Shown one piece after another: positions 1-64,000 of a stretch of DNA of 64,000 nt. This DNA comes from Anolis carolinensis. Its lineage: Eukaryota. The stretch spans positions 74,766,024 to 74,830,023 of the forward strand of contig NC_085845.1 in assembly GCF_035594765.1 (NCBI RefSeq), written 5' to 3'. The position numbers and the translations under genes were made by a program. Position 1 is the stretch's first letter, and each line of letters begins with the position of its first letter. The notes beneath the pieces were generated by a model. That model saw only the letters and a program-made list of their open reading frames with translations. It searched no databases and was not told the DNA's origin.

Positions 1-1061
1 GTTCCTTCCCCAAACAGCGTCTCTGTATGTGGTTCTGCAATCTAAAATTACCAATTAAGTCACACACCTGCTAAAAATAGACAACTGACCGGGAGTCAAC
101 TATTTTTGGTATCAGATAATTAGTGTTCTTCTTTCCTTTTTTATTTTGCTTTTTGTTTGAATATATTAAATACAATTTTCAAATCAGTCATGGGGCCTTT
201 GAGGAAACAATCCTCTCCTTGTAGTTTTCCTTGCTTTTTAAAAAAACAAACCTACCCTGTTTACAATAACTAGACTTTTCTAACTGTGTCTTTCACATGG
301 AGTGGCAGTTATTCATATTCTGTCCTTTCTTAAGATCCTCTGAGGTACGTGGTTTGTTATGCAATAAAGAATTAAATTGCCACATGTCACAAGGAAACCA
401 GGCGGTGCCTTAGATAAACTGGAATTTTGCTGGGTTACCGTTGTTGTCAGGCACGCTAGAACAGACTGAACTCACCCTTCTTTGGAGAGGACAATATATT
501 AGTTCAGAAGTTCCGTATAAGGAACCCACATAAGTGCCACATTTCCTGAGCATCTGTGTTTCATGATACCTCTAGGCCTCCTGGATTTCCTTGAGAAGGC
601 CTCTTGCTTCCTTCCTATAAAGGGCAAACCTAGAAAACTACCTATGTTTTGCAACATGGCAGAGGCCCTACACTGAAACGGGATGGTAGCTTCAGTTGAG
701 CCATATTTCAATTTGAGGCAAACAATGTGACATTCAAAATGCCCTAGAAAGTGGATGGTGCTGATCCGCAAGATAGAGTTTTCGGGGCTCATATTTATTA
801 CCCCAGTTATCTGAACACATTGGTTTTATGCCATCTGATAATGCATTCGGGCATCAGTTAATATGGCTTGGACCACAGTCCTCCACTTTACTGAAAGACT
901 GAAGATACTGCTGAAATAATATATTTTTATGGAATCATCTCCATCAAAATCATTCATGTGTTTGTGCAACTGGGACATGGTGGCCAGGCAAAAGATGCTG
1001 ACCAAGACTTAGACAGAAGCTTGGAGAGGTCACAGCAATTTGTTTTTGCCTAAATCTACTA

Positions 1062-1395
1062 AAAAAGGTAAAGGTTTCCCCTGACGTTAAGTTCAGTCAT
1101 GTCTGACTCTGGGAGTTGGTGCTCATCTCCATTTCTAAGCCAAAGAGCCAGCGTTGTCCGTAGACACCTCCAAGGTCATGTGGCCGGCATGACTGCATGG
1201 AGCGCCGTTACCTTCCTGCCGGAGTGGTACCTATTGATCTACTCACATTGGCATGTTTTCGAACTGCTAGGTTGGCAAAAGCTGGAGTAACAGTAACAGT
1301 GGGTGCTCACTCCACTCCTGGGATTTGAACCTGGGACCTTTTGGTCTGCAAGTTCAGCAGCTCAGTGCTTTAACACACTTCGCCACCGGGGCTCC
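1062..1395 (-). mobile_element. Sauria SINE, full length
   Basis: tRNA-like head, ACCTTT-repeat tail (plus aaaggtaaagg), flanking ctaaaYctacta duplication. Confidence 0.9.
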
Positions 1396-2010
1396 ATCTA
1401 AACCTACTAGAAAGAGCAAAATCCCACCTCTTTCTCACTACTGAGTTAATGGAGCCCAAAACATTTTTGTACTTTGAATGAAGTTTGCAGTAACTGAAAA
1501 AAGATGAGGATAAAATGGGGAAAGAAGCCAAAGGAAAGACTATCTGGGAAATTTTAAAAGCAGCTAAAAAGTGGGATAATAAAGAATTAAGCAGTACAGT
1601 CCCTGACAAATTGGGACAGGGCATATGATATTCTAAAGACTGGGCTGTGGGTAAAATAGAAATGAGAACTGTGCAGGCCTCTAGATATGAGAATGCAGCT
1701 CCCATTTGCTTCACCTCGTGGTGAAGATATTGGAAGTTGCAGTACAACACTCTGAAGAGTTGCCCGCTTATAGATAGATACCTGCCCTTTTCTGATTTTG
1801 TTTTTTTCTTTGCAGTTTCTGGTAGTCTGTGCAGCCTTTGTTGCACCTTTAGAAACACAAAATTGATCTCTGGACCTATCATAGTTGCTTAATCGGGTCT
1901 AAAGAATAGACAACCTCTGGCCCAACCTTTGGCCCACAGGAATACTTTTGTGCCCCTTCAATCCCCAGCTAATCACCCAGACCCATGACTACTGGCCATG
2001 AATCCTGTAA

Positions 2011-2228
2011 TGTGCTTTCAAGTAATTTTCAACTTATGGCAACCCTAAGGTGAAGCTATCGCAGGGTTTTCTTAACAAGGTTTGTCAAGAGGAAGCTTGC
2101 TCTTCTCTTCCTCTGAATCTGAGAGAGGGTGTCTTGCCCAAGGTCGCCCAGTGAGTTTCTATGACTGCGCAGGGTTTTGAACCTTCATCTCCCAGAGTCC
2201 CAGTCCAACATACACACCACAATGCCAT
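2011..2228 (-). mobile_element. MIR/CORE-like tRNA SINE (Squam3-like)
   Basis: gtcttgcccaaggtcgcccagtg core and B-box-like ttgaacc; related copies near 5970, 7535, 7750, 14830, 38700, 54820. Confidence 0.65.
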
Positions 2229-4229
2229 GTTATCATAGATCTGAAGAGCTAATGGCAGGCATAAGAAATTACTTCTAGTTTTGTCTTTGGCTATTCTGTA
2301 ACTGATATTTGTGTCATTTTTCACCCTTGATATAAAGGAACCTTCCTTACACCCACCCATGATTTCCCAAAAACAACAACATCAACAATATATTTTTGAA
2401 GATGAGAGGATTCCTCACCATATCACCTACAAACTGGAATATTTTCATCACTAACTCCTATGATCTTGTCACATTTATGAGGTAGCACAGGGTGATTTAC
2501 CAGCCCCCGTGGTGAATCGGCATGGCAGCAGGGCAATCCTGGCACCCTACCTCAACCATAGTGATGCTTCCCCATCACATGTGGGATAGCGTCACTGCGC
2601 AGCTCCTCCCCACACTAGCTCCGTTGTTTCCAGTGGAACATGGGAAGCCTGCCATATTCTGGACACAGAGTCGTAGGATGCTTGTGCCCAAGTTGATTGA
2701 TGGAGTCTTGCCAAAAGTGAGTGAGCATCCTGTGATGAGCGGCGTGGGGCTCCATGCATTAACTGGGATACAAGCGTCCTACAATGGCTGCGAAGACACA
2801 TATGATTAAATCCTTAGTGTAAAATAGGAACAACCATGACCTACTATGCAACAAAGCTAGACCATAATCTACTGAACAAAGGAGAAAAGACTTAATTGTT
2901 TTTATGGTCATGCCTATAGAGTAGATATATGTTGAAGAACAGGAGCATTGTATCAAACCCCATCCCACAACCCAGCTCTCCCCTGGTCACTGATGCATAC
3001 AAATTGCCTTTGGGAATGATGTTCTTTATCATGTATACAGGGCCTTCCATGTGCACACAGAGGTTGTACAAAGACTTTATGGGTGAATGAGTACAGGACT
3101 CACCAAAGACCTTTTGTTGCCTGATGCCAAGCAGCACGTGGGGTGCCTTCCCCGCAAGCCATTGTATGAAGCTCACATGAGACGGAATATTCCATACCTT
3201 TTCTCCACATCCATGGCAGTAAAAATAAAACAACTTACAGTTTTCTGCTCTTTCTTGATTCCCCAGATCTGCTCCTTGATAAAGTTTTCTTAGCTTATTT
3301 AAGAGCAGAGACATCACCAGGTTAGCAAATGGTCAGAGAGTTGGGTTTGTCATCACATTCCTAGTCTGCTGTTCTAAATACATTCATTGTGTGAACAGTG
3401 CCAGAGGACTGTTTCTACTTTATCTTGAACCAATGTCATGAATGGGTCACAGAGTGAAATGTAATCTTTTTTCAAAGCATCAAAATAAATATTGTTCAAA
3501 TATGAATTCCAGCTGGTTTATGGGCACAGGCTAATTTGTGGATGCTGTTTCTTCAAGTTCAGAATTTGTGCTGGATTGCACAAGACTTTTGCTGGGAGAA
3601 TAAGTCCTGATGGAAGTCACATGATGCAAAGTCCCTTGGTATGCTTGCTTAAGTTCTTGCTTTGTAAGACCCCTTTTTGTTAAGGAAGGTCCACTTCGGA
3701 TTCACAGACAAAACACTGTAAGGGGGGATCTTTCAATATTTGTTTCCCAAAACAACCAAGGTTCTTAATTCATTACAAAGCCATTTGTGTCTTGCATGAA
3801 ACACTTCAAAGTCACGCGGCATGTCAAAGCCTCTTTGCCTTTGAAGTCTTTGAAGTCTTCAAAACAGCCACTCTCTCAGATGAGGAAATGGGTGACTGGA
3901 AGCAATACACTTTAACTCCAGGAACAGTCAGGCAGATTGTTGTTTTCATTACCATGTTTTAAATGAGAAGCCTTAGCTTTCCCATGAAGGGAAGTGGAGC
4001 TGATGAGAAGAAGATGGGACAGGCTGGTGGAATCCATAACCTAGGTGGAGATGACTTCATCTAAATCAGAAAAGAGGACTCCACCCATTTTCTGGACAGT
4101 AATAGAGAATCTGGAGGGCTTTATGTCTCCACTCCTGGGTTCAGAGATTGAATTATCATCTATGATACATTCCCCAGACCAGCATAAACAATGCTTGTGG
4201 AAGGCCAAACCAATTCAATTCCTATAGAC

Positions 4230-4351
4230 CAGTGGTTCTCAACCTGTGGGTCCCCAGATGTTTTGGCCTTCAACTCTCAGAAATCCTAACTGGCTGGGAT
4301 TTTTGGGAGCTGTAGGCCAAAACACCTGGGGGCACAGGTTGAGAACCACTG
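4230..4351. mobile_element. hAT-like palindromic MITE
   Basis: TIR cagtggttctcaacct; 8-bp TSD ctatagac/ctatcgac. Confidence 0.9.
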
Positions 4352-4518
4352 CTATCGACAGATCTTTAGATGTAGATTCTCAGCTGAGGCTGATCAGGTA
4401 TTCCAGTGAAATGAATGAAGACTACAGATCAACCACATAAACAACCAAGGCATGCTGTATACAGTAACATTTTTTACCATAGCATGCAACTGTCTCAATT
4501 TGACAGGGACAGTTCTGA

Positions 4519-4754
4519 CTTATTTATTTATTTATTTATTTACAGCATTTATATTCCGCCCTTCTCACCCCGAAGGGGACTCAGGGCGGATCACATTACA
4601 CATATAGGCAAACATTCAATGCCTTTTAACATAGAACAAAGACAAACAAACATAGGCTCCGAGGGGCCTCGAACTCATGACCTCCTGGTCAGAGTGATTC
4701 ATTGCAGTTAATTGCAGCTGGCTTGCTCTCCCGCCTGCGCCACAGCCCGGGCCC
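4519..4754 (-). mobile_element. tRNA-derived SINE with L2-type 3' tail
   Basis: A-box tggcgcaggcgg and B-box gagttcgagg on minus; L2 tail stem gagtccccttcgggg and (TAAA)n end. Confidence 0.75.
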
Positions 4755-5969
4755 TAATACTGTCCTGTCTCCCCATTTGAGCTGATTTTAAAATGTCTTG
4801 GTCTTCTCTTACTTCCATTCCCTTTGTCCTCAGGATATTCCAATTTTTCACATATAAATTAGTTTGCACCCAGTTAAGGAAAGGTGAGGATGGAATCCTT
4901 CCTTCCCTGAAGACTGGGGCAAAAGTAAACTGATGTGGCTCACATGTTCTTCCTCATTAATAACCTTTGCCATCTTGACCACAAGCTAATGTGATTTGGC
5001 CATGTGTTTACCAGTTTTCCTCTTCAAAATGTTGGGGGACATATTTTCTATTTCAGACGAAACACTTCATGTTTAATATAATTAACCCAGAATAAGAAAA
5101 CTCAGGAGAGAGGGAAGTGTGAGTTTGTCTATCAAAGCAGAATGTGCAAGAGATGGGGAGATACCACGATTTTTCATTCAAGAAGGCTTAAATCCAGTTG
5201 TTTACTTAATTGAAAAAACAATAATTTGGTACATCAAAATTTATGTGCATGCCGTTGATTTAATGATTCCATTTTAGATGGAACTAAGAATTGAATTTAA
5301 GCCTAGAACACATAGTTAAACGAATTTGATGTACAATATTCATAAATGTTTGCAGCTGTATTAATCCATTTGATTTGTAAAAATCAAAAGAATAACAGAA
5401 TAATTTCTTTATCAGGACCAGAGACAAAAATACAAAATAGACAGCAAACTTTGTTGACCTCTCCTTCAAGATGCTGTTACAGCAAAAAAGAAAAGAAAAA
5501 AAATGATGTGTTTTGTAGAACAGTCTTTGTGTGAATTTTAATTTTGGAAATATAGAAAATTCCATGCTAAAAAAGAAAGTTTTTTTCAAGACTGATGAGA
5601 CTGAATTGATTGTAGGACTCATAAGATTGTATGTCTTTGGCGGGGAGCCATGTTACAAGTTTGTCCTCTCCACCCAAATGCTTCTGCCTTTGTCTTGTCC
5701 TAGTTAATGTCTTTATATACTCAGTTAAACATTCCATTTTGTACAGGTTTTATTTCTTCAGTATCACTGTCACATCTTCTTAGTTGACATTGACTATTAT
5801 CTCCTACAATTTCTTTAGAAAGAGGTCTTCTCCCTCAAGCTGAAAATTCCAGAGATGGATAGCTATGTGAAATGCTGAAAAGAGGTTCCAAACATCGTTA
5901 ATTGCTAGGATTTTCCCCATGACTTGAAATTAGTCTTCCGTGTCCTTTAATTTGTGCCTTGTCTGCTTT

Positions 5970-6152
5970 GTTGTTTGTTGTTGTGTGCCTTTAAGTCATT
6001 TCTGACTTAGGGCAACCCTATCACAGAGTTTTCTGGAGCTGACAGTGTCAGTTGACTAAGGTCACCCAGTGGGCTTTCACGGCCAAGCAGGCAATCGAAC
6101 GTGGTCTTCAGAACCATAGTCTAATGCACAAACACTCCACCATTTTGGCTCT
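5970..6152 (-). mobile_element. MIR/CORE-like SINE
   Basis: Same family as 2011-2228, with (CAA)n-type tail. Confidence 0.65.
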
Positions 6153-7960
6153 CCCTTGTCGTGCTACCTCACACAAATGTTGTTGCAGATTTGAACTGTT
6201 TCATCACCAAGAAAGCACCTGTTGAATCTTTGCCAGACGTCCTTTTGTTACAAAAGCAATATATATTTCTGAATCCTGCCAGCTATGGTAGTTTCAGTAG
6301 CTGAAACACACAATTATATCCCCTAAATTCAGTGAGTTTATTCTAGTTGGTACTAAGGACCTCATCACAAAGGGGTAAGGATTTGTCACACATTGTGGTG
6401 AATCCATAGGGTTCCAGCCTGGGGGGCGTGGGGGGGGGGCGTGGAGAACCTGATGCTCCACGGCCAGCATTGCCTGACTTACCTGGGCCTCCATCGCAAG
6501 GGGCGAAGTGTCACCACCTGGTTTCCCTCCATTGATTCAATGGCAATACAGGAAGCCTCATGTGTTGCCGTTGTGGCAGTGTACACTGCTTTCTCTCTCA
6601 TTTCAGCATGGAGCCTGGCTAGAAGTACACATGCAATTTGTAATGGGCTCTGTATCGAAAGTGGCACAAATTAACCAGAAATAAAATCTAGGAGATAAAA
6701 GGTTACCCTGCCTTTTAGAAGCAATGAAAACCATCTGCAATGTAGGGGGATTGTTGGTGCACTCTGCCAGCATCAGCATGAGAGTGACAGGAAGAAGAAG
6801 AACACATGAGCATTGGTCATAAAGGAAGTAAACAGCAAAGAAATAGGCTGCTCATGGCTAACAAATATGGCCTGGCCTCCCTAGCCACTTGCTGCGTGAC
6901 TCTGGAAAAATATGCAGCTGCACTAGCAACCAATAGGATTCTGGCCAATGTACCCAGAGGCATATACACATAAATAAAATACACATTTTTTTAATATAAC
7001 ACAAAAAGGCACTCTATAGTCAAAGGAAAATAATAACTGGGGCATGGTGGAGCTGCTTTAATTTGTTAAAATTATTATTAAATCAAAGAGGTCTTCATGT
7101 ATAAACCTTTGTTAGCATGTTATGTGATGTGTTTAAAGTCTTTTCAAACAGACTGACATTCAGTGTGATATTGCTTAATGAGTATTTATCCCAGCAAACA
7201 AAATTTTGAGACACATTGCTCAATGAATGAAACTCTTTATCTTGGTCAAGGAGCATGACATCTTGGTCAAGGAGCATGATTCAGCTTCAAGACTTTTAAC
7301 CTAAGTGGCTGGAGGGAGATTTTGAGTCTCTGCATATATAATACTCTTGTACTCCATCAAAGGTAGCATTCATGTGCGAGATGAGATGCTCCAAGAAGTA
7401 TTATCATGAGCATGCAAAAAACTTTCTTTAAATGAGACCCATTTCTCATTTAATGGGTAGCCGAGCTCTTCTTTGCCATAAGGCTTCCCGTGTCCTTGTT
7501 TCTTTACCAGGATATAGTGAAAAGAGTAACAGAGAACCAGCATGGTGTTGTGGTTTGAGCATAGGACTAGGGCTCAAACCAGTGTTAAAATCCTGCTTAG
7601 CCATAGAAGATCTTGGGGAAATCACACTATTTCAGCCTCAGAGAAAGGTGAAGGTGAAACAGTAATCTAATGAACAGTGGAAACCCTCATCTCAATGTGC
7701 TCATTCTCAAATGATTCAATTATAAGAAAATCCATTGCGATTGTTCTTCAAGTCATGTGTGCATTCAAGTAATTTCTGATTTATGTTGACCCTAAGACAA
7801 ACCTATCATGCTATTGCCTCCCTCTGAGGCAATGAGAGTGGGACTTATCCAAGGACACACAAAGTCATAATCCAACATTTATATCACTATACTGGCTTGC
7901 AAAGCCCACTTATCATCCAGAAAAGAGAACCTTCCTCAATACCATTGCAGGAACCACTCC

Positions 7961-8900
7961 CCCCCTTGACTGATTGTCACCTTGTCATGGTGAGGGGGCT
8001 TGCATGTTCCAATGAACCTGTGGGCGTAACCACTGGAGTCATGCACTCCCAGAAGGGGCTGCGGGGGAGGTTCCAGATCAAGCGCAATCCGAAGACCTGA
8101 AGACTAATGATGTGTGAAAGGCTAATTGAGACATATACCATTTCCCCGTCTCAAATTCCTCTCCTTCCAAAGATCTGGCAATCTGTCCAGTCTCACAGAA
8201 AGAATAAACTCTCAACAGTCAGATGTCAGCCGAAACCAGATGTTCAAGGCTTTATTGATATAATTTACAACTATGTACAGATGCGCAGCTAACACACATG
8301 TCTCTTCTACAGCAGAATTAATGGCGACTAGCAAGGAACCTTATCAGTAAATTTAGCACCTCCCAAATTCCATTCTCAGTGACTTATGTCCGCTATGTCA
8401 GCAAACGGAAGCTGCATTCCTGTCACTCTATGCAGTAAATCATACCCTATGCAATTAACCATTCCTGTGCTGGAATGCTTACCGAAGCACACATATATTC
8501 ACTTTAACAATGAGTGAACATTTCACCCACTACAATAACAATTTCTCTGACAAAGACCTCAATGGCAGATTAGGCAGAGGATAACATGGTACCTGTTACA
8601 ACGGCTGTGAAGGCAAAAGGCTGCAACAGACTGGGGAGCCACCATCATTGTGTCAACCACGCCACTGCTTGGGACCCCACTCTGTGAAGACTGTGTGTTG
8701 ATTGGCTGTGCACTGACCTCCACACATTAAAAGAACTCATGCACAGGCGTCTTCCAAGTAACATAAAAACAAACCAACAAAAGTCCCATGGCAATCAGCG
8801 AGTGGCGACGGGGGCAGGACTGTGAAATCTGGAGGCCCCTAGTCACAGACTGGCACATGGGCAGTGGATATAGACTCAGTAACTCTATCTCAAGGTCTTG
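7961..8900 (+). mobile_element. RTE-clade LINE 5' UTR fragment, interrupted by a solo LTR
   Basis: caccttgtcatggtgagggggcttgc 5' motif; colinear with 33925-33590 once 8105-8552 is removed. Confidence 0.8.
8105..8552 (-). mobile_element. Solo LTR (448 bp)
   Basis: 5-bp TSD aagac (8100-8104, 8553-8557); minus strand starts TGTCA; AATAAA on minus near 8251-8256; other end degenerate (TA instead of CA). Confidence 0.75.
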
Positions 8901-10820
8901 AAGGAATCAAGAAAGAAGAAATACCACCAGTACTGTAGTGGAGTTAGAACCTGCAAGGATGAAGTATCGGGATCTGCTGACTTACAATTTGTTAACTACT
9001 GGCTCTTCTGTAGCCCCAGTAGAGGGAAAATAGTTTTTCCAGCAATAGCAAATTGTTATAAGCTATATTTTATGTGGGGTGGCTTCAACAATTAAGATCC
9101 ATTAGCATCCCAAATGCCTGCTACTGAAGTTGAAAGATGCTAGACCTGATGTGCTGCTATGGATCAAAACAGCTTCCTCCATTTTTGGATTGTCCTTGGC
9201 ATTTTGATCATGACAAGCATCTGCACTTCAAAATTGACCAGGACGCTACCAGACACAAAGGTGACGTCTCTCACAAGCTTTCATGCCCAAGTACTGATGC
9301 ATTCATTTCATGCGGATAAAATGAACGCTTGGACAGAAAGAGGGTTTATTATCACCCTTGAGCATTAGGAGACAAGAGAGTTTGCCAGACTGTAAGCATC
9401 CTTCTTAGATGAAGATAACCTCAGATTGGTTTGGTCAACATTATTGAACCCTCCAAAAATATCCACACTGAGATGAAGCTGTTACTATTATTATTTTTGT
9501 GTGTGCAAGAGATGAGTTGTGGGATTATGATAAATATAAGAAGAGAGGAAGGTGCTTCATACTCCTGGGTGAGGTCATTGGTCCAACTAGTGCTAGCTAT
9601 CTCTTTACTCTTTGACATACATCAGCTGTGTATGATCCTTTTCTCCTGAGTTAAGCAGTAATATCAGGAAGATGTTTCTGATGGATTTATCATATTTAAG
9701 CCTCTTATATCCTCCCCATGCAATTAAAATTGAATCCCAGACCAGACAAGTAAAATGGCATATTCAGCGCGCTCTGTTGATACAGTGTCACTACACATTT
9801 GTGGTGCCATTTTCTAAAGTGTCATTGGCATTTTGTGAATGGGTCCTAGACAAATCACCCTGCACAATAAATGAAAAGATGGGATGCAGTTGTGAGTCAG
9901 TGACTCTGCTTTGGATTTTAGAGTGAATTTTAAGGAACTCATGCAAGGTGCTGAAGGACAGCTCCTAACATAACCTTTTAAATGTTCAAACTACAACCCA
10001 TAGTACATTCATTGCCCAACTGATATCGAAGCCATTGGATGCAAGTGGATGCCCATGATGTTCTGAGTCAATTCCACACTTCCAACTTGATATATCTACA
10101 CCATACTCTTGGTACTGTAGTCTAATGAGAAGGTTCAGCTCAAGATCTTTACCAAACTTGAGGTAGAGGACATAACAGAAGGAGAACTCATGATAACAAA
10201 AGTGAATTCAGTTGTGAGTTGCCTTGATTCCCATGGCAGGAGAAAGATATAAATACAAGAAATAATAAAGAAATAAAGCAGTTGGGTGCAGAGAGCTAAA
10301 TGATGCCAGCTGTACAATATGGTGGAGTTGGATGTTGCTGTTCCCTGTTTTAGCAAGTTGTTGAGCACATTACTCTGGAAGCCTTTTGCTGGCAATCCCA
10401 GAAGCAACTATGGAGCTGCTCTCATAATAAAAAATGGCCACAAAACAGAGGGCTGTGTATGGAGATTTGTCCAGGTATGCTATTTCTCTCACCCTATTTT
10501 TTGGCTATAGGCCTCATCAGGCAGGGCAATTTTGGCATCCTAGGACGCTTCCACCCCTAGGACGCTTGGGGATGGAGCCTCATGCCGGTGATCACGCAAT
10601 GTCATGTGACTTCCTGCGGAGGCCTTGTCCCCAACCGGGTTGGAAGCATTCTTGGATGCTTCTCTCCCAACATGAATGTCTGCCCATGTTGTGCTGGCTA
10701 CAATGGAGCCAGCACGGGTCCTCGCTAGAAGGGTGACACTTTCCACATGTGATGGGGAAAGTGTTGCTGCAAGGGAATGGACGCTTCACCCCAGCCTTTG
10801 TGATGAGGTTATATATCTCA

Positions 10821-11115
10821 TTTTTTCCATATCAGGAGTGATTTGAGAAACTGCAAGTCATTTCTGGTGTGAGAGAATTGGCCATGTGCAAGGACGTTGC
10901 CCAGAAGACACCTGGATAGGTTTTAAAAATGCTTTTACCATCCTTGTGGGAGGCTTCTCTCATGTCCCTGCATGGAGCTGGAACTGATGGAGGGAGCTCA
11001 TCTGTTCTCTCCCTGGGTTGGATTCAGGTTGGCAACCTTCAGGTCAGCAACCCAATCTCCAAGTCATCAGTCCTGTCGGCACAAGGGTTTAACCCACTGC
11101 TCTATCGGGAGCTCC
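10821..11115 (-). mobile_element. tRNA-headed SINE with Vingi-like body and tail (ACASINE2-like)
   Basis: Sauria-like head, cccctgggcaacgtc-type body; TSD tatatatctca/tacatatctca. Confidence 0.8.
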
Positions 11116-11146
11116 TACATATCTCATGGAACATGAAAGCCAAGAA

Positions 11147-11477
11147 CAGGTTGAGCCTCATATGGCATTGTAAAATACTCCGACATCCAAAATTGTCCAC
11201 ATGGGTAGATGAGATAGTGGCAACTTTGCTTTCTGATAGTTCAGTGTACACAAATGTTGTTTCANNNNNNNNNNNNNNNNNNNNNNNNNNNNNNNNNNNN
11301 NNNNNNNNNNNNNNNNNNNNNNNNNNNNNNNNNNNNNNNNNNNNNNNNNNNNNNNNNNNNNNNNNNNNNNNNNNNNNNNNNNNNNNNNNNNNNAGATATT
11401 TCAAAAACTGAAAAAAAAAATCTCAAATCCAAAATACTTCTGCCTCCAAGTACTTGAGTCAAGAGATACTCAACCAG
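11147..11477. mobile_element. MER46/Tigger4-like non-autonomous DNA transposon spanning a gap
   Basis: caggttgag...ctcaaccag termini; similar to 24718/26732 element. Confidence 0.65.
11265..11393. other. Assembly gap (129 N)
   Basis: N run. Confidence 1.
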
Positions 11478-12206
11478 TATTGTTACACGTCTAGTCTGAG
11501 TGCAGTCACATTTTGGAGCTGGGTTATCATACATGCCAGAAACAATGCTTTTACAGAAACATGTCCTCCCCTCTCCACAGAATACATATTAATAATGTAT
11601 AACCATAATTTGAAGATAATGCAATAACTGCTTGCTTGATTATGTAGCCAAAAGAATCATTTCTGAGATGTTTGATTTCTGCATGGTGACTGCATTTTGT
11701 ATAATTCGGTGTGTATGAAAGGTTGGACTGGGGGTGGGGAGGGGAAACAGATGCTCATCTATTTGTCACGGTCCAGAAAGCAGCGCTAAATTGAACTAGA
11801 ATTACTTTAAACCTTTCCAAGCACCTTATTTTACTTCAAAAATAATCACAGTGTAAATGGTTTTATATTACTTGGTGAAAATCTATGTAAGATTCATGGA
11901 TGAAGAGAACAATTTCCTCTGCTTCATAATCAAAGAGTAATGCTCTCCCTCTCAAAAAAGTAAGGGATAAAGTGGTTTTTTAAAAAAAAAATCCTAACTT
12001 TTCTTCTTTGGTTCATTTTTATGTTTGCATTCGCTATGTACAGAATTTCATTCTCTCGCTGTGGAGACAGTGCCAATAAATCTACTGCTAATTTTGAACT
12101 AATTATAAATGTTCCAATTTTAATCTCTTCCTTCCTTTCTTCCCTCTCCTCCCCCTTTCTCTCCCTCCCTTCCTATGTCTCCCCTCTTCTTTCCCTCTCC
12201 CTCTCC

Positions 12207-12887
12207 TAGAATCATAGAATATAGAGTTGAAAGAGACCTCATGGGCCATCCAGTCCTACCCCATCGAGAAGCAGGAAATCGCATTCAAAGCACCCCTGAA
12301 AGATGGCCATCCATCCTCTGCTTAAAAGCTTCCAAAGAAGGAGCCTCCACCACGGGGCAGAGAGTTCCACTGCTGAACAGCTCTCACAGTGAGGAAGTTC
12401 TTCCTAATGTTCAGGTGGAATCTCCTTTCCTGTAGTTTAAAGCCAGTGTTACACCTCCCAGTCTCCAGGGCAGCAGCAAACAAGCTTGCTCCCTCCTCCC
12501 TATGACTTCCCCTCATATATGTATACATGGCTATCATGACTCCTCTCAGCCTTCTCTTCTGAAGGCCAAACACACCCAGCTCTTTCAGCCGCTCCTCATA
12601 GGGCTTGTTATCCAGGCCCTTGATCATTTTAGTGGCCCTCATCTGGACACCTTCCAGCTTGTCAACATCTCCTTTCAATTGCAGTGCCCAGAATTGGACT
12701 CAATATTCCAGGTGTGGTCTGACAAAGGTGGAATATAGGGGTAGCATGACTTCCCTGGATCTAGATACTAGACTCCTATTTATGCAGGCCAAAATCCCAT
12801 TGGCTTTTCTAGCTGTCACATCACATTGTTGGCTCATGTTTAACTTGTTGTCCATGAGGACTCCAAAATCCTTTTCATACGTACTGC
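12207..12887 (-). mobile_element. CR1 LINE 3' fragment
   Basis: ORF 12322..12678 ([24 protein letters not shown]) and attctatg-type tail. Confidence 0.92.
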
Positions 12888-13160
12888 GGTCAGGTGTGTT
12901 TACTCAGAAACAAGATCAAAGGATATTGGAAATGGTCTTTTCTGCTGAATTTTAGGACCTCATTGTACTGATCCCCTCACACACTATTTTGTTCCATTTT
13001 GCTAGCAATCACCAATAAAACTGAAGGCGTGTGGGGCATCATATAGGGACATTGGAGCAAGGCACATTGGTACCCTGTCCCTTCCCCCATCAGGCAGGAC
13101 AAAGAGTGACAATGTGTATTGCCACATTGCTGTTTCCCCCCATTAGTTGGGGGAAAGGCC

Positions 13161-14314
13161 TTACTTACTTACTTAGGCGATCCCTCGTAGTTCGAGGATG
13201 ATTCTGTTCCACCTTGGGGGTGTGTTCGTAGATGGCTGAAGAGACCTATTCTTGATCTGCATGTTCTCCCACAGTGAGGACATCGGTTTCCAGGCAGAAG
13301 GCGGTCCTGGTCAGGGTTGGCTTGACGGGCCTTCCTCTTGGCACGTTTCTCCCTTAAGCCCTCCATTTGTGCCTCTTTGAACTCCGCAGCACTGCTGGTC
13401 ACAGTTGACCTCCAATTAGAGCACTCAAGGGCCAGGGCTTCCCAGTTCTCATGTAATTACACGTGCCAGAGACCGCCGTGATGTGCTTCTCACAAGAGCC
13501 ATGACAGGTGCTGATGACTGCTGGACAGACCACAGGTTAATCCAATCCACTATGGCTATCAAGATTGTCCCCAAACGCAGACTCCAAGGAAGAAAAACAA
13601 GGCACAAAATGAACACCTGAGCCCTTCAGGAGCCCTCCAAACGAGCCCTTCTCCAAACAACCCTCAAAGATCATCTACCCACAGAACACCCTGAAAATGT
13701 TGAGGAACATTGGAATAAACTGAAGACCTCCATCATCACAGCCTGCGAAGAAACCATTGGATACAAAACTATGAAACATCAAGACTGGTTTGACGATAAC
13801 AACAAAGATATCCAACAGCTAATTGATAACAAAAGGAAAGCCTTCCAAATATGGCAGAGAGACAACAACTGTGCTGCCAAGAAAAAAATATCTATGTCAG
13901 TGCAAAAGCTGAGGTCCAAAGAAGGACCAGAGAACTCAAGAACATCTGGTGGACAAAGAAGGCAGAAGAAATCCAACACTTTGCAGATACCCATGATGCT
14001 CAGGGATTTTTCAAAGCCACAAAGATCATTTACGGACCAAGAAACCATGGCATATAGCCTCTACGCTCATCAGATGGAACCAAAATTCTAAAGGACAAAA
14101 CATCAATTGCACTACGTTGGAAAGAGCACTACCAGAACTTGCTGAATCGCAGCTCCAATGTGGCCGAAGAGACCCTCTCACAAATCCCGCAACAACAAAC
14201 CAAGGATGAACTTGCAGCACTGCCTAGTGTGGAAGAAGTTAGCAATGCCATCAGCCAACAAAAAAACAACAAAGCCAGCGGACCTGATGGGATTCCTGCT
14301 GAAATCTTCAAAAC
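13161..14314 (-). mobile_element. RTE LINE with 5' inversion (3' end on minus 13161-13451; EN-RT linker on plus 13452-14314)
   Basis: (TAAG)n tail; CPHCGRTCRSRIGLFSHLRTH zinc finger; KHQDWFD and KASGPDGIPAEIFK on the opposite strand; 11-bp TSD ggggaaaggcc. Confidence 0.9.
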
Positions 14315-14827
14315 GGGGAAAGGCCCAAAACTATGGGTAGCTCCATCAAAGCTACCTAAAACTTTACCATGATTGGCGAGGAAGCTTCTTGTGACGCTTC
14401 CTCACCACTTCAGCCATCAGTGGGGTGGGACCTCGGCCTGCGTCATGTGATGACATTCAGCAGGATCTATGGCCGAAGAGGAGTAAGGGGATAATTTACC
14501 CCTGTGTAATGAGGTAGTAAATGTTACTCCTGCCCCTTGTGAAGAAGGATCAATCATATTCCCCCAATGGGTTATCCATTTTCTACTATGTTTTACCAAC
14601 ATAATGAAAGAAGAATATACAATTCCATGGCATCCTTAAGCTGCCCCACCAGATCCAGCAGGAATTTGTGGAGCTTACTGAGAATCCTGCTGTGGCTTTA
14701 CACTATTTATTTATTTATTTACAGCATTTTTACCCCGCCTTTCTCACTCGAGGGGATTCAAGGCTGCTAGAATACATCCATATACTTCAAGTAGCCACAC
14801 TTTTTCTGCTCTATGTTTTTATTCCAA

Positions 14828-15008
14828 GCACACACTGAGTTGTTTTTAACTTATGACAACCCTAAATCAAACCCATTGCAGGGTTTTCTGGGGCTGGGAG
14901 TGTGTCACCTTGCCCAGGTCACCCAGTGGTTTTCATGGCTGACCAGGGGATTTGGACCCTGGTCTCCAGAGTAATAGTCCAATACTCAAACTACTATGCT
15001 AGTGGTCT
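14828..15008 (-). mobile_element. MIR/CORE-like SINE
   Basis: ttgcccaggtcacccagtgg core; gggatttggaccctgg B-box. Confidence 0.6.
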
Positions 15009-15058
15009 CACCATGCATATTTTACATGAGTGTGGACACTACTGAACATTTATGCACA

Positions 15059-15567
15059 ATTTATTTATCGTGTCAGAAGCAAATTGAGAATACAGTTTTT
15101 GTTGTTTATTCGTTGAATCGCTTCCGACTCTTTGTGACTGATTCTTTGTTGCAATGTATAAAAAAACCACAAACTTAAAAACTTAGCATTATGTTTAAGT
15201 TCCCTTGACCAGAAGCTGGCCATTTCAAGTGCCTCTGGTGTCACTGTAAGAAGGTCCACCATTGTGCATGTGGCTCTTCTCCACACTCACGTGTTGCCTA
15301 TTTTTTAAAATTGGCTCTGTATCTCATGGTACCAGAGTGCAGTCTGTTCACTGCCTTCCAAGTCACCCGGTCTTCTGTGTGCCCTAAAGAGAGTTTTTAA
15401 TCCAGTCTCAACCACTGATTCAGTTCCGGGTTTTAACCTGCCACTTTTGGACTCTTGCTTGCTGAGATGTTCCTGCAAGTATCTCTGTAGATCTTAGGAA
15501 GCGGTTTCCTGATTTAAGTGTTGGCATGCTGGCTAATATCCAAACAGAGGATGGGCCAGAGATGTCA
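15059..15567 (-). mobile_element. Vingi/Ingi-like LINE 3' fragment
   Basis: ctgacacgataaataaa tail; same family as 16279 and 23637. Confidence 0.75.
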
Positions 15568-16278
15568 ATATCTTGGTCCTTTCATATGCACAATAAATGG
15601 CTCTAAGTATTTAAATGACAACCCCAATGTCTTTATTTATCCATTAATTGTATTTTAAATTGCCTGACTGTGATGCCTGCTCTCCTCTGCCAGTAGGGTC
15701 AACCCAACACCAGCTCATTCTTTTTCTATACCTACAGACACAGCAAGGCTCTGCATTGCTTAGCTTAATTGCTGTCCCTTGATCACTGACCAATGAACAG
15801 GAAGGGTGGTGTTGACATCAGTTTGTGTGCAGAAGGCCAGTTAGGTGTAGAAACCTCTATAGCTATTCAAGTGCACATATGCTCCTCAAAATGAATTTCA
15901 TATGATTGGAAGAATAGTTACCGGTAAGAATACATTAAAAGCCCTGTAGTGATTCAAGTCAGTAATTAGGTTTCGTGGTATAAGGGTGGGAAGGGAGTGT
16001 TAGGTACAGGAAGCGGTCAATTTGGTTTCATGCAGGATAGTTCCAAGTTTGTAGTTAAAACAGAACTTGGACTGGGAAGGAGAAGATGGATGGAAAAGCA
16101 AGTAATTAATTTGCAGTCACCCCAGAAGGCTAAAGATATAAATCAAAAAGGAGAATTACTGTATTAGGAACAAAGGAAAACTAAGAAGTTATTCTAGAAG
16201 AGGTGGTACATAGGGAAACTGTCCAAAGTGTTTTGAGCACTCCCATTTCAACTTGAATATGTTTAGAGGAAGGCAGGC

Positions 16279-18235
16279 TATTTATTTATTTAATTATTTA
16301 TCTTGTCAGAAGTGAACTGAGGGTGCAGTTATAATGTATTTAAAAATACAAACAAGTTAAAAACTTGGCCCTGGAATTCAACAAAAAGCTCCTGTTTTGT
16401 AACAGATTTCCTATGAAGCGAGTGAGCTGGTAGTCCTTTGTGATATTATACGGGTTTTTTTCAGGAGAAGGCAATGATTTGCAGTGTCATAAGCTGCTGA
16501 CAGGTCTATGATGACAGCTCCTGTGATCTGCTACCTTTCAAAACAATCTTCTATGTGCTGAGTCAGGTTCAACACTAATGGTGTGCAGCATTTGCCTTTC
16601 CTGAAGCCAGTTTGCCGTCTAATTGTACATGGGTCTATTTTTCCACAATTCTATGCAAAGTAAGTCTCTCCAGAACTTTGTAAATATGGTACAGCTTTTT
16701 GGGTCATTACGGTCTTTGCCTGGTTTCAGGATGGCTATGACTCTTGCTTTTCTCCAGACTTTGGGGATCTGACAGGATGCGATGCAATTGTTCATCAGCT
16801 TCAGCAGCCAGCACCTTGCTTTTGGGCCAAAGTTCTTAATTTGCTTCATCTGTAAATCGTCCAGGTCAGCTACTTTGCCATTTTCACATTTATTGAGAGC
16901 CATGTCCAATTCAGTAGATGTAAAAAGTTCATGAAGTTTGTTGTTCTTATAATCTGGTTGTCTGACTATTGGTTTCCTTCCTACTTTGGTAGCAAAGTTG
17001 GGTTTCCTATTCTTCAGAAGTCGATGCGCTATCTGATCTGCCTTTATGTTGGCATGGGTATTAGTTTGTAAGGGATCATTGCTCAACCATCTTAACAGCC
17101 TCCACACCTTCTGACTGCTCCTGCCCATGTTGACTTCTCTTATCAGCTTCATCCACTGTTCTTTCTTGGCTTTAGAGACGGAGGACAAAATGCTCTGCGC
17201 TACCTGAAGAGTTAGCTCACTAACTTGGTCTTCATTATGGAGCCCATAATAGTCTTCCAATAAGGCATATATATCAGGAATAATGTCCTGAAGGTAGTGT
17301 GTTTTGCATCCTCTTGGTATAGAAGCCCGTGAGCAGGTTTTTACTAGTATTCCTTAGGGATTGGGGTGACCAATATGATCTTATTATCTAACATGTCTGA
17401 GAATTTAGGTCAATCTGCCTTTCTGAAATTGAATCTTTGTTTAAATCCAACTTCCTGGGGTCTTATAGTTGGGAACAATTTGCATACTATTGGCCAATGC
17501 TGTGTGTTTGGTATTGGTGGTGCCACTGACCTAGTGCATTGCTGCGCAATGCTGTCACTCACAAATAGGAGGTCAGGGTTATATCCTCGGTGCCATCTCT
17601 CACTGTTGTAGGATGGTGGGAGCTTACTATCATGAATAAGCAATAGTTTATACAGTTCAGCCCAGGAAAGGACAGCCTTTCCATTTTTATCCTCCTGAGC
17701 CTAGTCCTATATGTGGCTACTACTCTTGAAGTCACAAATTACCTTTTGTTGCCTAACTCAGGAGAGGAGAAACAAAGCTCTTCATTTGGGGGCTTGTATA
17801 TAGAGGTAATCGTGATGTTATTAAGCTCTACTGTTATAACCTCTATATTGTTTTCTTCAGTCTTATGGGCACTGCTGACTTGGAGGCCTGGTTTTACAAA
17901 GACAGCGCTTCCATACTGCACATGTGGTCTTTCTACTACTAGGATCATTCCTGGTCATTTCTGTTGTTTATCTCTGTGTGTTTTTTGGAGACACAGCTAG
18001 TCACATTTCTTATCTCAGCACAGTTCATAAAGCAGCTGTTCTTTGGTAGCTGACATGCCTGCGATATCGATTGAAATTATTGTCATTGTTAATCCTGAGG
18101 AGGTCTGATGTTTGTTTGTTTGTTTGCATGCTGCAAGTCACTTCTGGTTGTGAGAGAATCAACCATCTACAAAGACGTTGCCCAGGGGATGCCTGGATGT
18201 GTTACAATCCTGTTACGAGGCTTTTCTCATGTCCC
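16279..18235 (-). mobile_element. Vingi/Ingi-like LINE, internally deleted and degenerate (APE endonuclease plus N-terminal RT)
   Basis: ORF remnants ITSIYKPPN, RWHRGYNPDLLFVS, IPKVWRKARVIAILKPGK; jumps to the 3' tail near 16369. Confidence 0.85.
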
Positions 18236-18561
18236 TTGGTAGGCTATAAATGTATATGGAGTCAGCCTTCCAAATGCACATAGTGGTAGAGATCCTCCAT
18301 GAAGGTGAAAAATGGCCAACAAAGAAAATGTAGGGTTTTTTTTTTACATAAGAGAACAGTTTTTTAGAAATCTCTGGGCAGCTGACCATAGAATCACATT
18401 GGTATTTATAGAAATCTCTAGGACCTCCAGCATGACTGAAGAACGTTGACCATAGAATTGCACTGGAAGACCTTGAGATTCCTAAAGAGAATGTTCTGAA
18501 GCAAATCCATGAATAAAAGTCAAACACGAAAATGTGGAGGGACAACTACACAAACAATCAT

Positions 18562-18755
18562 CTAAATGCATCAGATCCCATCTGATTTTTGAAACTAAGC
18601 AGGTTCAGACCTTGTTAATACCTGATGGGGGATAGTCAATGAAGGCAATGCTTCAGAGGGAAGCAACTGGCAAAACCACCTCTGAGTATTCCTTGCTTAA
18701 GAAAACCATATAAAGTTAATAGGGTTACCAGGTCTACAAGTGACTTGAAGACACA
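18562..18755 (+). mobile_element. 5S rRNA-headed SINE (SINE3-like)
   Basis: gatcccatctgat...gaaactaagcagg...ttaatacctgatggg resembles 5S rRNA; tail gacttgaagacaca shared with the MIR-like SINEs. Confidence 0.55.
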
Positions 18756-19816
18756 TAAATACAAACAATACATGTATTGAGAAAAACAACAGTTCATTTC
18801 CACTCCGATCTTCCTTTCTCTTCTTATAGCTGTTTTATCATGCCAATAAAACTGGTATAATTTCATTAAAAAGTCTCATCAGCCTATAACCCACAAACTG
18901 TGTAAACCACCTATACATACTTTTGGGTAAATAAGCCTCTAACTGTCAGAATTTAACAAGACTCCCCCCCCCCTCCCCTTGGCTACATAAATAAATGCAG
19001 GATTGTAGTCTGACCTTTGAGCTGGTATAGACATAACTGCAGTCAGATAGCCCCAAGAAGTAAATGCTCACATGACGGTAAAATCTGCGTAAGCAGTGAG
19101 AACTCTGAAATGGAAACTCACAGATTACAAGGGCTTTTCTATGATTAGAAGAAGCTCAATTTTAAAACTGTGCAAATTCCTGCATCAGGGATTAGAGCAT
19201 TAGAATACAAAGGTAATTTTTTAAAGAGACATCGTGTTTCTACTATGCCTTTCTTCTTGGCAAAATAATAAGAGCTACCTTAAAAAGTTTGCGGTGAAAC
19301 TTCCTACTTTAATATATGTGAAGAACCTTGGAGATTTTCAAGTGCGATATAAAGTCTTGTATTGTGCATTTCAATCCAATCACATTGTATTTTTAATGAA
19401 GCTCTGAAGATGTAATGAAGTTATATTTTTTTAAAATATCAGTGCAGGATAGCAAAGGCCTGTTATTGGTGTAATGAGTATTGAGATATGTTTTACAGTT
19501 ACTTTCTGCTTTTTGGAATATTTTAGATTTTGGGTTTCCAAATAAGAGATCCTGTACTCCAAGCTACATTTCAGAAGTCATCGCTATTTGCAAAACATTC
19601 AGTGCTCTTTACTAGCTACAGTGATTATATTTTCCTTTGTCTTCGCTTTCTCTATTACATATGCAGCCAACTGTGACAAGTTTGAGTTTTGGACAGGCTA
19701 GTTTTCTCCTCCAAGCATTCTCAATTTAAATTGTAGTAAAGAACTAGTTACTAGTTTTGGAAAATGGCACTACTGTCTCAAGATCCTGGAGATGTGACAA
19801 TGTGATCTGATTCTTA

Positions 19817-19951
19817 GGGGTCCTTCCACATAGCCATATAACTTAGAATATCAAAGCAGATAATCCACAATATCTGTTTTGAACTGGATTATCTGAGTCC
19901 ACATTGCCATATTATCCAATATTGATTTAATATGGCTGTGTGGAAGGGGCC
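19817..19951. mobile_element. Palindromic MITE (PIF/Harbinger-like)
   Basis: TIRs ggtccttccaca...tgtggaaggggcc flanked by tta/taa. Confidence 0.65.
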
Positions 19952-22900
19952 TAAGATAGACCTCTTGAGAGTTTAATTATAATACTTGAGTAAGGTACAG
20001 AGGAGCTGCTTGAAGTTAAGGATGTGTTTGAAGGGGATCTTGGAAAAGTTCCTTTTTAAAACAACTGTATTCAAGTTACTGATTAAGGTGATAGAGAGGT
20101 AGGCATTGCGATCATTTGTCATAATGTTGCGCAACTAAATTGTTCATTCCTTTTCTATTACTTTCTGCTATTTTAAAAGAAGAAAACCCTTAGGATTTCT
20201 AAGAGAATGACATAATATGAGTACTCCTGTCAAAATGTCTGTCAACTTACCCTTTAAACACAGGAATCATTCTTGAAAGCAGGAATAATTGTTCCTTGCA
20301 TCAATACATTCATGATGTTATCTTTGCAGTCATGCACCTTTGCTCATTGCTGCTCCTTTTGTATAAGCAACCTGCGGGCATCCGGTTTTAAAATTTTGTG
20401 AATGGGCTTGTCCAGATTGCTGCTTATATACTGTCTGAAAACCTTGAGTTGTGAATAAGCCAGGGGAACTCAGAACCTTGACTGAGAGAAAATACTAGGC
20501 CGGGATTGGCACATAATTGCTCTGAGGAGTCTTACACACTGAACAAATGTTTACTTCCCTTGCATTTTTTGGTGGGACAGGGGTTCAAAAACTCACCTTT
20601 CTGGTTGGGGGTAGGACAGATATCCACTAGGCTTGTGCAATCTGGGTAAACCAAGATCTGTTTCGTGTCCCGGATTTTGGTGGGGGTCCCGATCTGTTTT
20701 TTTGGGAACCTCCCAAATTCGAAAGGGCAGATATCTGCTTTCTTTCCCAGTCCTGCACCATGCCAGCCACACACTCTTTCCAAGGCATTTTAAGGAGGCT
20801 TCCCACTTCCAGGTGAGGAAGAGTGATGACCTCCTTCTGGAGCTATCCTTCCTGGGCTTCTTTTTTCCTGACACACTTCAATCTCCTTTCTGCTTTAGGT
20901 TTAATGCTTCCTTACAGTTGTTTCTATTTTCTACTCTAGAGGAGAGGTAACTGTTAATAGTTTTTGGGGAATGAGGGTTTTCTTTTTGTTTGCTGGGGGA
21001 TTAATAAAAAAAGATTGAATGGTGATGCTGAATGCGGGGGGGGGGGGAGGAGATGAGATCGGCTGCCAGGTGGTCCTGGTACAGAGGGGTTTCTGTAATG
21101 GCTGGGCCCATGCCATTTCGTGCACCTGAAGAAACTGAAGGAGCCAGATTGGCCGAAGGAAATGGCTAAAAATGGGTCCACGTACAACTCTAATATCCAT
21201 CATACTGTTTTGAGATTAGCATGGCTGGGCTGGGGCATTGGCACCCTCCTTTCCGCTTAGCACTTAAAATAGCAAAAAAAACCCTCCTTACCTTGCTAAG
21301 CTCTCTGTCACTGGGAAATGATGCTATGGAGCTTTGCGGTCTGTGTATGTGGGGGTGGGTGGGTGGGAACCATTTTGTCACTTTAAAAAAAACTTGGATG
21401 ATCAGACTGGAGCATAATTTGGAATCCCCAGGCTAATCCATTTCCTATGGCACGTTATGTGGTAGTTTAGATGAGACTTGAGCTCACGTGTAGCCCCAAC
21501 ACAGTTTTTTTTTTTAACTCCTAACCTTTCCACTCCCTGGATTGCCTTTTTCTAGCTGAAAAAAAGAAGTTAAATTTTCTGTTTTGAGTATTCCTAGGAA
21601 CAATAATTCACTTTGTAAATAACATGTAGCGGCCATCAGAACATCAGAAAATTTCCATTTCTCAATCAGAAATGGACTGGTTTCTGTATTTGTTAGCATT
21701 CTTGTCTGTCTGCACAGCCACACACCCTTGCCCTAGGGTTACCGTGGCTCCTGATAGACTGACCTCATTCCTTGTGCTAGTGGTTGTAGAGGAATCTTTT
21801 TAACAGTTCAAATCATTACATGGTTTTAATTTGAATACAGTTGGCCCTCCATAATTTTGGGTTTCACATAACTTTGATTGGTTTTGATTATTCACAAGCT
21901 TGTTCCACCTCCCCAGCCTCCTGAAGTTGTCACCTCGTCTCCGGAAAGTGGGAGAGGCAAGGAATCACTGCCTTTGTTGTGCTTGGCTCATGAAGGTGGT
22001 GAAGGGTGGCTATTTAGGAAGTATGACACAGGTGGTGATGGCATCCCCCTACCTCCTCAGGATGGGCTACTGTGTGAATGTTCACAAAGTAGGGCTAACT
22101 GTGAGAGCCAGGTGTGCTGCATGTGCCCGTTTCTTCCATTGTCTCCCTTCCTTTGTCTAGACAAAGCAGACGGGCATGGCACAAAGGAAAAGGGAAAGGT
22201 AATTGAAGTGGAAAGCCGACAGCACCTTATTTCCATCCATAGGTATCAGATCATTGCAGGTCATAAGGAAATAATTCCATGGGAGAGCAGAACTTGGGAA
22301 AGTTTCTGCAAGCTGTAGTCAAACAGTTTCCAGAACCTTTCCCAAGCTCTGCTCTCCATAGTAAGTGACCATGCTGGTTGGGGGATGTTTCAAGAGTTGG
22401 AGTCCAAAAATGACTTTTCTAAACTCTGGAAATGCTTTGCAATGCACACAGAAGGTCTGAGGCTGAAATCCTTGCATCTCCAAAGGGTAAGAAAGACCTC
22501 TGTTTCAGAGCCTAGAAATGTCTGTCTCTCAATGTAGACAGATAATAACAAGTTAGATAGATTGAAGAACTGATTAAACACAAGGCAACTTTCTTCAATT
22601 TGCAATTTCAACCATGCTACTCAATATGCCCTGAAGACACTGCTGAAAAGCATTTTGAGTCATAAGACTATGTGGTTTTAAATGCATACATGTGAATATA
22701 ACATCAGCTATGGCAAGTGCATGACCACTTTCGCGTATATTAGGTTTAACCTAATTCTTATACTTGACTGGAATTGATTAAATGGATCTACTGTAGATAG
22801 GACTAACAAATTGATTTGTCCTGCTGTATTTTAAATGGATCTACCACATTGTCCACATTCTCCTGTTGACTATTTGAACATGAGAACTCGCCATCATTTC

Positions 22901-23636
22901 CACCACGCACTGTGAAATATTAGCTTTGCATGGTTGTTCCCACAGAATTTATTTCCATCATTGTTTTTCATATACTCAGAACTGGGCTATTCAACTCCCC
23001 TCTTTTGATGTGGCCATGCATGATAGATTTGCTTATGGTGGTTGTTTCACTTATGTGACCGCTTGGATCGTATTTCACAGCAGAATAAGAATAGTCCAAG
23101 TAGATCAACCCACCAGTCTGTCTCAGTTCAGTGTTTGATTGGCAACACACAGATTCATGGATCCAATACAGCATCCTAACTTAGCAAGTTATCAAAGGCA
23201 CATCAATTTTCTTCTCTTTCCTATCCACTTTTGTGTGTGCAGTGGCTCATAGAATTGGGCCACCAGTTAATGGAATTAATTGATTGAACAAGAATGGTGG
23301 GTAGTGCAGGAGGGCTGCATTATTACAAAGAAAAGCAATTAGAACGGTAGCTTTAGATGGGCCACATACAAAAAATAATCACCCAGATAATTATTTTCCA
23401 TTCACCTGTTAAAATTGGCTTCACTGCCTAATAAAATCAGAGAACAAATATTAAAGAAAGGGGGGAAAAGAATACCAATACACACACAGAGGGAAAAATA
23501 TTGATTCAAAGGCAAGTGTTGTATAGAAAAGAAAAAGAATGTGATGGAGCCAATGAATTGTGAACTTTGTGGAGATTGTATACAATTGGGCAGCAAGGAT
23601 TTTTATTGTGAGGCTTGCTTTCCTATATTTATATTA

Positions 23637-24060
23637 TATTTATCGTATCAGAAGTGAAACCAAGGGTGCAGTTGTAACGTATTTAAAACACAATTTTTTT
23701 TAAAAAAAACTTGGCATTATACTAAATGTCCTTTGACCAGCAGCTGGCCACTTGGAGTGTTGCTATAAGAAGGTCCTCCATTGTGCATGTGGCAGGGCTT
23801 GACTCCACACTCACATTTCATGGATTCCAATTTGTAGCCCCATTTCTTAAGATTGGCTCTGCATTTTGTGGTGCCAGAGGTGCAGTCTGTTCAGCGCCTT
23901 CCAAGTCGCCCAGTTTTCTGTGTGCCCAGGAGGGAGTTTCTCATCCAGTCTCAACTATTGATTGAGGTTCCGGGTTCTAATCTGCCACTTCTGGACTCTC
24001 ACTGGCTGAGGTGTTCCTGCGAGTATCTCTATAGATCTTAGAAAACTGTTTCTTGATTTA
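23637..24060 (-). mobile_element. Vingi/Ingi-like LINE 3' fragment
   Basis: Colinear with 15059-15512. Confidence 0.75.
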
Positions 24061-24838
24061 TCCTAAGAGATGGCAATAAAGATTCCTATATACATGACCA
24101 AACACAGTCAACCCCCGACATTCATTACAATTAGGGGTACAGGGCCCCATAAAAGTGGGAAAAACTCCTAGTTTTACACACAAACACAACTTTTTTAAAA
24201 CTGAGAGAACACCTTTCCCCTCTGTATTCTAAAACACCTTATCTGTAACTGTATGACAGAGAATAAACTTACGTTGTATCCTGGGCTGGCCTAATCTTTA
24301 GGATCCTTCTTTACTGCTTTGGCAGAGTACTATGGTCACTTCTCTCAATTCGAGAGCAAACCCAAGTGGGGAAAATGACCCGTTTCTTTCAGGTATGTGT
24401 TGCACTAGTAGTAAATTACATTCAGCATATGGAAAAGGGAAGGGTGACATCTTCCCATCACTTCCAACAAGAAAATGCTTTGGAACACCTCTGCCCTTGT
24501 GGCACAAAACTATCCAAATTTAGTAGTAAATGCCCTACCTTTTCTTTATTTGCTCCTCTTGCCAGTATTTTGTTCTTCTCCTTTGCAGTACTCTGTATCT
24601 CTAGATATGGAGAATTTGGAGGATAACCTGCGATTGGAGAATGAAGTGCCATTAGGCATAGAGAATACAATTGCCTGAGGCAGGAGAAGGAATAATGAAT
24701 TAACTAGTATGTAGATACAGGTTGAGTATTTCTTATCCAAAATGCTTGGGACCAGAAGTGTTTTGGATTTTTGGATTTGAGGGCGGGGGTACATTTGCAC
24801 ATCATGAGATTCTTTTGCGGATAGGACCCAGGTTTCAT

Positions 24839-25550
24839 TTATTTTATTTATCCTATTTATAGCCCACCTTTCTCTACCTAGAAGGGGACTCAAGGCGGCT
24901 TACATCTGGCAGTTATTCAATGTCTGAGAAACACATACAAAACATTAAACTTAAAAATAAACTAAATTAAAATTAATACATGTTAAACATTTTAAAACAT
25001 TACATTCAATATTAAAATCACATCATCCAAAAATCGTAGTCCAAGGCCATTCCATCGTCATTGTACATATTCCAAGTCCATTATTGCACTGTGCTATTCT
25101 TCGAAAGCCTGATCCCAGAGGCAGGTTTTTTAAAACTTTCTTTCTGAAGGCTAGGAGGAGGGGGTTGATTTAATTTCACTAGGGAGGGAGTTCCACAGCC
25201 AAGGGGCCACCACTGAGAAGACTCTGTCTCTCGTCTCCACCAATTGTGCTTGCGAACCAGGCGGGACCAAGAGCAGGGCCTCTTAATCTCCAAAGTGGCT
25301 CATAGGGGAAGATACATTTGGACAGGTAAGCTGGGCAAGAACTGTTTGGGGCTTTATAGGCTAAAGCCAGCACTTTGAATTGGCTCGCTAGCAGACTGGC
25401 AGCCAATGAAGGTGGTGTAACAAGGGAGTTGCGTACTCCCTGTACACCGCTCCGGTGAGCAACCTGGCTGCTGCCCGTTGGGCCAATGGAAGCTTCTGAA
25501 CAGTCTTCAAAGGCAATCTCACGTAGAAGTTGTTGCAGTAGTCTATACAG
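24839..25550 (-). mobile_element. L2 LINE 3' fragment
   Basis: DYCN..LPLKTVQKL..AQRAAARLLTG..TPLLHHLHWLPV and L2 tail. Confidence 0.88.
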
Positions 25551-25938
25551 TCCGTCCTCCAGGAAATAATGCCCGGCTGCTCACTGGAGGGAAAGATATT
25601 AGAGGCAAAGACACAATTTGACAATTTGTTGTCGGACTGATCTATCTGCCCATTTTATAATAGCCCCGTTCTTGAGGTGTTGCCAATGTTATATTGCACT
25701 TTTGTCCATTTCAACTGTGAAATTACCTTCCCCATTTCAGCACATTCTGCACTTTGCCTGGGTTCTATGAATTAGTCTCCTGTTTTAATATTGTATGTTC
25801 ATGTCGATTTTAATGATTGTTTTTACTGATATTGATGTTTTTATTGGATAATTGTTTTATTGCTGTGTTTTGATATTTGATTGTTTTATCGGGCAAGGCC
25901 CCATGTAAGCCGCCCCAAGTCCCTTCGGGGAGATGGGG

Positions 25939-26069
25939 NNNNNNNNNNNNNNNNNNNNNNNNNNNNNNNNNNNNNNNNNNNNNNNNNNNNNNNNNNNNNN
26001 NNNNNNNNNNNNNNNNNNNNNNNNNNNNNNNNNNNNNNNNNNNNNNNNNNNNNNNNNNNNNNNNNNNNN
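25939..26069. other. Assembly gap (131 N)
   Basis: N run. Confidence 1.
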
Positions 26070-26302
26070 CCTCATCATGAGAAGACAGGAAAGCTTGAAA
26101 AAGATCATGATGCTGAGGAAAATGGAAGGAAAATGGAAGAGAGGTCGACCAAGGGTGAGATGGATGGATGGTCTCCTTGAAGTGACCGGCTTGACTTTGA
26201 AGGAACTGGAGGTGGAGGGAGGTGACAGCTGACAGGAAGCTCTGGCATGGACTGGTCCATGAGGTCATGAAGAGTTGGAAATGACTGCATGAATGAAGAA
26301 GA
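26070..26302 (+). mobile_element. RTE/BovB-like LINE 3' end (upstream piece at 25551-25612)
   Basis: LKKIMML.KMEGK.KRGRPRVRWMD and ggtccatgaggtcatgaagagttgg tail. Confidence 0.85.
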
Positions 26303-28422
26303 ATTCAGGATGTAACAAGAACGTGGACCACCGTGGCCAAGTCAGACTTCCCAAGGTATGGGCACAACTGGCGCACAAGTTTTAATTGTGCAAAAGCTCC
26401 CCTGGCCACCACTGAGACCTGGGGTTCTAGGCTCAGCGATGACTCCAGGAACACTCCCAAGCTGTGAATCTGCATCTTCAGGGGGAGTGTAACCCCATCA
26501 AAACACAGGCTGCAACTCTATACTCTGTTCAGGCCAGGTACATAAGATATACATCTTACACACCTGGCTTGAATGTAACCTTATTCACTTTTAAAAATAA
26601 TTGTGTGGATATGAAACAAAGTTTGTGTACACTGAACAATGAGATGGTAAAGGTGACATTATCTCAATCACACGTGTGCATAATTTTGGATTTTGGAGTA
26701 TTTCAATTTTTGGATAAAGGATGCTCAGCTTGTATAGCTCTAAGGACTTTATAGAATGGAGGTTAAAGTTGGCTGTCCATATTATATGTTGTGCAATATC
26801 CATTGACAGTCTGCCATATTCCCATGACGAAGCCCATCAATAGACCTTGATCACACCACAGTCCTGAGGCTTACTCATGTGGTGAGTTTGGGTGCTTATG
26901 TAGTACTAGTGCATCTTCTGCTCTCCACTTGTTGGAAAAACTTTAAAAACATTAACCGGTTATTCAGAAGTGATGCCATTTACTAAGAAGTGCAGCTTCG
27001 AACTGCCAAGGTGTCACAATTGTGCAATGCCAGCGGTTGTTGAATGTTGTGCATCATCATAATGGCAAATAGCTGCTAACTTGTATCATGGGAACATCAT
27101 GGAGAAGTGGTTCATCTTGAGTGATACCTGTTTGAGAGACTGTCCAGATAACCGCTGGCATCTCGCTGGTGAATTGCAATGGCTTTAGTTAGCTCTATGA
27201 TAGCGCAACTCAATTGTTTTCAACTTGTTGCAGAGGTTAGAATTCACTACTAGCTGTGCAGTGACCAAACACCTCCCCACACAGCCCACCTTTTCTCAAT
27301 GGCAGCCTGCTAATCCTGCTATGTCCTGGTGGGGGGAAAATGGGCAGCACTGGAGAAGCATCTAGGTATTTTCTGGTTGGAAATAGAGTAATGACAAGTT
27401 CAGGTGGCTGAATCTGAAACAAGGTGGGTTTGGGATGGGAGATTACTACAGTTATGACTTGTAGCTACACGTTCTGATGCAGAGTTGGAGCTTCTAAGTT
27501 CAAACTTTGACAGGAAAGCTGTTAAGATCAAGGAAGTTTGATGGGATTTGCCTGAAGGTGGTATGGTCATAAAACAGAGGGACAGAATGAAGAATGAGTG
27601 AGCAGAATGATTCCCATGTAGATGATAAATGGGAGGAAACCAAGAGTAAGGTTGGTTAGGTGATAGGACGTACATATTCAGCAGTTGATGGGTAAGCATA
27701 AAAGACTGTATGATCACAAAGCGCAGTTAACATTTCTCTGAACTGCTTTAGGAACATTTTTTTCTTTTACATCACTTTTTGAAATGATAATGCAGTGCTG
27801 TTCACAACTATGCATATGACAGTCATGTGCTTTGATTAATTGTGCACTTTTCTCTCTTGAAACAACTGATACTCTACCTCCTGAAGACATTTTCCTGCCA
27901 CTTGCTGGCGTCAGTTACTTTAGCTTGAAGCAAAAGAAACTGGGGCCTGGCTAGCCATATGATGGTGGTTTGGTCCCTTTTGTTTACAAGGCATTCAAAG
28001 CAACTACTGTCTAAAAGTTCCAATTTTTGCAGAAATAGTGCTGGAAGAAGGAGAAAAAGAAATTAGAACCAAGTGAAGAATTCATGCGATATGCAGATAA
28101 ATATTGTTTACCTGCAGCTTTCTTTATTGTCCAGTTACATACACTGACTTTCTGGGTCAAACTCAATTTTTACTCAGAAACAGAACCATGAATCAGTGGG
28201 AACTTGGTCAGGCAACACTTACACAAGGTTGACTGATTGTAAGGATATTGCACTTAGGACTCTGACTTTTCCATGAAAATTCTTTGCAAGAGTTTGTATG
28301 CATATCTGGGCTATCTGTGTGGGTCCTAGCCTCACGACAAACAGACATTTTTCTGAATAAGGAAAGCAATATGTGAAGGTGAAAGGGAAAATAGTGGAAA
28401 CATACACTCAGTTCAGCTACAT

Positions 28423-29052
28423 CAGCGTTTCTCAACCTGGGGGTTAGGACCCCTGGGAGGATCGCGTGGGGGTCGCCAAAGACCATCAGAAAACACTATT
28501 TTTGATGGTCTTAGGAACCCCTTCAGCAGAGAATGCTGATGATCTCTCCACTTGTTTGGCCCAATTCTATCGTTGGTGGGGTTCAGGGTCTCTTTGATTG
28601 TGGAGGAACTATAAATCCCAGCAACTACAACTGCCAAATGTCAAGCTCTATTTTCCCTGAACTCTACCCGTGTTCACATTTGGGCATATTGAGTATTTGT
28701 ACCAAGTTTGGTCCAGATCCATCATTGTTTGAGTCCACAGTACTCTCTGGATGTAGGTGAACTATAACTCCAAAATTCAAGGTCAATGCCCACGAAACCC
28801 TTCCATAGTTTCTGTGGTCATAGGAGTTCTGTATGCCATGTTTGGTTCAATTTAATCATTGGTGGAGTTCAGAATGCTCTTTGATTGTAGGTTAACTATA
28901 AATCCCAACAACTACAACTCCCAAATGCAAAATCATCCTCCCCAAATCCCACCAGTATTCAAATTTGAGCGTATTGGGTATTTGTGCCAAGTTTGGTCCA
29001 GTGAATGAAAATACATCCTGCATATCAGATATTTACATCACGATTTGTAACA
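28423..29052. mobile_element. hAT-like non-autonomous DNA transposon fragment with internal repeats
   Basis: cagcgtttctcaacctggggg end; repeated aactacaactccc and gtttggtccag units. Confidence 0.6.
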
Positions 29053-29431
29053 ACAGTGGTAAGGCAAAGGCATTGGAGTTTAAAAAGTTTGAAGAAATTT
29101 CATAAAATTAAGTTCCAGTCTGACATAAAACAGAAACATAGAATCATTCCTGTTTTTCATGTAACTTACTTTCTAATAATTGTGAGTTCCCATAATGTCA
29201 CAACATTTCTTAACTTCCAGAGAAGACTGTTTAAAGCAGTGGTTTCCAACATTTTTTGGGCATGCCCCACCAAAGCATCGCTTAAATCCTGATGCCCTCC
29301 CCTCTGTGGCATGTAATTCTTATTATTCAAAAAGTGAACTCCTATTCATGTGGTGTGGATGAAGCCTAAAAAGCCATTAACTTGGTTTAAACAACTTTGT
29401 AAAGAACATGGCACCCATCAAAGACAAAAAT

Positions 29432-29550
29432 AAGGATGCCTGCCATAGATGTGGGTGAAACATCAGGAGGGAATGTTTTTGAAACAGGCCATACAGCCAA
29501 GAAAACTAACAGCAACCCAGTGATTCCAGCCATGAAAGCCTTCAACAACA
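29432..29550 (+). mobile_element. Penelope-like element fragment
   Basis: ggatgcctgccatagatgtgggtgaaacatcagg...gaaagccttcaacaaca. Confidence 0.75.
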
Positions 29551-30736
29551 CAGTTGAATGTGTTTGTAATGAAAGTTGCCACCCTTTTCTGTACTCATGC
29601 ATTCTCTAGTTAACTCTTACATTCTCCCCACTTCTATTAGTGGCCTTTCCCTCCCTCCATTGTCACCTGCTATTCATTCTGATTTTAATTTTTAAAATGT
29701 TTATGTCACAATATATATTTCTATACTGTGTGTGAGGCTCCTAGAACCATAAGAAATGCAAAAGAGTCACTGTTAATAACTCATTGCCCTCCTTAAAAAT
29801 CAAATTGTTCCCCTTGGGGCGTGTGACCCAGGGTTTAAAGATATCTTCATTATTGGTGTGAACCGAAATAATAGTAGGGTCTCTGATTTAATGACAATTG
29901 GCATAAAAATAACTCATTTTTGACTATTTAAGAGACTATGCTTAGAATCTTCATGGAATATTGCCAAATCAGGAAAGAAAACACATCTTATCTGCCATAG
30001 TCATAAACAGAATGTGCGGGCTAACGGGCTTGGAGATGACCATATGTTTGTTTTATAGATCTTCAAATCCTATTATGTATCCAATTTTAGTTTAAGTATA
30101 GCAATCCATGTTAGGCAATGGGAGCTGAGGGGGAGAGATTTCAAAGGGAAATGGTTAAGAAGATACCGGTATAATCATGTGTATTGTCTGGGTGTGATTC
30201 TCCTCCCAGCCATTTTTCCCCCTGCCTGTCTCATAGCTACTAATCTTCTGATTTCATGCCTTCTGTCTCTTTCACCAATGTTTTAAAACTTGATATCTTA
30301 GTGTTTCCCCCTCTCACTCTAAAGATGACATGTAGTTGACACACTTTATAAGTGGCTTGACCTAATTCTTGCAGATTACTATGAAATGCGTGTTAATAGT
30401 AGTAATTGATTGCTTGCAATAGAAAATGACATTAGAACATTAATTGGCATCTGAATTAGCAGTACTGTAGGTTTGTCCTTTGTTTCACAATACCTCCCAT
30501 GCACAAAGAGATCTCTTTAAAACTTGGGGTGAGATTCAAGTCAAGCTGGATGGATCAGTGCGATAAGATGCTTTCTGAAATATTAGCTGTACATCTCCCC
30601 AGCCAGACTTCCTGTTGCTGTCCCCTGCCCTCCATTCCACCTTCTAAGCCATGCAGCCTCCAAACAGCTGTATTGGATGCCCCATCTACACCAGAATTTC
30701 AAATTGGTATTGAAGAAAGTGGTTTCACTGTACAGA

Positions 30737-31000
30737 TTTTTTGTGTGTCAGGAAAGACTTGAGAAACTTCAATTTGCTTCTGGTGTGACAGAATTGGCAA
30801 TCTGTAAGGACATTGCCCAGGGGCTGCCTGGATGTTTTTGATGTTTTACCATCCTGTGGGAGGCTTCTCTCATGTCCTCACATGAGGAGCTAGAGCTGAC
30901 AGATAGGAGCTCACCCCATTCCCTGGATTTGAACCACCAGCCTTTTGGTCAGCAGTTCAGCCAGCATAAATGTTTAACCCATTGCGCCATCAGGGGCTCC
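30737..31000 (-). mobile_element. tRNA-headed Vingi-tailed SINE (second copy)
   Basis: Colinear with 10821-11115; TSD actgtacaga/actatgcaga. Confidence 0.8.
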
Positions 31001-31440
31001 ACTATGCAGATAATTACATAGGAAATCCTGGAACCAGTCAGAGGCCCGGATGGCGATTACACAAACCAGAGCACAGAGGTGAATTAAGAGCTTTCTTTTG
31101 CACACTTTTGTGGGATTTTGTTGTCTGGCTACCAGTTTGAACCTAGCTTTGAACTACATTGAATGTTCAGTATAGATAGGGCCTAAGTTGTTGGAGAGTG
31201 AGGGAATGTGCAGCAACATGTCCAACTATTTTCCTTAAACTGGATGTGCTGCAACAGACACTAGCAGGGACCTTTAGACCTCCCTGGGATACCCTTGTAG
31301 ATGAGGTCCTTGCAGGACACTCTGCTAAAAGAAAATACCTCATGAATACACTCAGGCAACCTGGAAATGTTTAAAACCTAAGTTTGGGGGAACCTTGGTC
31401 ATTGCATATCTATCTTGTTTGCTGTGTCATAATAAAATAA

Positions 31441-31905
31441 TAAAAACTGTGCGGTTTTGTGGCATTGTATATTTCTGCCGCTTCTGTGACTGTTCATTTG
31501 TATTTTGATTCTGTAGCCCACTTGTCGATGGGTGTCCAGAATCAGCAGCATCCACCACAGTCGTTTTTATCCTAGGCGATGACTGAGCCAGTATAGACTT
31601 CGTTTTGGTTTGTTTCTCCATAATGCTAATGAGTTAGGTGCTCTTAGTACCACTCCTCAACTGAGACCGCTCTGGCTTGGTTGGACCTGCCGGTAGTTAC
31701 ACTACTGCCAGCACAGCTCTCAGCATCTTTGGAACAGTTAAGCCCCCCCCCCCCCCCCCACCACCACCACAAGGTGGTACCCATTGAATCCTAAACACTT
31801 GGGAAGTGTTCAACTTGCGATTTTGTAATACAAAATCCAGCATATATATCTCATTTGCTGTGTCATACTATGTCTTCGTGTCAAAATAATAATAACAACA
31901 ATAAC
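31441..31905 (+). mobile_element. R4/Dong-like LINE: inverted 5' end (minus 31441-31788) joined to 3' tail (plus 31789-31905), next to an older tail at ~31340-31443
   Basis: ORF start MEKQTK...QKRQKYTMPQNR; tail tttgctgtgtcata...(TAA)n. Confidence 0.65.
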
Positions 31906-32639
31906 AACTTTATTTTTGTACCCCGCCTCCATCTCCCCGAAGGGACTCAGATCAGCTAACATGGGGCCAATCCCAGGCAATTACAATAAAACAAAATAAA
32001 ATAATACAAGGCATGTGTCTTAGGGTTACTGTGTAAGCATGTTTATCTGATGATGATGATTGCATATTTAGAATTCCAGTCGTCAGTGACTGAAAAAGTG
32101 AGTTGCAATGTCATAAGAAAGACTCAAGACATTTTAACTTACTAGCAGGATGACTGCCATCATATTTTTCTCCATCATGGGAGATCTGGAATTACTCACC
32201 TTCTCAGTTATGTACAAGCCAAACTTCTCTGAGAGTAAATTAGATTGAGGGTGAAGGGTATTACTTTGCAGTGATTTTGCCCATAGATTTTCTGATCATA
32301 GAACATAGTATTCCCAGTCCTTCCACTGCATGTGGTTTTTTTGTTAACATAGTTTGTTGTAGGTATTGGGTCTCCTTAGTGTTTGTACTCCCTACATTTT
32401 GTGTCTTTATTGTGATTAGCAAAACCTAATGGTTTTTACTATTGTATCAGATACCAGATATACATTGAACATAATAAATACATCATTTTAAATATTTTGT
32501 TTTGTCCCTCTTGTCTGTATGCTATAGAATAGGCAATTCACTTTATCTAAACTGATATTTATGTGTTTTCTGACATTATTCATTCTATGTGTGGGGAGAA
32601 GGTGCTTGAATCTCTATATTTTAAGTTAATTATGGTTGA

Positions 32640-32975
32640 GAGGGTATATGATAGCCATGTTTATAAATATTTGAAAGCATGACTTATTGAGTAGGGGGCA
32701 AGCTTATTTTCTGCTGCTTTAGAAGTGAGGACAGGGAGCAATGGGCTAAAGTTGCAGGAAAAAAGATTTTATGTAAACATAAGAATGAATGTCCTGACAG
32801 CTGCTCAACAGTGGAGTAGGATGCCTGGGGTGTGTGGTTGTGTCTCATTCTCTGGAGGTTTTGAAACAGAGGTTGGGTGGCCATCTGTTGGGGGGTGCTT
32901 TGATTGTATTTTTCTGCTTGGCAGAAGGTTGAATTTGATTACCTTTGTGATCTCCTCCAACTCTATAATTCTAGA
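32640..32975 (+). mobile_element. CR1 LINE 3' fragment, degenerate
   Basis: RTGSNGLKLQEKRF remnant; ccaactctataattcta end. Confidence 0.8.
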
Positions 32976-33059
32976 GTTGGTGTCCTTGAAGATGCTGCTA
33001 TTGCTCTGTATGCAGTCACAAGAAAATGACTGCATTGGGGGGATCTGAGGTATTTAATG

Positions 33060-33290
33060 GTCAGTAAAGATTTACAACCTGTCCAACAACCAAAAAGGTA
33101 TTGTATTTATGCCCAGGTTTTTAAGTAACTGATACATTTTCATGTTGTTTTATGCTGTTTTATACTATATTGTTATATATTTTTTTTAATTTCATGGATT
33201 GTTTTAACTTATGTTGATATTGGGCTCATGCCCATGTGAACCGTCCCGAGTCCCTTCGGGGAGATGGGGACGGGATACAAAAATAAAGTA
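33060..33290 (+). mobile_element. L2 3' tail followed by (TAG)n/(TTG)n microsatellite
   Basis: gagtcccttcggggagatgggg...aataaa. Confidence 0.7.
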
Positions 33291-33532
33291 GTAGTAGTTG
33301 TTGTTGTTGTTGTTGTTATTATTATTAGGTGAGGTTGAGATAGTATAAATCTGACCACACCATTGTATTTAATCAATAGGATGCAAGCTATATTAATAGA
33401 TTTAATTCAAATAGATTTAAATGCAAGTATTTAGATGCTGCCTTTCAGGACAGGCATCCTTCTAAGGACATTTACTAGTAAGATAACACATAGATTATAA
33501 AACTGTTATTAGTAATTGTCCATAAGACAAAT

Positions 33533-33925
33533 CTTCTTCTTAGGAGATTCCTCGTAGTTCGAGGATGATGGTCTTCCAGTAATTTTTCTTGGAGGACGCC
33601 TGTGCGTGATTTTTTTTAGTGTGTGGAGGTCGGTGCACGGCCGGTCAACACAGTCTTCACAGAGTGAGGTCCCAGCAGTGGTGTGATTACACGAGAGTGG
33701 CTTCTCAGTCTGTTGTAGCCTTCTTCCGCCTTCACAGCCGTTGTAACATGTACCATGTTATCCTCCGCCTGCTCCGCCGTTGAGGTCTTTGGGTCTTCGG
33801 ATTGTTCTTGGTCTGGATCCTCCCCTGTGGCCACTCCTGGGAGTGTGTGACTCCGGTGGTTGTGCCCACAGGTTCATTGGAACATGAAAGCCCCCTCACC
33901 ACGACAAGGTGACAATCCATCGAGG
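33533..33925 (-). mobile_element. Non-autonomous bipartite RTE derivative (5' UTR fused to 3' tail)
   Basis: 5' part matches 7961-8760; 3' end catcctcgaactacgagg matches the RTE tail at 13175-13200; perfect 40-bp TSD. Confidence 0.9.
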
Positions 33926-34164
33926 GATTATAAAACTGTTATTAGTAATTGTCCATAAGACAAATACATAAGGCACAACAGTATGTCCCACTCAATCATA
34001 TAAAACTCAATCAGATCAAATGTCAGTGTTTCCAATTTCTTTCACCACATCAACTGAATATGGTCTGGAATAACATCTTGATTAGGATTTTGGTTCTATC
34101 AAGTGTGCAAATTGGTAAAATATGCCATGCCAACAGCTGCAAATTCATGTATACTATTTACACT

Positions 34165-34170
34165 TTTATT
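34165..34170 (-). terminator. Putative KIT polyadenylation signal AATAAA
   Basis: Plus-strand tttatt at the end of a U-rich UTR block, just distal to the miR-221/137 site. Confidence 0.7.
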
Positions 34171-34310
34171 TAAACTCTTCAACAATACATCTTTCAGACT
34201 TCCACATATTTATACATACTTTCATTGTGCATATATATATATATGTTTATTTATATATTTATAGAAAAATATTTTTTAAGACTCAAAAGCCTAAAGGAGC
34301 TGAGAAAACA

Positions 34311-34322
34311 TTATTGCTACAT
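34311..34322 (-). promoter_or_regulatory. Overlapping miR-221/222 (ATGTAGC) and miR-137 (AGCAATAA) seed matches
   Basis: mRNA sense ATGTAGCAATAA; miR-221/222 is an established KIT regulator. Confidence 0.7.
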
Positions 34323-35290
34323 TTCAGCATTTACATAAAACAATCGGAGCAATAAAACAAATCTGAAACTATTAAGCCGCTCTGTAACCAAGTAGTCAAC
34401 AAAAACAGAATTATAAAAATATAACTTTTCAGATTATAGGAAAAACATTGTCTACTCAAGTGCCAAAGAAGTACCATGATGTCAACAATTATTACAAGTT
34501 TTTCTCTTATAGCCGCAAAGGCCAAAAGGTTTTGCATTTATTTAAGATGGTGGTTATCATAACCTTCAAGGAGGGTTGGGGGAAGAAAGCATACTAGTCA
34601 TATTTTCACCTTTAATATATACATATACTGAATATGTGGATGGAAGACGGACTGATGCATACCTTTGGGTCCTGTCACCTATACCTATCCAGAAGGTGTA
34701 AAGTGGCCCAGGAGGTGTACAGTTAGTCACACAAAATCTCTTCTACACAACTGTGAACTTTAACTGTGTAATGCTCCTACCCGCACATGTGAAGCATAGA
34801 TATGAAGAACCCTATAGAGTTGATTCAGATAATAGTCAGGGCACTGTCAGCTGTTACAACCCTCCTCCTTGCTGTGTTTCTTGCATGCATACACTAATGG
34901 GTTGCAAGTGAAAACAGGTACAGAATGACTCTAATCCAGTGCACAGTTCTGATAATACACACGGAGCTTGGAAAACACAGTCTTCCCCATTGTCAGAAAA
35001 GGAGGAGAATCTGCATGTGCAATGAGAAACGTGACAGGCAAAGGGAATATTTCTTTTTATAGGGGGGAGAATGGAAAGCCCCTGCTTACATGGAGCTTGG
35101 GTCAAGCAATGCCCCACAAATTTCAGCGAACTTTTGAAAAGTGCAATGGTGTAAATGAATCCAGTGTAAGTGCCTACATTTAAGAAAGGGGGGGGGGCAT
35201 ATTTTTGGAACCTTAACCCCAAATAATCTGGTAAAATACATCACTCTCGGTCAGCAAAAGTTGGTGATGTTGGACATAATTTGAAGCTTC

Positions 35291-35300
35291 TGGCAGTGCA
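35291..35300 (-). promoter_or_regulatory. Overlapping miR-34/449 8mer (CACTGCCA) and miR-148/152 (TGCACTG) seed matches
   Basis: mRNA sense TGCACTGCCA. Confidence 0.6.
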
Positions 35301-36264
35301 TGTTTAAGATGAACTTTCATTTGGGTCTACAGTTGCTCAATAAAGTTGTATTTGGACACAGTTACATCTAACAATGTAAAGCCAACAAGAGAAGTTGTTA
35401 CATTTGAAATGTAAATCACAGGAGTCCTAAAGGGAAGCTACACTGAAAATATACAGATATTTTAGCGCAAGTCTATTACTCAAAAGATGATCTGTGAGAT
35501 TTTTGTTTATTGATTGATAGGTCCTTATAGAAAACCAAAGAGTATTCAGACAATATGGCAATATAGACACGTAACTCCTAAAGCCATTAGCCTGCATTTT
35601 GTGCTAACCTGAAAATCCAGTAACTTCAAAATTTACTTCTTTATCTATGTTTCTATCCATACAGCAGTCAGTACTACAGGAAAACATGCCCTTCCCAAAA
35701 TGCGGCCATGTGAGATTTTGTTCTATTAAGCTTACAGTTACATGTACCCAAGATATGCTTTGAGTACAGTAAGAAAATTATTTGACTGTTCTACATTTAT
35801 ATATATATACACACACAAAATAATAAAATATGGACTTTTTTGGAAATACATAGCTCACAGCTCTCCTAATCAGACAATTAGAGCTACGTAAGGTACATAT
35901 CATAGTTCCTGTTGTGATACAAGCAGCCGTATCTTCACCAGACCTGGGAACTACTAGGATGTTCTCCATCAGTTTATGATGGTACATATTTGTCCACTTG
36001 AAATTAGCCATGCAACAGTTTATCTTTATTTCTCAATATATGTCGTTAGAAATAGGTACACTGATTGACCTTCCAGTGTGTATAATTGGGATAAAAGAAA
36101 TATACTGGGGCCCTTCTGCAACATCACAAAATATTGGAGTGTGTGTGTATACAAATGGGAACATAAGCATACAAAACAAAAGCTTGGAAATTATCTTGTT
36201 CCCTTCTTATATATCTTCTGCCTCAACTGGAAAATGCAAACAAGATGGTTATTACCTGTTATAG

Positions 36265-36399
36265 CAGTGGTTCTCAACCTGGTGTCCCCAGATGTTTTTG
36301 GGCTACAACTCCAAGAAATCCCAGTCAGTATACCAACTGTTAGGATTTTTGGAAGCTGAAAGTAAAAAACATCTGGGGATCCCAAGTTCAGAACCACTG
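36265..36399. mobile_element. hAT-like palindromic MITE in KIT 3' UTR
   Basis: cagtggttct...agaaccactg; TSD tgttatag/tgttacag. Confidence 0.88.
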
Positions 36400-37120
36400 T
36401 GTTACAGAGCTGCGGAACCTGTATCCTTCTGGATGTTGTCCTGACTACAATTCTCATAATTCCTGAACACCAGTAAGGCTGTCTATATCTTATGTGAGAT
36501 GAAATAAAACATCTGAAGCTAGCTCAATGCCTTTGTTTCTTTCTAATCAGGTGTGTAGAGTCTTGGATTGGGGGGGGGGGGGAGGTTAATCCAATCCTGG
36601 ATTTCTTCTCTTGCAGAAACAGAATATAGTATAACTAGGAGGACTACAAAAAGCTTTTCCTCACTGTAGTCCTTGGAGTATCTGCAAGAAACTGTTTGAC
36701 ATGGCTGCAAAACCTTTTGGAACTGATTTCTTGACAACTCCATAGTCACAAGAGGAAAAAATGAAAATCTCAATGCTACCACCAGCTTCACATTTGGATT
36801 TGGCCCAGAATGTTAAAGTTTGCTTACATTTCTAAGATTCAAAGCTTTAGAAGTAATGGAAATTTCCTTTCCAAATTTTCAAACACGACCACCAACTTTC
36901 TAGAGTTAGAGCTCTTGAGATCTCCATTTTAAACATGTTGCTTTCAAAGAAGTTCATATCCCATTTTTAGACATTCTTCCCCACTCCCAAATTTTAATGT
37001 TTACTTTCCACTTCTACACTACAAATGCAAATAACACAGCGACTAGACACAGCCTCTAGCAAACAGTGCAACAATGCTGTAAATGTGATGGGCAATCTAC
37101 TTTGTTTTTAACAGCATGTA

Positions 37121-37448
37121 CAGTAGAGTCTCGCTTATCCAAGGTTCTGTATTATCCAATGCAGTTTGCCTTTTAATAGTCAATGTTTCTGTAGTCAATT
37201 TTTCAATAAATTGCAAAATTTTGGTGCTAAATTCATAAATACAGCAATTATTACATAACGTTATCATGTACTGAACTGCTTTTTCTATCCATTTGTTGTA
37301 AAGCATGATGTTTTGGTGCTTAATTTGTAAAATCATAACATAATTTGATGTTTAATACGCTTTTCCTTAATCCCTCATTATTATCCAACATTTTCGCTTA
37401 TCCAATGTTCTGCCAGCCCGTTTATGTTGGATAAGTGAGACTCTACTG
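37121..37448. mobile_element. Tc1/mariner (pogo/Tigger-like) MITE in KIT 3' UTR
   Basis: TIR cagtagagtctcRcttatcc; TA flank. Confidence 0.9.
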
Positions 37449-37574
37449 CAATAAAAAAGAAAATTACTGTAGTATCCCTACTACTCTCAGTGTAGCGGTG
37501 AATAAAACGAGAACAACTCATAGCCATTGGTTTAAAAACTGCAGAATCTCAATCATGGCTGGCTGAATTTGTTT

Positions 37575-37700
37575 TCAAACATCTTCATGTGTGAGGAGAG
37601 GCTGAGTAAACGAAGCACTGCTGCCCACTGAGTTGATTCTTGCAGAATGATCTGTACCATTTCCTTGACTGCAAATGCCGCTTGTAACATTTGAGTAAAT
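37575..37700 (-). CDS. KIT: KIT exon 21 coding part (IYSNVTSGICSQGNGTDHSARINSVGSSASFTQPLLTHEDV*)
   Basis: ttccag acceptor; TGA at 37577-37575; typical KIT C-terminus. Confidence 0.96.
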   Translation of the reverse strand: MYSNVTSGICSQGNGTDHSARINSVGSSASFTQPLLTHEDV

Positions 37701-38435
37701 CTGGAAGAGATGCAAACCGGAATCAATACTCAATGGTGATACAACACCAAAGTACCTATCAACATTTTTGCATGTATTTGAGCCAAGTTAACACACTTGA
37801 TCAGTCATTTCCTGAAGTACAGCCTTGGTTACAAAATCTCATGTCAAAGTGAATTATTTGGGAAGGAAAATGTCATTTGGGCAGTGTTCTTGAGGACCCA
37901 ATGTCTTCCCAATACATTTCTGAGGTCAACTCTGTCTTTTATTTCTCTCTGACTTTGATCTTTATATTCCCACCCCATCAAACATACTGAACCACAGTTT
38001 ATAGCTGTGGTTCAGTACAACATTTCATGATGCATATGATGAAATGAATCCCAGGCTACTAAAAGCCATGTCATAATCAATTCATTATCTTTTAATGTTC
38101 CACAATACGTTTTTTTAACTATTATTTCTTTTTGTAGTAAAAACCTTATAAATTAACCTTAGGGCTTTGAAACTTCCCTTAAATTACTAAAGCCTGCAGG
38201 AAATTCTCCACTGATGAGGAAGCTATCTGTTACTTGGTAGGACAAATACTTCTCTACAATGAGTTTAACAATAGCTACATGCAATACTTTCTCAGAAATT
38301 ATTAATAACTATCCAAGGCTCTACAACTTTGTCAAATGGAATCATTTAAAATTGAACGCAGGATGTTGGTATCATTTCCAAACACTGTGTCAAATAAAAC
38401 TTTTTGCAATTCAGCCTAGACTACTCAACACTTAC

Positions 38436-38541
38436 ATGGTTTGTAGTATCTGAAATCTGTTGTTCAATCAGTTGTACAACTTGCTTAAAGGTTGGTCTCT
38501 TTACAGGATCAACATCCCAACAACTCTTCATTATCTCATAC
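38436..38541 (-). CDS. KIT: KIT exon 20 (106 nt; [35 protein letters not shown])
   Basis: ctgtag acceptor, gtaagt donor. Confidence 0.96.
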
Positions 38542-40723
38542 CTACAGTCATGGAAAGAATGCATCAACTCAGATTTTAGCAGCAGATAAACCATTGACTA
38601 CAAACATTAGAAAAGTCTGTTTGTTTTCAAAACAACCTATTAAGTCTACAGGTCAACCAAAGGGAAAAAATCAGAATATAGAATGAATACATATTCAGAC
38701 AACCAGTGTGCTGTAATATTCTTGAGTATCAGACTATGATTCTAGGAAACCAGAGTTTAAGCCCCCATCCAGTTATTACTTCTCAGTCTGAATGACACAG
38801 GGCACGTCACATTCTAACAGTCTCAGAGAAAAGGTAGTGGTAAACCTTATTGTTCACCAACCCTTTTCTGACTTGTGGTGAGCCTAAGGTGAATTAATCA
38901 CAGGTGTTCTTGTCAGGATTTCTTCAAAAATTCCTTCCAAAAATCGACTGTTGGATTCTACTGAATTTTTTTTTATCTTAAGTGCAGGTCCCAGCCTTAT
39001 TTCCATCTTCACTGCTTTACAAATGTACTTTAGTGAAAGTCCTCAATGATATATCAAAGTGCTACAACTGGTTTGGTTTTGAATGCATTTTGTTAGCCAA
39101 CTCTTTTAAAGAACATTTTCTAAGATTGAGCCAGGGGAGCTGTATAGTGTTTTAATTACTGTAACAGGTCATTACTGTTTTAAGTAATTTTACCTGGCTT
39201 GTTTTAATTATTATGGGTTTAACTCTATTTTAATATTTATATGCTGTAGGTTTTAAATTGCACTGTTTTTAATGTTGTGAGCTGCTTTGGGTCTTGGTCA
39301 AGGAAGAAAGATGCACACTGCACATATCTAGTTTGTAATTCAAAAAAATATGAAAGAACAATACAATATTTAAAATGAAGAAAAATTTTAATCAACATAA
39401 ACTTACCAGAATTCCAAGTGGAAGTGTGAGCCTGCTTTTAGCTGATATGATAGTTCAGTTAATTAGGATTGTTGTTGTTGTGCGCCTTCAAGTCATTTCA
39501 CACTTAGGGTGACCCTAAGTTTAAAATTTATGGCAGGGGCCAAGTAAAGGACATTGGAGGGCCACATTTGGCCCACGGGCCTTAGTTTGGAGACTCCTGC
39601 TCTAGGGTTATTATATTTATTTATTTATTTATTTATTTATGTAGGAATTTGTACATGTTTTTTCCAAATTGTAGTCCCCCCCCCCCCCACGGTCTGAGGG
39701 ATCATAAACCGGCCCTTGGCTTTAAAAGTTTGAGGACCCCTGCCCTAGAGTGAATCCAAGACCAATTGATAGCTATGTCCTACTGACTGAAATACGGGCA
39801 GAGAACGCTTCTCAAGCATTGATCCTGCATATGCTTTAGACCTTAACTCACAGAAGTACTAAGGGTAAGCAATTCTGGAAGCAAAAGTAAAAAAGCACCT
39901 AGAGAACTAAAGTTTGAAAAAGGCTGTTGTAGACTACAATCTATAGGATTAAATTCAACTGTTGGTCCACTGAATTAATTACTGGATTAAAATTTAGTAC
40001 ATATATAAACATCATCAATGCTGAATAAAAGACTTCTAAAGATAGCTGTGGCCCTGCTGGAGAAGGAATTTTAGCCACTGGAGCGAAAGCGTGGTTTAAG
40101 TGTCAAGCCCATGTTATTCCACATCTCCAATATCAGCTAAAACGGAATTGTGCAAAAATAAGCAAACAGATGCAAATATGAAAAGGAAGCATATCTCAGT
40201 TGTACAACGTGGCTTCTGCAACCAAAATATCCAAGATCTCAGAAAGAAAACAGAACATTAATCTATATCCCTGCAAAGCTGCTGGGGTCAATCAAAATAG
40301 ACCAGTGTTTATAAGTATTGTACCTAATTGAGGTCATTTGCTCATGTTGCTGCTTACAGATTTTCCTGGTGGAAGGTTTAATTCACCTGAGTGTTTTGAT
40401 TTTTTATTCAGTTTTATGTTTATATTACACAGAAAGCACTCAACTCTTGAGTACAAATGATTCAGTAAACTAATATCCCAATCTCATGCAGATATACTTG
40501 GGACATCAATCTCATTGATTTCACAGGGGCTTACTTCCAAGAAAACAATTTAGGAACAGCTGTAAGTCTGTGATAGGGAATCTTATGAATATTCAGAATA
40601 TAATTAAGATTTTTCTTCACTACTGCAACTTCTCAAAGACAGAAAACAAAGACAGTTATTGAAATCAAAAGCTGGACGCTTGTCATTTTTCATTTCGGAA
40701 TTGTAAGAAGTCTGGTCTCTCAC

Positions 40724-40823
40724 ATTTCAGCAGGTGCAAATTCTGGGCTAAACATCCTGTATCCTTCCTTAATCCTTTTATAGAACTTGGAATCCACAGG
40801 CATTCCAGGATAGGGGCTGCCTC
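40724..40823 (-). CDS. KIT: KIT exon 19 (100 nt; [34 protein letters not shown])
   Basis: tgacag acceptor, gtgaga donor. Confidence 0.96.
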
Positions 40824-40872
40824 CTGTCAACACAGAAGATGTCAATATATCATAGCGTGTTTAAAAAATTTA

Positions 40873-41091
<219 letters not shown>

Positions 41092-42322
41092 TTAAGAATT
41101 ATCCCATACTATTTTATGACAGTAAGATTGTCACAAGCTAAAGATTTTTAGCCAATGATCCATCTGCCTTTGAATAGATTAATCAGTGATTAATGGTATT
41201 TGAACATATAGATTTCTCATTGTACTCAAGGATTCTGGATTCACAGATTCAACCATCTACATCTTAAGATTCTTTTAAAAATGTACAAAAAGTAAACATT
41301 TGATTTTGCCATTTTATATAAGGGACACTATTTTTCTACACTACTGTATATAATAAGATTTGAGGAACCACAGATTTTAGTATCCCTCGGGGGTACTAGA
41401 ACCATCCCCAGTAGATGATGAGAACCTGTTGTGTGTACATTACCGAAATGGAGAAAGTTGTCTAACAGTTTTATTTTTCATTGAACAAAAACACCTCTCA
41501 TTTTAGATGTAATAACTGTAATTAATTATTCTTCATTCAGCTTTTATTTCTCTTAACAGGAATGGATCAGACCTTGGCCACACAAATCAGCCAAGGAACC
41601 AAGGACTGTTGGAATGATGTATCCTTTGCCTTTGAGGAAAAGCCTTAAGGAAAGGAAGATCAACCTTCCTCTCTCCTTCAAAGGGGCCACAGAAAGAGCT
41701 GGAAGCTGTGGTTCATCCTCCCTGTCTGAAAGAACAATCTTACAATACTGTGACTGTAGAATAGAAGGAAATTACAGCACAGTCTCACTCCACTCACTGG
41801 TCAAGAGACTAAGCTCACTGGATGAGGTGGGCTTAGTAATAGGGTTTGTTTTCATTGTGAAAATTTGCTTTAAGCTGCCTTGAAGATCATTCAATAAAAA
41901 GGCAACATATAAGCCTCCTATGTAAATACTTCCTAAGTGTTCTTAACTGGAAGCCCTGACAGTTAAAATTGGTTCTCACTGATTTATCACTGCAGCCTTT
42001 GTTGATGAGTCTACCAATTAAATCAATTACAGTTTACAGCTCCAATTATTGTACAGCCCACTGAGAAAGTGATCACTATTAGAGTACAAGGAGCTACAAA
42101 GATTCCTTATCGTAACAACCCAGATGATACTACCAAGGCAACACACACACACAGAATAAAATTCCTTTGGATGTATTGTTGTGACCTTACATTATTGTCT
42201 CTTAAGATCCAATTTGATATCATGGAAGACATTTATTTTTGGCCTGCTTCAATGAAGAATTATTTGTCTTATGTCTCATAAACTACTCAAATTATGAAGA
42301 CGGCATATTTTCAATTCAACTA

Positions 42323-42644
42323 CAGTAGAGTCTCACTTATCCAACACTCGCTTATCCAACGTTCTGGATTATCCAACACATTTTTGTAGTCAATATTTTC
42401 AATATATGGTGATATTTTGGTGCTAAATTCGTAAATACAGTAATTACTACATAGCATTACTGCATATTGAACTACTTTTTCTGACAAATTTGTTGTCTAA
42501 CATGATGTTTTGGTCTTCATTTGTAAAATCATAACCTAATTTGATGTTTAATAGGCTTTTCCTTAATGCCTCCTTATTATCCAACATATTCACTTATCCA
42601 ACATTCTGCCGGCCCGTTTATGTTGGATAAGTGAGACTCTACTG
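42323..42644. mobile_element. Tc1/mariner MITE (intron 17)
   Basis: Same TIRs; TA TSD. Confidence 0.92.
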
Positions 42645-43564
42645 TACATGTAATCTAAAGGCCCTTAAAAGGTTTGACAAGTGTGACAACCCACAACATT
42701 TTAGCAATACCCACAGAAAAGTAATCATACTATAATCAGACAGATTATGAAGATTGCGGTCCTCTTATTTATTCAGCCTTGTTTTATTGTATCCTTTCTT
42801 CCAACTTTTAGGTTTTATTTGATTAAAGAAAATGTAACTTACATCTCCATAAATATTTGGGTTTTTGTACTATAAAGTTGAAAATTAAATGCCTAAATCC
42901 AATGGTTAGTCATTGAAAGAGGGGACCCGTTGAGATAATCAAGCTTATGTAAGTGCTGACTTGACAAGATGCTGTTGTTTTAATGGGTCTACATTTAGTT
43001 CAGACAAAAGGATCTTAGGACAAATAACTAGGTAATTAATAGTTTTTCTATTTGAATGAGATAATCTCAAACAACAGTGCCTTATGTCGCGCAACAAATA
43101 ATTTTTGAAACTAAAGGGACCTTCTGTAACAATTTTTGATACAGTGCATGTGTTTATGTAAGAGGTTATGTGAAAATGAAAATTAAGCTTGTAATGTGTC
43201 CTCCTTTGGGCTATACTAAATTACCACTCCTTTGAACCACTTCTGGTACTTTTCTAAAAAAAAAAAAAAGACTAATACTACTGCGGTCAAGATATTCAAG
43301 AAATGCCTCATCTACTTTTTCATATTGCTATTACAAATTCATTTTCTGCAACCTTATGGCAACCTTTATAGTTTAAAACCGATATCTAATGGCAAGACTG
43401 GGATAGACCTAATGAATCAACTGCTGAGTGGTAAGTCAGCATTATGTAAATCTTACAGAATCAAAAGGTCTCCTGTAATTGGGTTCCAGCCTTGAAGTGT
43501 CATGGGTTATCAAACCCATGACACTTCAAAGGGCCACATGGGTGATTTCACCAAAGTTACTGTG

Positions 43565-44000
43565 ATGTTGTCGAAGGCTTTCATTGCCAGAATCACTGGG
43601 TTGCTGTGAGTTTTCCAGGCTGTATGGCCATGTTCCAAAAGCATTCTCTCCTGAAAATTTGCCCACATCTAAGGCAGGCATCCTCAGAGGCTGTGAGTTA
43701 TATTGGAAACTAGGCAAGGGAGGTTTATATACTGTATCTGTGGAAGCTCCAGGGTGGGAAAAATCTGACTATCAGTATTTAAAAACTCTAAAGCCAGGAC
43801 AGTAGATAAAGAACACTCTGAAACCAGGGGAATTCCAGACATGAAACAATTGGGGGCAGCTAACACCTCCCAACAAAGGATTCCCCCAGGCAGGGATCAG
43901 CTATATCTTGAAGCTGCAAGGCCATTAAAGGCTAATCGAGGTGGTTAATTACAACATTCACACTTGCCTCCAACAGACAAGAGTTCTTTCTCCCACCCTG
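43565..44000. mobile_element. Penelope-like element with inverted halves
   Basis: tgttgtcgaaggctttcat end and degenerate hammerhead on minus; plus-strand pLTR segment ~43785-44000. Confidence 0.8.
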
Positions 44001-45535
44001 TTTTGTTAGGTGACCATGCAATAAGTAGCTGCTGGGAAGGAAGAGTATGGAGTGTTGAGGTGGACGCTGACTGGTGGAATGTTTGAGGAGATTTGCATGA
44101 AATTGACATCTAATTAATGACAAATGTAAGTTCAGATGGAGAGGTGGACTGGTTGTAGCCAAGGATTTGAAAAAAAAATTGCAAGAAGAAAAGGGAGTTA
44201 AGTTAGACTAGAATTGGAGTAAGAGAAATGAGTTCAAGTTGATTGATTGGTGAGGGTCTGATTTAGCTTGAAATAAAAGGTATTTTAAAGGTTATGTATA
44301 ATGCTCTGTATTTTTATGTTTAAATTCTGTAACAAAGATTTTGTTTTTACATACTTTGGCTTCTGGAATTATCATTCTGAGAATCTGGTTTCAGACAAGG
44401 TGTCTGTGGAGGAACTGTTGAAGGTGGGATAAAAGCAATATAAATCCTCATAGAAACTTTGAGGGCATTTAGATTGATCCCACAGAAGGCAGCCAGGATG
44501 AATTCCTTAAGCATAGCAGATATGGGATCAGGGAAAGCTCCCACATTGCAAAAGGCTTCACATTTGGTGGGCTTAATGGTAAAGACTCCTATATTTGGCC
44601 AAAGTAGTGGAATGGTGTGAGAGAAATCCTCACAGTTGGTGGGACTGGTGTGATTGCCCAACTGGAAAACTCCACATTTGATGTTTTCAGTGGTGGATAT
44701 AAGCACCAAAGTTACCACTGTGGAGTACAAGAACTTGCTGTGCTGGTTGCAGAAAGCAATTTGCTTAACTGCTTCATTTAACTGTATGAAGTAGGATCTC
44801 TGAATTAGAGCTTCAAGCCATATCTTTGATCACGCAAAGAGGAGCAAATCTGTTCTTGTCATACTTCGAGGGAGACACTGCCTGCTGTCACTTTCCAGAG
44901 TGATTGGGAGGGCTCCTTAGCATCTGCTCTGAGATTATGCCAGACACAATTACAGGACATCTTCTTCCCCTTGTTGTTAACAGCTGCAGCTAAGCCCTCT
45001 TTCATGCCATAAAACATCAGGCAACTCAGGACACCAAAACCCCTTAATTTAGACAAATGGAGAGCAATTACTTACTGCCCACCTGCAAGCTGTTGTCTTA
45101 CGCTTAAAGAAAAAAAAAGCCCCAAGGATGGAGTTAATTAGACTGAGGCTGGAAATTAAAGCTGGTGTCTCAATGCAGTTTCTCAGCACATGGATATGCT
45201 ATTGAGGGGGTTTCTTCCTAAATTTGCTAGTTTTGTTTGTCAGATTCTTTATCTCTGCTTAACTGCCTGCATCTCATAATGAAATCTGCAGTAGAAAAGT
45301 AGTGGCAGCAAAAACAGATCTAAAAGGAAGGCATGCAGTCATCTTTGCTTGAGCCCTGGATGAGACGGATCTTCATTATCTCTGGAGATGGTTTCAACGG
45401 TGTCCCCACCTCCAGTACACAGGAAGAGATTATAGCTTTATTACAGTGATTTAGCTGAGAGGAAGTTTATTTGAGGGGAGGCCATTTGTAATGAACAGGT
45501 AACATAAGGAACCTACTTCATATCTTCTGTTAGAA

Positions 45536-45868
45536 CAGTAGTAACTAACCTTTTTTTGACCAGGAACCACTTGATCAGGGACCACTTTGACCAGGGACCA
45601 CTCTCCAACATTAGTACCAAAAGGATTACGAATCAGTTTTTGGTCAACATTAGATTCAGTTTGGTTATTTGGGGTGCTGATTCAGAAAATTGCATTGGAT
45701 AGACCACATCAGCTCTAGTTTATGATACAAAACATATGCCATCCATCCAGTAGTTGTTATCTGCTCACCCACAGAAAACCATATTTAATAATCTAGAGCT
45801 GATTTTCCGCACATGTCTCGCAGACCTTATTTTAGGTCTCACAGCCCACCAGTGGTTGGGAACCACTG
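45536..45868. mobile_element. hAT non-autonomous element
   Basis: cagt...actg ends; perfect 8-bp TSD tgttagaa. Confidence 0.85.
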
Positions 45869-45972
45869 TGTTAGAACATCCAGGCCATTTTGCTTCCACT
45901 GCCCACCTCCATCCCCATTCTGTGCTTTCTAGGCAGAGCATTTTTTGTATATATAATTTTTAAAGGCCATTA

Positions 45973-46200
<228 letters not shown>

Positions 46201-47523
46201 TCAAAAAACAAAAATAACTGTTTATAACTCTTCTAGTGTGAAGGGCTGTCTAGATTGGAGGGGGGAAGTGACATGTAAATCAAATGTATCTTGGCGTTTC
46301 TCATTTAAAGCAGGGGCTAGTTTTATGTCCTGAGAACTATGGGGGGGGGGGGGGGACGGACCACTGAAAAGCAAAAGAAAAAAATGAAGTGGCCAAGAAT
46401 CAACTTCTTGGTCCTCAAAATAAGTATTTTGTGATGTGAAACAATACAGAGAGATGTTGTAACTAATTTGAAATATAAGGTTTTTTTTTAAGTTGTTATG
46501 GGGATTCTGCTATTCTTGGTTATTTGATTTTTCTAATGATGACTTATAATGACGATGTAAATCTGTAATCCACAGAATGACTGCTGGTCTTCCTAAAAAG
46601 ACTGGCTGGAATGGTACTTTGTCATAATATCCTTGTCAAAGTTCCAGTGACAGAGTAAAATAATTTATCAAGGAACCTACACCAGTTTCCTTCGAGAATT
46701 GATTGTTCCAAGGTAACTATGGGAAGAGTCTATATTTAATTAGTTTACTCCACGTTGCCATGTGTCACTTTCTATGATGATTTTATTTCATTTAATCTGT
46801 TTACCTTTCTCTCTAGAAATTGTACCTTATCCTTCTGAGACTGCCAATTTAGAACATGACTCACTGCATAGTTAATTAGAAGGAAGTTCCATGGAAATCA
46901 AACGAATATGCTTCTAAGTTATGCCTTTGGGATGGAATTTGTTGTTTGCTTTAGGGGTTCTTGTATCAAAGATGCTGCATAACTGGGTCCAAACATTCTG
47001 TATGTTTTGTATAAAGAAGATTAAGTTACCGGTAGGTGAAACCAACCAATGGTTGACTTCATAAATTAGAATCTTCATGAGCCAAAAATGAGGGCATAAT
47101 TTTTAAAAGTTCCTTAACAGCTAGATTTCTAAGCTTCTCCCAAAGTCAGACCAAAATGCATATGAGCCCTCTGATTCCACAATGTGACAATTACTGCCCC
47201 ACTCCAGATATATCAATCTCTTCCCTGAGCAGCCTAAATGGAAAGAGTGCGGATTTTCAAGTTGAAGAGCTTTGTTTATTCCCTGCACACGTTCTGCACT
47301 CTCTTCTTTCATAATTTCAGAGATTGGGGTGGTGGTGCATGAGACAGGGAGGAATTGCTGCCTCATACAATTTGGTCCAAGGAAGCATGTTTTAAAGAAT
47401 CAGAATGGCAGGCAAGATATAAGTTGACTCCTTTTAGAAAGGATTATCCAACAAGGAAAATATGCACCATTTAAAGTCACTCTGTATGAAAAGAAATCAT
47501 TATTTTCCATGTTTCTGACTTAC

Positions 47524-47651
47524 ATTTTTCGAGGACAGAAAGCTCATTCCCTTTGCCACCTGGTAAGAAAAACTTAATAGGTCTTCAATATCCAGAGCCA
47601 GTTCATCATCTTCTAAGATGGCAATGGTGACATCCTGATTAACAAACGATC
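47524..47651 (-). CDS. KIT: KIT exon 16 (128 nt; [43 protein letters not shown])
   Basis: gcttag acceptor, gtaagt donor; ORF 47500..47766. Confidence 0.96.
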
Positions 47652-47774
47652 CTAAGCAACAGATGTGGGAACAAGGCACAAATGGATTAATTATGGCTGT
47701 TTGGGAAGATAGAAGGCTTTCTATTAACAGAGCATGATACCAAATTAACACAGCAATGCTACTCAAACATATTA

Positions 47775-48097
47775 CAGTACAGTCTCACTTATCCAAGCCT
47801 CGCTTATCCAAGCCTCTGGATTATCCAACGCATTTTTGTAGTCAATGTTTTCAATACATTGTGATATTTTGGTGCTAAATTCGTAAATACATTAATTACA
47901 ACATAACATTACTGCGTATTGAACTGCTTTTTCTGTCCAATTTGTTGTATAACATGATGTTTTGGTGCTTAATTTGTAAAATCATAACCTAATTTGATGT
48001 TTAATAGGTTTCTCCTTAATCCCTCCTTATTATCCAAGATATTCGCTTATCCAAGCTTCTGCCGGCCCGTTTAGCTTGGATACGTGAGACTCTACTG
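47775..48097. mobile_element. Tc1/mariner MITE (intron 15)
   Basis: Same family; TA TSD. Confidence 0.92.
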
Positions 48098-48246
48098 TAT
48101 CTGCTATGAAAACACAAAGCAATTCTGAACATCTTATTGAAATCTGCCTGCTACCCTGCTTAAAAACCTTCAGTATATATTATTCGAGTTAAAAAATTGA
48201 CAATTCCAAAAAAGAAGATTTTCTACTTTCCTTCCTGCCAACTCAC

Positions 48247-48335
48247 CTGTCCTTCCTGGACTTCTTTTAGCAGTTTTGGCATGGACAACCTTAGAAACTC
48301 CAGGTTTCATATCCATATATTCATTGGTGGCATCA
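48247..48335 (-). CDS. KIT: KIT exon 15 (89 nt; kinase insert, DATNEYMDMKPGVSKVVHAKTAKRSPGRT)
   Basis: YMDM PI3K motif; atacag acceptor, gtgagt donor. Confidence 0.95.
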
Positions 48336-50286
48336 CTGTATGGAGAAAAGAGGACAACTTTGCAACTCAAACAAAAAGCAATTGGGGAGAATAAATATCT
48401 TGGAAAGCAAACAATATTTACACGGAACGTTAATACATTTAATTAAAAATAAAGCAAGGGAGAATATACAGCTAGTGATTGTGACTAAAAGCTCCTTAGT
48501 TTGACTGTTGGCATTTAAAATGAAGGGATTTTAGGATGCCATCAACTAGAATGATTTCTAAGCTGATGCTTTGGATTTCAGAAAAGTTCATTTTTGTTAC
48601 AATAACTTCGCCACACCAAAACTAGCTATCTTCTGATATACTTATAGGCTCATTAGTTATTTTACTCTTATGCCTTGTTTTCATGGATGTTTGAATTCAC
48701 AATAAATCATGGCTTCCTGCGGCAGACACAAGCCAACACTCTTCCCTGTTCCTTTCCCTTGAACTCATTTGTTTCTACTCCTCTTCCAACATGGTTCAAT
48801 GAGGATATCTATACTAAACTGGCCACAACTTAGCAAGTCATTCCAACTGTAAACAGTCGAATTTTAACTATAGTTTATAGAGGAAAGTCAATTTCCTAAT
48901 CCATAGTTTTAAGATGAGGTGTTTTGAATGAAATGTAAATTAAACTAAATATTTTTCTGGTTAAAAAGACATGTGAATCAAAGACAGAACAGAGAGTTCC
49001 TAAACACTCACTAGTGGTTGTAGCAAGCATTTGAACCTGCTTTGAAAGTCTGGGCTTAAAATTCCCACGATTAAAGAAAATGAAAGAAAACATGTAACTA
49101 AATCATTGGTGAGGCCACATCTTGCAGTCTAATGGTTACAGCCCTGATGCGCTGACCTCATTCAAACCGAAGATAAATTCATAAAAAACAGAATGTCCCA
49201 GAGAAGGTTCCAACTTAAACTTTCTTTGCTTGGAGAGATTTTTGCATCATCTACCAGCAATTTAAAACTTTGTGGGAGTTAGGGGCACATGATCCCTGTA
49301 AAAGTTGAAAAACTACAAATCACAAATGCCTTCAAAGACAGTTCTCTAGTCATTTCTAGACTCTCCTGCCAGATATTGACCACAGAATCATGCTGGAGGA
49401 CCTAGAAGTGTCTAGAGAACATATCTTTTTGGTTGCATACAGGGTAGCAGTGGAAAATAAGTAATCTGTGATTATGCAAATCCACAAATGTGGAGACTAA
49501 TATAAGTCAGATGCAGACTTTCCCAAGCCCTTGGAACTCTTCAATGATTAAAAACTTGGAAGGTTCAAACCATTTTTGATTTAGAGCATTTTTACTGCTT
49601 GCATGAAGGGAAAGAGTTAAGCTTCTCACCTAGAGGGGAAGACCTAAGATGCTAGGCTACAGACCTGATCAGATATTGAGCAGATCTGTAACTTAGCTGC
49701 AAAACGAATTGGGTCCTCATATGCTCTGAGCCTTCGGCACTGAAAGCCAATGAAAGAGTAGACTAGCCCCAACAATCCAGCTATTTCAGTAGCACAAAAA
49801 CTGAACAGGTGGTGAACTGGAAAGAGATCTGAACTCAATAAAAACTTCAATGACTGTGTAATTCTAAATGAAGTTACAGCTTTTATTAAAATCTAACTAC
49901 CATGTCTGTGCTCTCATTTTTGTTCAGGATAAACAGTGTGGCTTGAAAGTAATATAGACATTTTCTTATGGTGCTAAGCTTACTGTGTTGTCTGTCTAGA
50001 AAGACCCAGTTCATAATGATTAAAAGACACAAAAAGCCTATATTCAAACATTTGATGTCTACTGCAAAAGAAAGACAGGCTGCATGGAGGACACAACACA
50101 AGAGGGAAGCTGTAAACATAAATTTCAGGGTAAGGCTTCTCCCACTGCTCAGACAACAAGCCAGCTCTGGTAAATAGAACAATTCTATGTAGCCATCCCC
50201 TGAAAAGAAAGAGTGAAAAGGAAATGCGATAAACAAAAATTCCTCCTATCACAGAATGGATACAAGAATTGGCACCAAATCCTTAC

Positions 50287-50428
50287 TACATGTGTTCTTT
50301 TTGATGGAGGAGGTTCTTGTAAACAGCTGTTTCTTCATGCTTTGGGCAAATAAAAGAATCACGTTTTCTCCTCAGGAAATTCAAAAGGTCGCCATAACAG
50401 CAATATTCCGTGATGACCAGGGTAGGAC
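50287..50428 (-). CDS. KIT: KIT exon 14 (142 nt; [47 protein letters not shown])
   Basis: ctgcag acceptor, gtaagg donor after split codon TA. Confidence 0.96.
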
Positions 50429-53337
50429 CTGCAGATGCAGAGGAAGTTAGAAGTGGTGAATGTATTTTGCATCCTGGCTCAGACATAATAAAAGATTATT
50501 AGGCCACGTGCAAAAAATAGCCTGTTTCAAACAGCACTACAGAGCTGCGTTTCAGCTTGAAAAGTCAGGGTGAAATTACATCAGCAGCATCTCTATTCAG
50601 GACCTGGGCCCTATTTCTAATTAAGAAGATGTCATTCCCAATTAATTATTTCCACACATCAATAGGACTTCAGTGTTAAAAGCACACACATATACACGAA
50701 TTAAATAAGTCTTGTGATAATGGTGCAAACCAGACACATCTGTTTCATTTTGGAGCCCTTCCTGAAGGAAGTGATCTGTTCCAAATGTAAGTTTCTCACA
50801 TTAATCCTTTGATTCATTTCTGTTTATAGAAAGACATCTCCCTCTTACAGTAATGTTTTGGAAATGGTATAAAATATTATATTCAGGAAAAAACAATTCA
50901 GCTAGAATATGCTCACTAAGACACAAAGTGAGATCTTCCGGACTTTCAAAACTGTTATTCAGATTCTGAAAAAGGAATAAAATCTCAATTGTTTTTATAT
51001 AAAAATGGGATTTCTCAATGCCTGATCAGTCATTTGAATATCTAATACCATTGTCTGGGATTTTGAAGTTAGGATCTTGGATAGTTCTTCTATACACCCC
51101 AATACATATAGATACAGAAATACTTTTTAATAACTACTCAATACGATAGCAAAAATACACCTGTTTGTTTATATAGGCAGAGTATGCAATAAATATTGTG
51201 TCAAAAACCGAGGGGTAAAGGAAGCCAGGACTGCTCAATCCATGTTACAAATAGCATTTGTAACAAAATATGGCAGTTTGGAAGGCTCTTGTTCAGGTGC
51301 AATCCACCCATCTATTCCTTATTTCAGAACAGCCCACATTCTCTTCCTGGGATTTTTAAAAGGGTTTTATTTGGTTCAGCTGAAGACTGAATTCAAAGGA
51401 AAAATTGGCCTGATTCAGTCCAATCTAAAATTAACCCAGATTGTTTCTGGCCAGATGGGTTAGTGACTGGCTTATATGAACTCAAAGACCTCCACTACAT
51501 TCTGGGTCTCTCTGGATTAACAAGAACATCAGAGGTAGTGGGGTCAGCATATGAGGAATAGTCTATAGTGCTGTATTATAGGGAGAGACATAAGTGGGGA
51601 TGGGATTCTAGGCCAGCCTCCAATTCAAGGCAAGTTTCATTAGTACTTCCTGATACTTCCACTTGCAGTGTCTTCACAGAACACTTTTGTCTAATGTCAC
51701 ACATTATCTTGTTTTCTCCTTTCCTCATCCTTTAGCTAGGCAGAGAGGGACTGAGAGATCAATTTGATGAGACTACTGTCAGATCGCCCAATTCCTCCTT
51801 ATGCATTATTTGTTTGTTGTCAAAAGTGTGAGGCTTTAAAGAAAATATAGTGTCCTCTGGAGTTTCTTGGGCATGTATGTGAATTTCTAGGATTTTCCCT
51901 ATTTTTCTAAGGCTTACTTTAACTGAACCATTATGTGATTCTATGTTTATGTCTTTAAAGTTTCACTTCTTTTTTTTTTTAGATCTAATTTTATTAAAAT
52001 ACACAAAGACACACAGTGTGACATACATGGCAGTTCAAAATATAATTTCCCATTTTTGGTGAAATCAAATAGGTACAAATCTTGACTAAGAGTAACAAAC
52101 ATTTAAGGCCTGAAGGGAAAAAAGTGTTCAATAAGATTTTCAAAAGAGATTTTGTTCAACTTGCGCTGCCTCTGATGTACTACATTTTTGCTTTGAGCTT
52201 AGACAGGAACCTCTACTTTTACTATGCTATTGCCTTCTGGCTATTTTTGCTTTGTATATTCAGAAATTTGGAGCTAATGTTAACTTTGTAGTTATAGATT
52301 AATGTATCAATCAGACAGAGAGAGATACACAGGATTGCCTGCTTCTTAAAGCAGAGCATACACAACACATAGGAACAGACCCTACACATATTTGTTCATA
52401 GAGAAGTAGAATTTTAAAATAGTTCTTTAAAGTTGCCTAACATTAAGCAACCTAGCTGCAATTTGGGAGAGTTAATCCTGTCTTGAAGCTCCAATTTCAT
52501 TCAGATGTGGCAAAAACCTTCAGACAAAAGTTGTAGTTTCCAACAGAGGTGAATAGGAGGAGCAGTAGCAGAAACCTGAATAACAAATCATGGCTTGTAT
52601 TTGCACACTGGTTTAGGCCAGTCACTCCTGGGTCCACCGGGCATGTTCGTCTTCCCTAAGTTGTCCTGGCTCATTCCTTCCTTAAGTTTCTTTGCCCTTG
52701 TAGTTTTTGCAAATACTTTTGTAAAGCTTGGGATTTTCCTAAGCATTCTGATGATAAATCTCTGTCTCTTGAGCAGGGATTGCATTGTTCTATTTCTGTA
52801 ATGACTCAGATTCAGGTGATTACATTTATCCCTCATTTATGGTTTTGATTATTCAGACTTGATTTAAAATCTCTAGGAATTTTAAAGTCCTTCAATGTGA
52901 CTTTATGGTCAAATTCCTCCTGTAGGATGATCTGTAGGAGGATCTAGAACCTCTCTCTAGGAAGCTGTAGGCCCTCCAATACAATCCTGTGGCTGGCTTC
53001 CAGTTGAAGTTGACTTCCAGTCCTGCTGGAAGACCCAGAGATTCCTAAAAAAAGTGTTCTCTCATATTTTAAAAAATGCAATTTCTTTATTTGGAGTTTT
53101 TCACTCTCACTGTGTTCCTGTGCACTTAACCACCATGAATGTGGAGGGGTGACTGTAAGTCATTACTAGTGCTTTACTAGTTGATTTTCATTTGCTCTAG
53201 GGCTCACAGACCCTTCCAGTTTTCTAAGCTGGATACCCCACAGGAAACTGAAGCTGTATTTTCCATGCAAACCTTGAAACCACTCATGGATGTGTCTTTC
53301 TGATGAGAAACTGCCCTAGAAGCACTGTAGTTTTTTA

Positions 53338-53553
<216 letters not shown>

Positions 53554-53721
53554 TCACATACATACATACATACATACAAACAATGATACCTTGACTTAAG
53601 AGTTCAATTCATTCCATGGCTGAGCTCTTAACTCAAAATGCTCTTATCTTAAAGTAAACCTCTATTTAATGTTCTTAAATTGAGATGCTCTTAAGCCAAG
53701 GTTCCACTGTACCCTTTAATA

Positions 53722-53856
53722 CAGTGGTTCTCAACCTGTGGGTCCCCAGATATTTTGGCCTTCAACTCCCAGAAATCCTAACAGCTGGTAAACTGGCTGG
53801 GATTTCTGGGAGTTGTAGGCCAAGACACCTTGGGACTCACAGGTTGAGAACCACTG
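53722..53856. mobile_element. hAT-like palindromic MITE (intron 12)
   Basis: TIRs; TSD ctttaata/ttttaata. Confidence 0.9.
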
Positions 53857-54557
53857 TTTTAATATGTTTAAGGAGGTTCACACAAACCTTCTGCCTTTTC
53901 TGTTATGGAACATTTCCTTACTTATGGAATTCATTTGGAAAGTTTCACTTCTACAGCAAAATGCAACATTCAATTAAACTACAGGATCATGGCTTTGCAG
54001 AGATAAGAGGAATGTCAATGACTATCTAAAGGATGGTGAACATTCCACATTTGTGGGTTTTATTTTTTCCCAAGGGTCACCCACTAGCAGGCACCAAACC
54101 CAGAAAAAAATGGGGGGGGGGGTTGAAACTTTTTTAAAGCGAATCATGAAGAATAATTCCATAACACAAAAAGCTCCATCGATAAACTTCAGTGGACACT
54201 CAAGACAGATAAAACTTCAGTGGGCACTCATGGGGATTTGGTTAATCAGTTAAAATCCATTAGTAAATCAGGTTATTTTAAAACCTGAAAATTTTCAGGG
54301 GGGAGGGGGGGACCCCTCACCTGCCCCCCCCCCCACTTTAGCTACAGCCCTGCCCACTAGGCTTCCATGGTCGAGCAGGAATTTGATCCTTGGTCTCTTG
54401 GGAGTAATAGTTCAGAACTCAAGGTAGTGCATTATAGCAGCTCTCTGGTTTACTGTATGATTTCACATTTTGGTCTTTGTGCTGGTTTGGGGCCCTACTG
54501 AGTGCCAAAACAAGAGACAATAACTGAAACAAAATGAATGGAAGCCTCAGAACTTAC

Positions 54558-54662
54558 GCTTGAGCATTTTTACAGCTACTCTCAATCCTCCATCAGGTTT
54601 GAACAGACCATAGGCAGTTGCTTCAACAACTTTCCCAAAAGCTCCAGCTCCTAGAGTCTTGC
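54558..54662 (-). CDS. KIT: KIT exon 12 (105 nt; [35 protein letters not shown])
   Basis: P-loop and VAVK lysine; ctatag acceptor, gtaagt donor. Confidence 0.97.
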
Positions 54663-54818
54663 CTATAGGATTTCCAGAGATCATAAAAAGTGCAGATTTA
54701 AGAAAACAGGTTAGCCATGAAAATTAACCATATACTGTAATATACAAAATAAGCTAATCAGTTTTGACCATTTCGATTAAACAAACAAATCCAAAGAAAA
54801 GATTCCTTGCACCCATGC

Positions 54819-55035
54819 TGTTGTTGTTGTGTGCCTTCAACAGACACATGACAACTCTAAGACAAACCTATCCTGGAGTTTTCTTGGCAAGATTTGTTTG
54901 GGAGGGGGGTCTCTTGAGGCTGAGAGTGTGACTTGCCTAAGGTCACCCAGTGGGGTTCCATGACTGAGTGCAGATTTGAACCCTGGTCTCCAGAGAAATA
55001 GTCCAGTATTCAAACCATTACATTATGCTGTCTCT
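54819..55035 (-). mobile_element. MIR/CORE-like SINE
   Basis: gtgacttgcctaaggtcacccagtg core. Confidence 0.7.
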
Positions 55036-55102
55036 CCCTGCATCCATGGATTTTTAAAAAAATCATTTGATGCAACAAAAGGAGGGGGCATGAAAAGCTG
55101 TT

Positions 55103-55207
55103 ACTGGGTTGTTGTATGTTTTCTGGGCTGTATGGTCATGTTCCAGAAGTATTCTCTCCTGATGTTTCGCCCACATCTATGGCAGGCATCCTCAGAGGTT
55201 GTGAGGT
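55103..55207 (-). mobile_element. Penelope fragment with minimal hammerhead motif
   Basis: Minus strand cctCTGAGGAtgcctgccatagatgtgggcGAAAcatcagg. Confidence 0.8.
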
Positions 55208-55467
55208 AAATGTTACTATTTGCAACAAGCACAATATCCAGCATAACGATCAGATAACAGAGTTCTTTATTTTATTCTTTCTTTTCACTCAGTCTTAATC
55301 TTTGTCAGTCCTCTCTTCTCCCCATTTTTTAAATTTTTGACATGTGAAATATAATGAACACAATACATTCCAAGCATGAATAGGAGCTCTGGTGTTAAAT
55401 ATGGTCAGTGATATATATTGTGTTCGGCTGAGGACCCTATTATACCAAAGCTAGGGTACAAAAATTA

Positions 55468-56266
55468 CAGTATGACTCCTGTATTTGTGGTGATATGTTC
55501 CAAGCTTCCCATGTAGATACTTGTGTTGGGTTATCTAGCAATCATGTATGTATTTTCAATGTGGGATGGTTTATGTAGTTAGTTTTGTTTGTTGCTTAGT
55601 AACCTGAAGCCAAAGCTGCATTCCAGAGTTGATGGCACCATTTTAGGGATGATGTGGGAAATGGGAATATACTTCCTGGAGACATACAGGAAGTTACATA
55701 TGCCTTTAGAATTTGGGGCATAAAAGAAGAGACTTTATTTTGCTCTTCAAGCTCTTCCTGCCTCTTTACCTCTTCCTTTTTTTGGCTCTTCCTGATGTTA
55801 CTTCTTGTTAAGAGATATGTAGTATCCTGAACTGTATTCTTTTGGAACTAAGATTTTTTTTTTACCTGTATGACCATCATCATACAAGTGAGTAAACATA
55901 TTTTTACTATTTTACTTTTGATGTCTCTGATGCTTATTTTATGCACATGACTCTTTAAAGGAAAAGGGAGGCTGGCTATTTTGTTTTTTCTCACCTCTGC
56001 TCACATAAACTCCTAGACTTCTGTATTTGTGTACTCTGCACCAATATCTAATCATATTGGTATCATAATCCTAACAGGTATGAATATATTCCTAGTAACT
56101 TGAAGTCATAGGTAATAGCAAAACCTATATTTTGACTACACTTGAGCCAGTAGCATTCCATAGAATAGCACTGGAGGATCTAGGAAACCCACAAACACTT
56201 CCTGGAGCATGGAGTAATATTATTTTGGAAACTGGATATTAAGTCCATGGATAAGAGGGTCATACT
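55468..56266. mobile_element. Tigger-like MITE containing a probable solo LTR (55524-56076)
   Basis: Outer TIR cagtatgac, TA flanked; inner tgttggg...cctaaca with TATA-like and agtaaa signals; no clean inner TSD. Confidence 0.6.
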
Positions 56267-56604
56267 GTACTTTAGAAACATGGTATATTTATGTATTATC
56301 TGCAGAATATCTCCAGGATTTTTCCTATCCATTTCCTCCAAACCAGCACCAAGAAATTGTAGTCAATAACCAAGGAAGATGCAAACTAGGTAGAAGAGCT
56401 GTTGTGGGTACCATGGTGTCCAGGGCATGGTGTTTGCAGGTTGCTTTAAATATGTGATGGGCTTTGGCCACCCCTAAAAGTAAAACTATTTCCTCAAATG
56501 ACCTGCAAAAATGTTAAAATTATTGTCCACCCCCCCCCCCAGTACAATAAATTTTTGCTGACAACTTTTAATCCACCATCAAAATCAAATGTGTACAAAC
56601 CAAC

Positions 56605-56731
56605 CAAAAATTAGCCGGTTTCTTGGAAACTCCCATTTGTCATCATATGGAAGCTGTGTTGGGTCTATGTAAACATAGTTGTTTCCATTTATTTCATCAA
56701 CCACTTTCCACTGAATCTCATACTTGGGTTT
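56605..56731 (-). CDS. KIT: KIT exon 11 (127 nt; juxtamembrane, [43 protein letters not shown])
   Basis: ttccag acceptor, gttggt donor; [13 protein letters not shown] motif. Confidence 0.97.
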
Positions 56732-56846
56732 CTGGAAGACAGAAACAATCTTTTAAGTGACCAAACTCCCAATGTGAGGTCAGAAATCAGTTAAAGGATG
56801 CTTACTACATCAGTATTTATTGAATTTATTTATTCAAGGCTCTTAC

Positions 56847-56953
56847 CTGAAGATATTTGTACACAAGAACTATAACTGTGATGCACATGAGACCTGCTGC
56901 GACTCCAAAGCCAATTAGCAAAGGGGTGAAAAGGGTATGAGTGCTGATTTGTT
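56847..56953 (-). CDS. KIT: KIT exon 10 (107 nt; transmembrane, [36 protein letters not shown])
   Basis: ctttag acceptor, gtaaga donor; hydrophobic TM helix. Confidence 0.96.
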
Positions 56954-56969
56954 CTAAAGTGAGATAAGC

Positions 56970-56983
56970 AAAAAAAAAAAAAA

Positions 56984-57017
<34 letters not shown>
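56970..57017. repeat. A23 plus (GA)12 microsatellite
   Basis: Seen directly. Confidence 0.95.
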
Positions 57018-57260
57018 TTGTTTAAATCTTCAATAGAGAACTATAACACCAATTTGACTATCATTCCAATATGACATTAAAGCAATTAAAAAGCTACAGA
57101 GCAATATAATCATATTCATAATCAAATAGAATCATATTCTTGTAAAATGGAAACACTGGTAGTGGTTTTGGAGTTATAGTACAGGAAAATCAGAGATTAA
57201 ACATTTATATAATAGATTAAAATCTATAGCAGAGCTTGGGAAATTATATTAAACAGCAAT

Positions 57261-57879
57261 TAGAATCATAGATTAAAAGAGTTGGACGTGACCACTTGGG
57301 CCATCTAGTCCAACCTCCTGCCATGCAGGAAAAGTAGATTCAAAGTATGCCCATCCAGCCTGTTTAAAAGCCTCCTACACAGTGGTGAAGAAATATAGAT
57401 GGACAAATGTTAACGATGTAGTAGATATAAATCAACAGTAGATATAAAAGAATGATACAAGTATTGTATGATACATAAATATCTGCTATGTGATAAAAGT
57501 AATTATTGTATGAAAATTTTTAAATTCAACAAAAACTATAAAAAACCAAAAAAAAACCACCAAAAGGAGGAGCTTCTGCCACACTCTGAGGCAGAGAGTT
57601 CCGCTGTTGAACAGCTCTTATGGTCAGGAAGTTCTTCCTAATGTTGAGGTGGAATATCCTTTCCTGTAATTTGAACCCATTGCTCCAAGTCCTATTCGGC
57701 AGCAGAAAACAAGCCTGTTCCCTCTTCCTTGTGACATCCTTTCACATATTTATACATGGCCATCATGTCTCCTCTCAACCTTGTCTTTTGAAGGCTAAAC
57801 ATGTCCAGCTCTTTGAGCCGCTCCTCATAGGGCATGGTCTCCAAACCCTTGATCATTTTAGTCACCCTCCTCTGGACGC
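57261..57879 (-). mobile_element. CR1 3' fragment interrupted by an L1 tail (57376-~57556, plus)
   Basis: ORF 57692..57913 ([24 protein letters not shown]); insert matches 60847-61020. Confidence 0.88.
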
Positions 57880-58277
57880 ATAACTTAATCATACTGTTAT
57901 TGAAGGGAAACAAATAATTACAAGTAACTCATTTGCCTAAATCTAGTTAAATAAATGGGATATTGTCAAATCAACATCTATTCAAGTACTATTGATTTAA
58001 TGGGTATATCCTTAGTTGGCATTAACATTGGATTTAGGTGATTAGTTATTTTCAAACCCTGCTACACAGAGTATAAAAGCATGTTGAAGAAGAAAAATTA
58101 AGTATTTATCTCTACAGCAACATCCTAGAATATGATTGTATTATAAACCAGAATAATGTTTCTGGTTTCAGAGAGTTCATAGAGTTCATAGAGTGTAGGT
58201 GAGTTTGTGTATGAGTTTGTGTGTAAACTATATACCTATAATTGAAATGAAGTTTCAAAGGCAATTTTTGCTGTTAC

Positions 58278-58471
58278 CTTTGACTGCAAAGTTGAAATAA
58301 GCTGTGCGCCTGTCAATGGAGTTGGAAGCCTCACATGTGATTGTGCCGTTGTTCTTGAACATGCTGGCATCAATGGTGCTTTCAACGACTACCTTTCCAA
58401 AGGAAGGAAAGGGTGAATCATTATAGCTGGTCTTCACGTCCACTGGAGAAATATTTGATGAATCTGAACAC
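58278..58471 (-). CDS. KIT: KIT exon 9 (194 nt; CSDSSNISPVDVK...AYFNFAVK)
   Basis: ttccag acceptor, gtaaca donor; overlaps ORF 58255..58443. Confidence 0.95.
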
Positions 58472-58574
58472 CTGGAAGAAATAATTTATCTGAATAAAAA
58501 AAAATCAACAAACTGGCAGAGAAGAGCTAGATGCTCTGCATATATCTTCTACTACTAAGTCAATAATAATAATA

Positions 58575-58893
58575 CAGTAGAGTCTCACTTATCCAACATA
58601 AACGGGCCAGCGGAATATTGGATAAGCGAATATGTTGGATAGTAAGGAGGGATTAAGGAAAAGCCTATTAAACATCAAATTAGGTTATGATTTTACAAAT
58701 TAAGCATCAAAACATCATGTTATACAACAAATTTGACAGAAAAGTAGTTCAGTATGCAGTAATGCTATGTAGTAATTACTGTATTTACAAATTTAGCACC
58801 AAATTTAGATGTATTGAAAACATTGATTACAAAAATGCGTTGAATAATCCAGAACGTTGGATAAGTGAGTGTTGGATAAATGAGACTCTACTG
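58575..58893. mobile_element. Tc1/mariner MITE (intron 8), opposite orientation
   Basis: Same family; TA TSD. Confidence 0.92.
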
Positions 58894-60188
58894 TAATAAA
58901 TTTCGTCTTTAAAGCATTAGCTAGGCTTGCATCCATGATAAGTCAGAATTCTGAAGAGTTTTGGTTTATTATTCATGCAAACTATGTCCATACACAGGAC
59001 TTGATAGTTCCTGGTTTGAAAATGTTCTCTCCCACCCACTCCTTCCAAAAAATCTGAATCTCAAACCTTGATTTTTCCATTTTATGTAAGGGACACCATT
59101 TTACTACACTGATGTATATAATGGGACTTGAACATCAATGGAGGTATGTATTCACAAGGGTCCTAAAACCAAAGTTCAGCAGCAGATACTAAGCGACCAC
59201 TGTAAAGTATTATTCTAGCTTTGATAGACTTATCACATTGATCTTTTAATTAACCTGCAAAATATTTTCAACAAGAAAACAAAAAATATGTCAAGAAATT
59301 ATTCACAACTTGTTATTAAAACAGATCAGATACATTAAAACAATGTAGACATTGACAGGCTGGTCTAAAGAAGCAGGTATTCCTGCGATAAATTAGCACA
59401 AGATCTTGCGATTTACTCCTTGGGTTTTGCCTTTCCATGTGTCTGTTTCCATTCTTTTCATGTGTTATCATCTTATTGGGCTATAGTGATTTATTTTATT
59501 TGTGCTAAGTGTTTTCCAAAGTGAAAAACCCCGTGGCTGTAGTTTGATGAGGGTGTGCCATGTTTGAAGGACAATTTTTTCCCTCTGAAACTTTTAATTT
59601 TTCTTCTCAGAAAAATGCAATGGTGAAAAAGTGCTAGGCCACTAATGTATTGAATAGCTATGGTATATTCTAACCCTAAAATATTTTTAAAAACAGGTAA
59701 GAAAGGAGGAAAAGTTTTAAAAAGATCACCTTTCTTTAACCTTTCCCTGTGTTTACCTTGAAACAGAGGAAACGGGCAAGGGAAGAAGAAGTTCAAACAA
59801 TATGCAAACACCAAAGAACACGTTGCTAGAGGAATTACTGTGGGAATGCTCTCCCGCAATTATGAGCCACAACTATTTTTGCAAATGTGCAATTTAAGAC
59901 TTATGTTTTGAATATGATGTGAGCCACCTTGGGTCCATCCTGGAGAAAGGCGGCATAGAAATCTCCATAATAAATAAATATATTATTTTAGTTTGAGAAC
60001 TACAGCAATAAGCATCTCTTCACACTTACTTTGTTTAGAAGAGTCTATCTTTAAAGCCATATTCATAATTGTTGGCATGTTCTACTGCCTCTTTGTCCTA
60101 TCTGTTGTATTATGTGTCACAGTAGGCACAACCCAAAAGGAGACCTCTTTCATGGGAAGAAGTTTCCTTTTCAGAGAGAGTGAGTTCT

Positions 60189-61024
60189 CTGGGAGGAGGA
60201 GTTAGAGATGAAAATAAATGAAATGGAATGGTCGCAATTGTGGAAACAAAGGCACTTGAAAAATTTATCAATAAGAGTTAAAGAAAATTATTATAAGATA
60301 ATTTGGAAATGGTATTTAATGCCATTAAAAATGTCAAATATTAATAAAAACCATCCAAAAAATTGCTGGAGAGGCTGTCAGGAAGTGGGAACATATATAC
60401 ATAAGTGGTGGCATTGTAAATATGTTAGGAAATTTTGGTACAAAATATTTAAAGAGATAGAGGATATAATGAACATCAAATTGGAAAGAAACCCTGGTAT
60501 TGCATTATTATCAATATATAATAATAATAAGATAGATAAAAAATAAAAAGAAGCAATAACAAATTTATTGACAGTAGCAAGACTGCTTATAGCAAGGAAC
60601 TGGAGAAAAGTAATAGATGTACAGATTGAAGAATGGTACAAGGAAGTATGGAAATCGGCAATAAATGATAAGCTAACATGTAAATTAAAAGTTAAAAGAG
60701 GGATATGGAAAAAATGATTTTGAGGATGTATGGGGGAAATTTATTGAGAAAGGACTCCAAAAAAGGGATGGAGGGCTACCGCCTCAGGAAGAAATGAGAT
60801 TTTGGTTAGACAATACATAAGAAATGGCTCGGGGAGGGAGGGGGGATACACAGTGGTGAAGAAATATAGATAGACAAAGGTTAATGATGTAGTAGATATT
60901 AATCAACAGTAGATATAAAAGAATGATGCAAGTATTGTATGATAAATTAAATATCTGCTATGTGACAAAAGCAACTATTGTATGAAAAATTTTAAATTCA
61001 ATAAAAACGACTGTAAAAAAAAAA
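60189..61024 (+). mobile_element. L1-clade LINE, 5'-truncated
   Basis: ORF2 C-terminal CWRGC..GTYIHKWWHC, poly(A) tail, TSD gagagagtgagttct. Confidence 0.9.
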
Positions 61025-62567
61025 GAGAGAGTGAGTTCTGAATTTAGTAATGAAAGAAGCATATGGCTGGAATGGGTTTTATTCAAAACTCCAAAACTCA
61101 AAACACTTCAATCTGTACTGTCAAAAGCTGAAGCAAACTCTGGGAGATTCTGGAAGGTTTAAGACAAAAAAAGTAACTTTTCCAAGCAAAACTTGTAAAG
61201 ACAATAAGTTAGGAATCACTGTAAAAAGCATGTTATGATCTTTCTCATTTTATATTGTAATGCCACAATTCAAACTCTCTGTAACACAAAACACATGTAC
61301 CAATTTACAAAATTTTGCTATTGCACAGCTGATGACAAATGCATATTTCAGAAGAAAACTAATGAAAAACAACTGTTGAAGAATGGTTCAGATAAAAAAT
61401 GTATTATCCGCTTGTAATAAAAGTCCAGAACACTGTCAAATACTCAAGTATTTTATAATCTTGTTTGCAAATCCTCTACCTGCACTGAAAATATATACAA
61501 TCATCTTACAAACTTGGTAATTACCTTTGTAGTGAATTCTTTTCTTTTCCCTAAGCTTAAAAGCTTAGGGAAAGTACCATAGAAGCTACTCTGTGTAAAT
61601 GGAAACCTAATTACTCTGCATCCTGGAAAATTGTGTTATTACATGATAAATCCAAAAGATAATAGCCATACACAGAAGGTATTTTGTAATTGTCATTTAC
61701 AGGGTTAAATAATTAGGGCCAAGAAGAGCCTGGTTGTAAAGAGGTGGAAGTCCTCTGAAGTCTCACTTGGCCCATAATGCCTGGTCATAAATTATAGTGA
61801 CTTCTTCCAGTAAAGGAAGAAAACCCACAGAGTTTTAATGAAAGAAAATGCTAGCTGCCACGTGGGTGATAACATGTAGAGATTGCTTGTCTTACCCCAA
61901 CTTTCTAAGGGATACTGATTGGTCATACAGCTGAAAAGCTAGGGAAAACGAAACTTGAGTCTCTGAGTTGACCCACCCCATAAAGAACAGGTATCATGAT
62001 CATCTGTTACCCGCCTCTACTCATGGCTTGAGGAGGAGCACAAAACAGTTAAAACAGATCACTATAAAACATACATTAATGACACACACACATACACAAA
62101 AGCTGGGTTGCAAATTAAATCTTAACAACCAGCCTCACTACTGGTATATTTAGTGAGTTTCAAAGGCTGTGTAAGCAATGCATACAAGTGCACAGTTTTT
62201 TTGTTTTTGTTTTTTTGCAATCATGCATGGCTATCTGGCTTGTCAAAAGTGAGGTTAATGAACACGATCCATCTCCCTTTCCCCAATGCATTCACTGAAC
62301 ATGTAATTTTCACAAAGAATATCCCAACATATAAAATAACTTCTGTAGCATCCAAAGTTGCTGGCAGGTTACTTGGTGGAGCCAGGTCACACAGCAAAGG
62401 TTCCATGCTGTTGGTTACTTCTGAAACGATCCTCCAGGAAAACTCATTGTTATAGTTTATCAGGGTTGTAGGGCATGATGTAGTGCATACATTTAAAGTC
62501 AAGAAACCAATTATAAGTGTTGGATAACAGTTGGATCTACACATGTTCAAATGTTTTGTCCACTCAC

Positions 62568-62682
62568 CTCTGCTCAGTTCCTGGGCAAATGTACCAGTTT
62601 ATTGTAGGGGCAGGGTACCCTGAAGCCACACAATGAAGCATGCCGTTGCTAAGTCTTTCTGAAGTGACAATCTCTGGTTTGG
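62568..62682 (-). CDS. KIT: KIT exon 8 (115 nt; [38 protein letters not shown])
   Basis: ttttcag acceptor, gtgagt donor; homologous to KIT Ig5 start. Confidence 0.95.
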
Positions 62683-63831
62683 CTGAAAATAAATGGGCAA
62701 ATCAAGGTTAGTTCTTGGATTTCTGTGTTATTGCAATTCCTATTTTACCCATACTACTGAGCAGATACAAAAACATGTTCACAGTAGGTAAGGCACCTTC
62801 CTAAGACAGCCCTATCAATGACAGTGACTCTTACACCTGTGTTGTTGTAATGTTCCTTCAAGGTGACTTTTACTTATGGCAATCATTAAATGCCCCTAAA
62901 ATATTTTCATTCCATTAGTGTGGACAAATTGTAACTGTCCTGACATTGGAATCCTTATCTGAAAAGCTCTCTACCAATCATACGTATAGAGAAATACCAA
63001 TGTTCACGTATATTGGTCAGATCTTTCAAAAGCATTGTATATCTCTGGTTCAGCCACACTTTATTTGAACGACCTGTTGTGGATCCTCCATAGAAGGATT
63101 TGTTTAGCTTCTGAATCAGGAAAGGAGACCCTATGACCCTCTGGGTGTTACTGGAACCCAGCTACCATCATTCATCATTAAGACTCACTGGAACTGCCGT
63201 CCAACAAAAACGGAAAATCTTCTAGTTTCCCATCTCCAGATTAAGTGGGTGAAGATTAATGGTTTATAGATTGCTATGTACCAAAATATGTATCTCTACC
63301 CACTAAGGTTTATGGTTTTGAGCTTCCTTTTCCAGTGCTTTCTTCTAATACTTTTAAGAAATCACAGAACTTATGTATTCAAGAGATTATTTTCTCAGCC
63401 TGAGGGAAGACAGCAGCCATAAACAAGATTTACAGACATTTATGCTAGCTACCTTTGAAAAAAAGCATTAAGATGAACAGGTACACCAAGGAAAGGCTTT
63501 TAACAAACTTATCCTTAACATCCTGTAAGGATTTATTTAATAGAGGAATTGGACAGCTGTAACAGGAAGTCTAGCCAACATCATTTGGTAACACCTATGT
63601 AGTCTTGACATTCAGTCATTTCACATCCTCAGATGATAAAAAAAAACCCAACTACAAACGGAAAAATGAGAACCCCATTACTCACAACAGTTTGGAAAAA
63701 TTGCCTTTTGGACTAGAGCCCCAAAGCAGCAGGTGAGCTATCACTGGGTATAAAAGTTGAGATACCTGGATTATTTATGATGTTATCAATACAGGACACT
63801 ATTTTCTATGTGTAGTCTCTTTTTATTATCA

Positions 63832-64000
63832 CCTGTGCCTTCAAGTTGCTTGTGGATTTATGACAATCCCATGAATTTCATAGGGTATTCTTAGGTAAGC
63901 AATTCCCAAAGGCAGTTTTGCCAGTTCCTTCCTCTCAGACTAAATCTGAGTTTATTGGCAGTCTCCTAGCCAAGACTGCCCATTCATCTGCTGCCTTAAG
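63832..64000 (-). mobile_element. 5S-headed SINE copy, degenerate
   Basis: Reverse complement resembles 18562-18755. Confidence 0.5.

Follow-up and report, generated by a model that had tools for sequence, protein, structure and literature searches.

Results

A young retroposon lies on the KIT strand

The window, that is the whole 64-kb stretch of Anolis carolinensis DNA analysed here, contains KIT-type kinase exons on the minus strand (40986–46152, recognized by short-motif matching) as well as AATAAA signals at 34170, 34251 and 34542. The element studied here is read on the same strand as KIT, as the original prediction had it. Its limits and parts are listed below.

33532–33926, minus strand: whole element (copy 1), about 395 nt, with a TSD on both sides and the tail ...CCUAAGAAGAAGA
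33927–33964, minus strand: upstream copy of the TSD, 38 nt, TTTGTCTTATGGACAATTACTAATAACAGTTTTATAAT, identical to 33494–33531
33494–33531, minus strand: downstream copy of the TSD, 38 nt, matching the upstream copy perfectly
33532–33581, minus strand: 3′ module from a LINE 3′ end, with the hairpin CCUCGAACUACGAGG and a degenerate (TAAG)n tail; 87.5% match to 13211–13172

Copy 1 is made of a leader of about 345 nt followed by about 50 nt from the LINE 3′ end. The perfect agreement of the two 38-nt TSD copies indicates that the insertion is young; with the flanking A and C included, the TSD could measure 39–40 nt. The region matched by the 3′ module, 13211–13172, is the end of an ORF carrying a C2H2 finger and represents a LINE 3′ end within the same window. 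This LINE is of the type of P0078, which combines an HQDWFDEN linker, an RT and a C-terminal C2H2 finger. When the 77-aa C2H2 C-terminus was searched against a representative library, mostly zinc-finger arrays were returned; the LINE-type matches were P0078 and P0049, both located on short metagenome contigs without 5′ ends. No LINE ORF was found in copy 1. RTE-clade LINEs are characterized by a single ORF with an APE endonuclease and an RTE-type RT, together with an RTE-type 3′ end; the RTE label of the original prediction finds no support in the features of copy 1. A word search for further copies with the 62-aa ORF overlying the motif gave no match.

The family was surveyed with contigs from four public runs, aligned to copy 1 at 80% likeness. 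It is a very high-copy family, with contig alignments stopping at 33926 and near 33539. The break at 33926 was observed in about 125 contigs per DNA run and the consensus beyond it reads GG on the plus strand. Hence, the family 5′ end is CC followed by CCCUC, i.e. CCCCCUC, which is complementary to GAGGGGG over all 7 nt. In the contigs of the four runs the family tails are (TAAG)n, and a minority of copies extend beyond 33582 into ...AAAGUCCCAUGGCGA, like copy 2 of the window (described below). Together, the TSD and the family boundaries show that an element junction coincides with the 5′ end of the predicted RNA module, as originally proposed. The further claim that this junction falls inside helix P1 has to be corrected: the P1 of the family comprises 7 nt starting at nucleotide 1, and copy 1 merely lacks the first 2.

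In our reading the stretch is most probably (with a probability of about three in four) the 5′ leader of a retroposon that derives from a LINE, is non-autonomous and inserted recently; this leader would belong to a widespread family of HDV-like ribozyme folds located at nucleotide 1 of non-LTR retrotransposon RNAs. Nothing special is expected from its location beside KIT, this copy being one among thousands, and an effect of copy 1 on KIT read-through RNA is speculation.

Predicted helices of copy 1

All bases of the helices drawn in the original prediction were found at their announced places on the minus strand. The components of the predicted fold are listed in 5′ to 3′ order, the parts of the k-turn following P4.

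33922–33926, minus strand: P1 5′ strand, CCCUC; family form CCCCCUC, copy 1 being without the first two C
33912–33918, minus strand: P2 5′ strand, GGAUUGU; covariation among relatives
33898–33911, minus strand: P3 hairpin, (C)ACC, L3 UUGUCGU and GGU (ACC 33910–33908, L3 33907–33901, GGU 33900–33898); core common to the three window copies
33891–33897, minus strand: P1 3′ strand, GAGGGGG; pairs with the P1 5′ strand
33883–33890, minus strand: J1/4, CUUUCAUG; family consensus CUUGCGUG
33818–33882, minus strand: P4; k-turn signature close to the base, both flanking stems co-varying
33881–33879 with 33820–33818, minus strand: k-turn C-stem, UCC with GGA; bulge AAU at 33878–33876
33875–33874 with 33822–33821, minus strand: k-turn G.A and A.G pairs; NC stem CCUGUGG (33872–33866) with CCACAGG (33830–33824); the two strands read UCC-AAU-GA-A-CCUGUGG (33881–33866) and CCACAGG-G-GA-GGA (33830–33818)
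33806–33817, minus strand: J4/2, UCCAGACCAAGA; motif AC-N-AAGA at 33812–33806, with C33811 as candidate catalytic C
33799–33805, minus strand: P2 3′ strand, ACAAUCC; covariation and covariance model match

The strands follow one another as P1-P2-P3-L3-P3′-P1′-J1/4-P4-J4/2-P2′, like those of the HDV fold, a nested double pseudoknot with crossing P1 and P2. Two reservations expressed from the outset hold true: P1 is truncated in copy 1 (CCCUC instead of the family CCCCCUC), and it has no G.U wobble, the first pair being C-G in all families. U33927 could add a U.G pair with G33892, which would bring P1 of copy 1 from 5 to 6 bp; P2 could likewise be extended by U33919 with G33798. In J1/4, copy 1 departs from the family majority at 33887 and 33885, where the majority has G. 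Because of the 2 missing nucleotides of P1 and these two J1/4 changes, activity is less certain for copy 1 than for its family.

The single sequence is unremarkable

With Rfam, no HDV-type match was obtained in the 64-kb window at the gathering score. With E values up to 10, no HDV, CPEB3 or drz match was obtained in the 33500–34300 region, and no HDV-type match in the compact 86-nt relative present in L025. The nested MFE of the 136-nt stretch is ordinary (z = −1.25), as calculated by a method that is blind to pseudoknots. A loose HDV-shaped descriptor (P1 of at least 5 bp, P2 of 7/7 with G.U allowed, 3-bp P3, 7-nt loop and a C near P2′) matches 28 places on the two strands of the 64-kb window. 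Topology alone, in one sequence, does not exceed the chance level; the fold is lifted above it by the comparative evidence from relatives presented below.

P1, P2 and the P4 stems co-vary among relatives

A first metagenome pattern, in which GTTCCAAWGA was also required, gave 0 matches. The core pattern, consisting of 24 bases from the lizard copy (CACCTTGTNRTGGTG-N(0-20)-GGGGGCTT), was found in at least 120 metagenome contigs, with about 100 retrotransposon 5′ ends among the matches listed. About 14 listed loci, which correspond to a bacterial gene with a chance pattern (L008, L010, L014, L035, L036, L073, L076, L086, L088, L111–113, L116 and L120), were left out, as were a few poly-G assembly artefacts (L046, L065, L070 and L075). 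Some relatives directly follow (TTAGG)n, the arthropod telomeric repeat. Downstream of relatives, ORFs for a CCHC ORF1, for an APE endonuclease and for an RT were observed, and in the metagenome contigs the module is also present at the head of two-ORF APE-type LINEs.

In the per-sequence table the P2 anchors, i.e. the bases immediately before CACC and immediately after AC-N-AAG-N, are fixed. At least 8 distinct complementary types of P2 were observed among the relatives: GGUGUCUC/GAGACACC, UUGUCUC/GAGACAA, GUGGGC/GCCCAC, UGGAACC/GGUUCCG, UGGAACU/AGUUCCA, GGUACCUC/GAGGUACC, GGUAUCU/AGAUACU and UGGAUUGU/ACAAUCCG, the last one being that of the lizard copy. P1 exists in 4 types (CUCCCCC/GGGGGGG, CCCCCUC/GAGGGGG, CCCCACC/GGUGGGG and UUCCCAC/GUGGGGG), and its single A-U pair shifts jointly on both strands. 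The type of the lizard family, CCCCCUC/GAGGGGG, is also that of L007, L025 and L031. In T1, the largest family with 33 distinct copies, the upstream limit of conservation coincides with the first nucleotide of the 7-nt P1 (CUCCCCC).

An alignment of 68 sequences, covering P2, P3 and two P4 stems, was used to quantify these observations. In this alignment 80.3% of the cells are paired, versus 30–43% when the partners are slid by 1–3 columns; two-sided changes affect 20 of the 24 pairs, and none of 500 shuffles matched any of the observed measures. RNAalifold suggested that the G run pairs with a CCUCCC of P4; this helix was rejected as it involves invariant columns only. Covariation is found in P1, in P2 and in both stems flanking the k-turn; P3, where it had been looked for as well, is invariant (ACC, UUGUNRU and GGU in every member), its bases being fixed by the search pattern. 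The relatives were retrieved with the lizard-derived core, so that its own conservation is not independent evidence; no such circularity affects P1, P2, P4 and J4/2, which agree around it. With P1 and P2 co-varying across about 70 relatives, the HDV/CPEB3-type nested double pseudoknot first proposed for copy 1 is borne out, and the module is predicted to adopt an HDV-like double-pseudoknot fold whose P4 contains a k-turn.

Three copies of the module in the window

A covariance model, R1, was built from 34 loci, none of which is from lizard. Searching the 64-kb window with R1 returned exactly three matches, which are the three copies of the module, all full length.

33796–33933, minus strand: module of copy 1, full R1 match (model positions 1–154), 80.1 bits, E 4.4e-18
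7956–8093, plus strand: copy 2 of the module, older, 64.3 bits, E 3.6e-14
31632–31798, minus strand: element 3, diverged homologue of the module, 76.9 bits, E 2.7e-17

When all fetched loci were searched with R1, no member was found outside the pattern-bearing ones. The leader of copy 2 is 85% identical to that of copy 1; it is interrupted at 8105–8550 by an insertion and resumes at 8551–8764. Its upstream part reads CCCCCCC-UU and the J4/2 C is replaced by U. Compensatory double substitutions are found in P2 and in the NC stem of the k-turn in copy 2 and element 3. Where copy 1 has GGAUUGU/ACAAUCC as P2, element 3 has UGGGUAC/GCACCUA (3–4 pairs with two-sided changes and one mismatch), and its NC stem is GCUGAGA/UCUCAGU against CCUGUGG/CCACAGG in copy 1. 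A P2 of element 3 written as GGUAC/GUACU was ruled out by the alignment, which gives UGGGUAC/GCACCUA. The elements left unchanged between the two copies are CACC-UUGUSGU-GGUG, the CUU past the G run, the AAU/AAA-GA bulge and AC-N-AAGA; P1′ of element 3 contains a 19-nt G run.

A conserved cytosine in J4/2 and a putative reversed P1.1

The candidate catalytic C that had been pointed out in J4/2 is conserved. It belongs to the motif AC-N-AAGA and is present in about 60 of 66 relatives, the remaining ones having a U at this position, as decayed copies would show. AC-N-AAG(A) abuts P2′ in all families; in L066, the motif adjoins P2′ as C-N-A-A-G. In the form AGA-C-N-A-A-G-A, J4/2 has 3 nt ahead of the C and 5 past it.

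HDV-like ribozymes have one or two P1.1 pairs, in which L3 usually contributes the C and J1/4 the G. In the module, a single and reversed P1.1 pair could be formed plausibly by G33905 of L3 and C33890 of J1/4, both bases being fixed by the search pattern. In HDV-like ribozymes, a G.U wobble at the base of P1 is common but not universal. Its absence here makes high activity less certain but does not weaken the case for the fold. J1/2 measures 1–4 nt; in ribozymes of this kind J1/2 spacers of 3–7 nt are active and the cleavage site is at the first nucleotide of P1 (PMC4908430). L1TcRz works with a P1.1 of a single pair (PMC3185411).

A k-turn signature in P4

The k-turn announced for P4 was recovered as a sequence signature, and the two stems that flank it co-vary. 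The canonical form (C-stem ended by C-G, AAU/AAA bulge, G.A + A.G pairs and NC stem) was identified in copy 1, copy 2, element 3, T2 and L068/L100, which represent the two lizard families and two families of arthropod type. A second class, observed in other families, has an NGU bulge and G.A followed by A-U, and resembles non-standard k-turns. In the compact family of L025, P4 is a plain hairpin without k-turn. Hence, a predicted k-turn is frequent in P4 but not obligatory, in keeping with the variability of this arm among HDV-like ribozymes (PMC3774820).

In the literature searched, no joint report of HDV-like ribozymes with kink-turns or with Anolis LINEs was found; an overlap with the RTE/R4 examples of Ruminski 2011 is possible. 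To our knowledge, a k-turn has so far not been described in the HDV-like ribozyme class.

Discussion

A possible function of the module

HDV-like ribozymes allow several LINE clades to release their RNA from read-through transcripts of the host. If the module acts in the same way, following the model of the R2, R4/Dong, RTE, Baggins and L1Tc ribozymes, the element would need no precise promoter of its own. Any transcript reading into it would fold P1-P1.1-P4 on P2-P3, and the J4/2 cytosine (C33811 in copy 1) would, by analogy, cut the chain just 5′ of P1 with the help of the L3 loop. Cleavage would set the exact 5′ end of the RNA, a 5′-OH capped by the compact pseudoknot, which may also shield this end and aid translation. 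As for the k-turn, it would fold the long outer arm of P4 back or bind a k-turn protein.

Could the helices have been drawn on a G+C-rich repeat end without any structural meaning? The 28 descriptor matches in the window, the MFE z of −1.25 and the absence of an Rfam match would agree with such a chance resemblance. However, P1, P2 and the two stems of P4 have undergone compensatory changes in lizard as well as in arthropod-type families, and the independent covariance model reaches an E value of 4e-18; chance is hardly credible in view of these data. Alternatively, the RNA could be structured with a different core. In this case, the CUU(G) that follows the G run pairs with the (C)AAG that precedes P2′ and closes P4 as one long nested helix. 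It would leave no P1.1 and almost no single-stranded J4/2, and may correspond to another kind of P1/P2 pseudoknot or to an inactive alternative state. RNAfold does form the CUU(G)/(C)AAG helix in L025, L066 and L031, and the fourth pair varies between G-C (lizard consensus, L025 and L066), G.U (T2, L007, L031 and L071) and A-U (element 3, L024 and L097). In T1, however, which with its 33 copies is the largest and best preserved family, the fourth position has G opposite A or A opposite A. Moreover, the other three pairs are invariant and unsupported, and the conserved AC dinucleotide just 5′ is left without explanation. We consider this different core very unlikely.

The fold might also be conserved but non-catalytic, serving as a 5′ leader for the binding of the protein encoded by the element or of a k-turn protein, for shielding from exonucleases or for translation start, with the 5′ end set by an internal promoter. 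Covariation indeed speaks for structure and not for chemistry, the hallmark G.U wobble and the usual orientation of P1.1 are missing, and the Rfam HDV-type models give no match. In addition, the same 77 nt of L1Tc are reported to serve as both internal promoter and ribozyme (PMC3383444); a 5′ end at nucleotide 1 is thus no proof of cleavage by itself. On the other hand, the topology, a 7-bp P1 at nucleotide 1, a predicted 3-bp P3, a 7-nt L3, a short J1/2 and, immediately ahead of P2′, an unpaired and almost invariant C with N-A-A after it make up the layout of an HDV-like active site (PMC4908430), and this layout cleaves in each LINE clade tested so far (PMC3774820). We therefore regard a purely non-catalytic leader as unlikely.

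The broader proposal, which we make tentatively and hold with less than even confidence, is that the modules form a distinct uncatalogued subclass of HDV-like ribozymes, defined by a C-G first pair, a reversed single P1.1, AC-N-AAGA and a k-turn in P4. They would be catalytically active and would constitute a portable 5′ module with a functional k-turn, shared, over a range extending from arthropods to squamates, by LINE clades that are unrelated and by SINE-like elements. Such a subclass would have been missed by descriptor and Rfam searches because of the changes in its core. The k-turn might recruit a protein of the SNU13/L7Ae type or fold the outer arm onto the core.

If the module is a ribozyme, the known cases would be joined by a squamate family of very high abundance and by numerous arthropod families. 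It also illustrates clearly how different retrotransposon lineages, as well as short non-autonomous elements, can make use of one and the same structured RNA module. Gene-insertion RNAs are now being designed with the 5′ and 3′ UTRs of lizard LINEs (PMC13708176), which gives practical weight to leaders able to hold putative self-cleaving folds.

Comparison with known HDV-like ribozymes and k-turns

HDV-like ribozymes are reportedly located at the 5′ ends of R2, R4 and Dong, RTE (drz-Agam-2), Baggins and L1Tc, in studies attributed to Eickbush (2010 and 2013), Ruminski (2011) and Sanchez-Luque (2011). The module resembles them by its nested double pseudoknot, with a P1 of about 7 bp at the first nucleotide and a closing P2, and by its predicted 3-bp P3, 7-nt L3, variable P4 and unpaired J4/2 C. 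Cleavage by such ribozymes at the element 5′ junction is established for R4, Dong, RTE, Baggins and L1Tc (PMC3774820). As in these systems, the module marks the exact 5′ junction of LINEs and of short derivatives and is reused by non-autonomous elements. It differs from them by a first pair that is C-G and not G.U, a reversed P1.1 (putative), a longer J4/2, the predicted k-turn in P4 and its invisibility to Rfam.

The antigenomic HDV ribozyme has an ACC/GGU P3, a 7-nt L3 ending with CG-pyrimidine and, in J4/2, C-U-A-A-G just before P2′. The corresponding sequences of the module are CACC-UUGUCGU-GGUG and AC-U/A/C-AAG(A). In contrast, L3 of the module has UG at positions 2–3, where the HDV ribozyme has CC, and its J1/4 begins with CU and not with GG, which would amount to a swapped single P1.1; P1 starts with C and not with G, and P4 is much longer and carries the k-turn signature. 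With the CPEB3 ribozyme, the module has in common a 7-nt L3 starting with UU (UUCACGU in CPEB3, UUGUCGU here) and what would be a weak single-pair P1.1. CPEB3 is single-copy and intronic, with a G.U at the cleavage site, a P1.1 pairing the C of L3 with G, and a short P4, whereas the module is a multicopy retroposon leader.

Known k-turns, such as Kt-7 and those of box C/D and U4 RNAs, together with variants e.g. Kt-23, share with the one proposed here the C-stem, the 3-nt bulge, the tandem G.A/A.G pairs and the NC stem. The k-turn of the lizard module, predicted from sequence, differs from them by its situation inside P4 of a ribozyme-like fold. Taken as a whole, an HDV-like fold at a retrotransposon 5′ junction is of a known kind. 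The features that set this one apart are the C-G first pair, the putative reversed P1.1, the extended J4/2 and the predicted k-turn. In addition, it is abundant in a squamate and is common to different LINE types and to short elements.

Module-headed elements in the window

The features of the window considered here are the following:

40986-46152 (-): KIT-type tyrosine-kinase exons
34616, 34542, 34251 and 34170: four poly(A) signals
31451-31837 (-): second short element (~387 nt), with a diverged copy of the module at its head
7956-8764 (+): older leader copy (copy 2), interrupted by a ~446-nt insertion at 8105-8550

The 31451-31837 (-) element contains a 19-nt G run within P1' (the 3' strand of P1) and lies between two incomplete copies of a further repeat of very high copy number. 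The pieces of this repeat at about 31838-31890 and at 31405-31450 may represent a long target duplication. In the copy 2 leader, AAGAC(C/T) is found at both edges of the insertion. This leader continues into ...AAAGTCCCATGGCA, whereas copy 1 (33532-33926 (-)) does not. The same continuation is present in a minority of the family contigs and is probably the ORF start of the parent LINE.

Variation of the P1' G run and of the P4 loop

In many loci (e.g. metagenome contig loci L006, L009, L017 and L101, and window 31740-31761) the length of the P1' G run ranges between 6 and about 19 G, and in some cases the run is broken by A or T. The variation is likely due to slippage; it should make shifts of the P1 register possible and may confound assemblies, as exemplified by poly-G artefacts in L046, L065, L070 and L075. 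Two classes of P4 internal loop are distinguished in the alignment of module relatives (A3, columns 102-107 and 181-190), in which the 2n base and the bulge sequence vary in concert:

Class 1: AAU/AAA bulge, GA opposite GA, a canonical k-turn
Class 2: NGU bulge, GA opposite UA

Module-bearing loci outside the lizard

Two-ORF LINEs carrying the module lie immediately after simple repeats in L031 (1723-1897 (-)), L025, L069 and L081, which suggests that they belong to repeat-targeting lineages. The repeat is (TTAGG)n, the arthropod telomeric repeat, in L031, whose ORF1 has a CCHC zinc-knuckle, and (GGTCA)n-like in the other three. Several modules of the arthropod-type family T2 (L092, L097, L101, L105 and L109) share a common upstream sequence (...TTCCTCCATGGATTAGGTCGTTTGACCTGTTCCGGCATCG...) and are devoid of a clean P1 5' strand. 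In these loci the T2-type module either forms part of another repeat or has inserted into it more than once.

The matches at L008, L014, L076, L086, L088, L111-113, L116 and L120 were rejected as fortuitous. A conserved bacterial protein-coding gene contains CACCTTGTAGTGGTG...GGGGGCTT by chance, so that the 24-base lizard-derived core pattern is by itself unspecific.

LINE pieces and other repeats in the window

A palindromic MITE-like repeat (CAGTGGTTCTCAACCTGTGGGTCCCCAGATGTTTTGG...), whose arms are 21 nt apart and 89% complementary, was observed at 53716-53862, 4221-4290 and 36256-36325. Elsewhere, two fragments of one LINE type are arranged head to head:

13169-13402 (-): end of a LINE ORF bearing a C2H2 finger (CPHCGRTCRSRIGLFSHLRTH), together with a (TAAG)n tail
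about 13450-14400 (+): LINE endonuclease end, then HQDWFDDN, then the RT start

P0078, a metagenome LINE protein, has the same architecture as these pieces, namely an RT plus a C-terminal C2H2.
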